Source of the DNA: Eledone cirrhosa
Lineage: Eukaryota
Direction of reading: 5' to 3'
Length of the DNA: 64,000 nt
Assembly (NCBI GenBank): GCA_964016885.1
Contig: OZ024740.1
Location: 241,428,001-241,492,000, forward strand
A program made the translations under genes and the position numbers. A model generated the notes under the pieces. The model was not told the origin of the DNA and searched no databases. It was given only the letters and a program-made list of their open reading frames with translations. Shown here one piece after another: positions 1 through 64,000 of the stretch (position 1 is its first letter; every line of letters starts with the position of its first letter).

Positions 1-461
1 TGATTTATAACAGAGTTTAATTCCTTACTGGTTTATAACAGAGTTTAATTCACAACTTTTCATTACATCTGGCTTCCTACAGAGTTTTAATTCACAACTG
101 GTTTACTACAGCTGTTCGTTACTTCTGGTTTACTACAGAGGTTTAATTCATTACTGGTTTATTACATCTTGTTTACTAGAGGTTTAATTCTCAACTGTTC
201 ATTACTTCTAGTTTATTACAGTGGTTTAATTCATAACTGGTTCACTACAACTTTTCATTACATCTGGTTTCTTTCAGATGTTTAATTCACAACTGGTTTA
301 CTATAGCTGTTTATTACTTCTGGTTTACTACAGAGGTTTAATTCATAAGTGGTTTATTATAGCTGTTCATCACTTCTAGTTCAGTACAGAGGTTTAATTC
401 ACTACAACTGTTCATTACTTCTGGTTTAGTACAGTAGTTTAATTCACAACTGGTTTACTAT
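1..461. repeat. Degenerate tandem repeat of alternating ~27-29 bp units
   Basis: Recurring gaggtttaattcacaactggtttactaca and gctgttcattacttctggtttactaca. Confidence 0.8.
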
Positions 462-1166
462 AATGGTAATTTGGTCTGCTGGTCAGTTTAGCCAGTGTCA
501 TTTATAGTACCTGCCGCCACACCTCTGTTTTTATTACACAACACACAATGTACAGTGTCATACCATGTCAAACTGCTGCATCAGCATTATTTCTCAACAT
601 AACTTTGCCTTTCATCTTTACGGGGTCGATAAAATAAAGTACCAGTAATGTACTGGATAATTGCTGGCCTTGTGCCAAAAGTAGAAACAATTATTTCTCA
701 ACATAACACATCTACAACAAATGCTTTTAATCTAATAGGCTTGCAACATGTAGATTTATTTCTGAATGATATTCTTTTTATTTTTGTCTTTGTAATGTTT
801 ATTGTTGTTGGGCCTGTTTTTGTTTTAGATTTTTTTGGTGGTGGTTGTGGTGGATGTGTTTGTTGTTTATGTGGCTGTGTATGTAGGTTGTGCTTATGTG
901 TTGGTGTTTTGTTCAATGTAACTGTTGTGTGCATGTGTGTGTGCATGTATTTGTGGGCTTGTTCTATGATTTTTGAACTTGCAGTGATGTAGTATTCGTG
1001 ATGTAATTCTGGCGTTCTTGTACTCTCCACCTCTATATACTCTCCATATCTATTGTACTCTCCATATCTATTGACTCATGTCTTTCTTTTTCTTTCCTTC
1101 TTACCATCTCGTACCTCTCTAGCCTTTTTACTCTTGGTCTATCTTCCTCTCTTTATCAGCTAGTTA

Positions 1167-1230
<64 letters not shown>

Positions 1231-1435
1231 GTCTATCTACCCCCTCCCTCTACAATCTAATTCCTCTCTATCTGTCTAACCCATATCTCTATTTCTCTCT
1301 CCCTCATCATCTATTTAAAACATCCATCGATATGTGCTGTTGTTGTCTCCACTATATTACTTTTTAGTTATTATATTGCAGCTGTAATAGAAGTGAAGCA
1401 CACACACAGAATAAAAAACAAAAAAAAGTGCAGCT

Positions 1436-1584
<149 letters not shown>

Positions 1585-2254
1585 TATGATTATTAATTAC
1601 AATGATGTTAGCCAACTTAGCTTGTACATTAAACCTGTTCTCAGAACAGAGCTTGTGAATGGGGATAGAAATGACATATAGACATATAACCAAGCATTTG
1701 CCAGTTTCTTTTTATATCAACTACTAGCAGGGTCAGGGATAGGGTTGGGGTCTTGTTATGAGGGTGAAGGTAGAGGAGTACATTTAGCAAAGTACATTAG
1801 AGTGCGCTCATGTGTATGTGTGCTGCAATGTGTGTGTATTGGTGCTGTAATATGTATGCGTATGTGTGTTGTGGTGTGCTGCGATGTGTATGTTTTGTGG
1901 TGCCATTGAGAACTAAACAGCTGTGTGAGAAAATTAAACTACCACAATAAGAAGTATAGTTATTAACATTTAATGTGGTGAGCATAAAAAATATTATTAA
2001 TTATATGATGAGGAAAAGACAAGGTTTGATTATAAACTAGTATTGTTTTGATAATTAGAGGAGATAACTCCAGGCATATTCTTTTACTATTAAGCCACCT
2101 CAGTGAAGCATATTTTACCCCTCATACTTCTGAAGTAGTAATGAGAGAGCCACTAAGATGTTCAATATCGTATTTTGAGTTAAAGATTGTCCCAAGCCAT
2201 CAAGCTCATTACACCTGCGCTTATCCCTAGTTTTATTTTTCATCACCAGTTGTA

Positions 2255-2447
2255 ACTGATTCCCCACTGGGCAGGATGCCAGTCCATCACAGGGTTAACC
2301 CTCAGTTGCTGCTGTTACATATTTTCAGCTGAGTATACTGGAGCATTGTGAAATGAAGTGTTTTGCTCAAGAACACAATGCGCCACCAGGTCCAGGAATG
2401 GAACTCACATTATGATCATAAGTCAAACAGCTTAACCACTAGGCCAC
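2255..2447 (-). mobile_element. Decayed tRNA-derived CORE-type SINE
   Basis: Minus strand reads gtggcctagtggttaag...gttccattcctggacc...gttcttgagcaaaacacttcatttcacaatgctcc, similar to the copies at 14174 and 28687. Confidence 0.7.
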
Positions 2448-4219
2448 TGTATATTGAGTAGGCATGAACAATTAGCATATCTAAAATAAATCACAGAGAT
2501 GCTATCTTCATGACAAACAACAGTTAAGTTACTGTTAATATATATAATGCAGTGACAAGGCTGGCCCTTTCAAATACAGGTACAGTCCACGTGATGAGCT
2601 TTTAAAAACCTTCTGGGCTGACTATAGGCATGAACCTGATGACTGAGAAACAGACTTCTTAACCATTCAGCAGTACTGTATCGACTTGTCTATTGGTATG
2701 AGAAGTCTGAGTAGACCCCCCCCCCTCCCGCCACCTTATTAAATACAAGGGTGTGAGTAAAAATAACACAGGGCAGCTTGCATATCAATATTAACAGCTA
2801 GACTAGTGATGCTGAATATAGAAAGCAATGGAAAAGATAGTTCACTTTTGATTCTATAATTGGAACATAGGTTTCATTTAAAGAACACTGCTTTTTCATA
2901 AAGATTTATATAAAACAAAAGATATAAACAAATATACATATAACCATTGGTTTTAACGAACAATTTAAAGTACTCAATAACATCGTAGAATGTGGTGTTT
3001 TATTATTTAGATTGATCCATTAGCCTAAATAATTATATATATTTAGAGAGATAAAGAGAGAAACAGCCACATGGCGCACATGTTGTGTGTGTGTGTATGT
3101 GTCTGCATGTATATGTATGTATATATACACGTGCACACATACACACGTGCCATGTATCTCTCTGTCTCTCTCATATATATATATAAATCTGTGTATAAAC
3201 ATTTAGTTATGCAGGTTGATCTTTCAATGTCTACATGTCTGTCTAATAGTGTTTATAGGTCTATAAAGGTTTGGTTATCTGTTTTTGTATATGTCTATGT
3301 CGGTTTCCATATGTCTGTCTGTACATATATCTAATTTATTTGGACTGACTGTATATTTACACCCCGGGTATCTATATGCCTGTCAAACTTACAGCTTGTT
3401 TGCCTGTGTATGTGTCTATACATACATATGTATGTGTATGTATGTGTGTGTATGTATGTATATATATACGTGCATGTATGAGCATGTGTGTAAGTGTGCA
3501 TGTGTGTCTGAGCATGGTTGTACCCAGTACAGTAAAACAGTGTTTGCTGCATCAAAGAGACAGAAACTGAGGAATGCAAAACTATATAATTGTCATCATC
3601 TTTGTCATGCTGATGTAACTACTGCTGCTGGCATAAAGAAGGGAGTTATGTTTGTCGGGGAGGTGGGGGTGGGTGGGTAGGGAGTTAAAAACAGAAGCAG
3701 ATCTAGTGGTGGAGGAGGAAGCACTTTGGTAAAGAATGTTGTAGGGGTGAATGTGGAAGGAAAGAAAGGGGAGGGAAGCAAAGCAATAACGTAAGAATCA
3801 TTGCTGTAACAAGAAAAAGAAAATGGAAGCTGAGACAGAATGGTGGTGGTAGTGGTGGTTGGGTACTGGTGAGGTAGCAATGGTATAAATAATATCACAG
3901 CAGTGGTAGTAGTATGGAAGTAGCAATCATCATAACCACCACCATCATCATCATCATCATCATCACCATCACCATCATTATTTTAACAACCAATTTTTCC
4001 ATGTTTGCATGGGCTGGACCTGGTTTTACATAATCTTGCTGCCAACTGTGGTCCTTTATCTCACAACTTGCTGTGGTCATTTGCCATCTGGTGGAGAGAG
4101 GAGGACAACAGAGAAAAAGGAATCAACTTTGTGTGTCTGTTGTTGTTTATAGCTTACAGCATGGGTGAAGAGCATTCCATCATGCCACCATCACCAGAGA
4201 GGTTGTCTGCAGTTGATTG

Positions 4220-4400
4220 ATAATTGTTTCTACTTTAGACACACGACCAGCAATCAACCAGTGCATTACTGGTACTTTATTTTATTAACCCCGTAAGGAT
4301 GAAAGACAAAGTCAACCTCGGCGGGATTTGAACTCAGATCGTAAAGGGACGTAACTATGCTGGAAAGCATGGCGTCCAACCCTCTACAGATACTGCCAAA
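4220..4400 (-). mobile_element. tRNA-derived SINE family 1 copy
   Basis: Reverse complement of the family body gagttcaaatcccgccgaggtt(g/a)actttg(c/t)ctttcatccttacgggg...aaaataaagtaccagtaatgcactgg. Confidence 0.85.
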
Positions 4401-4509
4401 TGGTGCTACAGAAGTAGTGTGCTTGGGGTAGTGATGGTAGTAGTACTGTAGTGATGCTAAGTGGTACAGTGCTGCAGTACTAGTTGTTGTAGAAGTGGTG
4501 CAGTAGTAG

Positions 4510-5705
4510 CGATGTTAGTGTGGCAGTGGTGGTGGCACAGTACCAGAGTGATGGTGATGGTGATGTTGGTGCTGACATTAGTGTGGAAGTAGTGGTGATA
4601 TTAGTGTGGCAGTGGTGGTGATATCGGGGTGGTAGTGGTGGTGATATCGGGGTGGTAGTGGTGGTGATATCGGGGTGGTAGTGGTGGTGATGTTAGGGTG
4701 GTAGTGGTGGTGATATAACGGTGGTAGTTGTGGTGATGTTAGGGTGGCAGTGGTTGTGATATCGGCTGGCAGTGGTGGTGATATCGGGGTGGAAGTGGTG
4801 GTGATATTGGGGTGGTAGAGGTGGTGATATCGGGGTGGCAGTGGTGGTGATATTAGTGTGGCAGTGGTGGTGATATCGGGGTGGCAGTGGTGGTGATATT
4901 GGGGTGGTAGTGGTGGTGATATCGGGTGGCAGTGGTGGTGATATCGGGGTGGCAGTGGTGGTGATATTGGGGTGGTAGTGGTGGTGATATCGGGGTGGTA
5001 GTGGTGGTGATATTGGGGTGGTAGTGGTGGTGATATTAGTGTGGCAGTGGTGGTGATATTGGGGTGGTAGTGGTGGTGAAATCGGGGTGGAAGTAGTGGT
5101 GGTGATATTAGTGTGGCAGTGGTGGTGATATCGGGTGGTAGTGGTGGTGAAATCGGGGTGGAAGTAGTGGTGGTGATATTAGTGTGGCAGTGGTGGTGAT
5201 ATCGGGGTGGTAGTGGTGGTGATATTGGGGTGGCAGTGGTGGTGCTGTTAGGGTGGTAGTGGTGGTGATATAACGGTGGTAGTGGTGGTGATATCGGGGT
5301 GGCAGTGGTGGTGATATCGGGGTGGCAGTGGTGGTGATATTGAGGTGACAGTGGTGGTGATATCGGGTGGTAGTGGTGGGGATATCGGGATGGAAGTAGT
5401 AGTGATATTAGTGTGGCAGTGGTGGTGATATGGGGTGGTAGTGGTGGTGATATCGGGGTGACAGTGGTGGTGATATTGGGGTGGAACTAGTGGTGATATT
5501 GGGGTGGTTCTGGTGGTGATATCAGGGTGGCAGTGGTGGTGATATCAGGGTGGCAGTGGTGGTGATATTGGGGGCAGGGGGTGGGGGTAGTGGTGGTGGT
5601 GATAGTGGTGTTGACATTGGGGTAGGATTGTGGTGGTGATAGTGGTGATGATAGTGGTGATACTAGGGTGGCAGTGGTGGTGCTATTAGGGTGGCAGTGA
5701 TGGTG
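4510..5705. repeat. G-rich 23-bp minisatellite (gtggtggtgatatcggggtgg(c/t)a)n
   Basis: Several dozen diverged tandem units that grade into (GTG/TAG)n triplets at both edges. Confidence 0.9.
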
Positions 5706-6208
5706 TTAGCATATTGATCTGAAAAAACAGTTCTTTGTAAATGTACAACTTTACACGCACACACATCACACAGAAACACATATATATTGGACAACCATGA
5801 GCACATTATACACACACACACACACCCAGACACACACACATAAACATATGTGTGTGTCATCATAATCATCATTGTTCTTTTTTTTGTCTGCTTTTTCTAT
5901 GCTGGTATGGGATGGACCAGAAGATTTTTTTATTCTTAATATTTTACTTTTAAAGACTGGATGACATTCGTGGTGCCAAACCCTACCATATTTTAAAGTA
6001 TGGTATATACCAGTCATTGTCAAACTATGGCTTCTGCCACAGCCGCTCATTAGGGTTTCTGAATGGCACACCTAATTTCAAAATTGCCTTGAACTTTTTA
6101 GTAGTGTGACTCACCTTATGATGACCCACATCCTATGCACCCCACTGCTCGAAAAAGGTTGCCCATGCCTGCTATATACCCCTAGCTTTCACTGAACCAT
6201 TTTTACAC

Positions 6209-6495
6209 TCGCCGAGGTTGACTTTGCCTTTCATCCTTACGGGGTCGATAAAATAAAGTACCAGTAATGCACTGGGGAATTTGCTGACCCTGTGACTAAA
6301 GTAGAAACAATTATTTATAGAGGATGGTGGATTGGCAGTATCGGTAGAGTTATGTCCCTTTATGTTCTGAGTTCAAATCTCGCCGAGGTTAACTTTGCCT
6401 TTCATCCTCACAGGGTTGATAAAATAAAGCACCAGTAATGCACTGGGGTAATTGCTGTAATTGCTAGCCTTGTGCCAAAAGTAGAAACAATTATT
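6209..6495 (+). mobile_element. Two tandem SINE family 1 copies
   Basis: Body motif appears twice. The second copy has an A-box-like tggcagtatcgg and B-box gttcaaatct. A further partial copy lies at about 600-695. Confidence 0.85.
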
Positions 6496-6555
6496 TATAG
6501 AGGACCATACAACCTGCAGGATAATGATGTGGTTATGAAGGCATTTATGGTAACT

Positions 6556-6661
<106 letters not shown>

Positions 6662-7161
6662 CACACACACACATGGCAGGCTTTCTTAAAGTTTCTGTCT
6701 ATCGAATTTACTCACAGAGCACTGGTACACTTGAGTTTATAGCTGAAGGCATGTGTGCTCAAGATACCACAGTGGAACTTAAACAGATACGACGTGATTC
6801 CAAAGTAAACCTCTTTACATACATAAACACACAAAACACCTACATATATAAAGGGACATGAACATATGTCAATGCAAACAGAAATTACTGATTACACACA
6901 CAGAGTCTAGCAGGGATGAGGGGTGGGGTCATCACTTCCAGTTGATTAAAAGCAGGTTAAAAGTGCACATATGAATAGTGTTTTGAATGTCAACATTATC
7001 TAAAAGTACCACGACTGCAATCAAAAGACTTCCTCTCCATTTTCTTATAGTCTTCTCCTGAACAACAAACTACTTGACATTTTTGATTATTTCCAGATTA
7101 AGAAACTTCAGTTCATCAGCTGTTCACCTCAAACTAAAGGGTTCAACTTTATGTTTGTGTA

Positions 7162-7293
<132 letters not shown>

Positions 7294-7294
7294 C

Positions 7295-7454
<160 letters not shown>

Positions 7455-7455
7455 C

Positions 7456-7596
<141 letters not shown>

Positions 7597-7947
7597 TCAA
7601 CCTTTTTATGTCCGTTTTCCCACACTTGCATGGGTTGGATTGGTCCTTCGTCATCTCCTCTGTGAGTTTCAGTGCTTTAAGGTCAGCTCTCGCAAACCTC
7701 TGCCCGGGCCTTTCTTGGTCTACCTCTACTGCAGCTTGCTTCCCCTGGCATTTCCTGGCACTTCTTCACCCAATGATCGTTGTCCATGCACACAACATAT
7801 TGATACCATTGCAGCCTTCTCTTCTGCATATATATATGAGCAAAGCATGATCACCTGACCTGGCCTATCTCACAACAGAACAACTCAAGCTAAACTATGC
7901 TAGTGTAGAAAATGGACTAAAATGGACTTAAAACGGTGATGAAGATG

Positions 7948-7993
<46 letters not shown>

Positions 7994-8007
7994 TAGTGGA
8001 TGTGAAG

Positions 8008-8227
8008 TAAAAATAAAAATAAAAATAAAAATAAAAATAAAAATAAAAATAAAAATAAAAATAAAAATAAAAATAAAAATAAAAATAAAAATAAAAATAA
8101 AAATAAAAATAAAAATAAAAATAAAAATAAAAATAAAAATAAAAATAAAAATAAAAATAAAAATAAAAATAAAAATAAAAATAAAAATAAAAATAAAAAT
8201 AAAAATAAAAATAAAAATAAAAATAAA
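8008..8227. repeat. Perfect (TAAAAA)n hexanucleotide microsatellite
   Basis: Directly visible, about 36 units. Confidence 0.95.
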
Positions 8228-8565
8228 TCTGAAAGAGAAGTTTGTAAAGAAGGTAAGTTAATGAAAGTGCAGATGTTTAAACACTACCTTGCCGACAAGA
8301 GTTTTTTTAAGCTTCATATCATGTCTCCCTATTTTATCTGCCTGTTTGTTAAATGTTACTGTGTGTGTGTGCGTGTGTTGTTGTCTAGCTTGAGTGTGTG
8401 TGTGTGTGTGTGTGTGTGTTGTTGCCTTGTTCATCTGTATTGGCAGTGTAGTATGTTCGTATGGTGGAATGCTACTGTGTGTGTGTGCGTGTGTGTGTGT
8501 AGTTGTCTCGTTTGCGTGTGTGTGTGTGTGTGCGTGTGTTGTGTGTTGTTGCATCGCTTGTTAAC

Positions 8566-8945
8566 TTAAACCAGCCATTTCATTTCGCTTCTCTCTGATC
8601 GGTTGTTTATTTGCGGTTGCAGTCGTTTGATAAAAAGCGCTTCCTTGATACGTAACGTGCCGACGTTTCTTTCAGTCGCTAGAATTGTGACAATGGGCCT
8701 TCCGTCTTTGTTTCCGCATTTGTCTATGTGTTTCCGGAAAGACGAGGCCCTGGTTTTAGTGTGTTCCTTGATCCGGATGTGCAAAGGTTGAATTGTGCTA
8801 CCTATGTAGTATTGGTTGCACCTGTCACATTCTATCTTATACACGACGTATGTGCGTAGGCAACAGTTAGCATGGCGTATCGGGCAGTCTCTGAGGGAGC
8901 ATGCGTCAGTAGATTTTTCGGGTTTCCTGGAGAGGCATCTTCGCA
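8566..8945 (-). mobile_element. Penelope-like element 3' fragment, GIY-YIG endonuclease (Penelope/Poseidon-like)
   Basis: VVYKIECDRCNQYYIGSTIQPLHIRIKEH...LRIKEALFIKRLQPQIN contains the GIY-YIG motifs with CxxC, R..EH, E and N. Clade assignment is by resemblance only. Confidence 0.85.
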
Positions 8946-9938
8946 GTAATAATAATAAATTTGAAGACGAAAATCCAAAGAGGGCTCGATAAGGGTGAAA
9001 GCAGCGATTCTTTGCTTAAACTTTAATCTGTTATTTTAATAAATATATATATATGTATATATATATACACACACACATATATATATATACACACATACAT
9101 ACACACACATACATGCACACATATATACACGCATACATACGCACACACATATATAGATACGCACACACACAATTAATTATAAGAAAAAAAAAACATGAAG
9201 AACCATATAATGCAATAGGCCGTCACATACAAATAAAAAAATATAAAATAAGACTTAAGAAAATAAAAATTATTATTAAGTTGACAGCGATACAGGAAAG
9301 AACACAAATAAATAAACAAACACACGTGGTAAGCAATATACACATATATACACATACACATACATACATATAAATATATACATACACACACACATACACA
9401 CACACACATATATATATATATACACTGAGAAAATTAACCTTTATTGATTACACCCAGTTATATTTAGGATTTAGATTGATGAATATTTCTAGATAATTCA
9501 ATAATTCAATGATTCGAGTTTACTCTATTGCATAGCTATGCCCAATTGTATAGTTGTGTATGGATATATATCATACATAACTATATATCCCTCCCTATAA
9601 TTATAATTATAATTATTCCTCTTTGTCTCCCTTTCCTTGATCAATCCTCCTTTGCTCTCTATACCTTTTCTAGTTATATTTTCCCCTCATATGTTTTTGC
9701 TCTGTCTTTTTTCTTTCCTCTTTCTTCAATAATTATTTGAATCTCTAACAGTTATGTAAATTACTGTTATGTATTTTTAAGCTTTCTTACACGCACCCTC
9801 TGTATTATATGTATTATATGTAAGTTTTTTTCATGTATCAATCTTAAGGTATATAAATATTGTGTTTTATCATATCTTACTCACTACCATGACTGGATCT
9901 TAACCATCTACTATGTCAGGGTATGTCATGCATCATCT

Positions 9939-10005
9939 TATTTTATCTGATGAGGACGTACTGTTGAAGTTAGCTCAGTACCTCTGAAATATGTATAATA
10001 AAATA
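9939..10005 (+). ncRNA. Type I hammerhead ribozyme (family A)
   Basis: Stem I tattttat/ataaaata. CTGATGA 9947-9953. Stem II ggacgtactg/cagtacctct. GAAA 9986-9989. Short stem III atatgtat. AUA site. Confidence 0.8.
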
Positions 10006-10124
10006 TAATTTTTGTTAATATTTTGAATGAATATTAATAACTCCGGAAAACCATTATTGTTGAGTGCTTCCAATCTATTGTAAAACTAATTCTTTGATTC
10101 ATTCATTGAAACTTCTTTAACCTT

Positions 10125-10253
<129 letters not shown>

Positions 10254-10808
10254 CATAAATATTATATATATATAAAAATAAAAAGGTAGAAGGGGTAAAC
10301 AAATAGTTGGGAATACGACAAATAATAAATAAATAATTAAATAGATAAAGGTATAAATGTTTATAGCTGATTTAGAGCACTCAACAAGTTCCTGGAGCAA
10401 ATAATCAATGAAAATAAACATTAAATCACTCTGTATGTAATTATGCATAAACATATACATATATACATACACATACACAGACACACAACCATACAAATAT
10501 ATATATAGGAAAAACTAAGACCCCGACGGCAGAGCTCAACCCCTTTCGACGGCTATTATATATATATATATAAATATATATGCAGAGGTTATATTTAATT
10601 AAAAAAAATTATAAATAATATAAAGCACTCAACAATTTAGTGGAGTAAATATACAATGTATTAATAAATGGAAACTATATTTATAAAACCATATTTATTT
10701 TATTATACATATTTCAAGGGCAACCAAGACAAATTATGATGCGCTTAACGGTTGGAGATTCCTGGAAGCTCCAACGGTTAAGGTTGTATTTTATCTGTAT
10801 TTTATCTG

Positions 10809-10874
10809 TATTTTATCTGATGAAAGCGCATCATAATTTGCCTTGGTTGCCCTTGAAATATGTATAATAAAATA
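10809..10874 (+). ncRNA. Type I hammerhead ribozyme (family A) in a fold-back element (arms about 10652-10746 and 10825-10918)
   Basis: Stem I tattttat/ataaaata. CTGATGA 10817-10823. Stem II aagcgca/tgccctt. GAAA 10855-10858. AUA site 10864-10866. Confidence 0.8.
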
Positions 10875-11283
10875 AATATGGTTTTATAAATATAGTTTCC
10901 ATTTATTAATATATTGTATATATAAATATATATATATACACACACACACACACTAATATACACACACACATATATACAAAAAGTTACATCATCACGATAA
11001 TAAAAATACACACACACATATAAACACACACACACACATATATATATATATACACATACATATACATACAGACATATATAATTATATACACATATATTCA
11101 TACATATATTTATATATACATATATACACATATACACAATACATACATACACACAGAAATAAATATCTATAAATAAAAAAGGTGGGTATGTAAAGGGTAA
11201 GGTAGAAAGTAGGGGGAAATAAGGAAAATAAATAACATAGGCAAAAGTTTATATATATCTGTATGTATATGAATGTGTATATG

Positions 11284-11314
<31 letters not shown>

Positions 11315-11451
11315 TTATATGTGTGTGTGTATTTTTATTATCGTGGTGATGTAACTTTTTGTATATGTGTGTGTGTGTATATTAGTGTGTGTATATATAT
11401 ATATATAATAGCCGTCGAAACAGGTTGAGCTCTGCCGTCGGAGTTATACTT

Positions 11452-11512
<61 letters not shown>

Positions 11513-11770
11513 CGTGTGTGTGTATGTGTGTCTATGGTTGTGTGTGTATGTGTATGTAAATATGTGTATGTATATGCATAATTACATACAGAGTGATTTA
11601 ATGTTTATTTTCATTGATTATTTGCTCCAGGAACTTGTTGAGTGCTCTAAATCAGCTATAAACATTTATACCTTTATCTATTTAATTATTTATTTATTAT
11701 TTGTCGTATTCCCAACTATTTGTTTACCCCTTCCACCTTTTTATTTTTATATATATATATAATATTTATG

Positions 11771-11824
<54 letters not shown>

Positions 11825-14173
11825 ATATGTGTGTGTAAGTTATGAGTGAGTATTCAAATGAGTGTCCGAAAGGTTGAAAAGATAACGGTTTATTTAAATT
11901 AAACTGTTGGAAGAAGATGATATGTAAGGGAGAGAGAAAAAAAAAGAAAAAAAGAAAAAAAGAAAAAAGAAAGGAGAAAGAAAGAACGATTATACATATT
12001 GATAGTGAAGATAGAGTGCATGAAGAAATAAGTTTCAAAGGATAAATATGCATATCTAAGTGAAAGAAGAAATAAGATTAACGTGGAAGAATAATATTTA
12101 TAATGCAGGGTTCATTACGTTTTGATTACAATACTTATAATGATAGGTTGAAAAATTAGATTAAAATTAAAAATTAGATATCAAAATTAAAGATTAAAAT
12201 TTGCCTTAATATTAAAGATTTAATTTTATAATTTAATATTAATAATTAGTTTAAATGTGTATATTAAGGATTATAAATTATTTAAATAAATATATAGTAT
12301 TTTACGTTAGAGAAAATCTAGTATAGTTTATTTTATTAAAAGTTGTAAGTCAAAATTTAAACATCCAAATAATTCTAAATTTATGAAAAATTTACGAGAG
12401 TTTACAAAGGAATAATCACTTAATTATATTATAAAAACAGTAAGGAAGTGTAAAGGAAGTTAGAAGTGATTTTTGAATATCTCAGATGACTCCAAGGATT
12501 AAATGTTATAAAGTTAAAAAGTTAAACATTTTTTATCTTAAGAATATAATTAAAACATGAACCATATGTTATTTTATACGAATTCATAAATTTACTTGCT
12601 ATAAAGTTAAAAAATAAAAAAAAATTTATCTTAAGAATATATTTAAAGCATAAACCATAGGTTATTCCACATATATATAAAAAAACCTATATGTAAAAAT
12701 CAAATGTTTTTCCACATATATATAAACATTTGGATATATATATTAAAAACGTTTGAAGATATAAAAATATTGGAAGATATGAAAATAATGATTTTTCTAT
12801 AACTTTCAAAGGAATTTTCAAAATATTTTTCCTAAAACCTTCCGTAAGTTTTTCAAGAAAAATTTTTCTTAAAGGAGTTTCAAGCAGCCATATAAAAAAA
12901 ATTGTTATAATCTATCGATAAGTGTAATAATATAAAGTATATAGTATATATATGAGGTAGAGATAATAGAAAGTAAATTAAATATATATAAATCATATAT
13001 AGATATAGAAAACATTATGTAAAGGAGATACATCATATATTACATTTTATATATATATTTAAAAGTTGAGTTTAAACGATGTTTACAGGAACTAAATAAA
13101 TTATTCGCAAAGTATTAGAATCAATAGATCATATGCAATTGGAAAACTATTATGGGCTATTAATACAATCATTAGAAAAATCACGAAGGTTTAGTTACAT
13201 AATAGACTGTAGAAAATAACTTGAATTTAATTGAATGTAACATTCTTTTTCTGCTACGACTAAATGTATTTTAAAACTATAAATAAACATAAAACTCAAA
13301 CAAACACAAACATTAAATTATATTAGAGACTAATGGATATAAAGCATTTCAATATTGCGTAAGAAAAATGACTAAATATGAAAATAAGAAGAATGCGGCA
13401 TACAGATATATAACTAAAAATGTTTAAGTAGAAATTGTGGAATAAATGTTTTAGGTTAATTAATATATAACGCTTTGTACATAACGTGGTGGTGAAAGAA
13501 TTAATGTCTTTACGATGTGAAAATGCTTTTCATGTACTGTGACTTAGCTAATTTCGAGAGAGGGAGAAAGAAGCCACTCCCCTCCCATGACTGCTGCTGT
13601 TTATATTGACAGACCTGTCAACTCTCCCCGCCTGACGGGGAGATCACCCACCCACTTTGGGGTGGGTGAGAGATGTCTTCGTATGTGAAAATGGGTATAG
13701 CTTTCATTATATAAAATCTCCCCATTTTGCGTCATTTCTCCCCGTTTTAGTCATGAAAGGATGAAAAGCAAAACTAACTTCGATAGAATTTAAACTCAGA
13801 GTTCAAATGATCGGAACAAATACCGCAAGCCAATCTTTCCGTCGCTCTAACGGACTTGTCAATTTACCAACTTGTTTAGGGAAGTATATACACCATAAAT
13901 AAAAAGCCAGAATGAAAGAAGAATGTATTGTGTTGAGATAAAAATAATCCCATTAAGATTAATATAGCTGATTCAGAAATAATTTATAATTCAGAACGAT
14001 CTGACTTAAACAAACTAAACAGAGTAATGCTTGTATTATTGAAATGTATAGGTCATCAGCTTCATTTATATACAGTTTCTTTGGAGAAACAAGGAAAGAT
14101 AATTCTTTAAGAATTTTAGGTGAAAACAAGAACGTTGAATTCGCTAATATATGTATACATAAATATATAATGT

Positions 14174-14391
14174 GAAAGCGTGTGGCTGAGTGGTTAGAGA
14201 ATTGGATTCGCAATCGTAAGGTTGTGAGTTCGATTCCTGGACCGGGCGATGCGTTATGTCCTTGAGCAAGACACTTTATTTCACGTTGCTCCTTCTACCT
14301 GGAGTTGCGACCGATAGATAGTATTAGCAATTGGAAAGACCAACGGAAACATTGTTCCCTCGGTCCGATTTTGACGAAAGTCGATCGTTCC
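14174..14391 (+). mobile_element. tRNA-derived CORE-type SINE (family 2)
   Basis: A box tggctgagtgg, B box gttcgattcc, CORE-like tccttgagcaagacactttatttcacgttgctcc. Near-identical to 28687-28900; the 3' part also occurs at 27605-27697 (-). Confidence 0.85.
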
Positions 14392-15479
14392 TATATTTAT
14401 TTAAATATATAATTATGTTAAGAGAAATTTTTACAAGATTCATTGGGTATCCGTAGCATAAACTGGAAGTTGTTGGAATGTTAGTTATAACGTAATTCGA
14501 AGGTATTCACAGAAAAGTCAATGTATTAAATAGATTGTTAGTTTCTATGATTTTGTTAATTTCGAAATTTCTTCGTAAACATTCATATTTGTATATATGA
14601 ATACTGCATTCTATTTTTTTCTTCATTTATTACCTATTATTTTCCACACACTATATTGAAGTGTTTTGCATCCATTCGGCTCTAATTATATTTCATTACT
14701 ATATTTACTTGCGACTTTCCCTTATTTATAACCATGAAAATATCCTATAGGCATATTAATAACGTTCCATTCAATTATATCCAACATCATGTTTCTACTT
14801 CCTTATATGTAATTAAACTTATAATACACATCTTACACATCTTATACACACCACGCATCTCAACGTACACCCACTTACATCTCTCTCTCCACCACCGGAT
14901 CTTGTTACCCGGAGATTTACCCATTTGCATTGTCGAGGCTTCCAAACGACTTAAAGATATAAACTTATATGTTTGTTTCGTATTAATCGTATTCAATAAG
15001 CTCTCACCTACAATGGCTTTCCTATTAAGATAATCACACAGATTCTGCCTTTCAATACTGTCTTGAGAATTCGCGATCTTATACAGACATTATATAAAAT
15101 TGCTCCTTGGAATATATTAGAATATTGACCATAATATTTGCCAAATTTAGCCTAAAAGTTATTTTTAAAGATATTTCTAGAATATACTAAGTTAATTTTC
15201 TATTCAATGGTATTTTCCCGCAAAAATAACTAACCCTTAAATAAAGATATTAATAAACACAAACAAACACACACATATACACACACACATTCACACACGT
15301 ATACACACAAACACAAACGCATGCACACACACATACACACACATACAGACGGATATGCACACGCATGCAGATACACACATACAAATGCAGACATAGACAC
15401 ACAAACACACACACACAGTTCGTCTGTTTTAATGTTAAGCTGTTGAGAATGTAAATTTAAAGATTGCTTTCAAGAATAC

Positions 15480-15601
15480 CTGATAGCCGAGGACTCGTCC
15501 ACGCATAACTACTCTGGTGTCCCTTACTGTATCCCAGGTAACAACCATCGCAGTTGCATTGTAAGATGTGGCATATACATTAGTTGGGACTCCACGTGGC
15601 A
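15480..15601 (-). CDS. Cntn: Contactin-like exon, first half of FN3 domain 3 (MPRGVPTNVYATSYNATAMVVTWDTVRDTRVVMRGRVLGYQ)
   Basis: TTTCAG acceptor, CAG|GTATTC donor, 122 nt, phase 1-0. P..V.A...NAT...V.W and RG...GYQ motifs. Confidence 0.9.
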
Positions 15602-15726
15602 CTGAAACAAATATCATTAGTATCATTAACTCAAGAGACAAATAATGTATTCACCTATTAAATTTGAAAAAAAAAAAATGAAAAACAACGAATGAAATGT
15701 GAAAACTCTAAACAATATACTGGATA

Positions 15727-18360
15727 TTCCCAATGCAGCATCGCGCATCTCACACAGGCATCATATAACCGTCCTTTCGTACGCAGGGAGAAACCCTTCT
15801 TTGTCAACAGAAGAAGCAGCTCCTTAAACTTCTTCCATCCTGTCCTTATTCTAGATAATATGGCCTCTGAACAGCCCCCAACAATGCTAATCTGGTACCG
15901 GAAGCTATCAACCACTTCTAGAGAACCGACTTGCATTTGAAAAATGTGTCTATCTCTGCGACTTCTACTGTCAAATTTCCCTGTACATCTACTGCACACG
16001 TAGTTTTCCCTACCTGTTAGTTTGCCTGCTATCCCACTACATCTCTTGTGTACCCAAGATCTGTATTGTGTACATTTTATAGAATTTATGCCAGTTCCTT
16101 TTCTACATATCGAACATGGCCATTTACCTGATGGAATCAGAGTTTTGTCCTCTCTTCTACTTATCAGCACTTTTGTCTTAGCTATGTTCACTCTCAGTCC
16201 TCTTGATTCCAACTGGTGTTTCCATAGCCAGAATTTATTCTCTAGCTCCTCTACTAATTCTGCTATAAGAACCAGATCATCAGCATAGCGAAGTTCCCAT
16301 GGGCAGCCAGTCTTAAACTCCTCTGTTATGGCTTGGAGGACTATAATGAACAAGAGCGGGATGAGGACGGAACCCTGATGTACTCCTACTTGTATCTGGA
16401 ATTCCTCACTAAACTCCATTCCTACTCTCACTTTACTGACAGCACCTCTGTGCATAGCTTGCACTATCCTCACAAGCCATTCCTCTACACCTAGTTTTCT
16501 TATGGACCACTAGGTGACAGATCGGGGTACCCTATCAAAGGCCTTTTCTAGGTCAACAAAAGCCAAGTATAGTGGCTTATTCTGCTCTAAGAACCTCTCT
16601 TTTAGTTGTCTCACTAAGAAGAGGGCATCTGTTGTACTTTCCCCAGGAACAAAACCAAACTGCATCTCATCTAATTTGACCCTTTCTTTAATAAGTTGCG
16701 CTAATATTCTCTCTGCCACTTTCATAACCTGATCCATCAGTTTTATGCCCCTATAATTGCTCCTCTCCAGAGAATCCTCTCTACCTTTGTAGCAATTTAT
16801 GAGAATACTGCTGCACCAGTCTTTGGGTATGACTCCGCCATACATAGCCTGATTGACGATCCGTGCAACCAGTTTAGTGCCTACTTCCGATGCCTTCAGC
16901 ATCTCAACAACTATCCCCGGCGGTCAGCGGCCTTACCATTTTTCATTCCTTAATTGCCTTTTGGACCCTTTATTCGTCAATCTCAATAGCTGGTCTCTCT
17001 GTCGGGTCTACTGGGGGTAGTTTCTCTCTCTCCCATTCGTTCTCCACATTCATCAGTCTCTCATGATGACATTTCCAGGCCTCCTTTTTCTGATCATTCG
17101 TAACACTAAGTACACCAGCCTCATTTCAATCACACTTATCTCCAACAACATCCTGATTTACACTGACAATGCGGTTTACGCCTTGCAATGCGGAACACCG
17201 CACGTCACTGATCTTCCCATCGCAGAACATTGGCAAACCTCCTACACTCAGGCTCCCTGCGTGCTAAGTACACCTGACGTCTAGCTTCTCTCTTAGCGGC
17301 TGTGTATCGGTCTCTACTCCCACCATTTTCCCAAGAGTTCCATGTTAGTCTTTTGTTGCTAATGGCCCTATCTACCGTGCTGTTCCACACCCTGGTCACC
17401 CTCTGTCTGTTCGGAGCTCTGCTCCAGCCACAAGTTTCATCAGTAGCCTGCAGTAAGCTGTCACGTAAGCAATTCCAGTTATCATCTATGTTATACGATT
17501 CTAAATCGTCTTCTTTTTCGTCATACACATCTTGAAGAGCTTTTCTCAATTCATATTTTAGTGAAAGGTCTTTTAGCTTCCAGGCCTTCCTGTATGTCTT
17601 ATTTTATCTCTTGCTAACTGAGATATCACTAACGACTAACCTATGCTGTAGGGTACATTCTTCCCCGGGGTATGCCTTAATATTTGACACCATCTGTCTG
17701 TCTCGCTGCCTAACTAACAATAAGTCAATCTTGCTTATGGCTTATGTGCTCTTCCGATTTGTAGGTTTCTTGAAGTTAGTGTTGCAAATGGTTAGTGCAC
17801 TTGCATCACAAAATTCAAGAAGGTTCATTACTTCTTCGTTTCTTGAGCCATAACCGTGCCCACCATGTACCCCAGTGTATCCATCTTGGATCTGTCCAAC
17901 ATGACCATTGAAGTCCCCTGCTGGCATAGCGATGTCCCCGTCCTCTGTCATTGTGGCTGTTTCTAAAAGTTGCTCGTAAAAGCAGTCTTTCTCTTCTTTA
18001 CCTAGGCCCAACTGGGGAGCATGGGCATAGATGATTGTCAGCAGTTTCTTGCCTACTACTAATCTAATCTTAATTATTCTATTACTAACTCAAACTACCT
18101 CTATTGTCTTATCGATCCATCTCTCAGCCAGTAAAGTGCCTACCCCACCTAACTCATTATCATTAACTACCCAGAAAAGCTTAAAAACTAAGATGTTTGC
18201 CTGCGATTAGTCTCGCTGAGGCACCTCTCCATCTCATCTCTTGCACGCAACATACATCCACATGCCTTCTCTCTAGCATCTCCACTATATCTCCAGACCT
18301 ACCTGTTATAGTGCCAACATTAAGTGTGGAAACTCTGAGATGCGATGTCTTCATATTCTT
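15727..18360 (-). mobile_element. RTE-clade LINE, disrupted APE-RT ORF with 3' end missing
   Basis: APE motifs (TLNVGT, CVQEMRW, AGDFNGHVG). RT motifs (NYRGIKL, QFGF, FVDLEKAFDRV, GVHQGSVL, YADDLVL). Cys-rich insert CSIC...WVHKRC. Stops and frameshifts split the ORF. Probable 5' UTR extends to about 18900. Confidence 0.92.
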
Positions 18361-19624
18361 GTCCTTGTTGTGCGATTGCTTGATGACGGTCGAGGGTTCT
18401 CGCACATCACCGCACCAGCCACCCCACTAGCGTGCGCAGCCCTAACATGGTTAGTGTTATTGCTGTTTACGCAGTTACTGTAATACTTATTTGTTGTGAT
18501 CATAGTTTTTGGTATTAATATATACTGGTTGGATGCTCTTCCTAAAACCAGCACCACTTTACAGCATGGACTGGGTGCTTTTATTCGTGCCACCAGCACT
18601 AACGAGGTTGTCTTACTGGATTCAGAGGCCTTCTCCACCTCTCCATTTTACAGCATGGACTGGGTGCTTTTATTCGTGCCACCAACACTAGGGAAGTTGT
18701 CTTACTGGACTTAGCGGACTTCTCTACCCCGCACCAATTTATTCGGAGTGGTAGCTCTCCTAGACGGGTTGCCTACTCCGCTGAGCGGAACTTGGTTTAA
18801 CATGATATGTGCACGAGTGTTTAGCGTACAGTGCGAGGCATGCATACCAGAAGGTGATAGATATAGGATGGGTGGGATAAGAAATGGCCATTTCCTAGCT
18901 TCTGTTATCCTAAACCCGGCTATTCTATATGAGCTATTTTTCGTTACGAATATATATCCGCACATACACAACACACATATATAAACAGCTATATAAATAC
19001 ATTAGTACACATATTTATAAATATAAATAAACATCGAAAGAAGGAAATTGACAATTTTTCACTTATCTTTCTCTACTCCCTAAATTCTAAAATTATAAAT
19101 TAAATTCATCAAATAATAAACCAGTGTGTTTAATAAACGTGCTTCGCGTTATTCAGCTCGCGGTGCGTATGCACTTCCTTGTCTGCCTGGCTGAAACAGT
19201 ACTTAATCCGCTTGAAACCTTCAACGAATGATGCAATTGTTTGTAAAATTCGTGATATATATAAAATAGAGTCTATTCTTCTATATCTAGTCTATAGTTT
19301 CCTACTCGTTCAGATCTCCGATAGATAACATTATTATTTTAAATTGTTTCAATTATACTTTGAAGTATTTTTATGAGAGAGAGCTCTATATTGATGTCTG
19401 AGTTTCCTTTTCTTTTTTTTAACAATATCAAGCAATACTGGAAATACTTCTCTTTTGAAGACTCTATCTCATCCCAATTATGAACCCCCCCCCCCCAAGA
19501 AGAAAATACTGCACGTTTAGAACTTTTTCTTCTCATCATATATCTAATCAGAAAGAACTTATAAAGATTTTTCTATCAAAGACTTTCTTTGAAGAAGCAA
19601 ATGAAAAAATAAGTTATGTCTTAC

Positions 19625-19769
19625 TGTCTTCAGCAGAAAATATTGTATGGATGGTTGAATTCGGTCCTAAACCATAATCGTTAAATGGCTGAATTTTCAC
19701 TTCATATTCTGTATAAAATTGATTTCCTATATATGTTGTGAACGATGACACAGATTCCATTATCGTTTT
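19625..19769 (-). CDS. Cntn: Contactin-like exon, end of FN3 domain 2 (KTIMESVSSFTTYIGNQFYTEYEVKIQPFNDYGLGPNSTIHTIFSAED)
   Basis: TAG acceptor, GTAAGA donor, 145 nt, phase 0-1. YT.YEVK.Q.FN..G.GP.S and the contactin linker I.SAEDMP (completed with the next exon). Confidence 0.92.
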
Positions 19770-20518
19770 CTAAAACAAAACAAAACAAAAACAACCCAAA
19801 CATTTTAGCTTCATTTGAAAATTTCCTTTCGCGATGATTTTCATACACACCGCATATGAAAATATTATGAAAACTGTAAATAAACCGGATATATTGATAG
19901 CACTTTCGAATGTTGCTGAGGCTTAAAAAGAGCGAAACGTATCCTAATTTATTGCCATACTGTTACAGATCAAACGCACTGCGCACCACATTCCATAGTT
20001 AGTTGATTTTATTTAACTATCATTTCCAGGGATGTTTCTCTTGCTGCTATTGAGTGTTAGCATCACTAAGATAATCATTTTGCATCTCCCTTACCATCCT
20101 CCGGCGAAACGTCTTTTCCGCCGTGGGGCGGCCAGCACATGGGTCACCATTTGCTCATAATACAGAGAGATGGGGAGGGCAAGAGAGATAGAGACGATGA
20201 CAGTGAGTGTTCGGCTCTTCCGTGTTCGGACCAGGTGTGCGGCATCAGTTGTTCGTAGGGAGGTAGTAGTTTGTAATTAGCGAAGGTTTTTAGTACCCTG
20301 TGTTTGCAATTATGAAGAACTTGTATGATTTTCTTATCACATCAAGTAGCTAGCACGCACTTTACAAACAAGAGTGGATTCAACAATTCATATTACGCAT
20401 CGTAGTTTGGTTGGGTCATTGACAAAGACGTTTAAACTTCAACCGAACTGTAAATAGTTACCTTGAAAACATTACAGGAAGTTGTATAATATACAGTATT
20501 AAATTTTGTATTATATAT

Positions 20519-20720
20519 AGGAGGCATGACTCATGCGGCCTTTACAAGCACACCTGCAACCCGCACAAACATTTTTACAGCGCGAGCATGCTTTATCTTT
20601 GTAATATAAAATAAAATAAAAAAATAGTTGTAATGTGCGCAATTAGTTGTCGTGTGTGACCCTCAGACATCACATATGTGACGCATGTGGCCCTCGGAGA
20701 CCCCCAGTTTGACATGCCTG
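20519..20720. mobile_element. hAT-like MITE remnant
   Basis: Right end agtttgacatgcctg (CAGGCATGTCAAACT on minus) with subterminal gcggcc/gtggccc motifs typical of hAT-Charlie-like ends. The left end is decayed. Confidence 0.5.
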
Positions 20721-21066
20721 ATATACAGTACTTTTTATCTGATATTACTTAATTCAAATGACATTAAGTCTACTGAAAAACAAAAGAGACGAATATCAAC
20801 TTCATATATTTATTGAAGACTGCTAATAGAGAAGGCGGAACAATTTTGTTTACAAGCCTCTACTTATAATTTCAATACTTTGACAATAAACCTGCTCAAT
20901 TAGAGTCGATCTGAGTCGAAACAATAACAAAAAGAACACATATATACACGGGTGCACCCATAGCACAAACACACAATCCAGAATACATATATCTCCATAT
21001 ATATTTCTAGCATAATAGATATTCAGCAAGGATCACAAGGAGATAGCTACGAAAATAGTCACTTAC

Positions 21067-21156
21067 GTTTGACCAAGAATCACTTTTATTTGATTTGAGT
21101 TTCCAGTAGACATAGTATCCAATTCCAGTACCACTACGTTGCCACGTGTCTAGAGG
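21067..21156 (-). CDS. Cntn: Contactin-like exon, FN3 domain 2 middle (PLDTWQRSGTGIGYYVYWKLKSNKSDSWSN)
   Basis: CAG acceptor, GTAAGT donor, 90 nt, phase 0-0. PL......G.G.GY.V.W motif of contactin FN3-2. Confidence 0.9.
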
Positions 21157-21576
21157 CTGCAAATACAAATACTGATCCATTACGAAGAAAGAAACCTAAG
21201 GATAAAATTGCCTAATATTTATGAAGTCATAACTAGACAGATTTATTAATAAAACCTTTATGTTTAGATATGGTTAAAATATATTGTTTGTTTGAGTTAA
21301 AAAAAAACTTAACGAAGCAGTTTACTGCCAAAAGATGGACAAATATGAATCAATAAAGAAAACTGGCAACTGCTTCGCATTAGTTTTCTAGGTATCGGAA
21401 TATTTCATCTCTCCGCTCCCTTAAACATTGATTCAGTAAAAATGGCATGACAGTGTGTGTGTGTGTGTGTTTGTCCGTGCGCGCGTGTGCATATAACTCA
21501 ACCGAGAAAACAAAACATAATAAAAAATATGCTTAAATAAAATATTTTGATTTCAGTAAATTAATCCCATTCTATT

Positions 21577-22700
21577 ATGTATGTATGTGTGTATGTATGT
21601 ATGTATGTATGTATGTATGTATGTATGTATGTATGTATGTATGTATGTATGTATGTATGTATGTATGTATGTGTGGGTGTGTGTATGTTCTTCCGGTTTT
21701 ATAATTTCATAATTTTTTACCAATAGAGAGAGAGTAGGTTTCTGACATAGATACAAGACTCTCTCATTTGAATTTAAGCATCACCAACTAGGTAGATATC
21801 TATGTATGTCTGCATACTTGCATGTGTGTGCAGGTATGAATGTTATTGTATGGGTGTATGTGTATGTTTTGAGTTATATGTGTGTATGTGCATATGGTTT
21901 GTATGTGTACATGGATTGTACTTGTAATTTCTTAACTAGCGTGTTCTTTCAGATTCTGTGAAGTCCAGCTTCTCAAGATTTGTACTGAGGTAGTTCCTAA
22001 CATATCCCAGTGCTCCAATAATCACAGGTATAGGTCTGAAGGTATAGTCAGGGTGGAGTATTTGCAGATTTATTTCTGCATAGATATTCTCCTCTTTGCT
22101 AATCTTCCACTACTGTGCATGTCTTCTTTTCCCTGTCCCATATCATTATATCTGGTCTGTTATGCTTGCATTTTATTGGGGCTTTTACTGGAACATTCCA
22201 CCAGTATTCTTTCTTATTATGTATAAGTATGTCTTCCACATTGCTGTAGCTTTTAATGCGTTTATTGTCGGGGCTATCTTTTCTACGGATTGTATTGTAC
22301 AGTGTTTTGGTCACTACATCATTACTCATAGGTAGATAGTACCGTGATAACAACTTTGGACACCTGCTTATGACATGGGTGACATCTTCGATGTTAATTC
22401 TGCATTGTCTGCACTTGTTGTCACATGTAGTTGTTTTGCCTGCATCCCTATCTCTTTTGTGAAACAGGTGTTTTGTGTTGATTTTCTGTTCTTGAATTGC
22501 AAAAGCGTATCCTTCAAAGTGGGAGCCAATATAGCGGTTGTTGGTCCAAGATAGAGTCCTTTGCTTACCTCTATTACTCTCACTCTGGAGCTTCCTGGCA
22601 ACATATCAATGCATGATTTTTTGCTGATAAGCATGTAGTTTTTCATCCATGGATTACTGCGGAATTGCTGGGCAATTTCCCTGGGTGTGAGCTTTTGATT
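21577..22700 (-). mobile_element. R4/Dong-like (RLE) LINE, second 5'-truncated, degraded copy with a (TACA)n 3' tail
   Basis: Paralogous to 22701-23820. RYYLPMSNDVV and HNRPDIMIWD RLE motifs. Ends in a long (ATGT)n tract on the + strand. Confidence 0.85.
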
Positions 22701-24950
22701 ATGTATGTATGTATGTTCTTCTGGTTTTATAATTTCACAAAGTTTTACCAATAGAGAGAGAGAGTCGGTTTCTAACATAGACACAAGACTCTCTCATTGG
22801 AATTTACACAACATCAACTAGGTATGTATGCATGCCTGTGTAGATATAGATGTTATTGTATGTGTGGATGTGGATGTTTTGAGTTGTATGTGTGCATGTA
22901 TATATGCTTTGTATCTATCTGTACCTGTGTATATGCAGTTATTAGATGCAACATTTTTGGAATGTTTTACATATTTTTACTGTTCCATTAATGGATTGTA
23001 ATTGTAATTTCCTAACTAGTTGTGTTCTTTCTGTTCCTGTGAAGCCTAGTTTCTCAAGATTTGTATTGAGGCAGTTACTAACATACCCCAGTGCCCCAAT
23101 AATCACAGGCATAAATCTGAAGGTGTAATCAGGGTGGAGTATCTGCAGATTTCTCATCAGTTCTGCATAAATATCCTCCTTTTCACTAATCTTTGAAATT
23201 ATATTGGCATCTGCTGGGCAGCTAATTTCCACTACTGTGCATGCTTTCTCCTCCCTGTCCCATATCATAATATCTGGTCTTTTATGCCTGCATTTTATTG
23301 GGGTTTTTTACTGGAACATTCCACCAGTACCCTTTCATATGTACATGGATGTCTTCCACATTGCTGTAGCTTTTAATGTGTTTATTATCGGGGCTATCTT
23401 TTTTACGAACTGCATTGTACAGTGTTTTGGCTACTACATCATTACTCATAGGTAGATAGTACCGCGATGACATCTTTGGACAGCTGCTGATGACATGGTG
23501 ATATCCTCGATGTTAGTTCTGCAGAGTCTGCACTTGTTATCACATCTAGGTGTTTTGCCTGCATCCCTATCTCTTTTATGAGTCAGGTATTTCGTGTTAA
23601 TCTCCTGTTCTTAGATTGCAAAAGCGTATCCTTCAAAGTGGGAGCAAATATAGCGGTTGTTGGTCCAAGATAGACTACTTTCTTTAACTATATTACTCTC
23701 ACTCTGGAGCTTCCTGGCAACATATCCATGCATGATTTTTTGCTGATAAGCATGCAGTTTTTCATCCCGGGATTCACTGCGATACTGCTGAGCGACTTCC
23801 CTGTGTGTGAGTTTTTGATTATCACACAGGGAATATCTCTCGAGGAGTTCCTTTCCAACTCTCATGATCTTATCTGTTTCATGCAGATAGACTTGCTCGA
23901 GAAACGGGCTCCTACGCTTCGAGGTTCGTAGATGTTGTCGGAGAGATATGATGCGACATTCAAATGTTGTCTGGACTGATGTTAGACCTCTGCCTCCCTG
24001 CTTACGTTTCAAGTAAAGACGGTCTATATCACTGTTGATGTGGAGGTTTCCGGTGTTGTATAGTATTTTTCGAGTTCCAGCATCAACTGCTCGGATTTCG
24101 TCTATCGCCCAATTGAGTATTCCAAACGTTGGTGTTAGGACAGGCACAGCAAACACATTGTTAGCCACTGTTTTGTTTTGCGCAGAGAGTTCCGATGACC
24201 AGACCTTTCTTAATCGGGAATAGTATTCCCTGGTTACGCGTTCTTTATTACAGATACCATTATAGGATATGTGCTCATTTATCCCCAGGTATCTGTAACA
24301 GTTCTCATCAGATATCGGTGAAACAGTTAGGCAATTGACGACAATGTTGCTAGATTGGGTTGTTGTTTTTCCCCGCTTTACAGTCATGTATGAGCATTTA
24401 TCTTGGCCAAACTCCATTCCTATATCCTTTGAGAACGTTGTAACCAGGTCAAGATTTTTCTTCATCCCATCCATGTTTTTGGCATAGAGTTTCAGATCGT
24501 CCACAAAGAAATTATGGGTTAGGTTCGTATTTCTGTCCTCCTGTGAGCCAATGATGTATCCCTCACATTTCTTGAGCAGAAAGGACAAGGGGTTTAATGA
24601 CAAGATGTATAATATCACAGAGAGACTGTCTCCCTGAAATATACCTCTGCAATATTTTATTTTATCAGTGAAAATAGAATCCTCCTTCTCTGTCTTTAAC
24701 CTTAGGATAATAGCCCAAGAAGAAGACAGCCTCTCTATGGCTCTGACAATAATGTCTGGGACTTTAGCAAGTTGGAGGGCCTCTATCATCCAAGAGTGGG
24801 GAACAGAATCGAAAGCTTTCCCTTAGTCCAACCAGACTGTAGCCATATTCCTCCTAAGTTGTTGCACCTCCGACATCGCTGTTTTGTTGATTAGGAGTTG
24901 TTCAGCACATCCCCAAACCCTTTCTTTCCAGCTGCTTGTTCATCTGTGAT
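22701..24950 (-). mobile_element. R4/Dong-like non-LTR retrotransposon (RT, zinc-knuckle remnant, restriction-like endonuclease), 5'-truncated
   Basis: RGIFQGDSLS, FVDDLKLY, IDRLYLKRKQGGRGL, CRLC knuckle, PDIMIWD...VEISCP...EK..Y. (ATGT)n flanks both ends. Confidence 0.9.
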
Positions 24951-25026
24951 GATGTATGTATGTATGCGTGTGTATGTATGTATGTATGTATGTATGTATG
25001 TATGTATGTATGTATGTATGTATGTA

Positions 25027-25119
<93 letters not shown>

Positions 25120-26174
25120 ATGCCTGTATATGTAGGGTCACCAGTTGGTGCTACTGGTAACATGTATCCCAGTACAACCTGTCTCATGGTCGGGTCGTTG
25201 GCGACTAAACTGGCAACCCCACCAAGGTTTCTTGGTGAGGAGGGTGACTTTGGACATCCTGCAGTTCTAAAAACAAAACCTGTCAAAGGGCAAAGAAGCT
25301 CTTAAGAGTCAATGGCAATCAAAAATCACCGGGAGAGATGACCCCTTAGCCTGTGCCAAGGCAGAATTCTAGGAGAAGGAAAACTCTGATATAACGCCTG
25401 CAACTCTGATGGTATCCAATGATGTTGACTTGTTCTTCTTTTTGGTAAATATCATCTTGGTTAAGAGAGTGGGACTGGCTTTGTGCAGTGCCTTTGCTCA
25501 CTATAAAAGCTTCACGGTATAGGCATTGCTTTATATCTGGAGATCTCTCTGCACTTGTCGTCACATAGTACCATGGGCCCAGCACTATGTGTCAATAATT
25601 GTCACAAGTTTAGTGTTGTACCAGAGTTTTCAAGTCGCTTGCTGGACTAAAAAGTCACACTCGTTCAGCGCATCGGTAGGAGTTCTCCTACATGGATATA
25701 AAGTAGTGGCCGTACTCGAAAACGAGTTGGCAGCCACCATTTGTATATGCATGAGGGTTGGGTGGTAATGGTTAAGAAGTTCTATTTTCAATTATTAGGC
25801 CTTAGTTTCGATATCTAAGCGTGGGAAATGTCTCTTACCTTAATCTGGTACAAGCGCAAGGTTGTGAGCAAACTTGGGTTGAGAAAACCTGTTTGGAAGT
25901 CTGTTGTATGGACTCAAAGGGCCATCCTTGTCACACAACGTGTCGCACTGAACCTCCCTAGGAATTACGTTAAAGGTCCCAGAATTTGTGGAATACTCAG
26001 CCACTTACAAGTCAATTTCATGACCAGGCTATTCAGTTGGTCTAATAACTGGGGCACTAATCGTTGAAAAGGAGTGTGGTCCACTCCATGTGTGAAATTG
26101 TTGAACTCGACTAATTTGAAGTTTCTTGCCAAAATAATCGTTTTGCTGGTGTTATTTTTCTTGTCATTTTTTAT

Positions 26175-26290
26175 GGCATGATTGTTGCTGTTTCTCAGCT
26201 TGTGGCATGATTGTTGCTGTTTCTCAGCTTGTGGCACGATTGTTGCTGTTTCTCAGCTTGTGGTATGATTGTTGCTGTTTCTGAGCTTGC
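26175..26290. repeat. 29-bp tandem repeat, about 4 copies
   Basis: (ggcatgattgttgctgtttctcagcttgt)n. Confidence 0.85.
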
Positions 26291-26571
26291 AGTTAAACGA
26301 TTTTTAGTTGTGAATCTCCTGCTTTTAAATTTTCGGGAGTGGAAGAAAACAGTCAGGACGTCCATCATACTACATTTGGAACGCCTGTTCCTCTTGCTCT
26401 AAACCAAAGCCCACACATGACGTTCTTCCCTGAAGCAGATCCTATCGGAAATATTTTGGATGTTTTCCGGTGAAACCTCGGCGTGTATTTCCATTTTTCA
26501 TTTTCGACTTTAGTGTCGCTTTTACCTAATATTATGACTTACCGCCTACTCATGTATGTCCCCTACATAGT

Positions 26572-26645
26572 TATGACGAGGTCATCAGCATAGTCTAGTT
26601 CAGTGATAGTGAAATTTTGTCCCACAGTGACGCCCTGGAGATTCC
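26572..26645 (-). mobile_element. Small LINE RT fragment
   Basis: Translates as LQGVTVGQNFTITELDYADDLVI, the YADD catalytic motif. Confidence 0.65.
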
Positions 26646-27265
26646 ACAAAATTCTTATCGATCCCAGAAAGAAGAAACCTGTAATCGAACTCAGCTGTAA
26701 ATGAACTTAAAAATTAAAGGGACACAAGCTACTGTATGTAATCCGACGTTCAACCAAAAATATATTCTATTAATAAAAAGCTTTTACGTTCTAATTTGTA
26801 ATCTACCATGGCCACCTTTGTTTTCCACCAACTTTGGTAATTAGTAGCAAATACAGAATCGGTAAAGCACCAGATAAAATGCTCTTTTGTATTTAGTCAT
26901 TTTCCATTTTGATTTGAAATGGTCAACGTTTGCTTTCATTCATCCGATGTCTATTGTCTATAAAATAAAATGCAAGTCAAATACTGACGTCAATTTAATC
27001 GAATATAATCAGTCCCTTCATACTGGTGGTCTTTTGCTTAACTTCAAAAGAATTATTGTTAGGGATAGTAAGAATTTTAATCATGTAATTTCAAGGAAAA
27101 GTGTTAAGATTTATATTAATACTTTTAAAGTAAATCTAAATAATTAATATTAAAAGTCTAAGACGGGTTAAGATGTATTGTCCGCACACTTATTGAATAG
27201 GTCAAAATCTTGATATTATTGTGCAACAATCTCAAATATTTATAATTTTGAAAACTTTATCTTAC

Positions 27266-27360
27266 TGTCCATTGAATTACCAGCGTCTTTACTTTTCCTC
27301 CTCCGCCAGTTACAATTTTAGGAGCTATTAATGGTGGAGAGCCCATGGTGCGTATATAGC
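27266..27360 (-). CDS. Cntn: Contactin-like exon, start of FN3 domain 2 (GYIRTMGSPPLIAPKIVTGGGGKVKTLVIQWT)
   Basis: Long polypyrimidine tract, AAG acceptor, GTAAGA donor, 95 nt, phase 1-0. AP..V.GGGGK...L.I.W is characteristic of contactins. Not in the ORF track. Confidence 0.92.
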
Positions 27361-27566
27361 CTTAAATGACAGGAAAAAAGAAAGGAAAAAGATTTCAGTC
27401 ATGTTATTTAATCGTTGAATCTATTTAGTTTTATTCTTATATACTTATTTTTTTCAAGTCTGGTACTTATTTTATCGATTTACTTTTATCGAACGAAACT
27501 CCAAGTTAAGGGGCATAAATAAATAGTAAATGTAAACACATACACACGCACGCATACAAACACACA

Positions 27567-27606
<40 letters not shown>

Positions 27607-27773
27607 AATCGACTTTCGTCAAATCGGACCGCGGAAACATGTTTCCGTTGGTCTTTCCAATTGCTAATACTATCTATCGGTCGCAACTCCAGGTAGAAAA
27701 GGCTTCACGAAGACAGCTCAACAGAGACGTCTGAAATCGTTCATCAGAATGAAAATTTAATATGGACGCAAAA

Positions 27774-27850
27774 TATTTTTATTCTGATGAGCGTTTCAGA
27801 CGTCTCTGTTGAGCTCGCCTGTCTTCGTGAAACCTCTGGTAAATGGAATA
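27774..27850 (+). ncRNA. Hammerhead ribozyme motif in a fold-back element (inverted arm about 27703-27755)
   Basis: CTGATGA 27784-27790. Stem II base gcg/cgt. GAAA 27829-27832. Stem III acc-tct-ggt. GUA site. Stem I with G-U pairs. Confidence 0.65.
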
Positions 27851-27938
27851 ATTGTCTTATGTTGTTTATTACATAATTAAATAGCTCTGTAGCATACATA
27901 GAACACTCTCCTTTCCTTTACCGTTCCTACGGAAATAC

Positions 27939-28013
<75 letters not shown>

Positions 28014-28403
28014 ATTGTAAATAGCTAGTGCCCGACAGCAGAGCTTGTGTAGTTTCAACAGTGGATGGACTCCCAATTTCTCCCCATCTCTCTCACTCCC
28101 CCCTCTCTCTCTATTTCTTTCTCTCTCTCTCTGATTAATATTTCGAAATCAGTCGTATCTGTCTATAAAAGATGTGATCAGTCTTATTAACTTCAGGAGG
28201 TGTAATATTTTTCTTACGGAGTAACTGAAAAATGGAAATAGCACAGTCAATACACACACTCACATACACACAAACACTCACACGCACACAGACGCACATA
28301 CAGAGAGGCACCATGCGTTATCATAAGCGCATAAATATCTTTACACATATGTAAACACACATACACTCAGTTACACATAAACAAATAAATGCAAAACCAT
28401 TAC

Positions 28404-28544
28404 CAGATGGTTGGCTTATATCTCCTACACCGTGGATGTTGGCGGCACGAATACGGAACTGATAGTTTTGATTGGGATACAATCCTGAAATAGTGGTTGA
28501 ATGAAACCCTGCATTGTTTTGTATAATGCTTTTTATAGGGATAT
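28404..28544 (-). CDS. Cntn: Contactin-like exon, second half of FN3 domain 1 (YIPIKSIIQNNAGFHSTTISGLYPNQNYQFRIRAANIHGVGDISQPS)
   Basis: TAG acceptor, GTAATG donor, 141 nt, phase 1-1. FN3 motif GL.P...Y.FRI.A.N..G.G..S.PS. Confidence 0.92.
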
Positions 28545-28686
28545 CTATAAAGAACAAAGACATTAAAAGTGTATCAAATAAAAATATATAATATATTATA
28601 TTATAATGTATATCGCTTTTAGGGATTATAAAAAAAAAAATACTAAGAATGGAATATTTATACCCAAGCTATTGTATTTATATGGT

Positions 28687-28900
28687 GAAGGCGTGTGGCT
28701 GAGTGGTTAGAGAATTGGATTCGCAATCGTAAGGTTGTGAGTTCGATTCCTGGACCAGGCGATGCGATATGTCCTTGAACAAGACACTTTATTTCACGTT
28801 GCTCCTTCTACGTGGAGTTGCGACCGATAGATAGCAATTGGAAAGACCAACGGAAACATTGTTCCCTCGGTCCGATTTGACGAAAGTCGATCGTTCCTTT
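28687..28900 (+). mobile_element. tRNA-derived CORE-type SINE (family 2)
   Basis: Same A box, B box and CORE-like region as 14174. Followed by a minus-strand family 1 SINE at about 28945-29142. Confidence 0.85.
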
Positions 28901-29229
28901 CGTTCCTTTTATTGTATTTATTCTATTCAATTATTTTCAAAAGAATGGTTTCTGCTTTAAGCACATGAGAGAGAAAGTCGTTTAAATCGACCCCCGTGCG
29001 TTGCTGGTATTTACTTTACCGACTCCGCAAGGATGAAAGGCATAAGCCACCTCGGTTGGATTTGAACTCAGAACTTAAGAGACGTAACTCTATACTGCAA
29101 CGCATGATATCCGACGCTCTACCGACACTGGCTATCCACCGCAGTCAATTATTTTCACAATAATAAAACATAATATTATACTTGCGACTTCAATTATAAT
29201 TGCAAGTATATGTATGTATATTCTTTCCT

Positions 29230-30440
29230 GAGGCATACTAACCACATGTCTGTAATATCGAAGCTGTGATCTCACAATTCGGAGAATCAACGGTTTTACC
29301 TAGAGTAGCTCCTTGAGCTACTCATTCTCTCGGGTAACGTTATTCCAAAGATCACACGGAGGAACATCATTGCGGTCGCTTGTATTCGCCAACATATTCT
29401 TTCGGTTATTACCCAAAATTCATGACCATAGGTAATAGTTGGCAAGAATACCAAATTGAATATAGCTAGTTTGATTTTTACATCTCCTTTCTTCTGATGA
29501 CCCAATGCTAAAGCTGGCGCATTACTGTATCAGCTCTTCCAATTCTTGCACATAATACAGACCCCTTCCCTCCGTCACAGGTGCAAACAGCTCCAAGATA
29601 TTTGAAATTCTCCATGTTTCCTAGGAACCCTATTGACATTTAGAGTGCACTGCGCAGGTTTCTTTGAGAGGTCGAGTATCTTAAAACTGATTTTCATTCC
29701 TTCCATGCAGCACTTGGCTTCAAATCTCTCAACGAATGTTGGAGATCACCTTCTGATGATTCAAATAGTATCATGTCCTCCGCATATTCCAGCCGATTGA
29801 CCCTACACGCACTTGTCATGACACCACTTTGAACCCGGCTACACATGTTAATTCTGTTCATGAAGATTATGAACAGGAGAAATGACAGTATGCAGCCCCT
29901 CGCGGAATCCGACACCCACATTGAATGGTTTCGACATAACACCATTTAGGCTATTCGTATAGAGACAGGACCACAATAAGGTGTTCATTGACCCCATTCA
30001 CGGAAGGTAGTCATATGCTTTTTCGAGGTCTACGAAACAAGTATACACTTCTTGGCATTAACCTCACGATAGTATGCCGCAGTTTGAATATTTGGTCGGT
30101 TTTGCTGCGTCCGGGTAAAAGCATACACTGTTTATCAGCTAGTTAGGATTCGACAATATTCCTATATCTCTTTGCCAGACACTTAGCATAGAATTTACCG
30201 GAGAGGCTTAATAAGGAGATCCCTATATAACTAGATTAGTCTATCTTTCCCTTCTTTTGGAAAATTGAGATTATCATTCCCGATTTCCATTGCTTAGGGG
30301 TCTTTCCAGAGATCCCGTCAACTCGGAATACATTCTCTAAAGCTTTGAACATTATAGGCCAAATGTTATCTCCCCAGAGGCCTTGTCACATTTGAACTCT
30401 TTAATTTCTCTGGTGACCTCAGCCTCCGACAAGTCAATCA
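29230..30440 (-). mobile_element. Degraded RTE-type LINE RT fragment
   Basis: FVDLEKAYD, GCILSFLLFIIFM, EYAEDMIL (decayed YADD) and LPTITYGHEFW, spread over shifting frames. Confidence 0.8.
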
Positions 30441-31642
30441 TCGCTCCCAAATGCATCTCATGTGCATCAGGATAAGTTGTAGTGTCCGTGTTTCGGGGAC
30501 CAGCAAAGTATTCTCTCTACTTCGCGGAGATTCACCTCTCTTGGGTGGAAATATTCTAATGCCAGTTAATATGACACAAACCACAAACCTCACAGCTACG
30601 TTTCTATTAACTCATCGACTCGACCTCGCTTAATCTTGTTCAATGTTGATATATTACGTATATACTCGGTAAAATAATATGTTTCTGGATACAGAAGCTT
30701 GAATGTAGAATTTGGGTATATACTAAATTGATACATAATGAAAGTAGAAACAACTCCGCTGATGAGAACATTTGCTACTTTCCTAATATTCGTTATATAT
30801 TATGTCTTTCTGTTTATATCCTTTCTATACAAGATCCATATATATTTTCATTATATATAAATACAAGCTTAGTGGATTGGCGGAAAGGTTAGAGAGCCGA
30901 ATAAATTGCCTTGCGCTATTTAGTAAAAAACCTTTACATTGTCAGTTAAAATTCCCCTGACAATACACTGTTGTTCATAAATCAACTTTACCGTCCACAT
31001 ATGTGTAACCTGTGCCAAATTTAGAAATGAACGTAACGTTTGTGTATAACATTGGAGCGAACGGTAGATAACACCCGCCCACACACAAAAAAACAATACA
31101 TATGCCTCCTAGTATTAAGTTTTTACACTTTGAATTCAGAACCCCCCGAGGCCGAATTTGGCTATCACAAGTTCATAAGTGACTATATAAATACCAGTCC
31201 AGTACTGGTAAATTTATTCCATCCTGTTCTCTTACCATATTCGGCTTAGAAATGATTGTATAACACTGTTAAGACGAGCACAAACAGGGAAGAAAATATT
31301 CTCACACTGGTCCGAATGCTTTCAACAGACTCGACTTTGCCGAAGCCACTCAAGAGCAACAAAAAGGTGATGCATTAAATTTACCAGCCATGCAGGCCAT
31401 TTGGGAATGTACCGGAACAAATATAAAAAGGCATCTCGTCTGACTCTCTAACAATTCTGTCTATCTACTACCGAGAGCTGGTATTTTATTTATCGATCCC
31501 GAAAAGATGAAAGGCAAAGTTGACCTCGGTGGTATTTGAAAGCAGGGCACAGCGAGTCAGCACATTTACCACAGGTCATTTTGTGCTACATTCTAACAAT
31601 TATGCCAGTCTCTCGTAACAGTATACAATTTAAAGAACTTAC

Positions 31643-31807
31643 ATTTTGCTTGAATTTTCCAATCTGGTTGGTCAATCGAATGGCTATATATTATATAACG
31701 ACTAATTGGAAAACCATTGTTTGGTGGAGGAACCCATTTCAATTGAAGAGATGACCTTCCAATGCTATTAATATATGTAGCTAAGCCTGATGCTTCTCCT
31801 GGAGGAC
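31643..31807 (-). CDS. Cntn: Contactin-like exon, first half of FN3 domain 1 (GPPGEASGLATYINSIGRSSLQLKWVPPPNNGFPISRYIIYSHSIDQPDWKIQAK)
   Basis: CAG acceptor, GTAAGT donor, 165 nt, phase 1-1. FN3 signature L.W.PP.NNG.PI..Y.I. Confidence 0.92.
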
Positions 31808-31860
31808 CTGGAAGAAGAAAAATCATTTGAATATGATTTCTTCACATAAAACAATATACA

Positions 31861-32014
31861 TACGAGGGTAGGCTGAAAAGTTTCTAGGCTAACCATGAAG
31901 GAGTGATCTAGTGCTGTGAAATCTTGGAAGCAATAATTTCAACTTAATAACTGCATTGTTTCTTTCCATGGGAATATCTTGGTCAGCCTATGAACTTTTC
32001 AGTCGAGCCTCATA
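31861..32014. mobile_element. Tc1/mariner-type MITE
   Basis: TIRs tacgagggtaggctgaaaagtttctaggctaacca and tggtcagcctatgaacttttcagtcgagcctcata, with TA ends. About 50 bp from an exon acceptor. Confidence 0.75.
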
Positions 32015-32550
32015 AAGCAGAATGTATTGTTGAGTAAATCGACCATATTACAATAATCATTTCTTATTAATGACACAATATCCCGCTGAGGTTAACTTTG
32101 CCTTTCATCCTTACGGAGTCGATAAAATAAAGCACCAGTAATGCACTGGGGTCGATTTAATCGACTTTCCCCTCCCCCAAAATTACTGGCCTTGTGCCTA
32201 TATAAGAAACCATTAATGACACAATATCATGGTGTTTGGAAGTGAACAGCAAAATTGAATAAGATTTCATGTCTATCAACTAACATGTTTAATATAAATA
32301 AGACCAAGACTGCTCATCTAACCTACTTACACACAACACACGAATCCCTACCAAAATACCTATTCTTTTGGTTTTGTCACATATAGTGTCTAGTGTCAAT
32401 GTCTGGCATTAACAACCCCGTCCTAAACCTTCCTTTCCAGAGCGTCAACCCTATGGGATTCGCTTCCCGTTCACATTAGACTTGTACTCATACACCATTC
32501 CAATCTCATTACACTCGGTTGGCTTTATTGGTGTGTATTTTGTTGAATTG

Positions 32551-32660
<110 letters not shown>

Positions 32661-32807
32661 GCTACAGTAGAATCAATCTCACTCCATTCTTGTGAATCAT
32701 GGTCGGTGACAGTACCTATCACCAGAGCTGTAGATGGTTGCTAAACTCAAATGTTAAGAAGGATAAACATCATCAAACCTCTTGACCGTGTTACAAACAA
32801 AATTTTA

Positions 32808-32840
<33 letters not shown>

Positions 32841-32841
32841 G

Positions 32842-32924
<83 letters not shown>

Positions 32925-32930
<6 letters not shown>

Positions 32931-33157
32931 TAAAATAACCGATTAAAGTTTAAGCAAAGAATCACTGCTTTCACCCTTAACGGGATGTTCTGAAACTAAC
33001 AGAAGATCCCGTTAAGGGTGAAAGCAGCAATTCTTTGCTTAAACTTTAATCTGTTATTTTAATAAATATTTGCTCTACGGTTCTTATATATTTGATATAT
33101 ATTTATCCTTATCGAGCCCTCTTTGGATTTTAGTCTTCAAATTTATTATTACTACTA
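32925..33157. mobile_element. Short fold-back element in (TA)n (family C). Related copies at 8949-9043, 38877-38975, 40545-40614 and 58705-58840
   Basis: About 65-bp inverted arms around aaactaa. Shares gaaagcagc...ttaaactttaatctgttattttaataaatatttgctctacgg with the other copies. Confidence 0.75.
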
Positions 33158-34727
33158 TATATATATATATATTATTGAGCTGATGAAAGTTGGTTAATTA
33201 AACATATGCCGACTTTTTCGTAAACAGACTTGAAGCACTCAGTGGTTTCTGTTCCTTAGGAATTTCTCTGTAATGCATCGTCCAGAGTTTTAACATAATA
33301 AATAAGGAAAGGTTTATTCGTACATCTTCATTTTATTATCTAATTCATTATACGTATTTCAAAGATGCAATGGTAGTTATTTAATTGTTTCTACTTTTGG
33401 CACAAGGCCAGCAATTACCCAGTACATTACTGGTACTTTATTTTATCGACCTGACATGTTTTCTTCACATGAATTGATATGTAATTTATCCATTGATATG
33501 CTACTGGTTTAATGTGTCGTTACCCTCACTGTCCAGTACTCATGGGACTAGATTCCTTTTGTAGCAGTTCTATTTGGAGTGAGAGACATTATTGTTGCTG
33601 GTGTTGGTGATAGAAAGCTGGCTGGGGTATCAAGTTACCAGAGTGATCGTTTGATTCTTAGAATGGCTTGAAAGTACTGTTCATTTTTTTTTTATTCTGG
33701 ACTTAATTTTATGTACTTAGATTTCAATTGAAGGTATTAATAATTTGATAGTAAGGTTACAATGAATCTATATATTTATATATGCTTTATTACTTAGTTA
33801 ATGGTCGATTTTATATTACTTATGGAAATTTTAACTATATATTCTGCGGAATGTCTTATATATTTTGTGTAAGCATGTATTAAGTATGTCCGAGCGTTTA
33901 CTATTAATTTTGTGGCTACTATTTATAATATGCAAAGTCTCGTTATTACGGATGTCACACTCGGAAGATATAGATCTATTTATATAAATAAAAGCATATG
34001 AAAGTTTTAACCAAGAAAGAAAGTATTGTACTTAGTTATTTTTTAACGTCTAAAACAGTTCCGACAGGGCTGTGTTAGACCATTTATCAACTCTTTTAAA
34101 GGTGAGGCGATGGTTATACTATCTTTCCTTAAAGCTTGTAGAGGTTGCACCAATATATCTATATGTTTTAATACTCGTTGTTACTCTACATTCATAAACA
34201 ATGTTTCGATCAATTATTTTGCATAGAACATATGTTAGGGACTCAGCAATTGCAATTAGTCTCGTTACTGTTCGTTGTTTCTTCCCCGTGTCTGTGTGTC
34301 TGTTGGTTTGTCTCATTTGTCTTTATGATGTTTTGTCTATTAATCGCGTTGTTATTTATCCCATCAGTGTTTTCTTGCTATTGTGTGTTTTTTTCTTTAT
34401 TGCTAATTTCTATTATTAATCTTCGCTATGTTTTGTGCTATGTTTTTGGTTGTTGAGTAAGAGAGTTTAATCCTGTGTCGATTAAATATTCCAATGCACA
34501 TGTGTGATTTTGGAAACCATTTATCTAACGCGTTAAAGAAAAGTCTAGCTATGTTGTTTTGTTGTCCCAAGGAGTGGGGTAGGTTATACCATATAACGGA
34601 ACGGGATGTCACCATCTTATTTAATTTTATGATGGTAGTTCAATGAGATGTATTGAATGCCGAATTTATCCTGTCTCAATTGTTTTGGATGTGGGTATTC
34701 CTATTATTATTATTAACAGTAATTTAG

Positions 34728-34948
34728 GGCGGTGGATTGGCAGAATCGGTAGAGCCTCGAATACCCTGCTTCGCGGCAGAGAGTTACGTCCCTTTACGTT
34801 CTGAGTTCAAATCCCGTCGAGGTTAACTTTGCCTTTCATCCTTACGGGATCAATAAAATAAAGTACCAGTCATGCACTGATGTCGATTTAATTAACTTTC
34901 CCCACCCCCAAAATTGGTGACCTTGTGCCTAATTCAGAAACCATTATT
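34728..34948 (+). mobile_element. Full-length SINE family 1 copy. Further copies at about 13750, 26845, 31480, 32080, 44628, 57683 and 58400
   Basis: Head ggcggtggattggcagaatcggtagagc with A box, B box gttcaaatcc, body gcctttcatccttacggg...aaaataaagtaccag, (att)n tail. Confidence 0.9.
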
Positions 34949-35154
34949 ATCAGTATTTTCAAGCCATTCTAAGAAACAGACAACCAGTCTGGTAACTTGA
35001 TACCCCAGCCGGCTTTCAATCACCAACACCAGCAACAATACTATCTCCCACTCCCAATAGAACTACTTCAATAGGAATTTAGTCATATGAGTACTGGACA
35101 GTGAGGTTAACGACACGTTAAACCAGTAGCATATCAATAGAAAAATACAGCTCG

Positions 35155-35304
35155 ATTCATCTGAAGAAAACATGTCAGGTGGTTATCCATACGTGGTTAG
35201 TAAAATAAAGTACCAGTAATACACTGGGAAAATTGCTGGCCTTGTGCCAAAAGTAGAAACCATTATATAACTACCATTGCATCTTTGAAATACGTATAAT
35301 GATT
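35155..35304 (+). ncRNA. Hammerhead ribozyme with a SINE fragment in loop II
   Basis: Stem I attcat/atgatt. CTGAAGA 35161-35167. Stem II aaacatg/catcttt. GAAA 35287-35290. Palindromic stem III atacgtat. AUA site. Confidence 0.65.
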
Positions 35305-35451
35305 TAGATAATAAAATGAAGATTTACAAGATTTACAGATAACTATGTGTATACTCTGTATACTCTGGGAATGTATCTTACATTGCCCATGGAGTACGCT
35401 GAGATACAATTGGTCCCGGCATTGATAAATATGGTGGGTCCGTCAACTCCT

Positions 35452-35513
<62 letters not shown>

Positions 35514-35570
35514 CTAAATAATTCTGTAGCCTACATAGAGCACTCTCCTTTCCTTTACCTTTCCTACGGA

Positions 35571-36405
<835 letters not shown>

Positions 36406-37402
36406 GTTAGTCCTTCGTATAAAGACAAGATATCTCATGATGCAATGCCATGTCTCTAGATACCATACCGAATAGTTAAATAACTAAAAGATTTAAGAAG
36501 TTTACACATATTCATCAAAATTAGTATTTGTAAGCAGTAATCTTTTAACAAGTGCACCTCTAAAAAGAATTGCAAGATATGCACCACAAACTAACATATC
36601 AACTTCAATTTATATACTGTGTATGGTGGCAAGAAGTATCGTGCGTAAACCTCCCCGAAATTTAGAAAGGAGAGAAAGTTTAGAGGACTTTAGCTACAGC
36701 GAAACTAAATATACCCGTGTTTTATTAACATGCACTAGATAAACACTAGATAACACGGCACAATGTGACAGAATCAGGTTGGAATTTAAATCCAACTAGG
36801 GTAGATTTTGTCACTCATCTTTTCGGAATAAATGCAATAAATATTAGATTCGAAATGCAAACACACGTAACTAAATATTACAAAGCGATTTCCCCAGCAT
36901 TCCACGGATTTTGCTTGCTGCTCATCAACCGGTTATTAGAGATAGTATAGCTTAAGATTTGTCTAAAATTCAGGTATTCTGAGGTGATAGAGGAGTTGCT
37001 GCGCTTCAACAACCAATTTAGTTTAAATACAACGAAGTGATATAATTGACAATGATATTGACCTGTAAAAGTTTAATTAAGTTCTTAATGAAAATATGTC
37101 AACTTCATGTAATTTCAAACTTAATATGTAATATATCGAATTTCAAATTCTCATATTAGTAAAAGCTGAGAACAGCAAATATACGTAATATTATTTAGGA
37201 AGAAGACATCAAGCAGAAAATGAGAGTCATAATTTAGTTAAAGTCATGCGTACTATAAAGCTAAAGAGATCAGAACACTATTCAGAACACAGCATTCTCT
37301 GAAGTCGAGATATATTCCATCCCAGCTTGCCTCTATCAGATGGTTCATTAACGTTAGTGGGTTAATATACTCGACATAATTTACATGCAAATCAGATATA
37401 TG

Positions 37403-37955
37403 TAATAATTGTTTCTACTTTTGGCACAACGAGAGTAAATCGATTAAATGGACATCAGTGCATTATTGGTACTTAATTTTATTAATCCCCGGAAAGATAA
37501 AAGGTAAAATGAACCTCGGTGGGATTTGAACTCAGAACATACTTTATTTTATTGGCCCCGTAAGGATGAAAGGCAAAGTAAAACCTTGGCGTTATTTGAA
37601 CTCATTATTACAAATCCCGCCGAGGTTGACTTTGCCTTTCATCCTTACGGGGTCGATAAAATAAAGTACCAGTAATGCACTGGTTAATTGCTGGCCTTGT
37701 GCCTAAAGAAGAAACAATTATTACAAGATGTAATTATTACAAGATGCAATTATTACAAGATGTAATAATTGTTTCTACATTTGGCACAAGGCCAGTAATT
37801 ATCCCAGTGTATTACTGGTACTTTATTTTATCGACCCCGTAAGGATGAAAGACAAAGTTAACCTCGGCGGGATTTGAACTCAGACCATAAAGAGCCGTAA
37901 CTCTATGCTGCAAAGTATGGCGTCCGACCCTATACCGATACTGCCAATCCACCGT
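37403..37955. mobile_element. Cluster of SINE family 1 copies including a tail-to-tail inverted pair (37610-37720 + and 37765-37955 -)
   Basis: Body motif on both strands. A 16-bp unit (ttattacaagatg(t/c)aa) is repeated about three times between the tails. Confidence 0.85.
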
Positions 37956-38305
37956 GAAATGTACAGCGTGGTGAACTCAGCGCCAAAATCTATATAATCA
38001 TTATAAATTACTTAACATGACATAAATATAACTTGTAAAAAAGGTATTTCTACACTTACTATTCAACAAAACACTGCACTGTTCTAAAGAGTGCGATCGT
38101 ATGCTTTCAATATCTGCTCCAAAGAACGGCAAGATAAAAGGATCATTTAAGAATTCAGACTAAATTCATTTAAGAAAACCATATTTATTTTATTATACGG
38201 TGTATTAGGACAATGGGATTGATGAGTTAATATCTGTATCCAAATACGATAAACAAATACAACAACAGCAATAAATTAAGGCGACAAAAAAATTGTTATA
38301 CTCAT

Positions 38306-38432
38306 CTTTAACTTGAAGAAATGCACCTGCTTTAATTATGTTGATAGGACTTTTAACAGTGCAAATATAATACCCAGAATGTACAAAATTGGCATCCCTT
38401 ATTACGAGGCCACCAACTGGATCTTCTGTAGA
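38306..38432 (-). CDS. Cntn: Contactin-like gene, exon encoding the C-terminal half of the last Ig domain (STEDPVGGLVIRDANFVHSGYYICTVKSPINIIKAGAFLQVK)
   Basis: Polypyrimidine tract and TAG acceptor. Ig motif L.I......SG.Y.C and G-strand AFLQV. 127 nt, phase 0 to 1, joining the next exon to give VKGPPG. The donor is non-canonical (G|ATGAGT). Confidence 0.85.
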
Positions 38433-39028
38433 CTAAGTATAATGAAAGAAAGAAGTATTTTTAACAACGGCCAGCAAATCTCTTTCAGATGTTCATAAAA
38501 CAATGTCTTATAATTGTATAAATTGTTTTATTGTTCTAAATCCGCTAATTAACAACAGTTTTAAACTGATAGAAAAATTGCTTGAAATGTACAAATATAT
38601 GCGTATATGTATATATGTGCAAGTGTGCGCGCGTTTGTGTGTTTGCCTGTATTATATATATATATATATAGATTTTGAGTATATGTTGGTTGTATACCAA
38701 CACCCCAGTATGCAGCTGGAACACTCGACGAAGTGCGCAGGTTGATTTGGTTACTCCGGAGTAATGTAAAATAAAGTAAAATAAAAAGTCAAATGTTTAA
38801 AATTTAGCTTCGTTTATTACTGCTATATATATTTCGGTGACAGCCATCTATATATATATATATCCACATATATATAGTAATAATAATAAATTTGAAGACT
38901 AAAATCCAAAGAAGGCTCGATAAAGATAAATATATATCAAATATATAAGAACCGTAGAGCAAATATTTATTAAAATATTTTAATAAATATACATATTATT
39001 TTAATAAATATACATGTTATTTTAATAA

Positions 39029-39136
<108 letters not shown>

Positions 39137-39240
39137 ACGTATGTGTATGTCTGTGTGTGTATCCCGGGTTCAATTGGGCAATCGGGGGTAACCACAGTAC
39201 GTAAGGTACTCAATAGCAGAGTTTAATATTTGATATAGAA

Positions 39241-39400
39241 ATGGCTTCTATAGGACTAGAACTGTTTCATTCGGAAATCATCAGGAAAGCCGACCGTCAA
39301 TGTGTAATAAAATAATAAAAACCACCATAACACATTGACAATCGGCTTTCCTGATGATTTCCTTCGAATGAAACAGTTTTTTGTCCTGTATAAGACATTT
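39241..39400. ncRNA. Fold-back element with a hammerhead-like core on both strands
   Basis: CTGATGA-tttcc(ttc)gaat-GAAAC...GTC at 39351-39385 (+) and 39253-39284 (-). Stems are imperfect. Confidence 0.5.
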
Positions 39401-39483
39401 CTAAATTAAACATATATATATATATAAAACTTAAATTTAAGGAGCTTGATCAACACACACACATACACACACCCACACACACC

Positions 39484-39515
<32 letters not shown>

Positions 39516-40736
39516 GACATGAATCAACATTGTTGCCTCTGATCGAGACAAAGCTGTTTTAACGGCTGTTCTAGCAATAAATTTTCTCCTTTTTATATGA
39601 ATTCAAATGTAATCTCGCTTCGTCTCGATCGGAGATAACAGTGTTTATTCATTTAATTTTATCATAGCTATGATTAGCTTTCTATTTAGGACAAACACCA
39701 CAGTCCATTATCCCGTTATTTTATTTTCGTCTTCTTTCATCCTTCTATATGTACTGCTTGTTTTATCACACACACATCATACCAGCAGAAAGCTTTGTTT
39801 TCTGTTGCATCATCCAGCGTTTTAAAATGGTACTCTCAATTAAACCATGCGAAATCTTTTTGCTGGTTTGAGAGCTGATGAGGGTAAAGATGTGTGAACT
39901 TGTTTTGTACATCGTCACTTCTTGTCCCACTCCTCTTTCAATCTGCTCTATATTTCATATGTCTGTCACCCACCTAGTGGATTATCTGTCTGTCGAGCAC
40001 TGGCACGTTTCTGTGTTTGCCCATCGCTGTCATTGACAGCATTTGGCTGTTTTAACGGCTGTTCTAATGATGAGTTTTCTAATTTTTTGTGAGTTGGATG
40101 CGTGTATGTATATATTTAATTTCATTTACCTCTGTATTTAATTTACTTTACTCTTAACTCTGAAGCTGAGAATCATTCGGTTTCCTAAATAGAATTTTCG
40201 TCTAAGACTTCAGTTATACCATTTACGTGGTTTTGTCTTTGCGTGTAATTGTTCTCTCGACCCTCATAATGACGTATTATCTTCGTTTTTTTCCGTTCAT
40301 TGCCAGAGAACGTCTCCATGAATCACCTAATAGAATATTAGTCTACGACTTCATTTAATCCATAAACCTGGTTTTGTCTTTGCGTGTAATTGTTTTCACC
40401 GCACCAAATAATGACGTATTATCTTCGTTTTTTTCCGTTCTTTGCCAGGGAACGTTTCCACGAACCAAAGTATCGTCTTCCTGTCTTCCTTCGGTTGCAA
40501 CGTTTTTTTGAAATATTTACTTCTGCGTTCACAGATTGACTTTTTTAGTTTCAGAAGATCCCGTTAAGGGTGAAAGCAGCGATTTCTTGCTTAAACTTTA
40601 ATCTGTTATTTTAATATATATATATATTTCTCATTGTAGCGCCGAAATGTTAACACCCTCTTCCTGCTATATCGAGCGTTAACCTAATATATCCCTTCCA
40701 TATACTGTAACGATTGTGTTGTTGTTTCTGTTTACC

Positions 40737-40895
<159 letters not shown>

Positions 40896-40994
40896 GGATA
40901 AATGGTAACGATATGCAAATTAGGCTACTCAGCCGTTAATATGCATAAGGAAAGTATAAACTGTCAAACGTACAATCATCTGACAGGAAGGTAT

Positions 40995-41037
40995 ACGGTG
41001 CTGATGACAGCTAATAAGCTAGAAACTAGTTCATCGT
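40995..41037 (+). ncRNA. Minimal type I hammerhead ribozyme (family B) in a ~310-bp repeat unit (40915-41225)
   Basis: Stem I acggtg/catcgt. CTGATGA. Stem II agct-aata-agct. GAAA. Palindromic stem III ACTAGT. GUU site. Confidence 0.85.
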
Positions 41038-41324
41038 TCCTTTGTCAGTGTTGAACAAAATGGCAACGATGGTTGCCGAACACTGTACGGCTAATAATTC
41101 GGGCTGTTTGTTTACCAGAAAACCGAGCATTATAATAAATGTTCGGTAAACACATACGTACATATATATGTGTGTGCATGTATGTATGTATATACATACT
41201 ACTGTACGTCTGTATACATATATGAATGTACGTATACATACTTGTATTTATATATATATATATACACACATATATATATATATACACATATATATACACA
41301 CACACACATATATATATATAGAGA

Positions 41325-41367
<43 letters not shown>

Positions 41368-41557
41368 TGTAGGACAAAATAATGAGGGATACAAAATAAC
41401 AAATTAGTCACTGAGGCGAACTAGCTTTGGCAACACATAATCAACCATCCTGTCATTAAACCAACCAACTAGATATTCGTAATAAATTGAAATGAAAATC
41501 AACAGGTGCATGTGTTTCCATTAGCAGCACAACTCTCCCAAAGTATAACAACACACA

Positions 41558-41635
<78 letters not shown>

Positions 41636-41636
41636 G

Positions 41637-41718
<82 letters not shown>

Positions 41719-41720
41719 CG

Positions 41721-41752
<32 letters not shown>

Positions 41753-41754
41753 CA

Positions 41755-41785
<31 letters not shown>

Positions 41786-41883
41786 ATATACAATACAATA
41801 TATATATACAATATGTATATATATATATATATATACAATATATATATATATACAATATGTATATATATATACAATATATATAT

Positions 41884-42466
41884 ATACAAGGTTTTTTTTT
41901 TTATAAATGTAATTTGATTGGTTATAAATGAAATTATGGTTGTCACGTGAACAAGTTCATTAAATTTTGCGCCCGTATTTGCGAATTTATTTTGTAGCTT
42001 TTTAGAGAATTTTATGATAAACATAAGATAATGATCAAGAGAAATGGGATGGGAGAATTGTTTTGGTTCAGTGAATATAGCAGGTTGTTTTTTCATATAT
42101 GAGTGAAGTTTGGTTGGTTGATGTAGTCACGTGACTAAGTATATCAGCTTTCGCGTAAGTTTGTTTGAATTTCTTTTTACTTTAAAAAAAGTGGCTCACG
42201 AAGGCTTTTTTTAATAAATATAATTTGATTGGTTATAAATGAAATTATGACTGTCACGTGAACAAATTCATTAAATTTCGCGCCCGTATTTGCGAATTTA
42301 TTTTGTAGCCTTTTAGAGAATTTTATGACAAGCAAAAGATAATGGTCAAGAGAAATGGAATGGGAGAATTGGTCTGGTTCAGTGAATATGGTAGGTTCGC
42401 TGGGGTGTCAGAATTCAGGTTTTCTATTGAAATAAATAAAGTAAAGATATGTATGTTTATTTGTGT

Positions 42467-42523
<57 letters not shown>

Positions 42524-42806
42524 GGAAGATGATTTTATTACTAGAAATGCGGGAGGGAGTTGTGTGTGTGTGTATGTGGGTGTTATGTGTGTGTGTGTGA
42601 GTGTGGGGGGGGGGGGGGTATGTTAAGATGGAAAGAATATATATATTTTGTGTGTGTGTATATATGTGTAGGAAAGTGATTCTATTAGTAGAAATGGGAG
42701 AGGGAGTTGTGTGTGTGGGGTAGGGGGAGGGTGTTATGTATGTGTATGGGTGTTATGTGTGTGGGGGAGTATGGTTAGCATGTTAAGATGAAGAGAATAT
42801 ATATAT

Positions 42807-42845
<39 letters not shown>

Positions 42846-44200
42846 GAAAATGATTCCGTTAGTAGGAATATTTTTGAATGAACATATTTTCCTTACTTAT
42901 TCGTATTTCTTCTGTTGTATTGTCAGAGCAAACGTATGTTAAGGTTTATTTAGTTCGGGTTTTTATTTTCTAAAGTAGAAGGTGTTATGTGTGTGTGTAC
43001 GTGTCTGTTTGGATGGTTAGCATGTTATGGTGTTAACATAATGTATATTAAACCATATTTAATGCTGGTCTATATTTTTGAATAAACATATTTTCCTTAT
43101 TTATTCGTATTTGTTCTGTTGTATTGTCAGCACAAAGGTAAAATGGGAAGACTTGGAATTTGGGTGTCTTATTACTTGCGCATATGTCTAGATGTGCGCT
43201 TAGTGGTATCTATCTCGTGGTTGGATCTCATAATTGTTGGCGATGAACTGTCATTCTGTTTCTGAGTGTGAGTTTAGTTTGTCCTATATAATCTTCATTG
43301 CATCCTTTACATTTAATGGCATAAACTAGATTTTTTGATGAGCAAGTGAAGTGATTTTTTACAGCAAAATTTTGTCCTGATTTAAATGTATACGTTGCCT
43401 TCAATGAAATGAGTGCAGGTTCCACAATTAGAGCGATCACATTTTTGGTTGTGGGTTTGTGGTAGGTAATTTGGCATTGGTGAGTAATGTTTTCAGTGAT
43501 TTCGGTTGTCTTTTGCTTTTGATTATTTTGTGTGTTTCAAGGGCTTTTTTCATTCTTGGGTCTTGTTTCAGCAGTGGGATGTTCTTGTGAATAGTGTTGC
43601 AAGCTTCCGCATTTCTTGGGTTGTGTGTTGAGATATATGATAGAATATTGGACGTACCTTGAATTTGTTTCTGTTTTCCTAATTCATCAATGCCTATTGA
43701 TTTAGAACTTTCTATTCCATTATTTATTAGTAATGGTGGGTACTGTCTTTCGAGTAGAATTTCTTTTAATTCTTGAAGTCTTTTATTTCGCGTTTCATAA
43801 TTGGAGACAATTATGCAAATTCTTCTTGCTAGGTTAAAAGGAATGTTCGTCTTCGTGTGCTATATTCACTGAACCAGAACAATTCTCCCATCCCATTTCT
43901 CTTGACCATTATCTTATGTTTGTCATAAAATTCTCTAAAAGGCTACAAAATAAATTCGCAAATACGGGCGCGAAATTTAATGAGCTTGTTCATGTGACAG
44001 TATAATTTGATTTATAACCAATCAAATTACATTTATAAAAAAAGCCTTCGTGAGCCCCCTTTTTTTTAAGTAAAAAGAAATTCAAACACTCATATATGAA
44101 AAAACAACCTGAGCCCCCCCCCCCCCCCCAACGACCCCTCCTTGCTTGAAGAACTTTGTAACGCGAACTGGCGCGAAATTTATTATATTTATTGACCAAC
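41884..44200 (-). mobile_element. Penelope-like element (Neptune-like) fragment with tandem and inverted terminal repeats
   Basis: RT thumb HTKTNIPFNLARRIC...LQELK...RQYP. GIY-YIG FTCSSKNLVYAIKCKGCNEDYIGQT...RNRMTVHR. About 190-bp repeats at 41887-42075 and 42200-42390, with an inverted copy at 43862-44100. Confidence 0.85.
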
Positions 44201-44499
44201 CAATCAAATTACTTCTCTAAAAACCTGGCGTTTCGAGCCACTTTTTTCCATATAAAACAAGTAACATTCAAAGACCAACCAGATGTGAGAAAAACCACAG
44301 ACCCTCCATCTCAACTCTACTTTTGAAAAGCAGAAGAACTGCGAAACCGGTAAAGGAACCAAATAAATATATATATATTTTAAAAAATAAGATTCCAGTT
44401 GCATTTTCGATTTCATCTTTTTTCTTTATACTTTCACTCGTGTAGGACACATCGGTTATTTTTCATTTTGTAAAAAAAAAAAAAATAAAAAGACCTCAC

Positions 44500-44568
<69 letters not shown>

Positions 44569-45274
44569 ATATATATACAATATATATATACAATATATGT
44601 ATATATATATATCATTGTCTATAAAAGGTAGTTCAAATCCGGCCGAGGTTAACTTTACCTTTCATCCTTACGCGGTCGATAAAATAAAGTAGCAGTAATG
44701 TACTGGATAATTGCTGGCCTTGTGCCTAAAATAGAAACAATTATCTATAAAAAGGCTGATTGTTGTTGTTGTGTGTGTGCATGTTCCCTGTTTATACATT
44801 TGCACAATTTCAAACCGATTCGACTCAAAGTCTGTAAGAATGTTGTAAATGGTTAACTTAGGCCAACGACTATTTATTTCATTCAAACTCACCCACAATT
44901 ATGGAAATAATCGATAAAACTAAATACATGACGCTTTAACCCTCTAATAGAATCTGATTACCTCTCTCTACTCCCCTTAAAATTCGATAAAACTACATAC
45001 ATGCTTACAAACTTCCTTTAGGAACGCCGAAGAGAGAGAGAGAGAGAGAAGAGAGTGAGAGTGAGAGGGAGAGAGAGAGAGAGAACGTTTGTTTTAGAGT
45101 GTGGAACGGTCAAAGATTTATTTACTCCAATGACAAAGAGAACTTATTACATTTCATACGAAACAACAATTATTCAAAAGCAACAAAAAAAAATAGAGAT
45201 AAATCTTTTTTAAAACCTCTCAACGAACGTGGAAGAAAGAAGTATCAGTTTATTTACAATACACAATAATATAC

Positions 45275-45450
45275 TCTATGAGGTCACTAAACCTGCTAGA
45301 AACAGCAGCTAACTCTCCCCCATATCACACCCCACCCTACTGTCTTAAATTTAGAAAACATATCTTCTATGAGGTCACTAAACCTGCTAGAAACAGCAGC
45401 TAACTCTCCCCCACATCACACTCCTCCCTACTGTCTTAAATTTAGAAAAC
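45275..45450 (+). repeat. ~90-bp tandem duplication
   Basis: ctatgaggtcactaaacctgctagaaacagcagctaactctcccc...ttagaaaaca occurs twice. Confidence 0.8.
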
Positions 45451-45748
45451 ACACATTAGACAACCATGCAGAACAACTCCATCGCAGCTCTGTTGTTCGG
45501 CTGGCATCGTCTGCGCGCGTGTTGCGCAAGTACTGTGTAACAATAAATTTCAACACTTCTTTGCACAGAGATAATATCCATAGGCGAAACTACAATTGTC
45601 ACTGCTGGCGCAGCTCCTGCTTCGGCAGTCCAGGTCTGGAATTCATTCACCCAGTCCCCGGCAGACAAAAAAGTGGTGCCATAAAATGGGTGGTGCAACC
45701 TAACTTTGGTAACTTACTGACCCCTAGCAACGCCGGGCTTTAATGCTA

Positions 45749-45799
<51 letters not shown>

Positions 45800-45916
45800 A
45801 AATATATATATATACTATATATATATATATATATATATACAATATATATATATACACTATATATATATATATATATATACAATATATATACTATATATAT
45901 ATACAATATATATATA

Positions 45917-45971
<55 letters not shown>

Positions 45972-46110
45972 ATATATATACAATATATATATATATATAT
46001 ATACAATATATATATACAATATATATATATATATATAATATATATATATACTATATATATATACAATATATATATATACTATATATATATATACTATATA
46101 TATATATATA

Positions 46111-46150
<40 letters not shown>

Positions 46151-46278
46151 ATATATATACAATATATATATATATACAATATATATATTGTATATATATA
46201 TATTGTATATATATATATATATAGTATATATATATATTGTATATATATATATAGATGCATAGTATATATATATATATA

Positions 46279-48232
46279 CAACATAATGTCCCTCATCAAC
46301 AATCAGAGAAGAGCTGAAGAGGCCTGGGCCATTGAGAAGATCAAACTCAATCCCAAAGTGTTCTTTTCATTTGCAAAAAAACACAAAATCACTGGCTCTA
46401 CTGTTGGCCCTCTAATTGATGAAAATGGCACTCTTCAAGACAATGCTAAAACCATGGGTGAGATACTGCAGAAACAATACTGCTCTGTTTTCAGCAATCC
46501 TGATATGGCCGATCTGGGCTGTATCGGCGATGTTACTCCCCATTACACCTTATCGGACATAACGTTTGGCGCCCCTGATGTCTTGGCGGCAATAAAGGAA
46601 ATCAAGCATAATTCAGCAGTAGGTCCCGATAGGTTCCCTGCTTGTGTCTTGAAGGCGTGTCAACACCAACTTGCATCTCCTCTTGCCAATCTGTGGCGGA
46701 ACTCACTGGATGCTGGATATGTGCCAGAAAACATTCTATCCCAGTCTGTTGTCCCAGTTTTCAAAAAGGGAAACAAATCCCTTGCCGTGAATTACCGTCC
46801 AATCTCACTCACCTCTCATATCATTAAGGTATTTGAGCGAGTGGTGAGATCGCGAATGACCCACTTCCTTGAGAGTAACAATATGCTGAACTCCAACCAG
46901 CATGGATTCCGTAATGGAAGGGATTGCCTGACGCAGCTACTGCATCACTTTGATGACATTTTGAGAGCCTTGGGAGAGGGTTCCAACACTGATGTTATCT
47001 ACCTTGATTTCAGCAAGGCCTTTGACAGGGTTGATCATAACATTCTACTGAGAAAGCTGTCCAATATTGGTGTCACTGGAAAGCTGCTGCAGTGGATCAA
47101 GAGCTTCCTGTCAAACAGAACCCAACATGTTGTAGTTGAGGGAGTCAAATCAAGCCCAGCCAAAGTCAGTAGTGGGGTCCCACAAGGCACTGTGTTGGGC
47201 CCACTTCTCTTCATCATCTATATTAATGACATCACTGACATCATCAAACACAGCAACATTAACATTTTCGCTGATGATTCCAAGCTCCAAAAGGTCATCA
47301 ATGGCGTGGATGACCGGATAAGCCTTCAGTCAGACCTACTGGCTGTTACCCAATGGGCAGAAAAGAACAACATGTTACTGAACGAAGACAAATTCGAACT
47401 GATCCACTTTGGAAAAGAGGATGCTCTGGAACTCCCGTACTCCCTTCCCTCCGGGGAAACTCTCGTGGCATCTAACAACATCAGAGACTTGGGAGTAACC
47501 GTGGACAGCAACATAAGCTGGACCACGCATATAAGCAGCAAAGTTGACATGGCCCGCAGAATGTGTTCCTGGATCCTCAGAACCTTCCAGTCGAGAGATT
47601 CCCGCACCATTATCCTTCTCTTCTCTACTTTCGCCCGACCACACCTTGAATACTGTTGTCCACTGTGGTCTCCCCACACGAAACAAAGTATCATGAAACT
47701 TGAAGCTCCTCAAAGGGCAATCACGAAAAAGATAGATGGCATGTCAGACCTTGACTACTGGGGTCGATTAGAAAACCTGAAACTTTACTCACTCCAACGT
47801 CGCCGTGAGCGTTATATTATCTGCATGATGTGGAAAATGTTCCATCATCACTGCCCAAATGATGTTGGCATCGCCTTCAAGATACACCCAAGGCTTGGGC
47901 CCCGTGCTATCCGTCCCATTCAAAAATCTAAATCGCAACTCATAACAACAATACGGCACAATTATTTCACCTCAATCGGCCCTGCTCTCTTCAACATCAC
48001 ACCAGGACACGTCAAAACAGAAACTGACCACACAAAATTCAAGAAGTCTTTGGACAAATTCCTCCAAGTAATCCCGGACAAACCACCCACACCCGGATAT
48101 GTCTCCGCAAACAGTAATTCTCTTCTCGAATGGGCCATGGTGCCCAAATCCTGAATTGAAAGACTTCGCCAGGTGGTGCTATTAAGTTAGACATGGCCTG
48201 GGCCAATACTGGCCAAAACATTTCAAAGTTAT
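46279..48232 (+). mobile_element. Young 5'-truncated CR1-like LINE with an uninterrupted RT frame (46286-48154, 622 aa), inserted in (TA)n
   Basis: NYRPISLTS, QHGFR, YLDFSKAFD, SGVPQGTVLGP, IFADD, LYSLQRRRERY. No stops. The N-terminal IYIY part of the 803-aa ORF is microsatellite read-through. Confidence 0.95.
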
Positions 48233-48324
48233 ATAGTATATATATATATTGTATATATATATATACATGCATAGTATATATATATATATATTGTATATAT
48301 ATATATATATACAATATATATATA

Positions 48325-48373
<49 letters not shown>

Positions 48374-48411
48374 ATATATATTGTATATATATATATATTG
48401 TATATATATAT

Positions 48412-48472
<61 letters not shown>

Positions 48473-48915
48473 TATATATATATATTGTATATATATATAC
48501 ACGCATAATATATATATATATTGTATATATATATATATATATATAGTATATATATACATTGTATATATATATACATACATATTATATATATATGTTGTAT
48601 ATATATATATATATATAGTATATATATATATTGTATATATATATATATACATACATATTATATATATATATTGTATATATATATATATATATACAATATA
48701 TATATATATATATATATACACACAATATATATATATATACAATATATATATATATATATATATTTATTTAGATTTGAAGGTTCACCACTGGATAGAGCTG
48801 GTCAATTCCGCTGGTCAATTCCGTATGGTCAATGTAATAATATGGAGAGTACTCAACGTAAATCAGTTCAACCGTATTCGATTTTGTAGTTGGTGGTGCG
48901 AGTACGGAGTTAAAT

Positions 48916-49112
48916 ATTATAATAAAATAACAGGAGGCTGGACTTGTGTAAATCATAGATTTTCAGTCCCATGTATTTTATCTGTTACATTCATTTATTA
49001 TATTTCGAATACCTGATGATATCACCGCATTCATACGAAACCCGGTCAGTGAAATGATTATAGTATAATAAACCTTTCAAGGATTTACACAAGTCCAGCC
49101 TTCTGTTATTTT

Positions 49113-49120
<8 letters not shown>
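48916..49120 (+). mobile_element. Short element with ~39-bp inverted repeats enclosing a hammerhead core (49013-49047)
   Basis: attataataaaataacaggaggctggacttgtgtaaatc and gatttacacaagtccagccttctgttattttattataat. Core CTGATGA tat...ata c GAAA cccg GTC. Confidence 0.65.
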
Positions 49121-49189
<69 letters not shown>

Positions 49190-49198
49190 ATATATATA

Positions 49199-50546
49199 TA
49201 TGAAAGATATAAAATAAGAAAATTATAAAAATTAACTTACTAAAATTTCACTCCAACTAATTAGTTTCTGAAAGGGAATAAACATGGTTTCCAAATGGAA
49301 AGCATGGAGAAGCCGTTTCGTAATCAGGAAGTCTGTTAAGTTACCAGGCGATGCGTGGACACAGGGAACTTATACAAAAATAATTCAGTGGATGGAAAAA
49401 AGCAAGCGTGGACTAAATTCCAAGACATTGAAAAAATAACTGCCTACTTGGTCGGTGGCAAATTCAAAAGAATCAATCACGTGACATCGAGGTTAATCAG
49501 TGAGGAGTGGGGTGCTAAAAAGACAGTAGCCGAGCCATTACTATGAACTATAGTAGCAGTTTTGGCAAATTTTTGCTCAACAAAATAATTTGGAGATAAT
49601 TATAAAGAATTAGTATATCTACCAACATATATATACAGATGCATACCTACGCTAGCAAATATATAGGTTTTGTCTTAGTAACTTTGTGGTTCAATTCAAG
49701 GGGATGCAGAACAATTATATGAAAGACGTAAAATAAGAAAATTATAAAAATTAACTTACTTACTAAAATTTCAATCCAACTAATTAGTGGAGAAGCCACT
49801 TCTCCATGCTTTCCATTTGGAAACCTGGAAACCATGTTTATTCCCTTTCAGAAACTAATTAGTTGGAGTGAAATTTTAGTAAGTAAGTTAATTTTTATAA
49901 TTTTCTTATTTTACGTCTTTCATATAATTGTTCTGCATCCCCTTGCATTGAACCACAGAGTTACTAAGACAAAACCTATATATTTGCAAGCATAGGTATG
50001 CATCTGTATATATGTTGGTAGATATACTAATTCTTTATAATTATCTCCAAATTATTTTGTTGAGCAAAAATTTGCCAAAACTGCTACTATAGTTCATAGT
50101 AATGGCTCGGCTACTGTCTTTTTAACACCCACTCCTCACTGATTAACCTCGATGTCACGTGATTGATTCTTTTGAATTTGCCACCGACCAAGTAGGCAGT
50201 GATTTTTTCAATGTCTTGGAATTTAGTCAACGCTTGCTTTTTTCCATCCACTGAATTATTTTTGTATAAGTTCCCTGTGTCCACGCATCGCCTGGTAACT
50301 TAGCTGAGAACAGACTTTCTGATGACGAAACGGCTTCTCCATGCTTTCCATTTGGAAACCATGTTTATTCCCTTTCAGAAACTAATTAGTTAGAGTAAAA
50401 TTTTAGTAAGTTAATTTTCATAATTTTCTTATTTTACGTCTTTCATATAATTGTTCTGCATCCCACAAAGTTACTAAGGCAAAACCTATATATTTGCTAG
50501 CATAGTTATGCATCTGTATATATATATGATGGTAGATATACTATTT

Positions 50547-50548
<2 letters not shown>
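49199..50548. mobile_element. Non-coding ~520-bp unit in partial tandem plus inversion, forming a large palindrome in (TA)n
   Basis: 49199-49787 is the reverse complement of about 49853-50448, and unit ends are repeated within each arm. It contains ctgatgacgaaac (50319-50331). Confidence 0.85.
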
Positions 50549-50626
<78 letters not shown>

Positions 50627-50749
50627 TAATTAGGAGTATTCCAAAGCTTGGTAGAACAAGTTGTGAGGAAAGTTCTCAACATACGTTAACGTGACTCAAC
50701 AGGTTGGTAGGGATTCAGTAGTGGAAACACGAACAAACTAGGAGTGTAA

Positions 50750-50983
50750 TAAAAAAAGAGAGAAATAGGACGAAGGTAAACAGTTACAAAAAAATTTAAT
50801 CCACGTATTAACAATTGTTTCATCAGAATTTCAGTTCATTATTGCTACACTATGTAATAATAGGCAATCAAGAAAGATACTGTGGCATCCGAATTTTCAA
50901 AATACAAAGTTGGAATGACCTTAGGAAATGAAATAAGGGGTAGTAGTGTAAGATAGAGGAACAGAGAGAGAGAGGGCAAAAGA

Positions 50984-51036
<53 letters not shown>

Positions 51037-52956
51037 GATGGAGGTAAGGAGAGAAAGAGAAAGAGATAGGGTGGTGTGAGAGGATTTGTATAGAATATAG
51101 TTAAGTTACAAGAAGGGAGGGGGAGGAGGGTTGTATGCTAAAAGTTGTGATGAATAGAGGAAGAGAGAAGGAAGATATAATTTTAAGTGGCATTTGGTAG
51201 TGGACAGGCGAAAGTCTTACCAGAGAATAGATGAAGGAAGAAAGTATTAAATTTCATATATAGTCTATTTTTAGGAGTGTGGAATTGTTATTTAGGGTAG
51301 AAAGATAGGTAGTGTTAAGATTTAGTTGAAGGTTTGAAGTGTGATAATTTCGCTTTCAGTTTATGCTGGCAAAAAATTGACCTTTCAATTTTGTTGTTGA
51401 GTAGTTGGTGGCTTGAGCTTAGGATATGGAAGAGCTCATTATTACACAACGGGCACGTTTTCATCCCACTCCGGTATGGAGGAGCATGTGAGAGTTTGGT
51501 CCATTTAAGGGTGTATTGTCGGTTATTCCCTTTTAAGTGCCAAATTTTGTCGGCGAGAGTCGTTACGTAACGGTGTTGGTGGTGCTTTATTGCGTAACGA
51601 TGCGTGTGCCGACGAGTTTTGAAGGTGTTTGCAGTGCTGCCTATGTAGTGCCAGGTTTGGTTGCCCGACTCAACCGAGCACCTGTACACTAGGTTTGAAT
51701 GCAAACATTCGTTATTCAATGGACAAGTCTCTGGAAGGTGGCAATTACAATTTCTGTTATGGACAGTGGTGGAGTTATAGGTGGGCTGGGATGTGTGTGT
51801 GAGTGTTTGTTAGTGGGTGGTTGTGTATTAGGTGTATTATTGTATTGAGTGATTGGGGTGTTGTTGTTACGGAGTTTTTTGGTGTTGAGCATCTTAATGT
51901 GTGCGTCTAGGTTTGGTGCAGTGGAATAAGATAGTCTAATTGTTTTGGTATTAAGTATACTACTATATTTATGTGAATTTGGAAAGTGTTTTTTTATAAT
52001 TTTGTAGAATGTGGAAGGTAAGTTAGAGCTAATAGAAGAGTTAAAAATAGGATTATACCAAATGTAAGATCTACTCCGTGTTCTGTTTTGCTTTGATGTT
52101 GCTGTTGTATTTGTGGTGTGGTTAGTATTAGGGGGTCTAGGTGCGTGTGTGCGGGTGTTTGTGGGGCGTTTGGCGTGTCTATGGTTAGCACAAGTTACGG
52201 ATATTGTTGGTATATACATAGCCCACACCTTACATAATAAATTTAGTTACCTTCAAGGTGGAATATATAGAGATGACGCTCTCCTATTAGTTAAAAACAG
52301 GAATAAACAAAACAGAGCGAACCCGTAAGAGCATTAGAAGAACCCTAGATAGCCTTGGCCTTAAAATCACCTACGAATATAGTACCAATGTAGTTAACTT
52401 CCTAGATGCCACCTTCAACCTCAACACCCAAATTATCACACCCTTTCACAAAAACAATGAGAACCTCACCTACATCCACACTAGCTCTAACCACCCACTA
52501 TCTATTATAAGGTCCGTGCCACATAGTATATCACTTAGAATATCCCGCCTCTCATCTAACCAACAAATATTCGATCAACACGCTGAATACTACAACACTG
52601 CATTAGAACGGGCTGGTCACACCGACATACTAGAATACATGGACCGACACAACCATAAAACACATAACCATAGACACGCCAAACGCCCCACAAACACCCG
52701 CACACACGCACCTAGACCCCCTAATACTAACCACACCACAAATACAACAGCAACATCAAAGCAAAACAGAACACGGAGTATATCTTACATTTGGTATAAT
52801 CCTATTTTTAACTCTTCTATTAGCTCTAACTTACCTCTACTCATCACAACTTTTAGCACACAACCCTCGCCCCCTCCCTTCTTGTAACTTAACTATATTC
52901 TATACAAATCCTCTCACACCACCCTATCTCTTTCTCTTTCTCTCCTTACCTCCATC

Positions 52957-53019
<63 letters not shown>

Positions 53020-53250
53020 TCTTTTGCCCTCTCTCTCTCTGTTCCTCTATCTTACACTACTACCCCTTATTTCATTTCCTAAGGTCATTCCAACTTTGTA
53101 TTTTGAAAATTCGGATGCTACAGTATCTTTTTTGATTGCCTATTATTACATAGTGTAGCAATAATGGACTGAAATTCTGATGAAACAATTGTTAATACGT
53201 GGATTAAATTTTTTTGTAACTGTTTACCTTCGTCCTATTTCTCTCCTTTT
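50750..53250. mobile_element. Fold-back Penelope-like element (Nematis-like): minus arm 50750-52190 with GIY-YIG, plus arm 52190-53250 with RT C-terminus
   Basis: GIYRDDALLL, VNFLDATFNL, YIHTSSNHP, IWYNPIFN, NLVYRC...YIGST...FKTR...CPLC. About 410-bp inverted 3' ends. Confidence 0.9.
53097..53199 (+). ncRNA. Hammerhead ribozyme with U3-A8 core variant (mirror copy 50804-50906, minus)
   Basis: Stem I tgtatt/aatacg. Core TTGAAAA. Stem II tcgga/tctga. GAAA. Palindromic stem III ACAATTGT. GUU site. Confidence 0.6.
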
Positions 53251-53251
53251 T

Positions 53252-53333
<82 letters not shown>

Positions 53334-53375
53334 CAATATATATACAATATATATATATATGTATATATATATACA

Positions 53376-53448
<73 letters not shown>

Positions 53449-53640
53449 CAATATATATATATATATATATACAATATATATATATATATATATAAGAATT
53501 GAAATACTAGAGTGTGTTAGAGTTAAACATCCTCTTCGTATTATAGAAATGACAGTAAAGGTATAGCTCAATGTAATTAAACAGAGCCGAAGAATTATGA
53601 AAATAATATTTTCATAATATTTTCATAATATAATATTTTC

Positions 53641-53686
<46 letters not shown>

Positions 53687-53706
53687 ATATATATATATAT
53701 ATATAT

Positions 53707-53766
<60 letters not shown>

Positions 53767-54196
53767 CAATATATATATATATATATACAATATAGAGGAT
53801 AACAAGATTTCGTTAAAGGTAATCCGATTAGAGGTTGTGAAAACTTCTTATCATGGATAGTTCAAGCGTACGGCGTTGTATGACTCAACAAGAGATTTAC
53901 GTGGATGACGCCTCCATTCTTCTGTCTTTCCTATGGTGTCTATGCTTGCGTATTTTTAGCTGTAATAACTTCACAATCTTCTTCCATTTCTACCTGTTGT
54001 TCTTTTCTCTTTTTCTTTCTTCATCTTTCCCTGTCTCTTTCTCTTTTTCGTCCTTCATCCTTCTTTCTCTTCTCTACTTTTACTACATCTATCCCCACTC
54101 TTTTCTTTCTATCGGTATCTTTATTATTAATATTATTTGATGTGATAGTTTGAATTTGTAAAGTTACCGTTACGCATATATTTTTTTATTTTCTCT

Positions 54197-54303
54197 CAGT
54201 CTCTGACGAAATGATGAGGATAACGTATTTTAAATTGAGTGGCACTGCCTTCAGTGTTTAGCAATTTTTAGACAACTCTATCATAGAAACAATTGTTAGA
54301 CTG
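54197..54303 (+). ncRNA. Type I hammerhead ribozyme with long stem-loop II
   Basis: Stem I cagtct/agactg. CTGACGA 54203-54209. Stem II atgatgag/ctctatcat. GAAA 54286-54289. Stem III ACAATTGT. GUU site. Confidence 0.8.
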
Positions 54304-54402
54304 TAAATAAATTTCCTTGTTTGTACTGTTGACCATGTTATTCTTCACTTTTTCAATTTTATATACAATATACACACACACATATATATATATCTATCTA
54401 TC

Positions 54403-54433
<31 letters not shown>

Positions 54434-54501
54434 TATATATATATATATATATATACAATATATATATATATATACAATATATATATGTATACAATATATA
54501 T

Positions 54502-54543
<42 letters not shown>

Positions 54544-54666
54544 ATATATATATGATTCCAGTTCCTCAGTGAAATAACAACCCAACCAGGAACTGGGCAA
54601 ATCAGAGTATTGACAAAGTTAAACACCTCAACAACATGTGTACTCGTCTCTACCACACTAATTCGA

Positions 54667-54721
54667 ACTGCCTGAAGAGCTCACAGCCAAAGATGGCTGT
54701 CACCGAAATATATATAGCAGT
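54667..54721 (+). ncRNA. Type I hammerhead ribozyme (3' half also at about 38770-38850, minus)
   Basis: Stem I actgc/gcagt. CTGAAGA. Stem II acagcca/tggctgt. GAAA. Stem III atatatat. AUA site. Confidence 0.85.
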
Positions 54722-54794
54722 AATAAACGAAGCCAAATTTTAAACATTTGACTTATTTATTTTATTTTATACAAATTATTTATTTTGTTTTATA

Positions 54795-55652
54795 CAAACT
54801 TATATTTAAGTAACAGCCGTACTAAGAGTGAGATATGCAAATTAGGCTGCTCAGCCGTTAATATACATAAGGAAAGTATATACTTTCAGACGTTCAATCA
54901 TTTGGCAGGAAGGTATACGGTGCTGACGATAGCTAATAAGCTTGAAACTAGTACATCGTTCCTTTGTCAGTGTTGAACAAAAGGGCAACGATGGTTGCTA
55001 AACACTGTACGGCTTAATTCGGGATGTTTGTTTACAAACACACCGAGCATTATAATAAATGTTCGGTAAATCCATACGTACATATATATATATGTGTGCA
55101 TGTATGAATATATATACATACTACTGTACGTCTGTATACATATATGTATGTACGTATACATACTTATATTTAAGTAAAAGCCGTACTAAGAGTGAGAAAT
55201 TAAATTTCGTTTCATTTTTTCCGCTTATCGTTTTCGGTGCGCCCGGCCGATTAACTCACTCGATATGCAAAATAGGCTGCTCAGCCGTTAATATGCATAA
55301 TGAAAGTATATACTTTCAGACGTTCAATCATCTGGCAGGAAGGTATACGGTGCTGACGATAGCTAATAAGCTTGAAACTAGTACATCGCTCCTTTGTTAG
55401 TGTTGAACAAAAGGGCAACGATGGTTGCTAAACATTGTACGGCTTAATTCGGGATGTTTGTTTACAAACACACCGAGCATTATAATAAATGTTCGGTAAA
55501 TCCATACGTACATATATATATCTGTGTGCATGTATGTAAATATATACAAACTACTGTACGTCTGTATACATATATGTATGTACGTATACATACTTCTGTT
55601 TAAGTAACAGCCGTACTAAGAGTGAGAAATGAAATTTTGTTTCATTTTTCCG

Positions 55653-55655
<3 letters not shown>
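54795..55655 (+). repeat. Tandem ~430-bp units, each with a family B hammerhead (54917-54959 and 55347-55389); retrozyme-like
   Basis: acggtg-CTGACGA-tagctaataagctt-GAAA-ctagta-catcg occurs twice, exactly 430 nt apart. No credible coding ORF. Confidence 0.85.
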
Positions 55656-55731
<76 letters not shown>

Positions 55732-55761
55732 TATATATATATAAATATATATATATGTATA

Positions 55762-55805
<44 letters not shown>

Positions 55806-55852
55806 TATATGTATATATATATTATGTATATATATATCATGTATATATATGT

Positions 55853-55905
<53 letters not shown>

Positions 55906-56504
55906 CATTATAAACAACTAATAATTGCAAATTATCTCTAATAATAATACATATGCTATTATTAAAATATATATAGATATTTATATATTTAACCCACTAC
56001 AATATTATAATAAGATAAATACATAATTCTCCAAAGATATACATAATATAGGTAAATATTCAAATTTTTCTTTTCCCCCAAATTAACGTATATAAGTGGT
56101 CCTCTTTTTGTTTTTCCTTTTTCTTTTTTCTTTCTTTCTTTCCTACTAATATATATATATACTTTCCATACCGTTTAAAATGACGGTTTTTTAATCATAT
56201 AACTCAACCTCATTTACATATTCATTTGTATACTCATCCTAACAATTTTGGAAAATCCGTTCTTTAAACTCACTATCCAAGGGAATTTCAACTGATAAAG
56301 TATGTTTCCTTGGCTATGGCGAAATTTATAAAACACACTTTGTAGTTTATGTGAGCATAGCGTACCAAAGTTTTTGGTACCCTTGAAATATATATAATAG
56401 AATAAATATGGTTTTATAATTATTCCAGAATACTGTCGAGTGCTCTGAATCAGCTATAAACATTTATATTTGTTGAATTTCCAACAAATTAAATATCCCT
56501 TCTA

Positions 56505-56515
56505 CTTATATATAT

Positions 56516-56561
<46 letters not shown>

Positions 56562-56605
56562 ATATATATATATATATATACAATATATATATATATATAT
56601 ATACA

Positions 56606-56698
<93 letters not shown>

Positions 56699-56713
56699 AT
56701 ATATATATATACA

Positions 56714-56744
<31 letters not shown>

Positions 56745-56766
56745 ATATATATATATATATATATAT

Positions 56767-56864
<98 letters not shown>

Positions 56865-56884
56865 ATATATATATATATATATAT

Positions 56885-56957
<73 letters not shown>

Positions 56958-57023
56958 ATATATATATATATATACAATATATATATATATATATATATAC
57001 AATATATATATATATATATATAT

Positions 57024-57063
<40 letters not shown>

Positions 57064-57264
57064 ATATATATATATATATACAATATATATATATATATAT
57101 ACAATATATATATATATATATATACAATATATATATATATATATACAATATATATATATATATATATACAATATATATATATATATATATACAATATATA
57201 TATATATATATATATATACAATATATATATATATATATATACAAATATATATATATATATATAT

Positions 57265-57310
<46 letters not shown>

Positions 57311-57475
57311 CAATATATATATATACAATATATATATTATATTTATATATATATATATACAATATATATATATACAATATATATATATATATATATATAA
57401 TATATATATATACAATATATATAATATATATATATATATATACAATATATATATATTTATATATATATATATACA

Positions 57476-57506
<31 letters not shown>

Positions 57507-57535
57507 CAATATATATATATATATATATATATAAT
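56505..57535. repeat. Compound (TA)n array punctuated by CAA. Similar arrays at 7172-7593, 45750-46278, 48233-48765, 53253-53492, 58840-59350, 59926-60532, 60985-62766 and 63141-63800
   Basis: Directly visible low-complexity sequence. Confidence 0.95.
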
Positions 57536-58191
57536 GTAGTTTTATTATAGAACAATAAAACTATGCATATATCAGATAAGTAGCACTCAACAGCTGATAG
57601 AACTGGAGTATATATATAGAAGAAATTAAAAGATGGTTAAAAAAGTTCCATATATTTTATTATGCGCATTTCAAATAAATAAATAATTGTTTCTACTTTT
57701 GGCACAAGCCAACAATTATCCCAGTGTATTACTGGTACTTTATTTTATCGACCCCGTAAGGATGAAAGGCAAAGTTAACCTCGGCGGGATTTAAACTCAG
57801 ATCATAAAGGGCCATAACGCTATACTGCAAAGCATGGTGGCCGACCCTCTACGGATACTGCCAATATATACCTAGTTTATATATTTGTAATCTAAGCACA
57901 TAAACGTCATCAATTTATTTATTTATTTATATTTTTTAGCCGTTATTCACAGCTGGTTTTCATTTTTGACAGCGTTTCCCGATCAAAAGTCTCTCTCTCT
58001 CCTTTCTCTTTCTCTCTCCTCCTTCCTTCTTAATTTTTCCACCGTTATTTTCTCCTTCTCTCTTATGTATTTTTCCTTTTCCCTCTTCCTTCTTTTTTCA
58101 AATCTTCTCTCTCCTTTTATATTTTTTTGTCATATGTTGACTGAACACTTTCTTCTCCACAAGTGTTTTTAGGCATCATATCATGTTACCT

Positions 58192-58262
58192 TATTTTATC
58201 TGATGAGAACGCAATTATCGACCCAGGATGATATTTGTTTTTGAAATGCGCATAATAAAATA
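58192..58262 (+). ncRNA. Type I hammerhead ribozyme (family A-related); inverted half-copy at about 57641-57675
   Basis: Stem I tattttat/ataaaata. CTGATGA 58200-58206. GAAA 58243-58246. Palindromic stem III ATGCGCAT. AUA site. Confidence 0.8.
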
Positions 58263-58298
58263 TATGGAACTTTATCAATTTTCACCTTCATATAATTT

Positions 58299-58351
<53 letters not shown>

Positions 58352-58671
58352 AAATTTCGGCTGAATACAAAAAATGTAATCTGAGTTTTTCGAATATTCA
58401 TAATTGTTTCTACGTTAGGCACAAGGCCAGCAATTACCCAGTGCATTATTGGTACTTTATTTTATCGACCCCGTAAGGATGAAAGGCAAAGTTAACCTTG
58501 GCGATTCATAATAACATTCGATTCGTTTGCAATTTTGTGCTCTGTTCGCATGCCACCACAAGGGCAAGAATGAAGTGTTCATTCTACTGACATAGCTATG
58601 AAATTGAGGCTTGTTTGCAAAATTGAAAACGAATCGAAAGTTATTATTAATATTCGAAAAACACAGATTAC

Positions 58672-58709
<38 letters not shown>

Positions 58710-58837
58710 ATAATAATAAATTTGAAGACTAAAATCCAAAGAGGGCTCGATAAGGATAAATATATATCAAATATATAAGAACCGTAGAGCAAATATTTAT
58801 TAAATTAACAGATTAAAGTTTAAGCAAAGAATCACTG

Positions 58838-58911
<74 letters not shown>

Positions 58912-58958
58912 ATATATATATATAATATATATATATATAATATATATATATATAATAT

Positions 58959-59009
<51 letters not shown>

Positions 59010-59074
59010 TATATATAATATATATATATATAATATATATATATATAATATATATATATATATATACAATATAT

Positions 59075-59106
<32 letters not shown>

Positions 59107-59308
59107 CAATATATATATATAATATATATATATATAATATATAATATATATATATATAATATATATATATATAATATATATATATATAATATATATATAT
59201 ATAATATATAATATATATAATATATATATATATAATATATATATATATAATATATATATATATATATAATATATTATATATATATATAATATATTATATA
59301 TATATATA

Positions 59309-59352
<44 letters not shown>

Positions 59353-59553
59353 GAAACACACAGATACATGCGGACACACACATATACATGAATGCATCCG
59401 CACCCAACCGTGAGTTAAGGGTGCCAACTTCACCGATGTTGCTCAATGAATGACTGGGACAGACCAATCCGGTTGAACCAGACTGAACCAGTATCAGAGT
59501 TAAAAATACATTATGAAGAGAGAAGAAACATTTAGATATAATTAGTAATAAAA

Positions 59554-59900
59554 TGTATCATAGCTAAACTGCTCCTAGATTCCTCGACTACGTAGTTTCG
59601 TGGCATAAACAAAAACAATACATCATAAAGATATAGAGTCCTTGCGAGGTCTGCCGACTTATCAAGAGGATACCTCATTTTATTAGTCTCAAGAACGCGT
59701 CTACACGACGTGAGAAAGAATCCCAAAAGGCGGAGGGGGAGACAGTCACGCGATATAACGGTCGAGAAACAGAGCTAAGCCTCTTATAATCCCGAAGAAA
59801 ATACCACGGAGGCGGAGGGGGTATTTATATCGAAGCCGTAGAAGAGGTGGTGAAGGGGGCGAGAAGTATGAGTAATGGAAGCTTTCCAGCAGTCCCCACA
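59554..59900 (-). mobile_element. Possible solo-LTR-like fragment
   Basis: More GC-rich than its flanks. TGT...ACA ends, with TATAAATA followed about 140 nt later by AATAAA on the minus strand. No TSD seen. Confidence 0.25.
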
Positions 59901-59925
59901 CCTCAAAGATTGCTCGACCAGAGGG

Positions 59926-59958
<33 letters not shown>

Positions 59959-59967
59959 AATATATAC

Positions 59968-60050
<83 letters not shown>

Positions 60051-60087
60051 TGTATATATTCATATATATATATATATACATATATGT

Positions 60088-60136
<49 letters not shown>

Positions 60137-60265
60137 AATATATACATATCTATATATATACACATATATATATATATTCATATATATATATATATATAAA
60201 TATATACATATCTATATATATACACATATATATATATATTCATATATATATATATACATATATGT

Positions 60266-60310
<45 letters not shown>

Positions 60311-60335
60311 AATATATACATATCTATATATATAC

Positions 60336-60414
<79 letters not shown>

Positions 60415-60425
60415 CATATATATAC

Positions 60426-60490
<65 letters not shown>

Positions 60491-60501
60491 CATATATATA
60501 C

Positions 60502-60532
<31 letters not shown>

Positions 60533-60534
<2 letters not shown>

Positions 60535-60895
60535 CGATATTAATAAATGGAAACTATATTTATAAAACCATATTTATTTCATTATACATATTTCAGGGAT
60601 ACCAAATTAAAATATGGTATGCCTTCATCAGACAAAATACAATATATAAACAGTTTTATAAATAATGTTGACGTACCCTATTAAATGCAACCATTATTTT
60701 TGGAAGCTGTCTGGATAGCATCCAAAAATAATGGTTGCATTTAATAGGGTACGTCAAAATTATTTATAAAACTGTTTATGACATTGTATTTTGTCTGATG
60801 AAGGCATACCATATTTTAATTTGGTATCCCTGAAATATGTATAATGAAATAAATATGGTTTTATAAATATAGTTTCCATTTATTAATATCGTATA
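60533..60895. mobile_element. ~360-bp near-perfect palindrome with a complete hammerhead on each strand (60575-60639 minus, 60787-60851 plus)
   Basis: Arms of about 175 bp, apex near 60712. CTGATGA-aggcatacca/tggtatccct-GAAA-tatgtata. Confidence 0.88.
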
Positions 60896-61037
60896 TCTAC
60901 TCGAAAAACTTGTCGAGTGCTTTATATCAGTTATAAAATATTTACTTGTTGTATCCCAACAATTTTTAAATTGAACTTTTGCATATATACATATATATAT
61001 AAATATATATATATAATTATATTATATATATATATAT

Positions 61038-61074
<37 letters not shown>

Positions 61075-61355
61075 AATATATATATACAATTATATATATA
61101 AATATATATACAATATATAATATATATATAATATATTAATATATATATATAAATCAAATAATATATATATATATACAATATATATATATATAATATATAC
61201 ATATATATTAAAATATATACATATATATATATTACTTATATTATATAACAATATATATATATAATATATAATATAAATTATAATATATATATACATATAT
61301 TTATATATACAATATATTATATATATATATATACTATATACATATATTTATATAT

Positions 61356-61394
<39 letters not shown>

Positions 61395-61470
61395 CATATA
61401 TAACATATATTTTATATACAATATATATATATATAATATATATACATATATACATATATTTATATATACA

Positions 61471-61503
<33 letters not shown>

Positions 61504-61521
61504 TAATATATTTATATAACA

Positions 61522-61552
<31 letters not shown>

Positions 61553-61871
61553 TACATATATTTATATATACATATATATATATATATAATATATAATATA
61601 CATATATACATATATTTATATATACAATATATATATATATATATATATACATACATACATATATATATATATACATACATATATTTATATATACAATATA
61701 TATATATATATTATACATATATATATATACATATATTTATATATACAATATATATATATAAAAAATATATACATATATATATATATTTATATATACAATA
61801 TATATATATTATATATATACAATATATATATATATATATATATACAATATATATATTATATATAAATATAT

Positions 61872-61935
<64 letters not shown>

Positions 61936-62415
61936 CAATATATATATAAATATACAATATATATATATATATTATAATATATATACATATATATTATATA
62001 CATATATATATATACATATTATACATATACAATATATATATACATATATATATATACATATATATAATACATATATATATATACATATATAATATACATA
62101 TATATATACATATATATATATATATGTTAATATATATATATAATATATTATATATATACATATATATATATATATATACATATATACATATATATATATA
62201 CATGTATATATATATAATATACAATATATATATATAAATATACATATATATTATATATATATATATCTATATATATATATATATATAAATACAATATATG
62301 TATATATATACATATATATTATATATATATATTAATATATATATTATATATATTATATATAAATATATATATTATATATAATATATATATACAATATATG
62401 TATATAAATATATAC

Positions 62416-62446
<31 letters not shown>

Positions 62447-62458
62447 ATACAATATATG

Positions 62459-62506
<48 letters not shown>

Positions 62507-62673
62507 CAATATATATATATACAATATATATATACATATTTATATATATACAATATATATATATAACAATATATATATATATATATACATATATAATATA
62601 TACATATATACATATATATATATACATATTATACTTATATACATATATATATATATACATATATATAATATAC

Positions 62674-62722
<49 letters not shown>

Positions 62723-62768
62723 CATATATATATTTATACCTATAGTATATATATATATATATATATAG

Positions 62769-63044
62769 AATATATTAATAAATGGAAACTATATTTATAA
62801 AACCATAATTATTTTATTATATATATTTCAAGGGCTACCAAGGTACATTATGGTGCGCTTTCATCAGATAAAATACAGATTTGTTTTATAAAGAAATATT
62901 ATTTATAAAGAAATATTTATTTATAAAACAAATCTGTATTTTATCTGATGAAAGCGCACGATAATTTACCTCGGTCGCCCTTGAAATATATATAATAAAT
63001 ATAATTATGGTTTTATAAATACAGTTTCCATTTATTAATATATT
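62769..63044. mobile_element. ~275-bp palindrome with a family A hammerhead on each strand (62810-62875 minus, 62937-63002 plus)
   Basis: Reverse-complement arms. CTGATGA-aagcgca...gccctt-GAAA-tatatata. Close relative of the copy at 10809. Confidence 0.88.
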
Positions 63045-63137
63045 GTATATTTACTCCAGTAACTTGTTGAATGCTTTATATCAGTTATAAAAAATTTGTT
63101 AAGCTTGTTGAATCACAACAAATTAAATACAACCTCT

Positions 63138-63218
<81 letters not shown>

Positions 63219-63575
63219 ATATATATATATACAATATATATATATACAATATATATATATATATTATATATATATATAATATAATATATATACAATATAT
63301 ATATATATATATATATACAATATATATATAAATACAATATATATATATATATACAATATATATTATATTATATATATACAATATATATATATATATATAT
63401 ATACAATATATATATATATACAATATATATAATATATATACTATATATATATATATATATACTAATATATATTATATATATATATATATACAATATTTAT
63501 ATATATACAATATATATATATATATATACAAATATATATATATATACAATATATTATACATATATATATATATAT

Positions 63576-63616
<41 letters not shown>

Positions 63617-63621
63617 TATAT

Positions 63622-63659
<38 letters not shown>

Positions 63660-63675
63660 ATATATATATATATAT

Positions 63676-63713
<38 letters not shown>

Positions 63714-64000
63714 ATATATATATTTATATATGTATATATATATGTGTGTGAATATGTATATGTGTATATATATGTATATATATATATGTATATATATATG
63801 TGTGTGAATATATATATATGTGTGAATATGAGAACAAACGTGCTGTGTGGTTGCAAATGGGTTACATATGAATAAAGTTAGTCCTTCATCAGTGATCTTC
63901 CAGCCATCATTGTTATTTCATCGCTTTAAAGACCATATACGTCCGGTTGGTGCGAGCAACGGCTAAAGAAAGTCGTTGGGGACACGTAAATAAGAGGAAC

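Follow-up and report, generated by a model that had tools for sequence, protein, structure and literature searches.

The window analysed here, a 64,000-nucleotide stretch of Eledone cirrhosa DNA, carries on its minus strand several exons of an octopod contactin gene, whose 19 mapped exons extend over about 113 kb and join into 1,057 codons with no internal stop. The encoded protein is about 70% identical to CAI9722028.1, XP_029635341.1 and XP_014768745.1, which are named contactin or contactin-like, and the orthologues from three Octopus species keep the full Ig-FN3 junction. The Octopus orthologue was found by HMMER search; homologue searches with single exons of the gene gave no match. Domain order is Ig followed by FN3, with a Pfam fn3 match, and a PDB sequence search with the gene returned contactin-1, -2 and -3 as best matches. 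For the N-terminal signal and lectin region (orthologue residues 1-171), one weak match was all that the 164 kb examined contained. The exon at the centre of this study encodes the C-terminal half of the last Ig domain and has contactin-1 residues 547-583 as its best PDB sequence match (E 3.5e-4). The exons in the window and the intron between the Ig and FN3 parts are as follows.

38306..38432, minus strand: contactin exon of 127 nt (phase 0 to 1) for the C-terminal half of the last Ig domain
31808..38305, minus strand: AT-AG intron at the Ig-FN3 junction, 6,498 nt, phase 1
31643..31807, minus strand: first FN3 exon (GPPGEASG...), with canonical AG acceptor and GT donor
28404..28544, minus strand: FN3 exon, canonical
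27266..27360, minus strand: contactin exon, canonical
21067..21156, minus strand: contactin exon, canonical
19625..19769, minus strand: contactin exon, canonical
15480..15601, minus strand: FN3 exon, canonical

Judged by eye from translations, the introns of the gene also hold decayed reverse-transcriptase-like frames of retrotransposons (15661-18650, 21940-24822 and 46300-48150), and an inverted repeat of about 60 bases was seen by eye at 32940-33070, within the AT-AG intron. Four contactin paralogues with shared intron positions lie elsewhere in the genome, at C3:260.54-260.57 Mb, C6:6.55-6.65 Mb, C8:1.17-1.19 Mb and C8:7.89-7.93 Mb, the one at C8:7.9 Mb being closest to the Argonauta protein P0159. 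The contactin query also matched, weakly, Ig-like exons arrayed in tandem every 2,010 bases or so at C1:44.77-44.81 Mb.

The AT donor at the Ig-FN3 junction

On the minus strand, the exon running from 38432 to 38306 ends in ...CAA GTT AAA G, and the intron then opens with ATGAGTAT, its first base (+1) being the A at 38305. At 31807 the acceptor reads ttccag/GTCCTCCA, and the next exon opens with GT CCT CCA. A sequence-only reading of this DNA had placed the exon end at 38306 because that end restores the conserved Ig-FN3 junction, and the joined frame bears this out, reading AFLQVKGPPG against AFLSVKGAPG and SFLSVKGPPG in orthologues. Its description of an ATGAGT-type intron start with A at +1 holds in the sequence as well, and, as it had noted, GT stands at all six other donors of the window in the spliced alignment. 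In this alignment GT, GC or AT donors were allowed and AT was penalised by 8; the AT donor was nevertheless chosen with a margin of 21. Since the exon is 127 nt long and runs from phase 0 to phase 1, its skipping would shift the frame. No second genomic copy of the exon was found in a genome search, no GT-bearing copy of it was seen within the AT-AG intron, and a 19-mer spanning the AT donor is unique in the genome. The donor and the sites considered beside it are:

38298..38308, minus strand: non-canonical donor AAG/ATGAGTAT, with the +1 A at 38305
38320..38330, minus strand: in-frame cryptic donor CAG/GTGCATTT, use of which would remove GAFLQVK
38205..38207, minus strand: in-frame stop, inside the repeat end described below, that is met on intron retention or use of a downstream donor

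The same gene has a second non-GT donor, a GC site (CAG/GCATGACT) at about 241,505,585 on C1, which lies outside the window (window-relative 77586) and is of middling strength, 46 of the 73 control donors outscoring it. Non-GT donors thus number 2 of 18 in this gene versus one doubtful case in 70 paralogue junctions.

U12-type donors follow the consensus RTATCCT and are paired with a TCCTTAAC-like branch site. The donor ATGAGTAT is unlike RTATCCT, in agreement with the sequence-only reading, and no TCCTTAAC-like motif matched in the last 80 nt of the intron, so that a U12-type intron was rejected. A U2-type AT-AC intron was rejected too: the aligned acceptor is AG, and the sole AC from -30 to +45 sits 29 nt inside the exon. 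Dependence on a variant U1 was set aside given the canonical 5' end of all 30 U1 genes read, out of 42 matches. Tandem arrays of U1 snRNA genes, repeating every 2,674 bases or so, lie at C2:180.97-181.00 Mb and on C1128.

The A in DNA reads and its ancestry

Whether the A is present in raw DNA had been singled out for checking. Contigs from all three runs read A at 38305 (X1, X2 and X3, with depths of 3.85, 9.08 and 5.51), with neither G nor any other letter, and an assembly error is therefore unlikely. The three runs derive from one sample of one animal and may be the assembly's own source; hence they argue against a consensus error, yet represent a single animal. Three RAD-seq runs from other animals (X4-X6) gave 0 reads over 38258-38352. 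The animal seems to be heterozygous just inside the intron, where a structural difference of at least 383 bases at 38248 is accompanied by a T/C site at 38097.

38248, no strand assigned: inferred haplotype breakpoint; X1 and X2 contigs match only from here upward

The X1 and X2 contigs carry 383-384 unmatched bases before 38248, and at 38097 they have C in place of the assembly's allele; X3 agrees with the assembly in both respects. Because X1 and X2 favour the other haplotype nearby and yet read A, the A is probably on both chromosomes, as judged from run contigs that are unphased across 38248-38305 and retain one allele per site.

All four paralogues (C3, C6 and two on C8) have GT at the same phase-1 position, from which it follows that the A at +1 is derived; their homologous donors are of ordinary strength. 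The protein was compared before and after the junction: identity to the Octopus sinensis protein is 443/605 before versus 307/450 after it (p 0.086), and lineage-specific changes show no downstream excess, with counts of 33:28 versus 28:26 (p 0.85) with an Argonauta outgroup and 24:27 versus 28:27 (p 0.70) with a paralogue as outgroup, whose reconstruction had two stops that were masked. On the genomic sequence, then, the AT-AG intron is real and derived, is probably homozygous, and interrupts an intact gene at a junction on which the frame depends.

Donor strength and alternative splice routes

Of 88 junctions in five contactin genes, 73 with GT donors reached an alignment margin of 8 or more and served as controls; 12 low-margin GT and three non-GT junctions were dropped. 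Scored over nine positions, leaving out +1 and +2, AAG/ATGAGTAT outscores 71 of the 73 canonical donors, two being as high. Its U1 duplex is computed at -5.9 kcal/mol with A at +1, a value reached by 50/73 controls, and at -12.6 kcal/mol with G at +1, matched by a single control. The cryptic in-frame donor GCAG/GTGCAT after 38327, 21 nt upstream of the AT donor, had been named as an alternative by the sequence-only reading. It is present and in frame as stated; as a competitor it is weaker than 71/73 canonical donors on the local matrix, with a U1 duplex of -6.8 kcal/mol (44/73 controls as strong). Other routes were tried and rejected: the GT at +5 breaks the frame, and a phase-1 GT after 38060 lies beyond the in-frame stop. 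A truncated Ig-only isoform made by intronic polyadenylation (stop at 38207, then AATAAA) was also set aside, its stop lying in the repeat end and AATAAA being common in AT-rich DNA.

A predicted hairpin over the donor

Folding predicts an uninterrupted stem of 16 bp between 38307-38292 and 38266-38251, in which the +1 A stands opposite U38253.

38292..38307, minus strand: predicted stem, arm on the 5' side, covering -2 to +14 of the donor
38251..38266, minus strand: 3' arm of the predicted stem, candidate editing-complementary sequence in a U-rich tract, in the part common to all three runs' contigs
38239..38245, minus strand: 3' side of an outer helix of 7 bp, formed with exon positions 38317-38311, probably in the assembly haplotype only
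38204..38239, plus strand: 36-bp end of a high-copy dispersed repeat, holding the complement 38221-38230

The sequence-only reading had proposed a different partner, the complement at 38221-38230. This complement does exist (TTAACTCATC at 38230-38221) and is preferred in one of four folding windows, the 16-bp stem being preferred in the other three; it is, though, part of the repeat end, which X1 and X2 do not carry there, so the duplex with 38221-38230 is probably not the relevant one. In the folding model the partner 38266-38251 is both the better duplex and the one closer to the donor. The repeat end lies left of the inferred breakpoint at 38248 and seems to be haplotype-specific at this position, whereas the 16-bp stem falls in the part common to the contigs of all three runs. 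The repeat itself is young and of very high copy number, its copies sharing one sharp end and being cut at varying lengths on the other side; 300 candidates were found for the repeat end, of which 40 were scored, with a summed run depth of about 15,000 and 36/36 identity to the five copies compared in full. An origin of the donor from this repeat end or from a palindromic element on C6 was rejected, the matches being short (12 nt for the latter). The palindromic element, about 170 bases between TA runs at C6 ~6,596,600-6,596,800, lies in a paralogue intron, is predicted to form a long hairpin and holds AAAGATGAGTAT, apparently by chance.

Support from structure for the stem appears real but moderate, and it depends on the measure. 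By helix length over +1, set to A throughout, the site stands apart: no control donor exceeds 11 bp, 2 of 1,000 shuffles reach 16 bp, none of the 73 control introns does so when swapped in, and random partners do in 2 of 5,000 cases, with the proviso that this statistic was picked after the fold had been seen. In none of the 73 control donors does the shuffle p fall to 0.01 or below. For pairing across the donor core, 3/73 controls do as well as the AT site, and for pairing probability at +1, 11/73 do; random GAT sites lie in helices of at least 16 bp in 43 of 2,417 instances. The energy-based tests speak only modestly for the stem, the best-duplex energy being matched by 8/73 controls within 150 nt, 25/73 within 500 nt and 38/73 within 1,500 nt, and the 85-nt hairpin region (-14.7 kcal/mol, z -1.77) by 9 of 200 shuffles. 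When the shared haplotype part alone was folded, the probability of the A-U pair came to 0.98, 0.01, 0.83 and 0.95 in four folding windows, and at 15 C the 16-bp stem was preferred in only one of three. The stem contains six G-U pairs and one G-C pair, places the +1 A only 2 bp from its end, and is modelled at -11.4 kcal/mol with A at +1 versus -8.2 with G. Other adenosines of the stem sit in better ADAR contexts than the +1 A.

Discussion

The editing idea withstands every genomic test that we ran and is the likeliest single reading. We tentatively favour it, at slightly less than even odds: ADAR may turn the AT into IT and thereby restore the ancestral, frame-essential donor, a putative event proposed from sequence and folding models. 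According to this proposal, the G-to-A change at the first intron base would have been tolerated because the donor lies in a predicted hairpin where ADAR could make inosine, and inosine at +1 would be read as G by the normal U2-type spliceosome, a property of inosine that is given as established in PMC4176328, as far as its accessible text goes. Editing would create the donor and at the same time loosen the stem that hides it, the A-U pair becoming I-U; the strong flanking match to U1 would then capture edited molecules, and the amount of full-length protein would follow ADAR activity. A stronger version, in which in-frame splicing of this neural adhesion gene requires that ADAR has first edited the gene's own donor within a local hairpin, so that editing acts as an on-switch for the full-length protein and is fixed in the lineage, strikes us as possible but more doubtful. 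Deaminase domains of the A_deamin type (ADAR/ADAT) match at four places in the genome.

The main weakness of the editing reading is the 5' G neighbour of the +1 A. The sequence-only reading had rightly held it against editing: the G is here paired with U, which is a slow context for human ADAR1 and ADAR2 in the accessible part of PMC9638939. The neighbour context is thus unfavourable, but any donor with G at -1 shares it, so that it is not strictly defining. According to the available text of one reporter study with guide RNAs, splicing was not rescued by editing that a guide directed to the neighbourhood of a donor, and donor-adjacent variants were hard to rescue (10.64898/2026.07.30.741163). 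From octopus, the RNA-seq survey of Zolotarov et al. reports in its accessible text that editing very rarely alters splice sites, and its supplement lists no non-canonical junctions in the species tested, 0 of 69,088 in O. bimaculoides (PMC9699675); this zero suggests a strict mapping filter. Within the literature covered, the text of mostly open-access papers, we found neither a description of the donor of this gene nor a case of an edited donor in a cephalopod.

By analogy, the contactin donor most likely acts like an editing-created donor, as a putative member of that class. An author correction to the coleoid study of restorative editing is listed as PMC8249491. That study, in its accessible text, describes restorative, harm-permitting editing for coleoid codons (PMC6881472); the contactin site resembles it in that a genomic G-to-A is tolerated and G would be restored in RNA, with the difference that editing is here putative and concerns an essential splice nucleotide instead of a codon. 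Editing-created AT-to-IT donors are known from human GPR81, where the donor lies in an Alu pair in the 3' UTR and is edited at 57% (PMC526178, accessible text), and from C14orf37, NUP210 and CRYZL1, three human AT-AG sites with A-to-G changes in nascent RNA, other AT-AG sites showing none in the part of PMC4176328 available. The contactin intron shares with these the genomic AT at +1 and an AG acceptor, and the C14orf37 donor is U2-like, as is ours. It differs from them in several respects, since the human sites are alternative ones at which editing was observed, with NUP210 and CRYZL1 being U12-like, whereas the contactin site corresponds to an ancestral GT donor that is needed for the frame, has a short, local and predicted hairpin, and is edited only putatively. 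The accessible text of PMC1557818 describes U12-type AT-AG introns in ACTR10 and NUP210, that of ACTR10 being a lineage-specific change from GT; the intron ends are the same, but the contactin donor is of the U1 type and comes without a U12 branch motif. In ADAR2 (ADARB1), self-editing converts AA to AI and makes an acceptor, as listed in the available parts of PMC4176328 and PMC9699675. A splice dinucleotide would be created by editing in both cases, that of ADAR2 belonging to an alternative, autoregulatory acceptor.

A serious rival, and the chief one to editing, is direct use of the unedited AT by the U2-type spliceosome as an AT-AG intron, with the hairpin being incidental; it was absent from the alternatives of the earlier reading, may coexist with partial editing, and is in our estimation rather unlikely. 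The donor is in the top 3% outside +1/+2, its nine other positions pairing near-perfectly with U1, and the intron has a T fraction of 0.56 at +9 to +58, matched by 2/73 controls, with a U-rich tract. That the same gene also has a GC donor points the same way. In PMC6280755, as far as its text was accessible, the near-identical AT donor CAG/ATAAGTAT, also highly complementary to U1, was spliced accurately at +1 when the HeLa reporter carried an exonic enhancer, and human AT-AG sites lacking editing evidence exist according to the available text of PMC4176328. The reporter AT sites, however, depended on enhancers, were outcompeted by GT sites of moderate strength and could move to +5 (PMC6280755, same part), which here would break the frame; that system is a human one with mostly minor junctions, and neither hairpin nor editing is considered in the accessible part of the report. 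Moreover, at -11.4 kcal/mol the predicted stem exceeds the unedited U1 duplex (-5.9) in strength and would keep the site hidden, so that the hairpin would be a handicap under direct AT use.

We regard it as improbable that the gene has become dispensable beside its four paralogues and that the A makes this allele null or leaky, with mis-splicing or intron retention running into the stop at 38207. Donor +1 changes are usually damaging (PMC6280755, accessible text), four paralogous contactins do exist, and the gene has two non-GT donors among 18; the slightly lower downstream identity to the Octopus sinensis protein and the coverage of the site by one animal only would fit as well. Against this, the A is apparently carried by two haplotypes that differ locally, unlike a fresh mutation, the 1,057 codons contain no stop or frameshift and show no rate excess, and a random lesion would not be expected in a top-3% donor within the longest helix of the set.

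Still less probable is use of the in-frame GT 21 nt upstream, giving a protein without GAFLQVK, a region that we take to be the final strand of the Ig fold. In favour of this site are its canonical sequence and a U1 duplex slightly stronger than the one the unedited AT forms (-6.8 versus -5.9 kcal/mol); yet the site ranks below 71/73 canonical donors, and the residues that would be lost are conserved (AFLQVK versus AFLSVK and AFLNVK) and align with contactin-1 where its last Ig domain ends. An assembly error, or a heterozygous variant whose G allele was masked by contig simplification, is very improbable. In its favour, the contigs keep one allele per site, differ between runs at 38097 and leave 38248-38305 unphased; against it, those of all three runs read A, X1 and X2 included, although these two side with the other haplotype at 38097 and at 38248.

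The purpose of the massive A-to-I editing in octopus is debated, and no editing-made junctions are reported in the accessible text of the octopus survey (PMC9699675). If editing of the contactin donor is true, an editing-dependent, frame-essential donor would be a clean harm-permitting case outside codons, and the dose of contactin would be tied to ADAR activity. More AT-AG and GT-AA introns would then be hidden in coleoid genomes as seeming annotation errors. It would be informative as well if the bare AT donor works instead: U2-type AT-AG introns are rare in nature, and the contactin one would lie at a junction essential for the frame.
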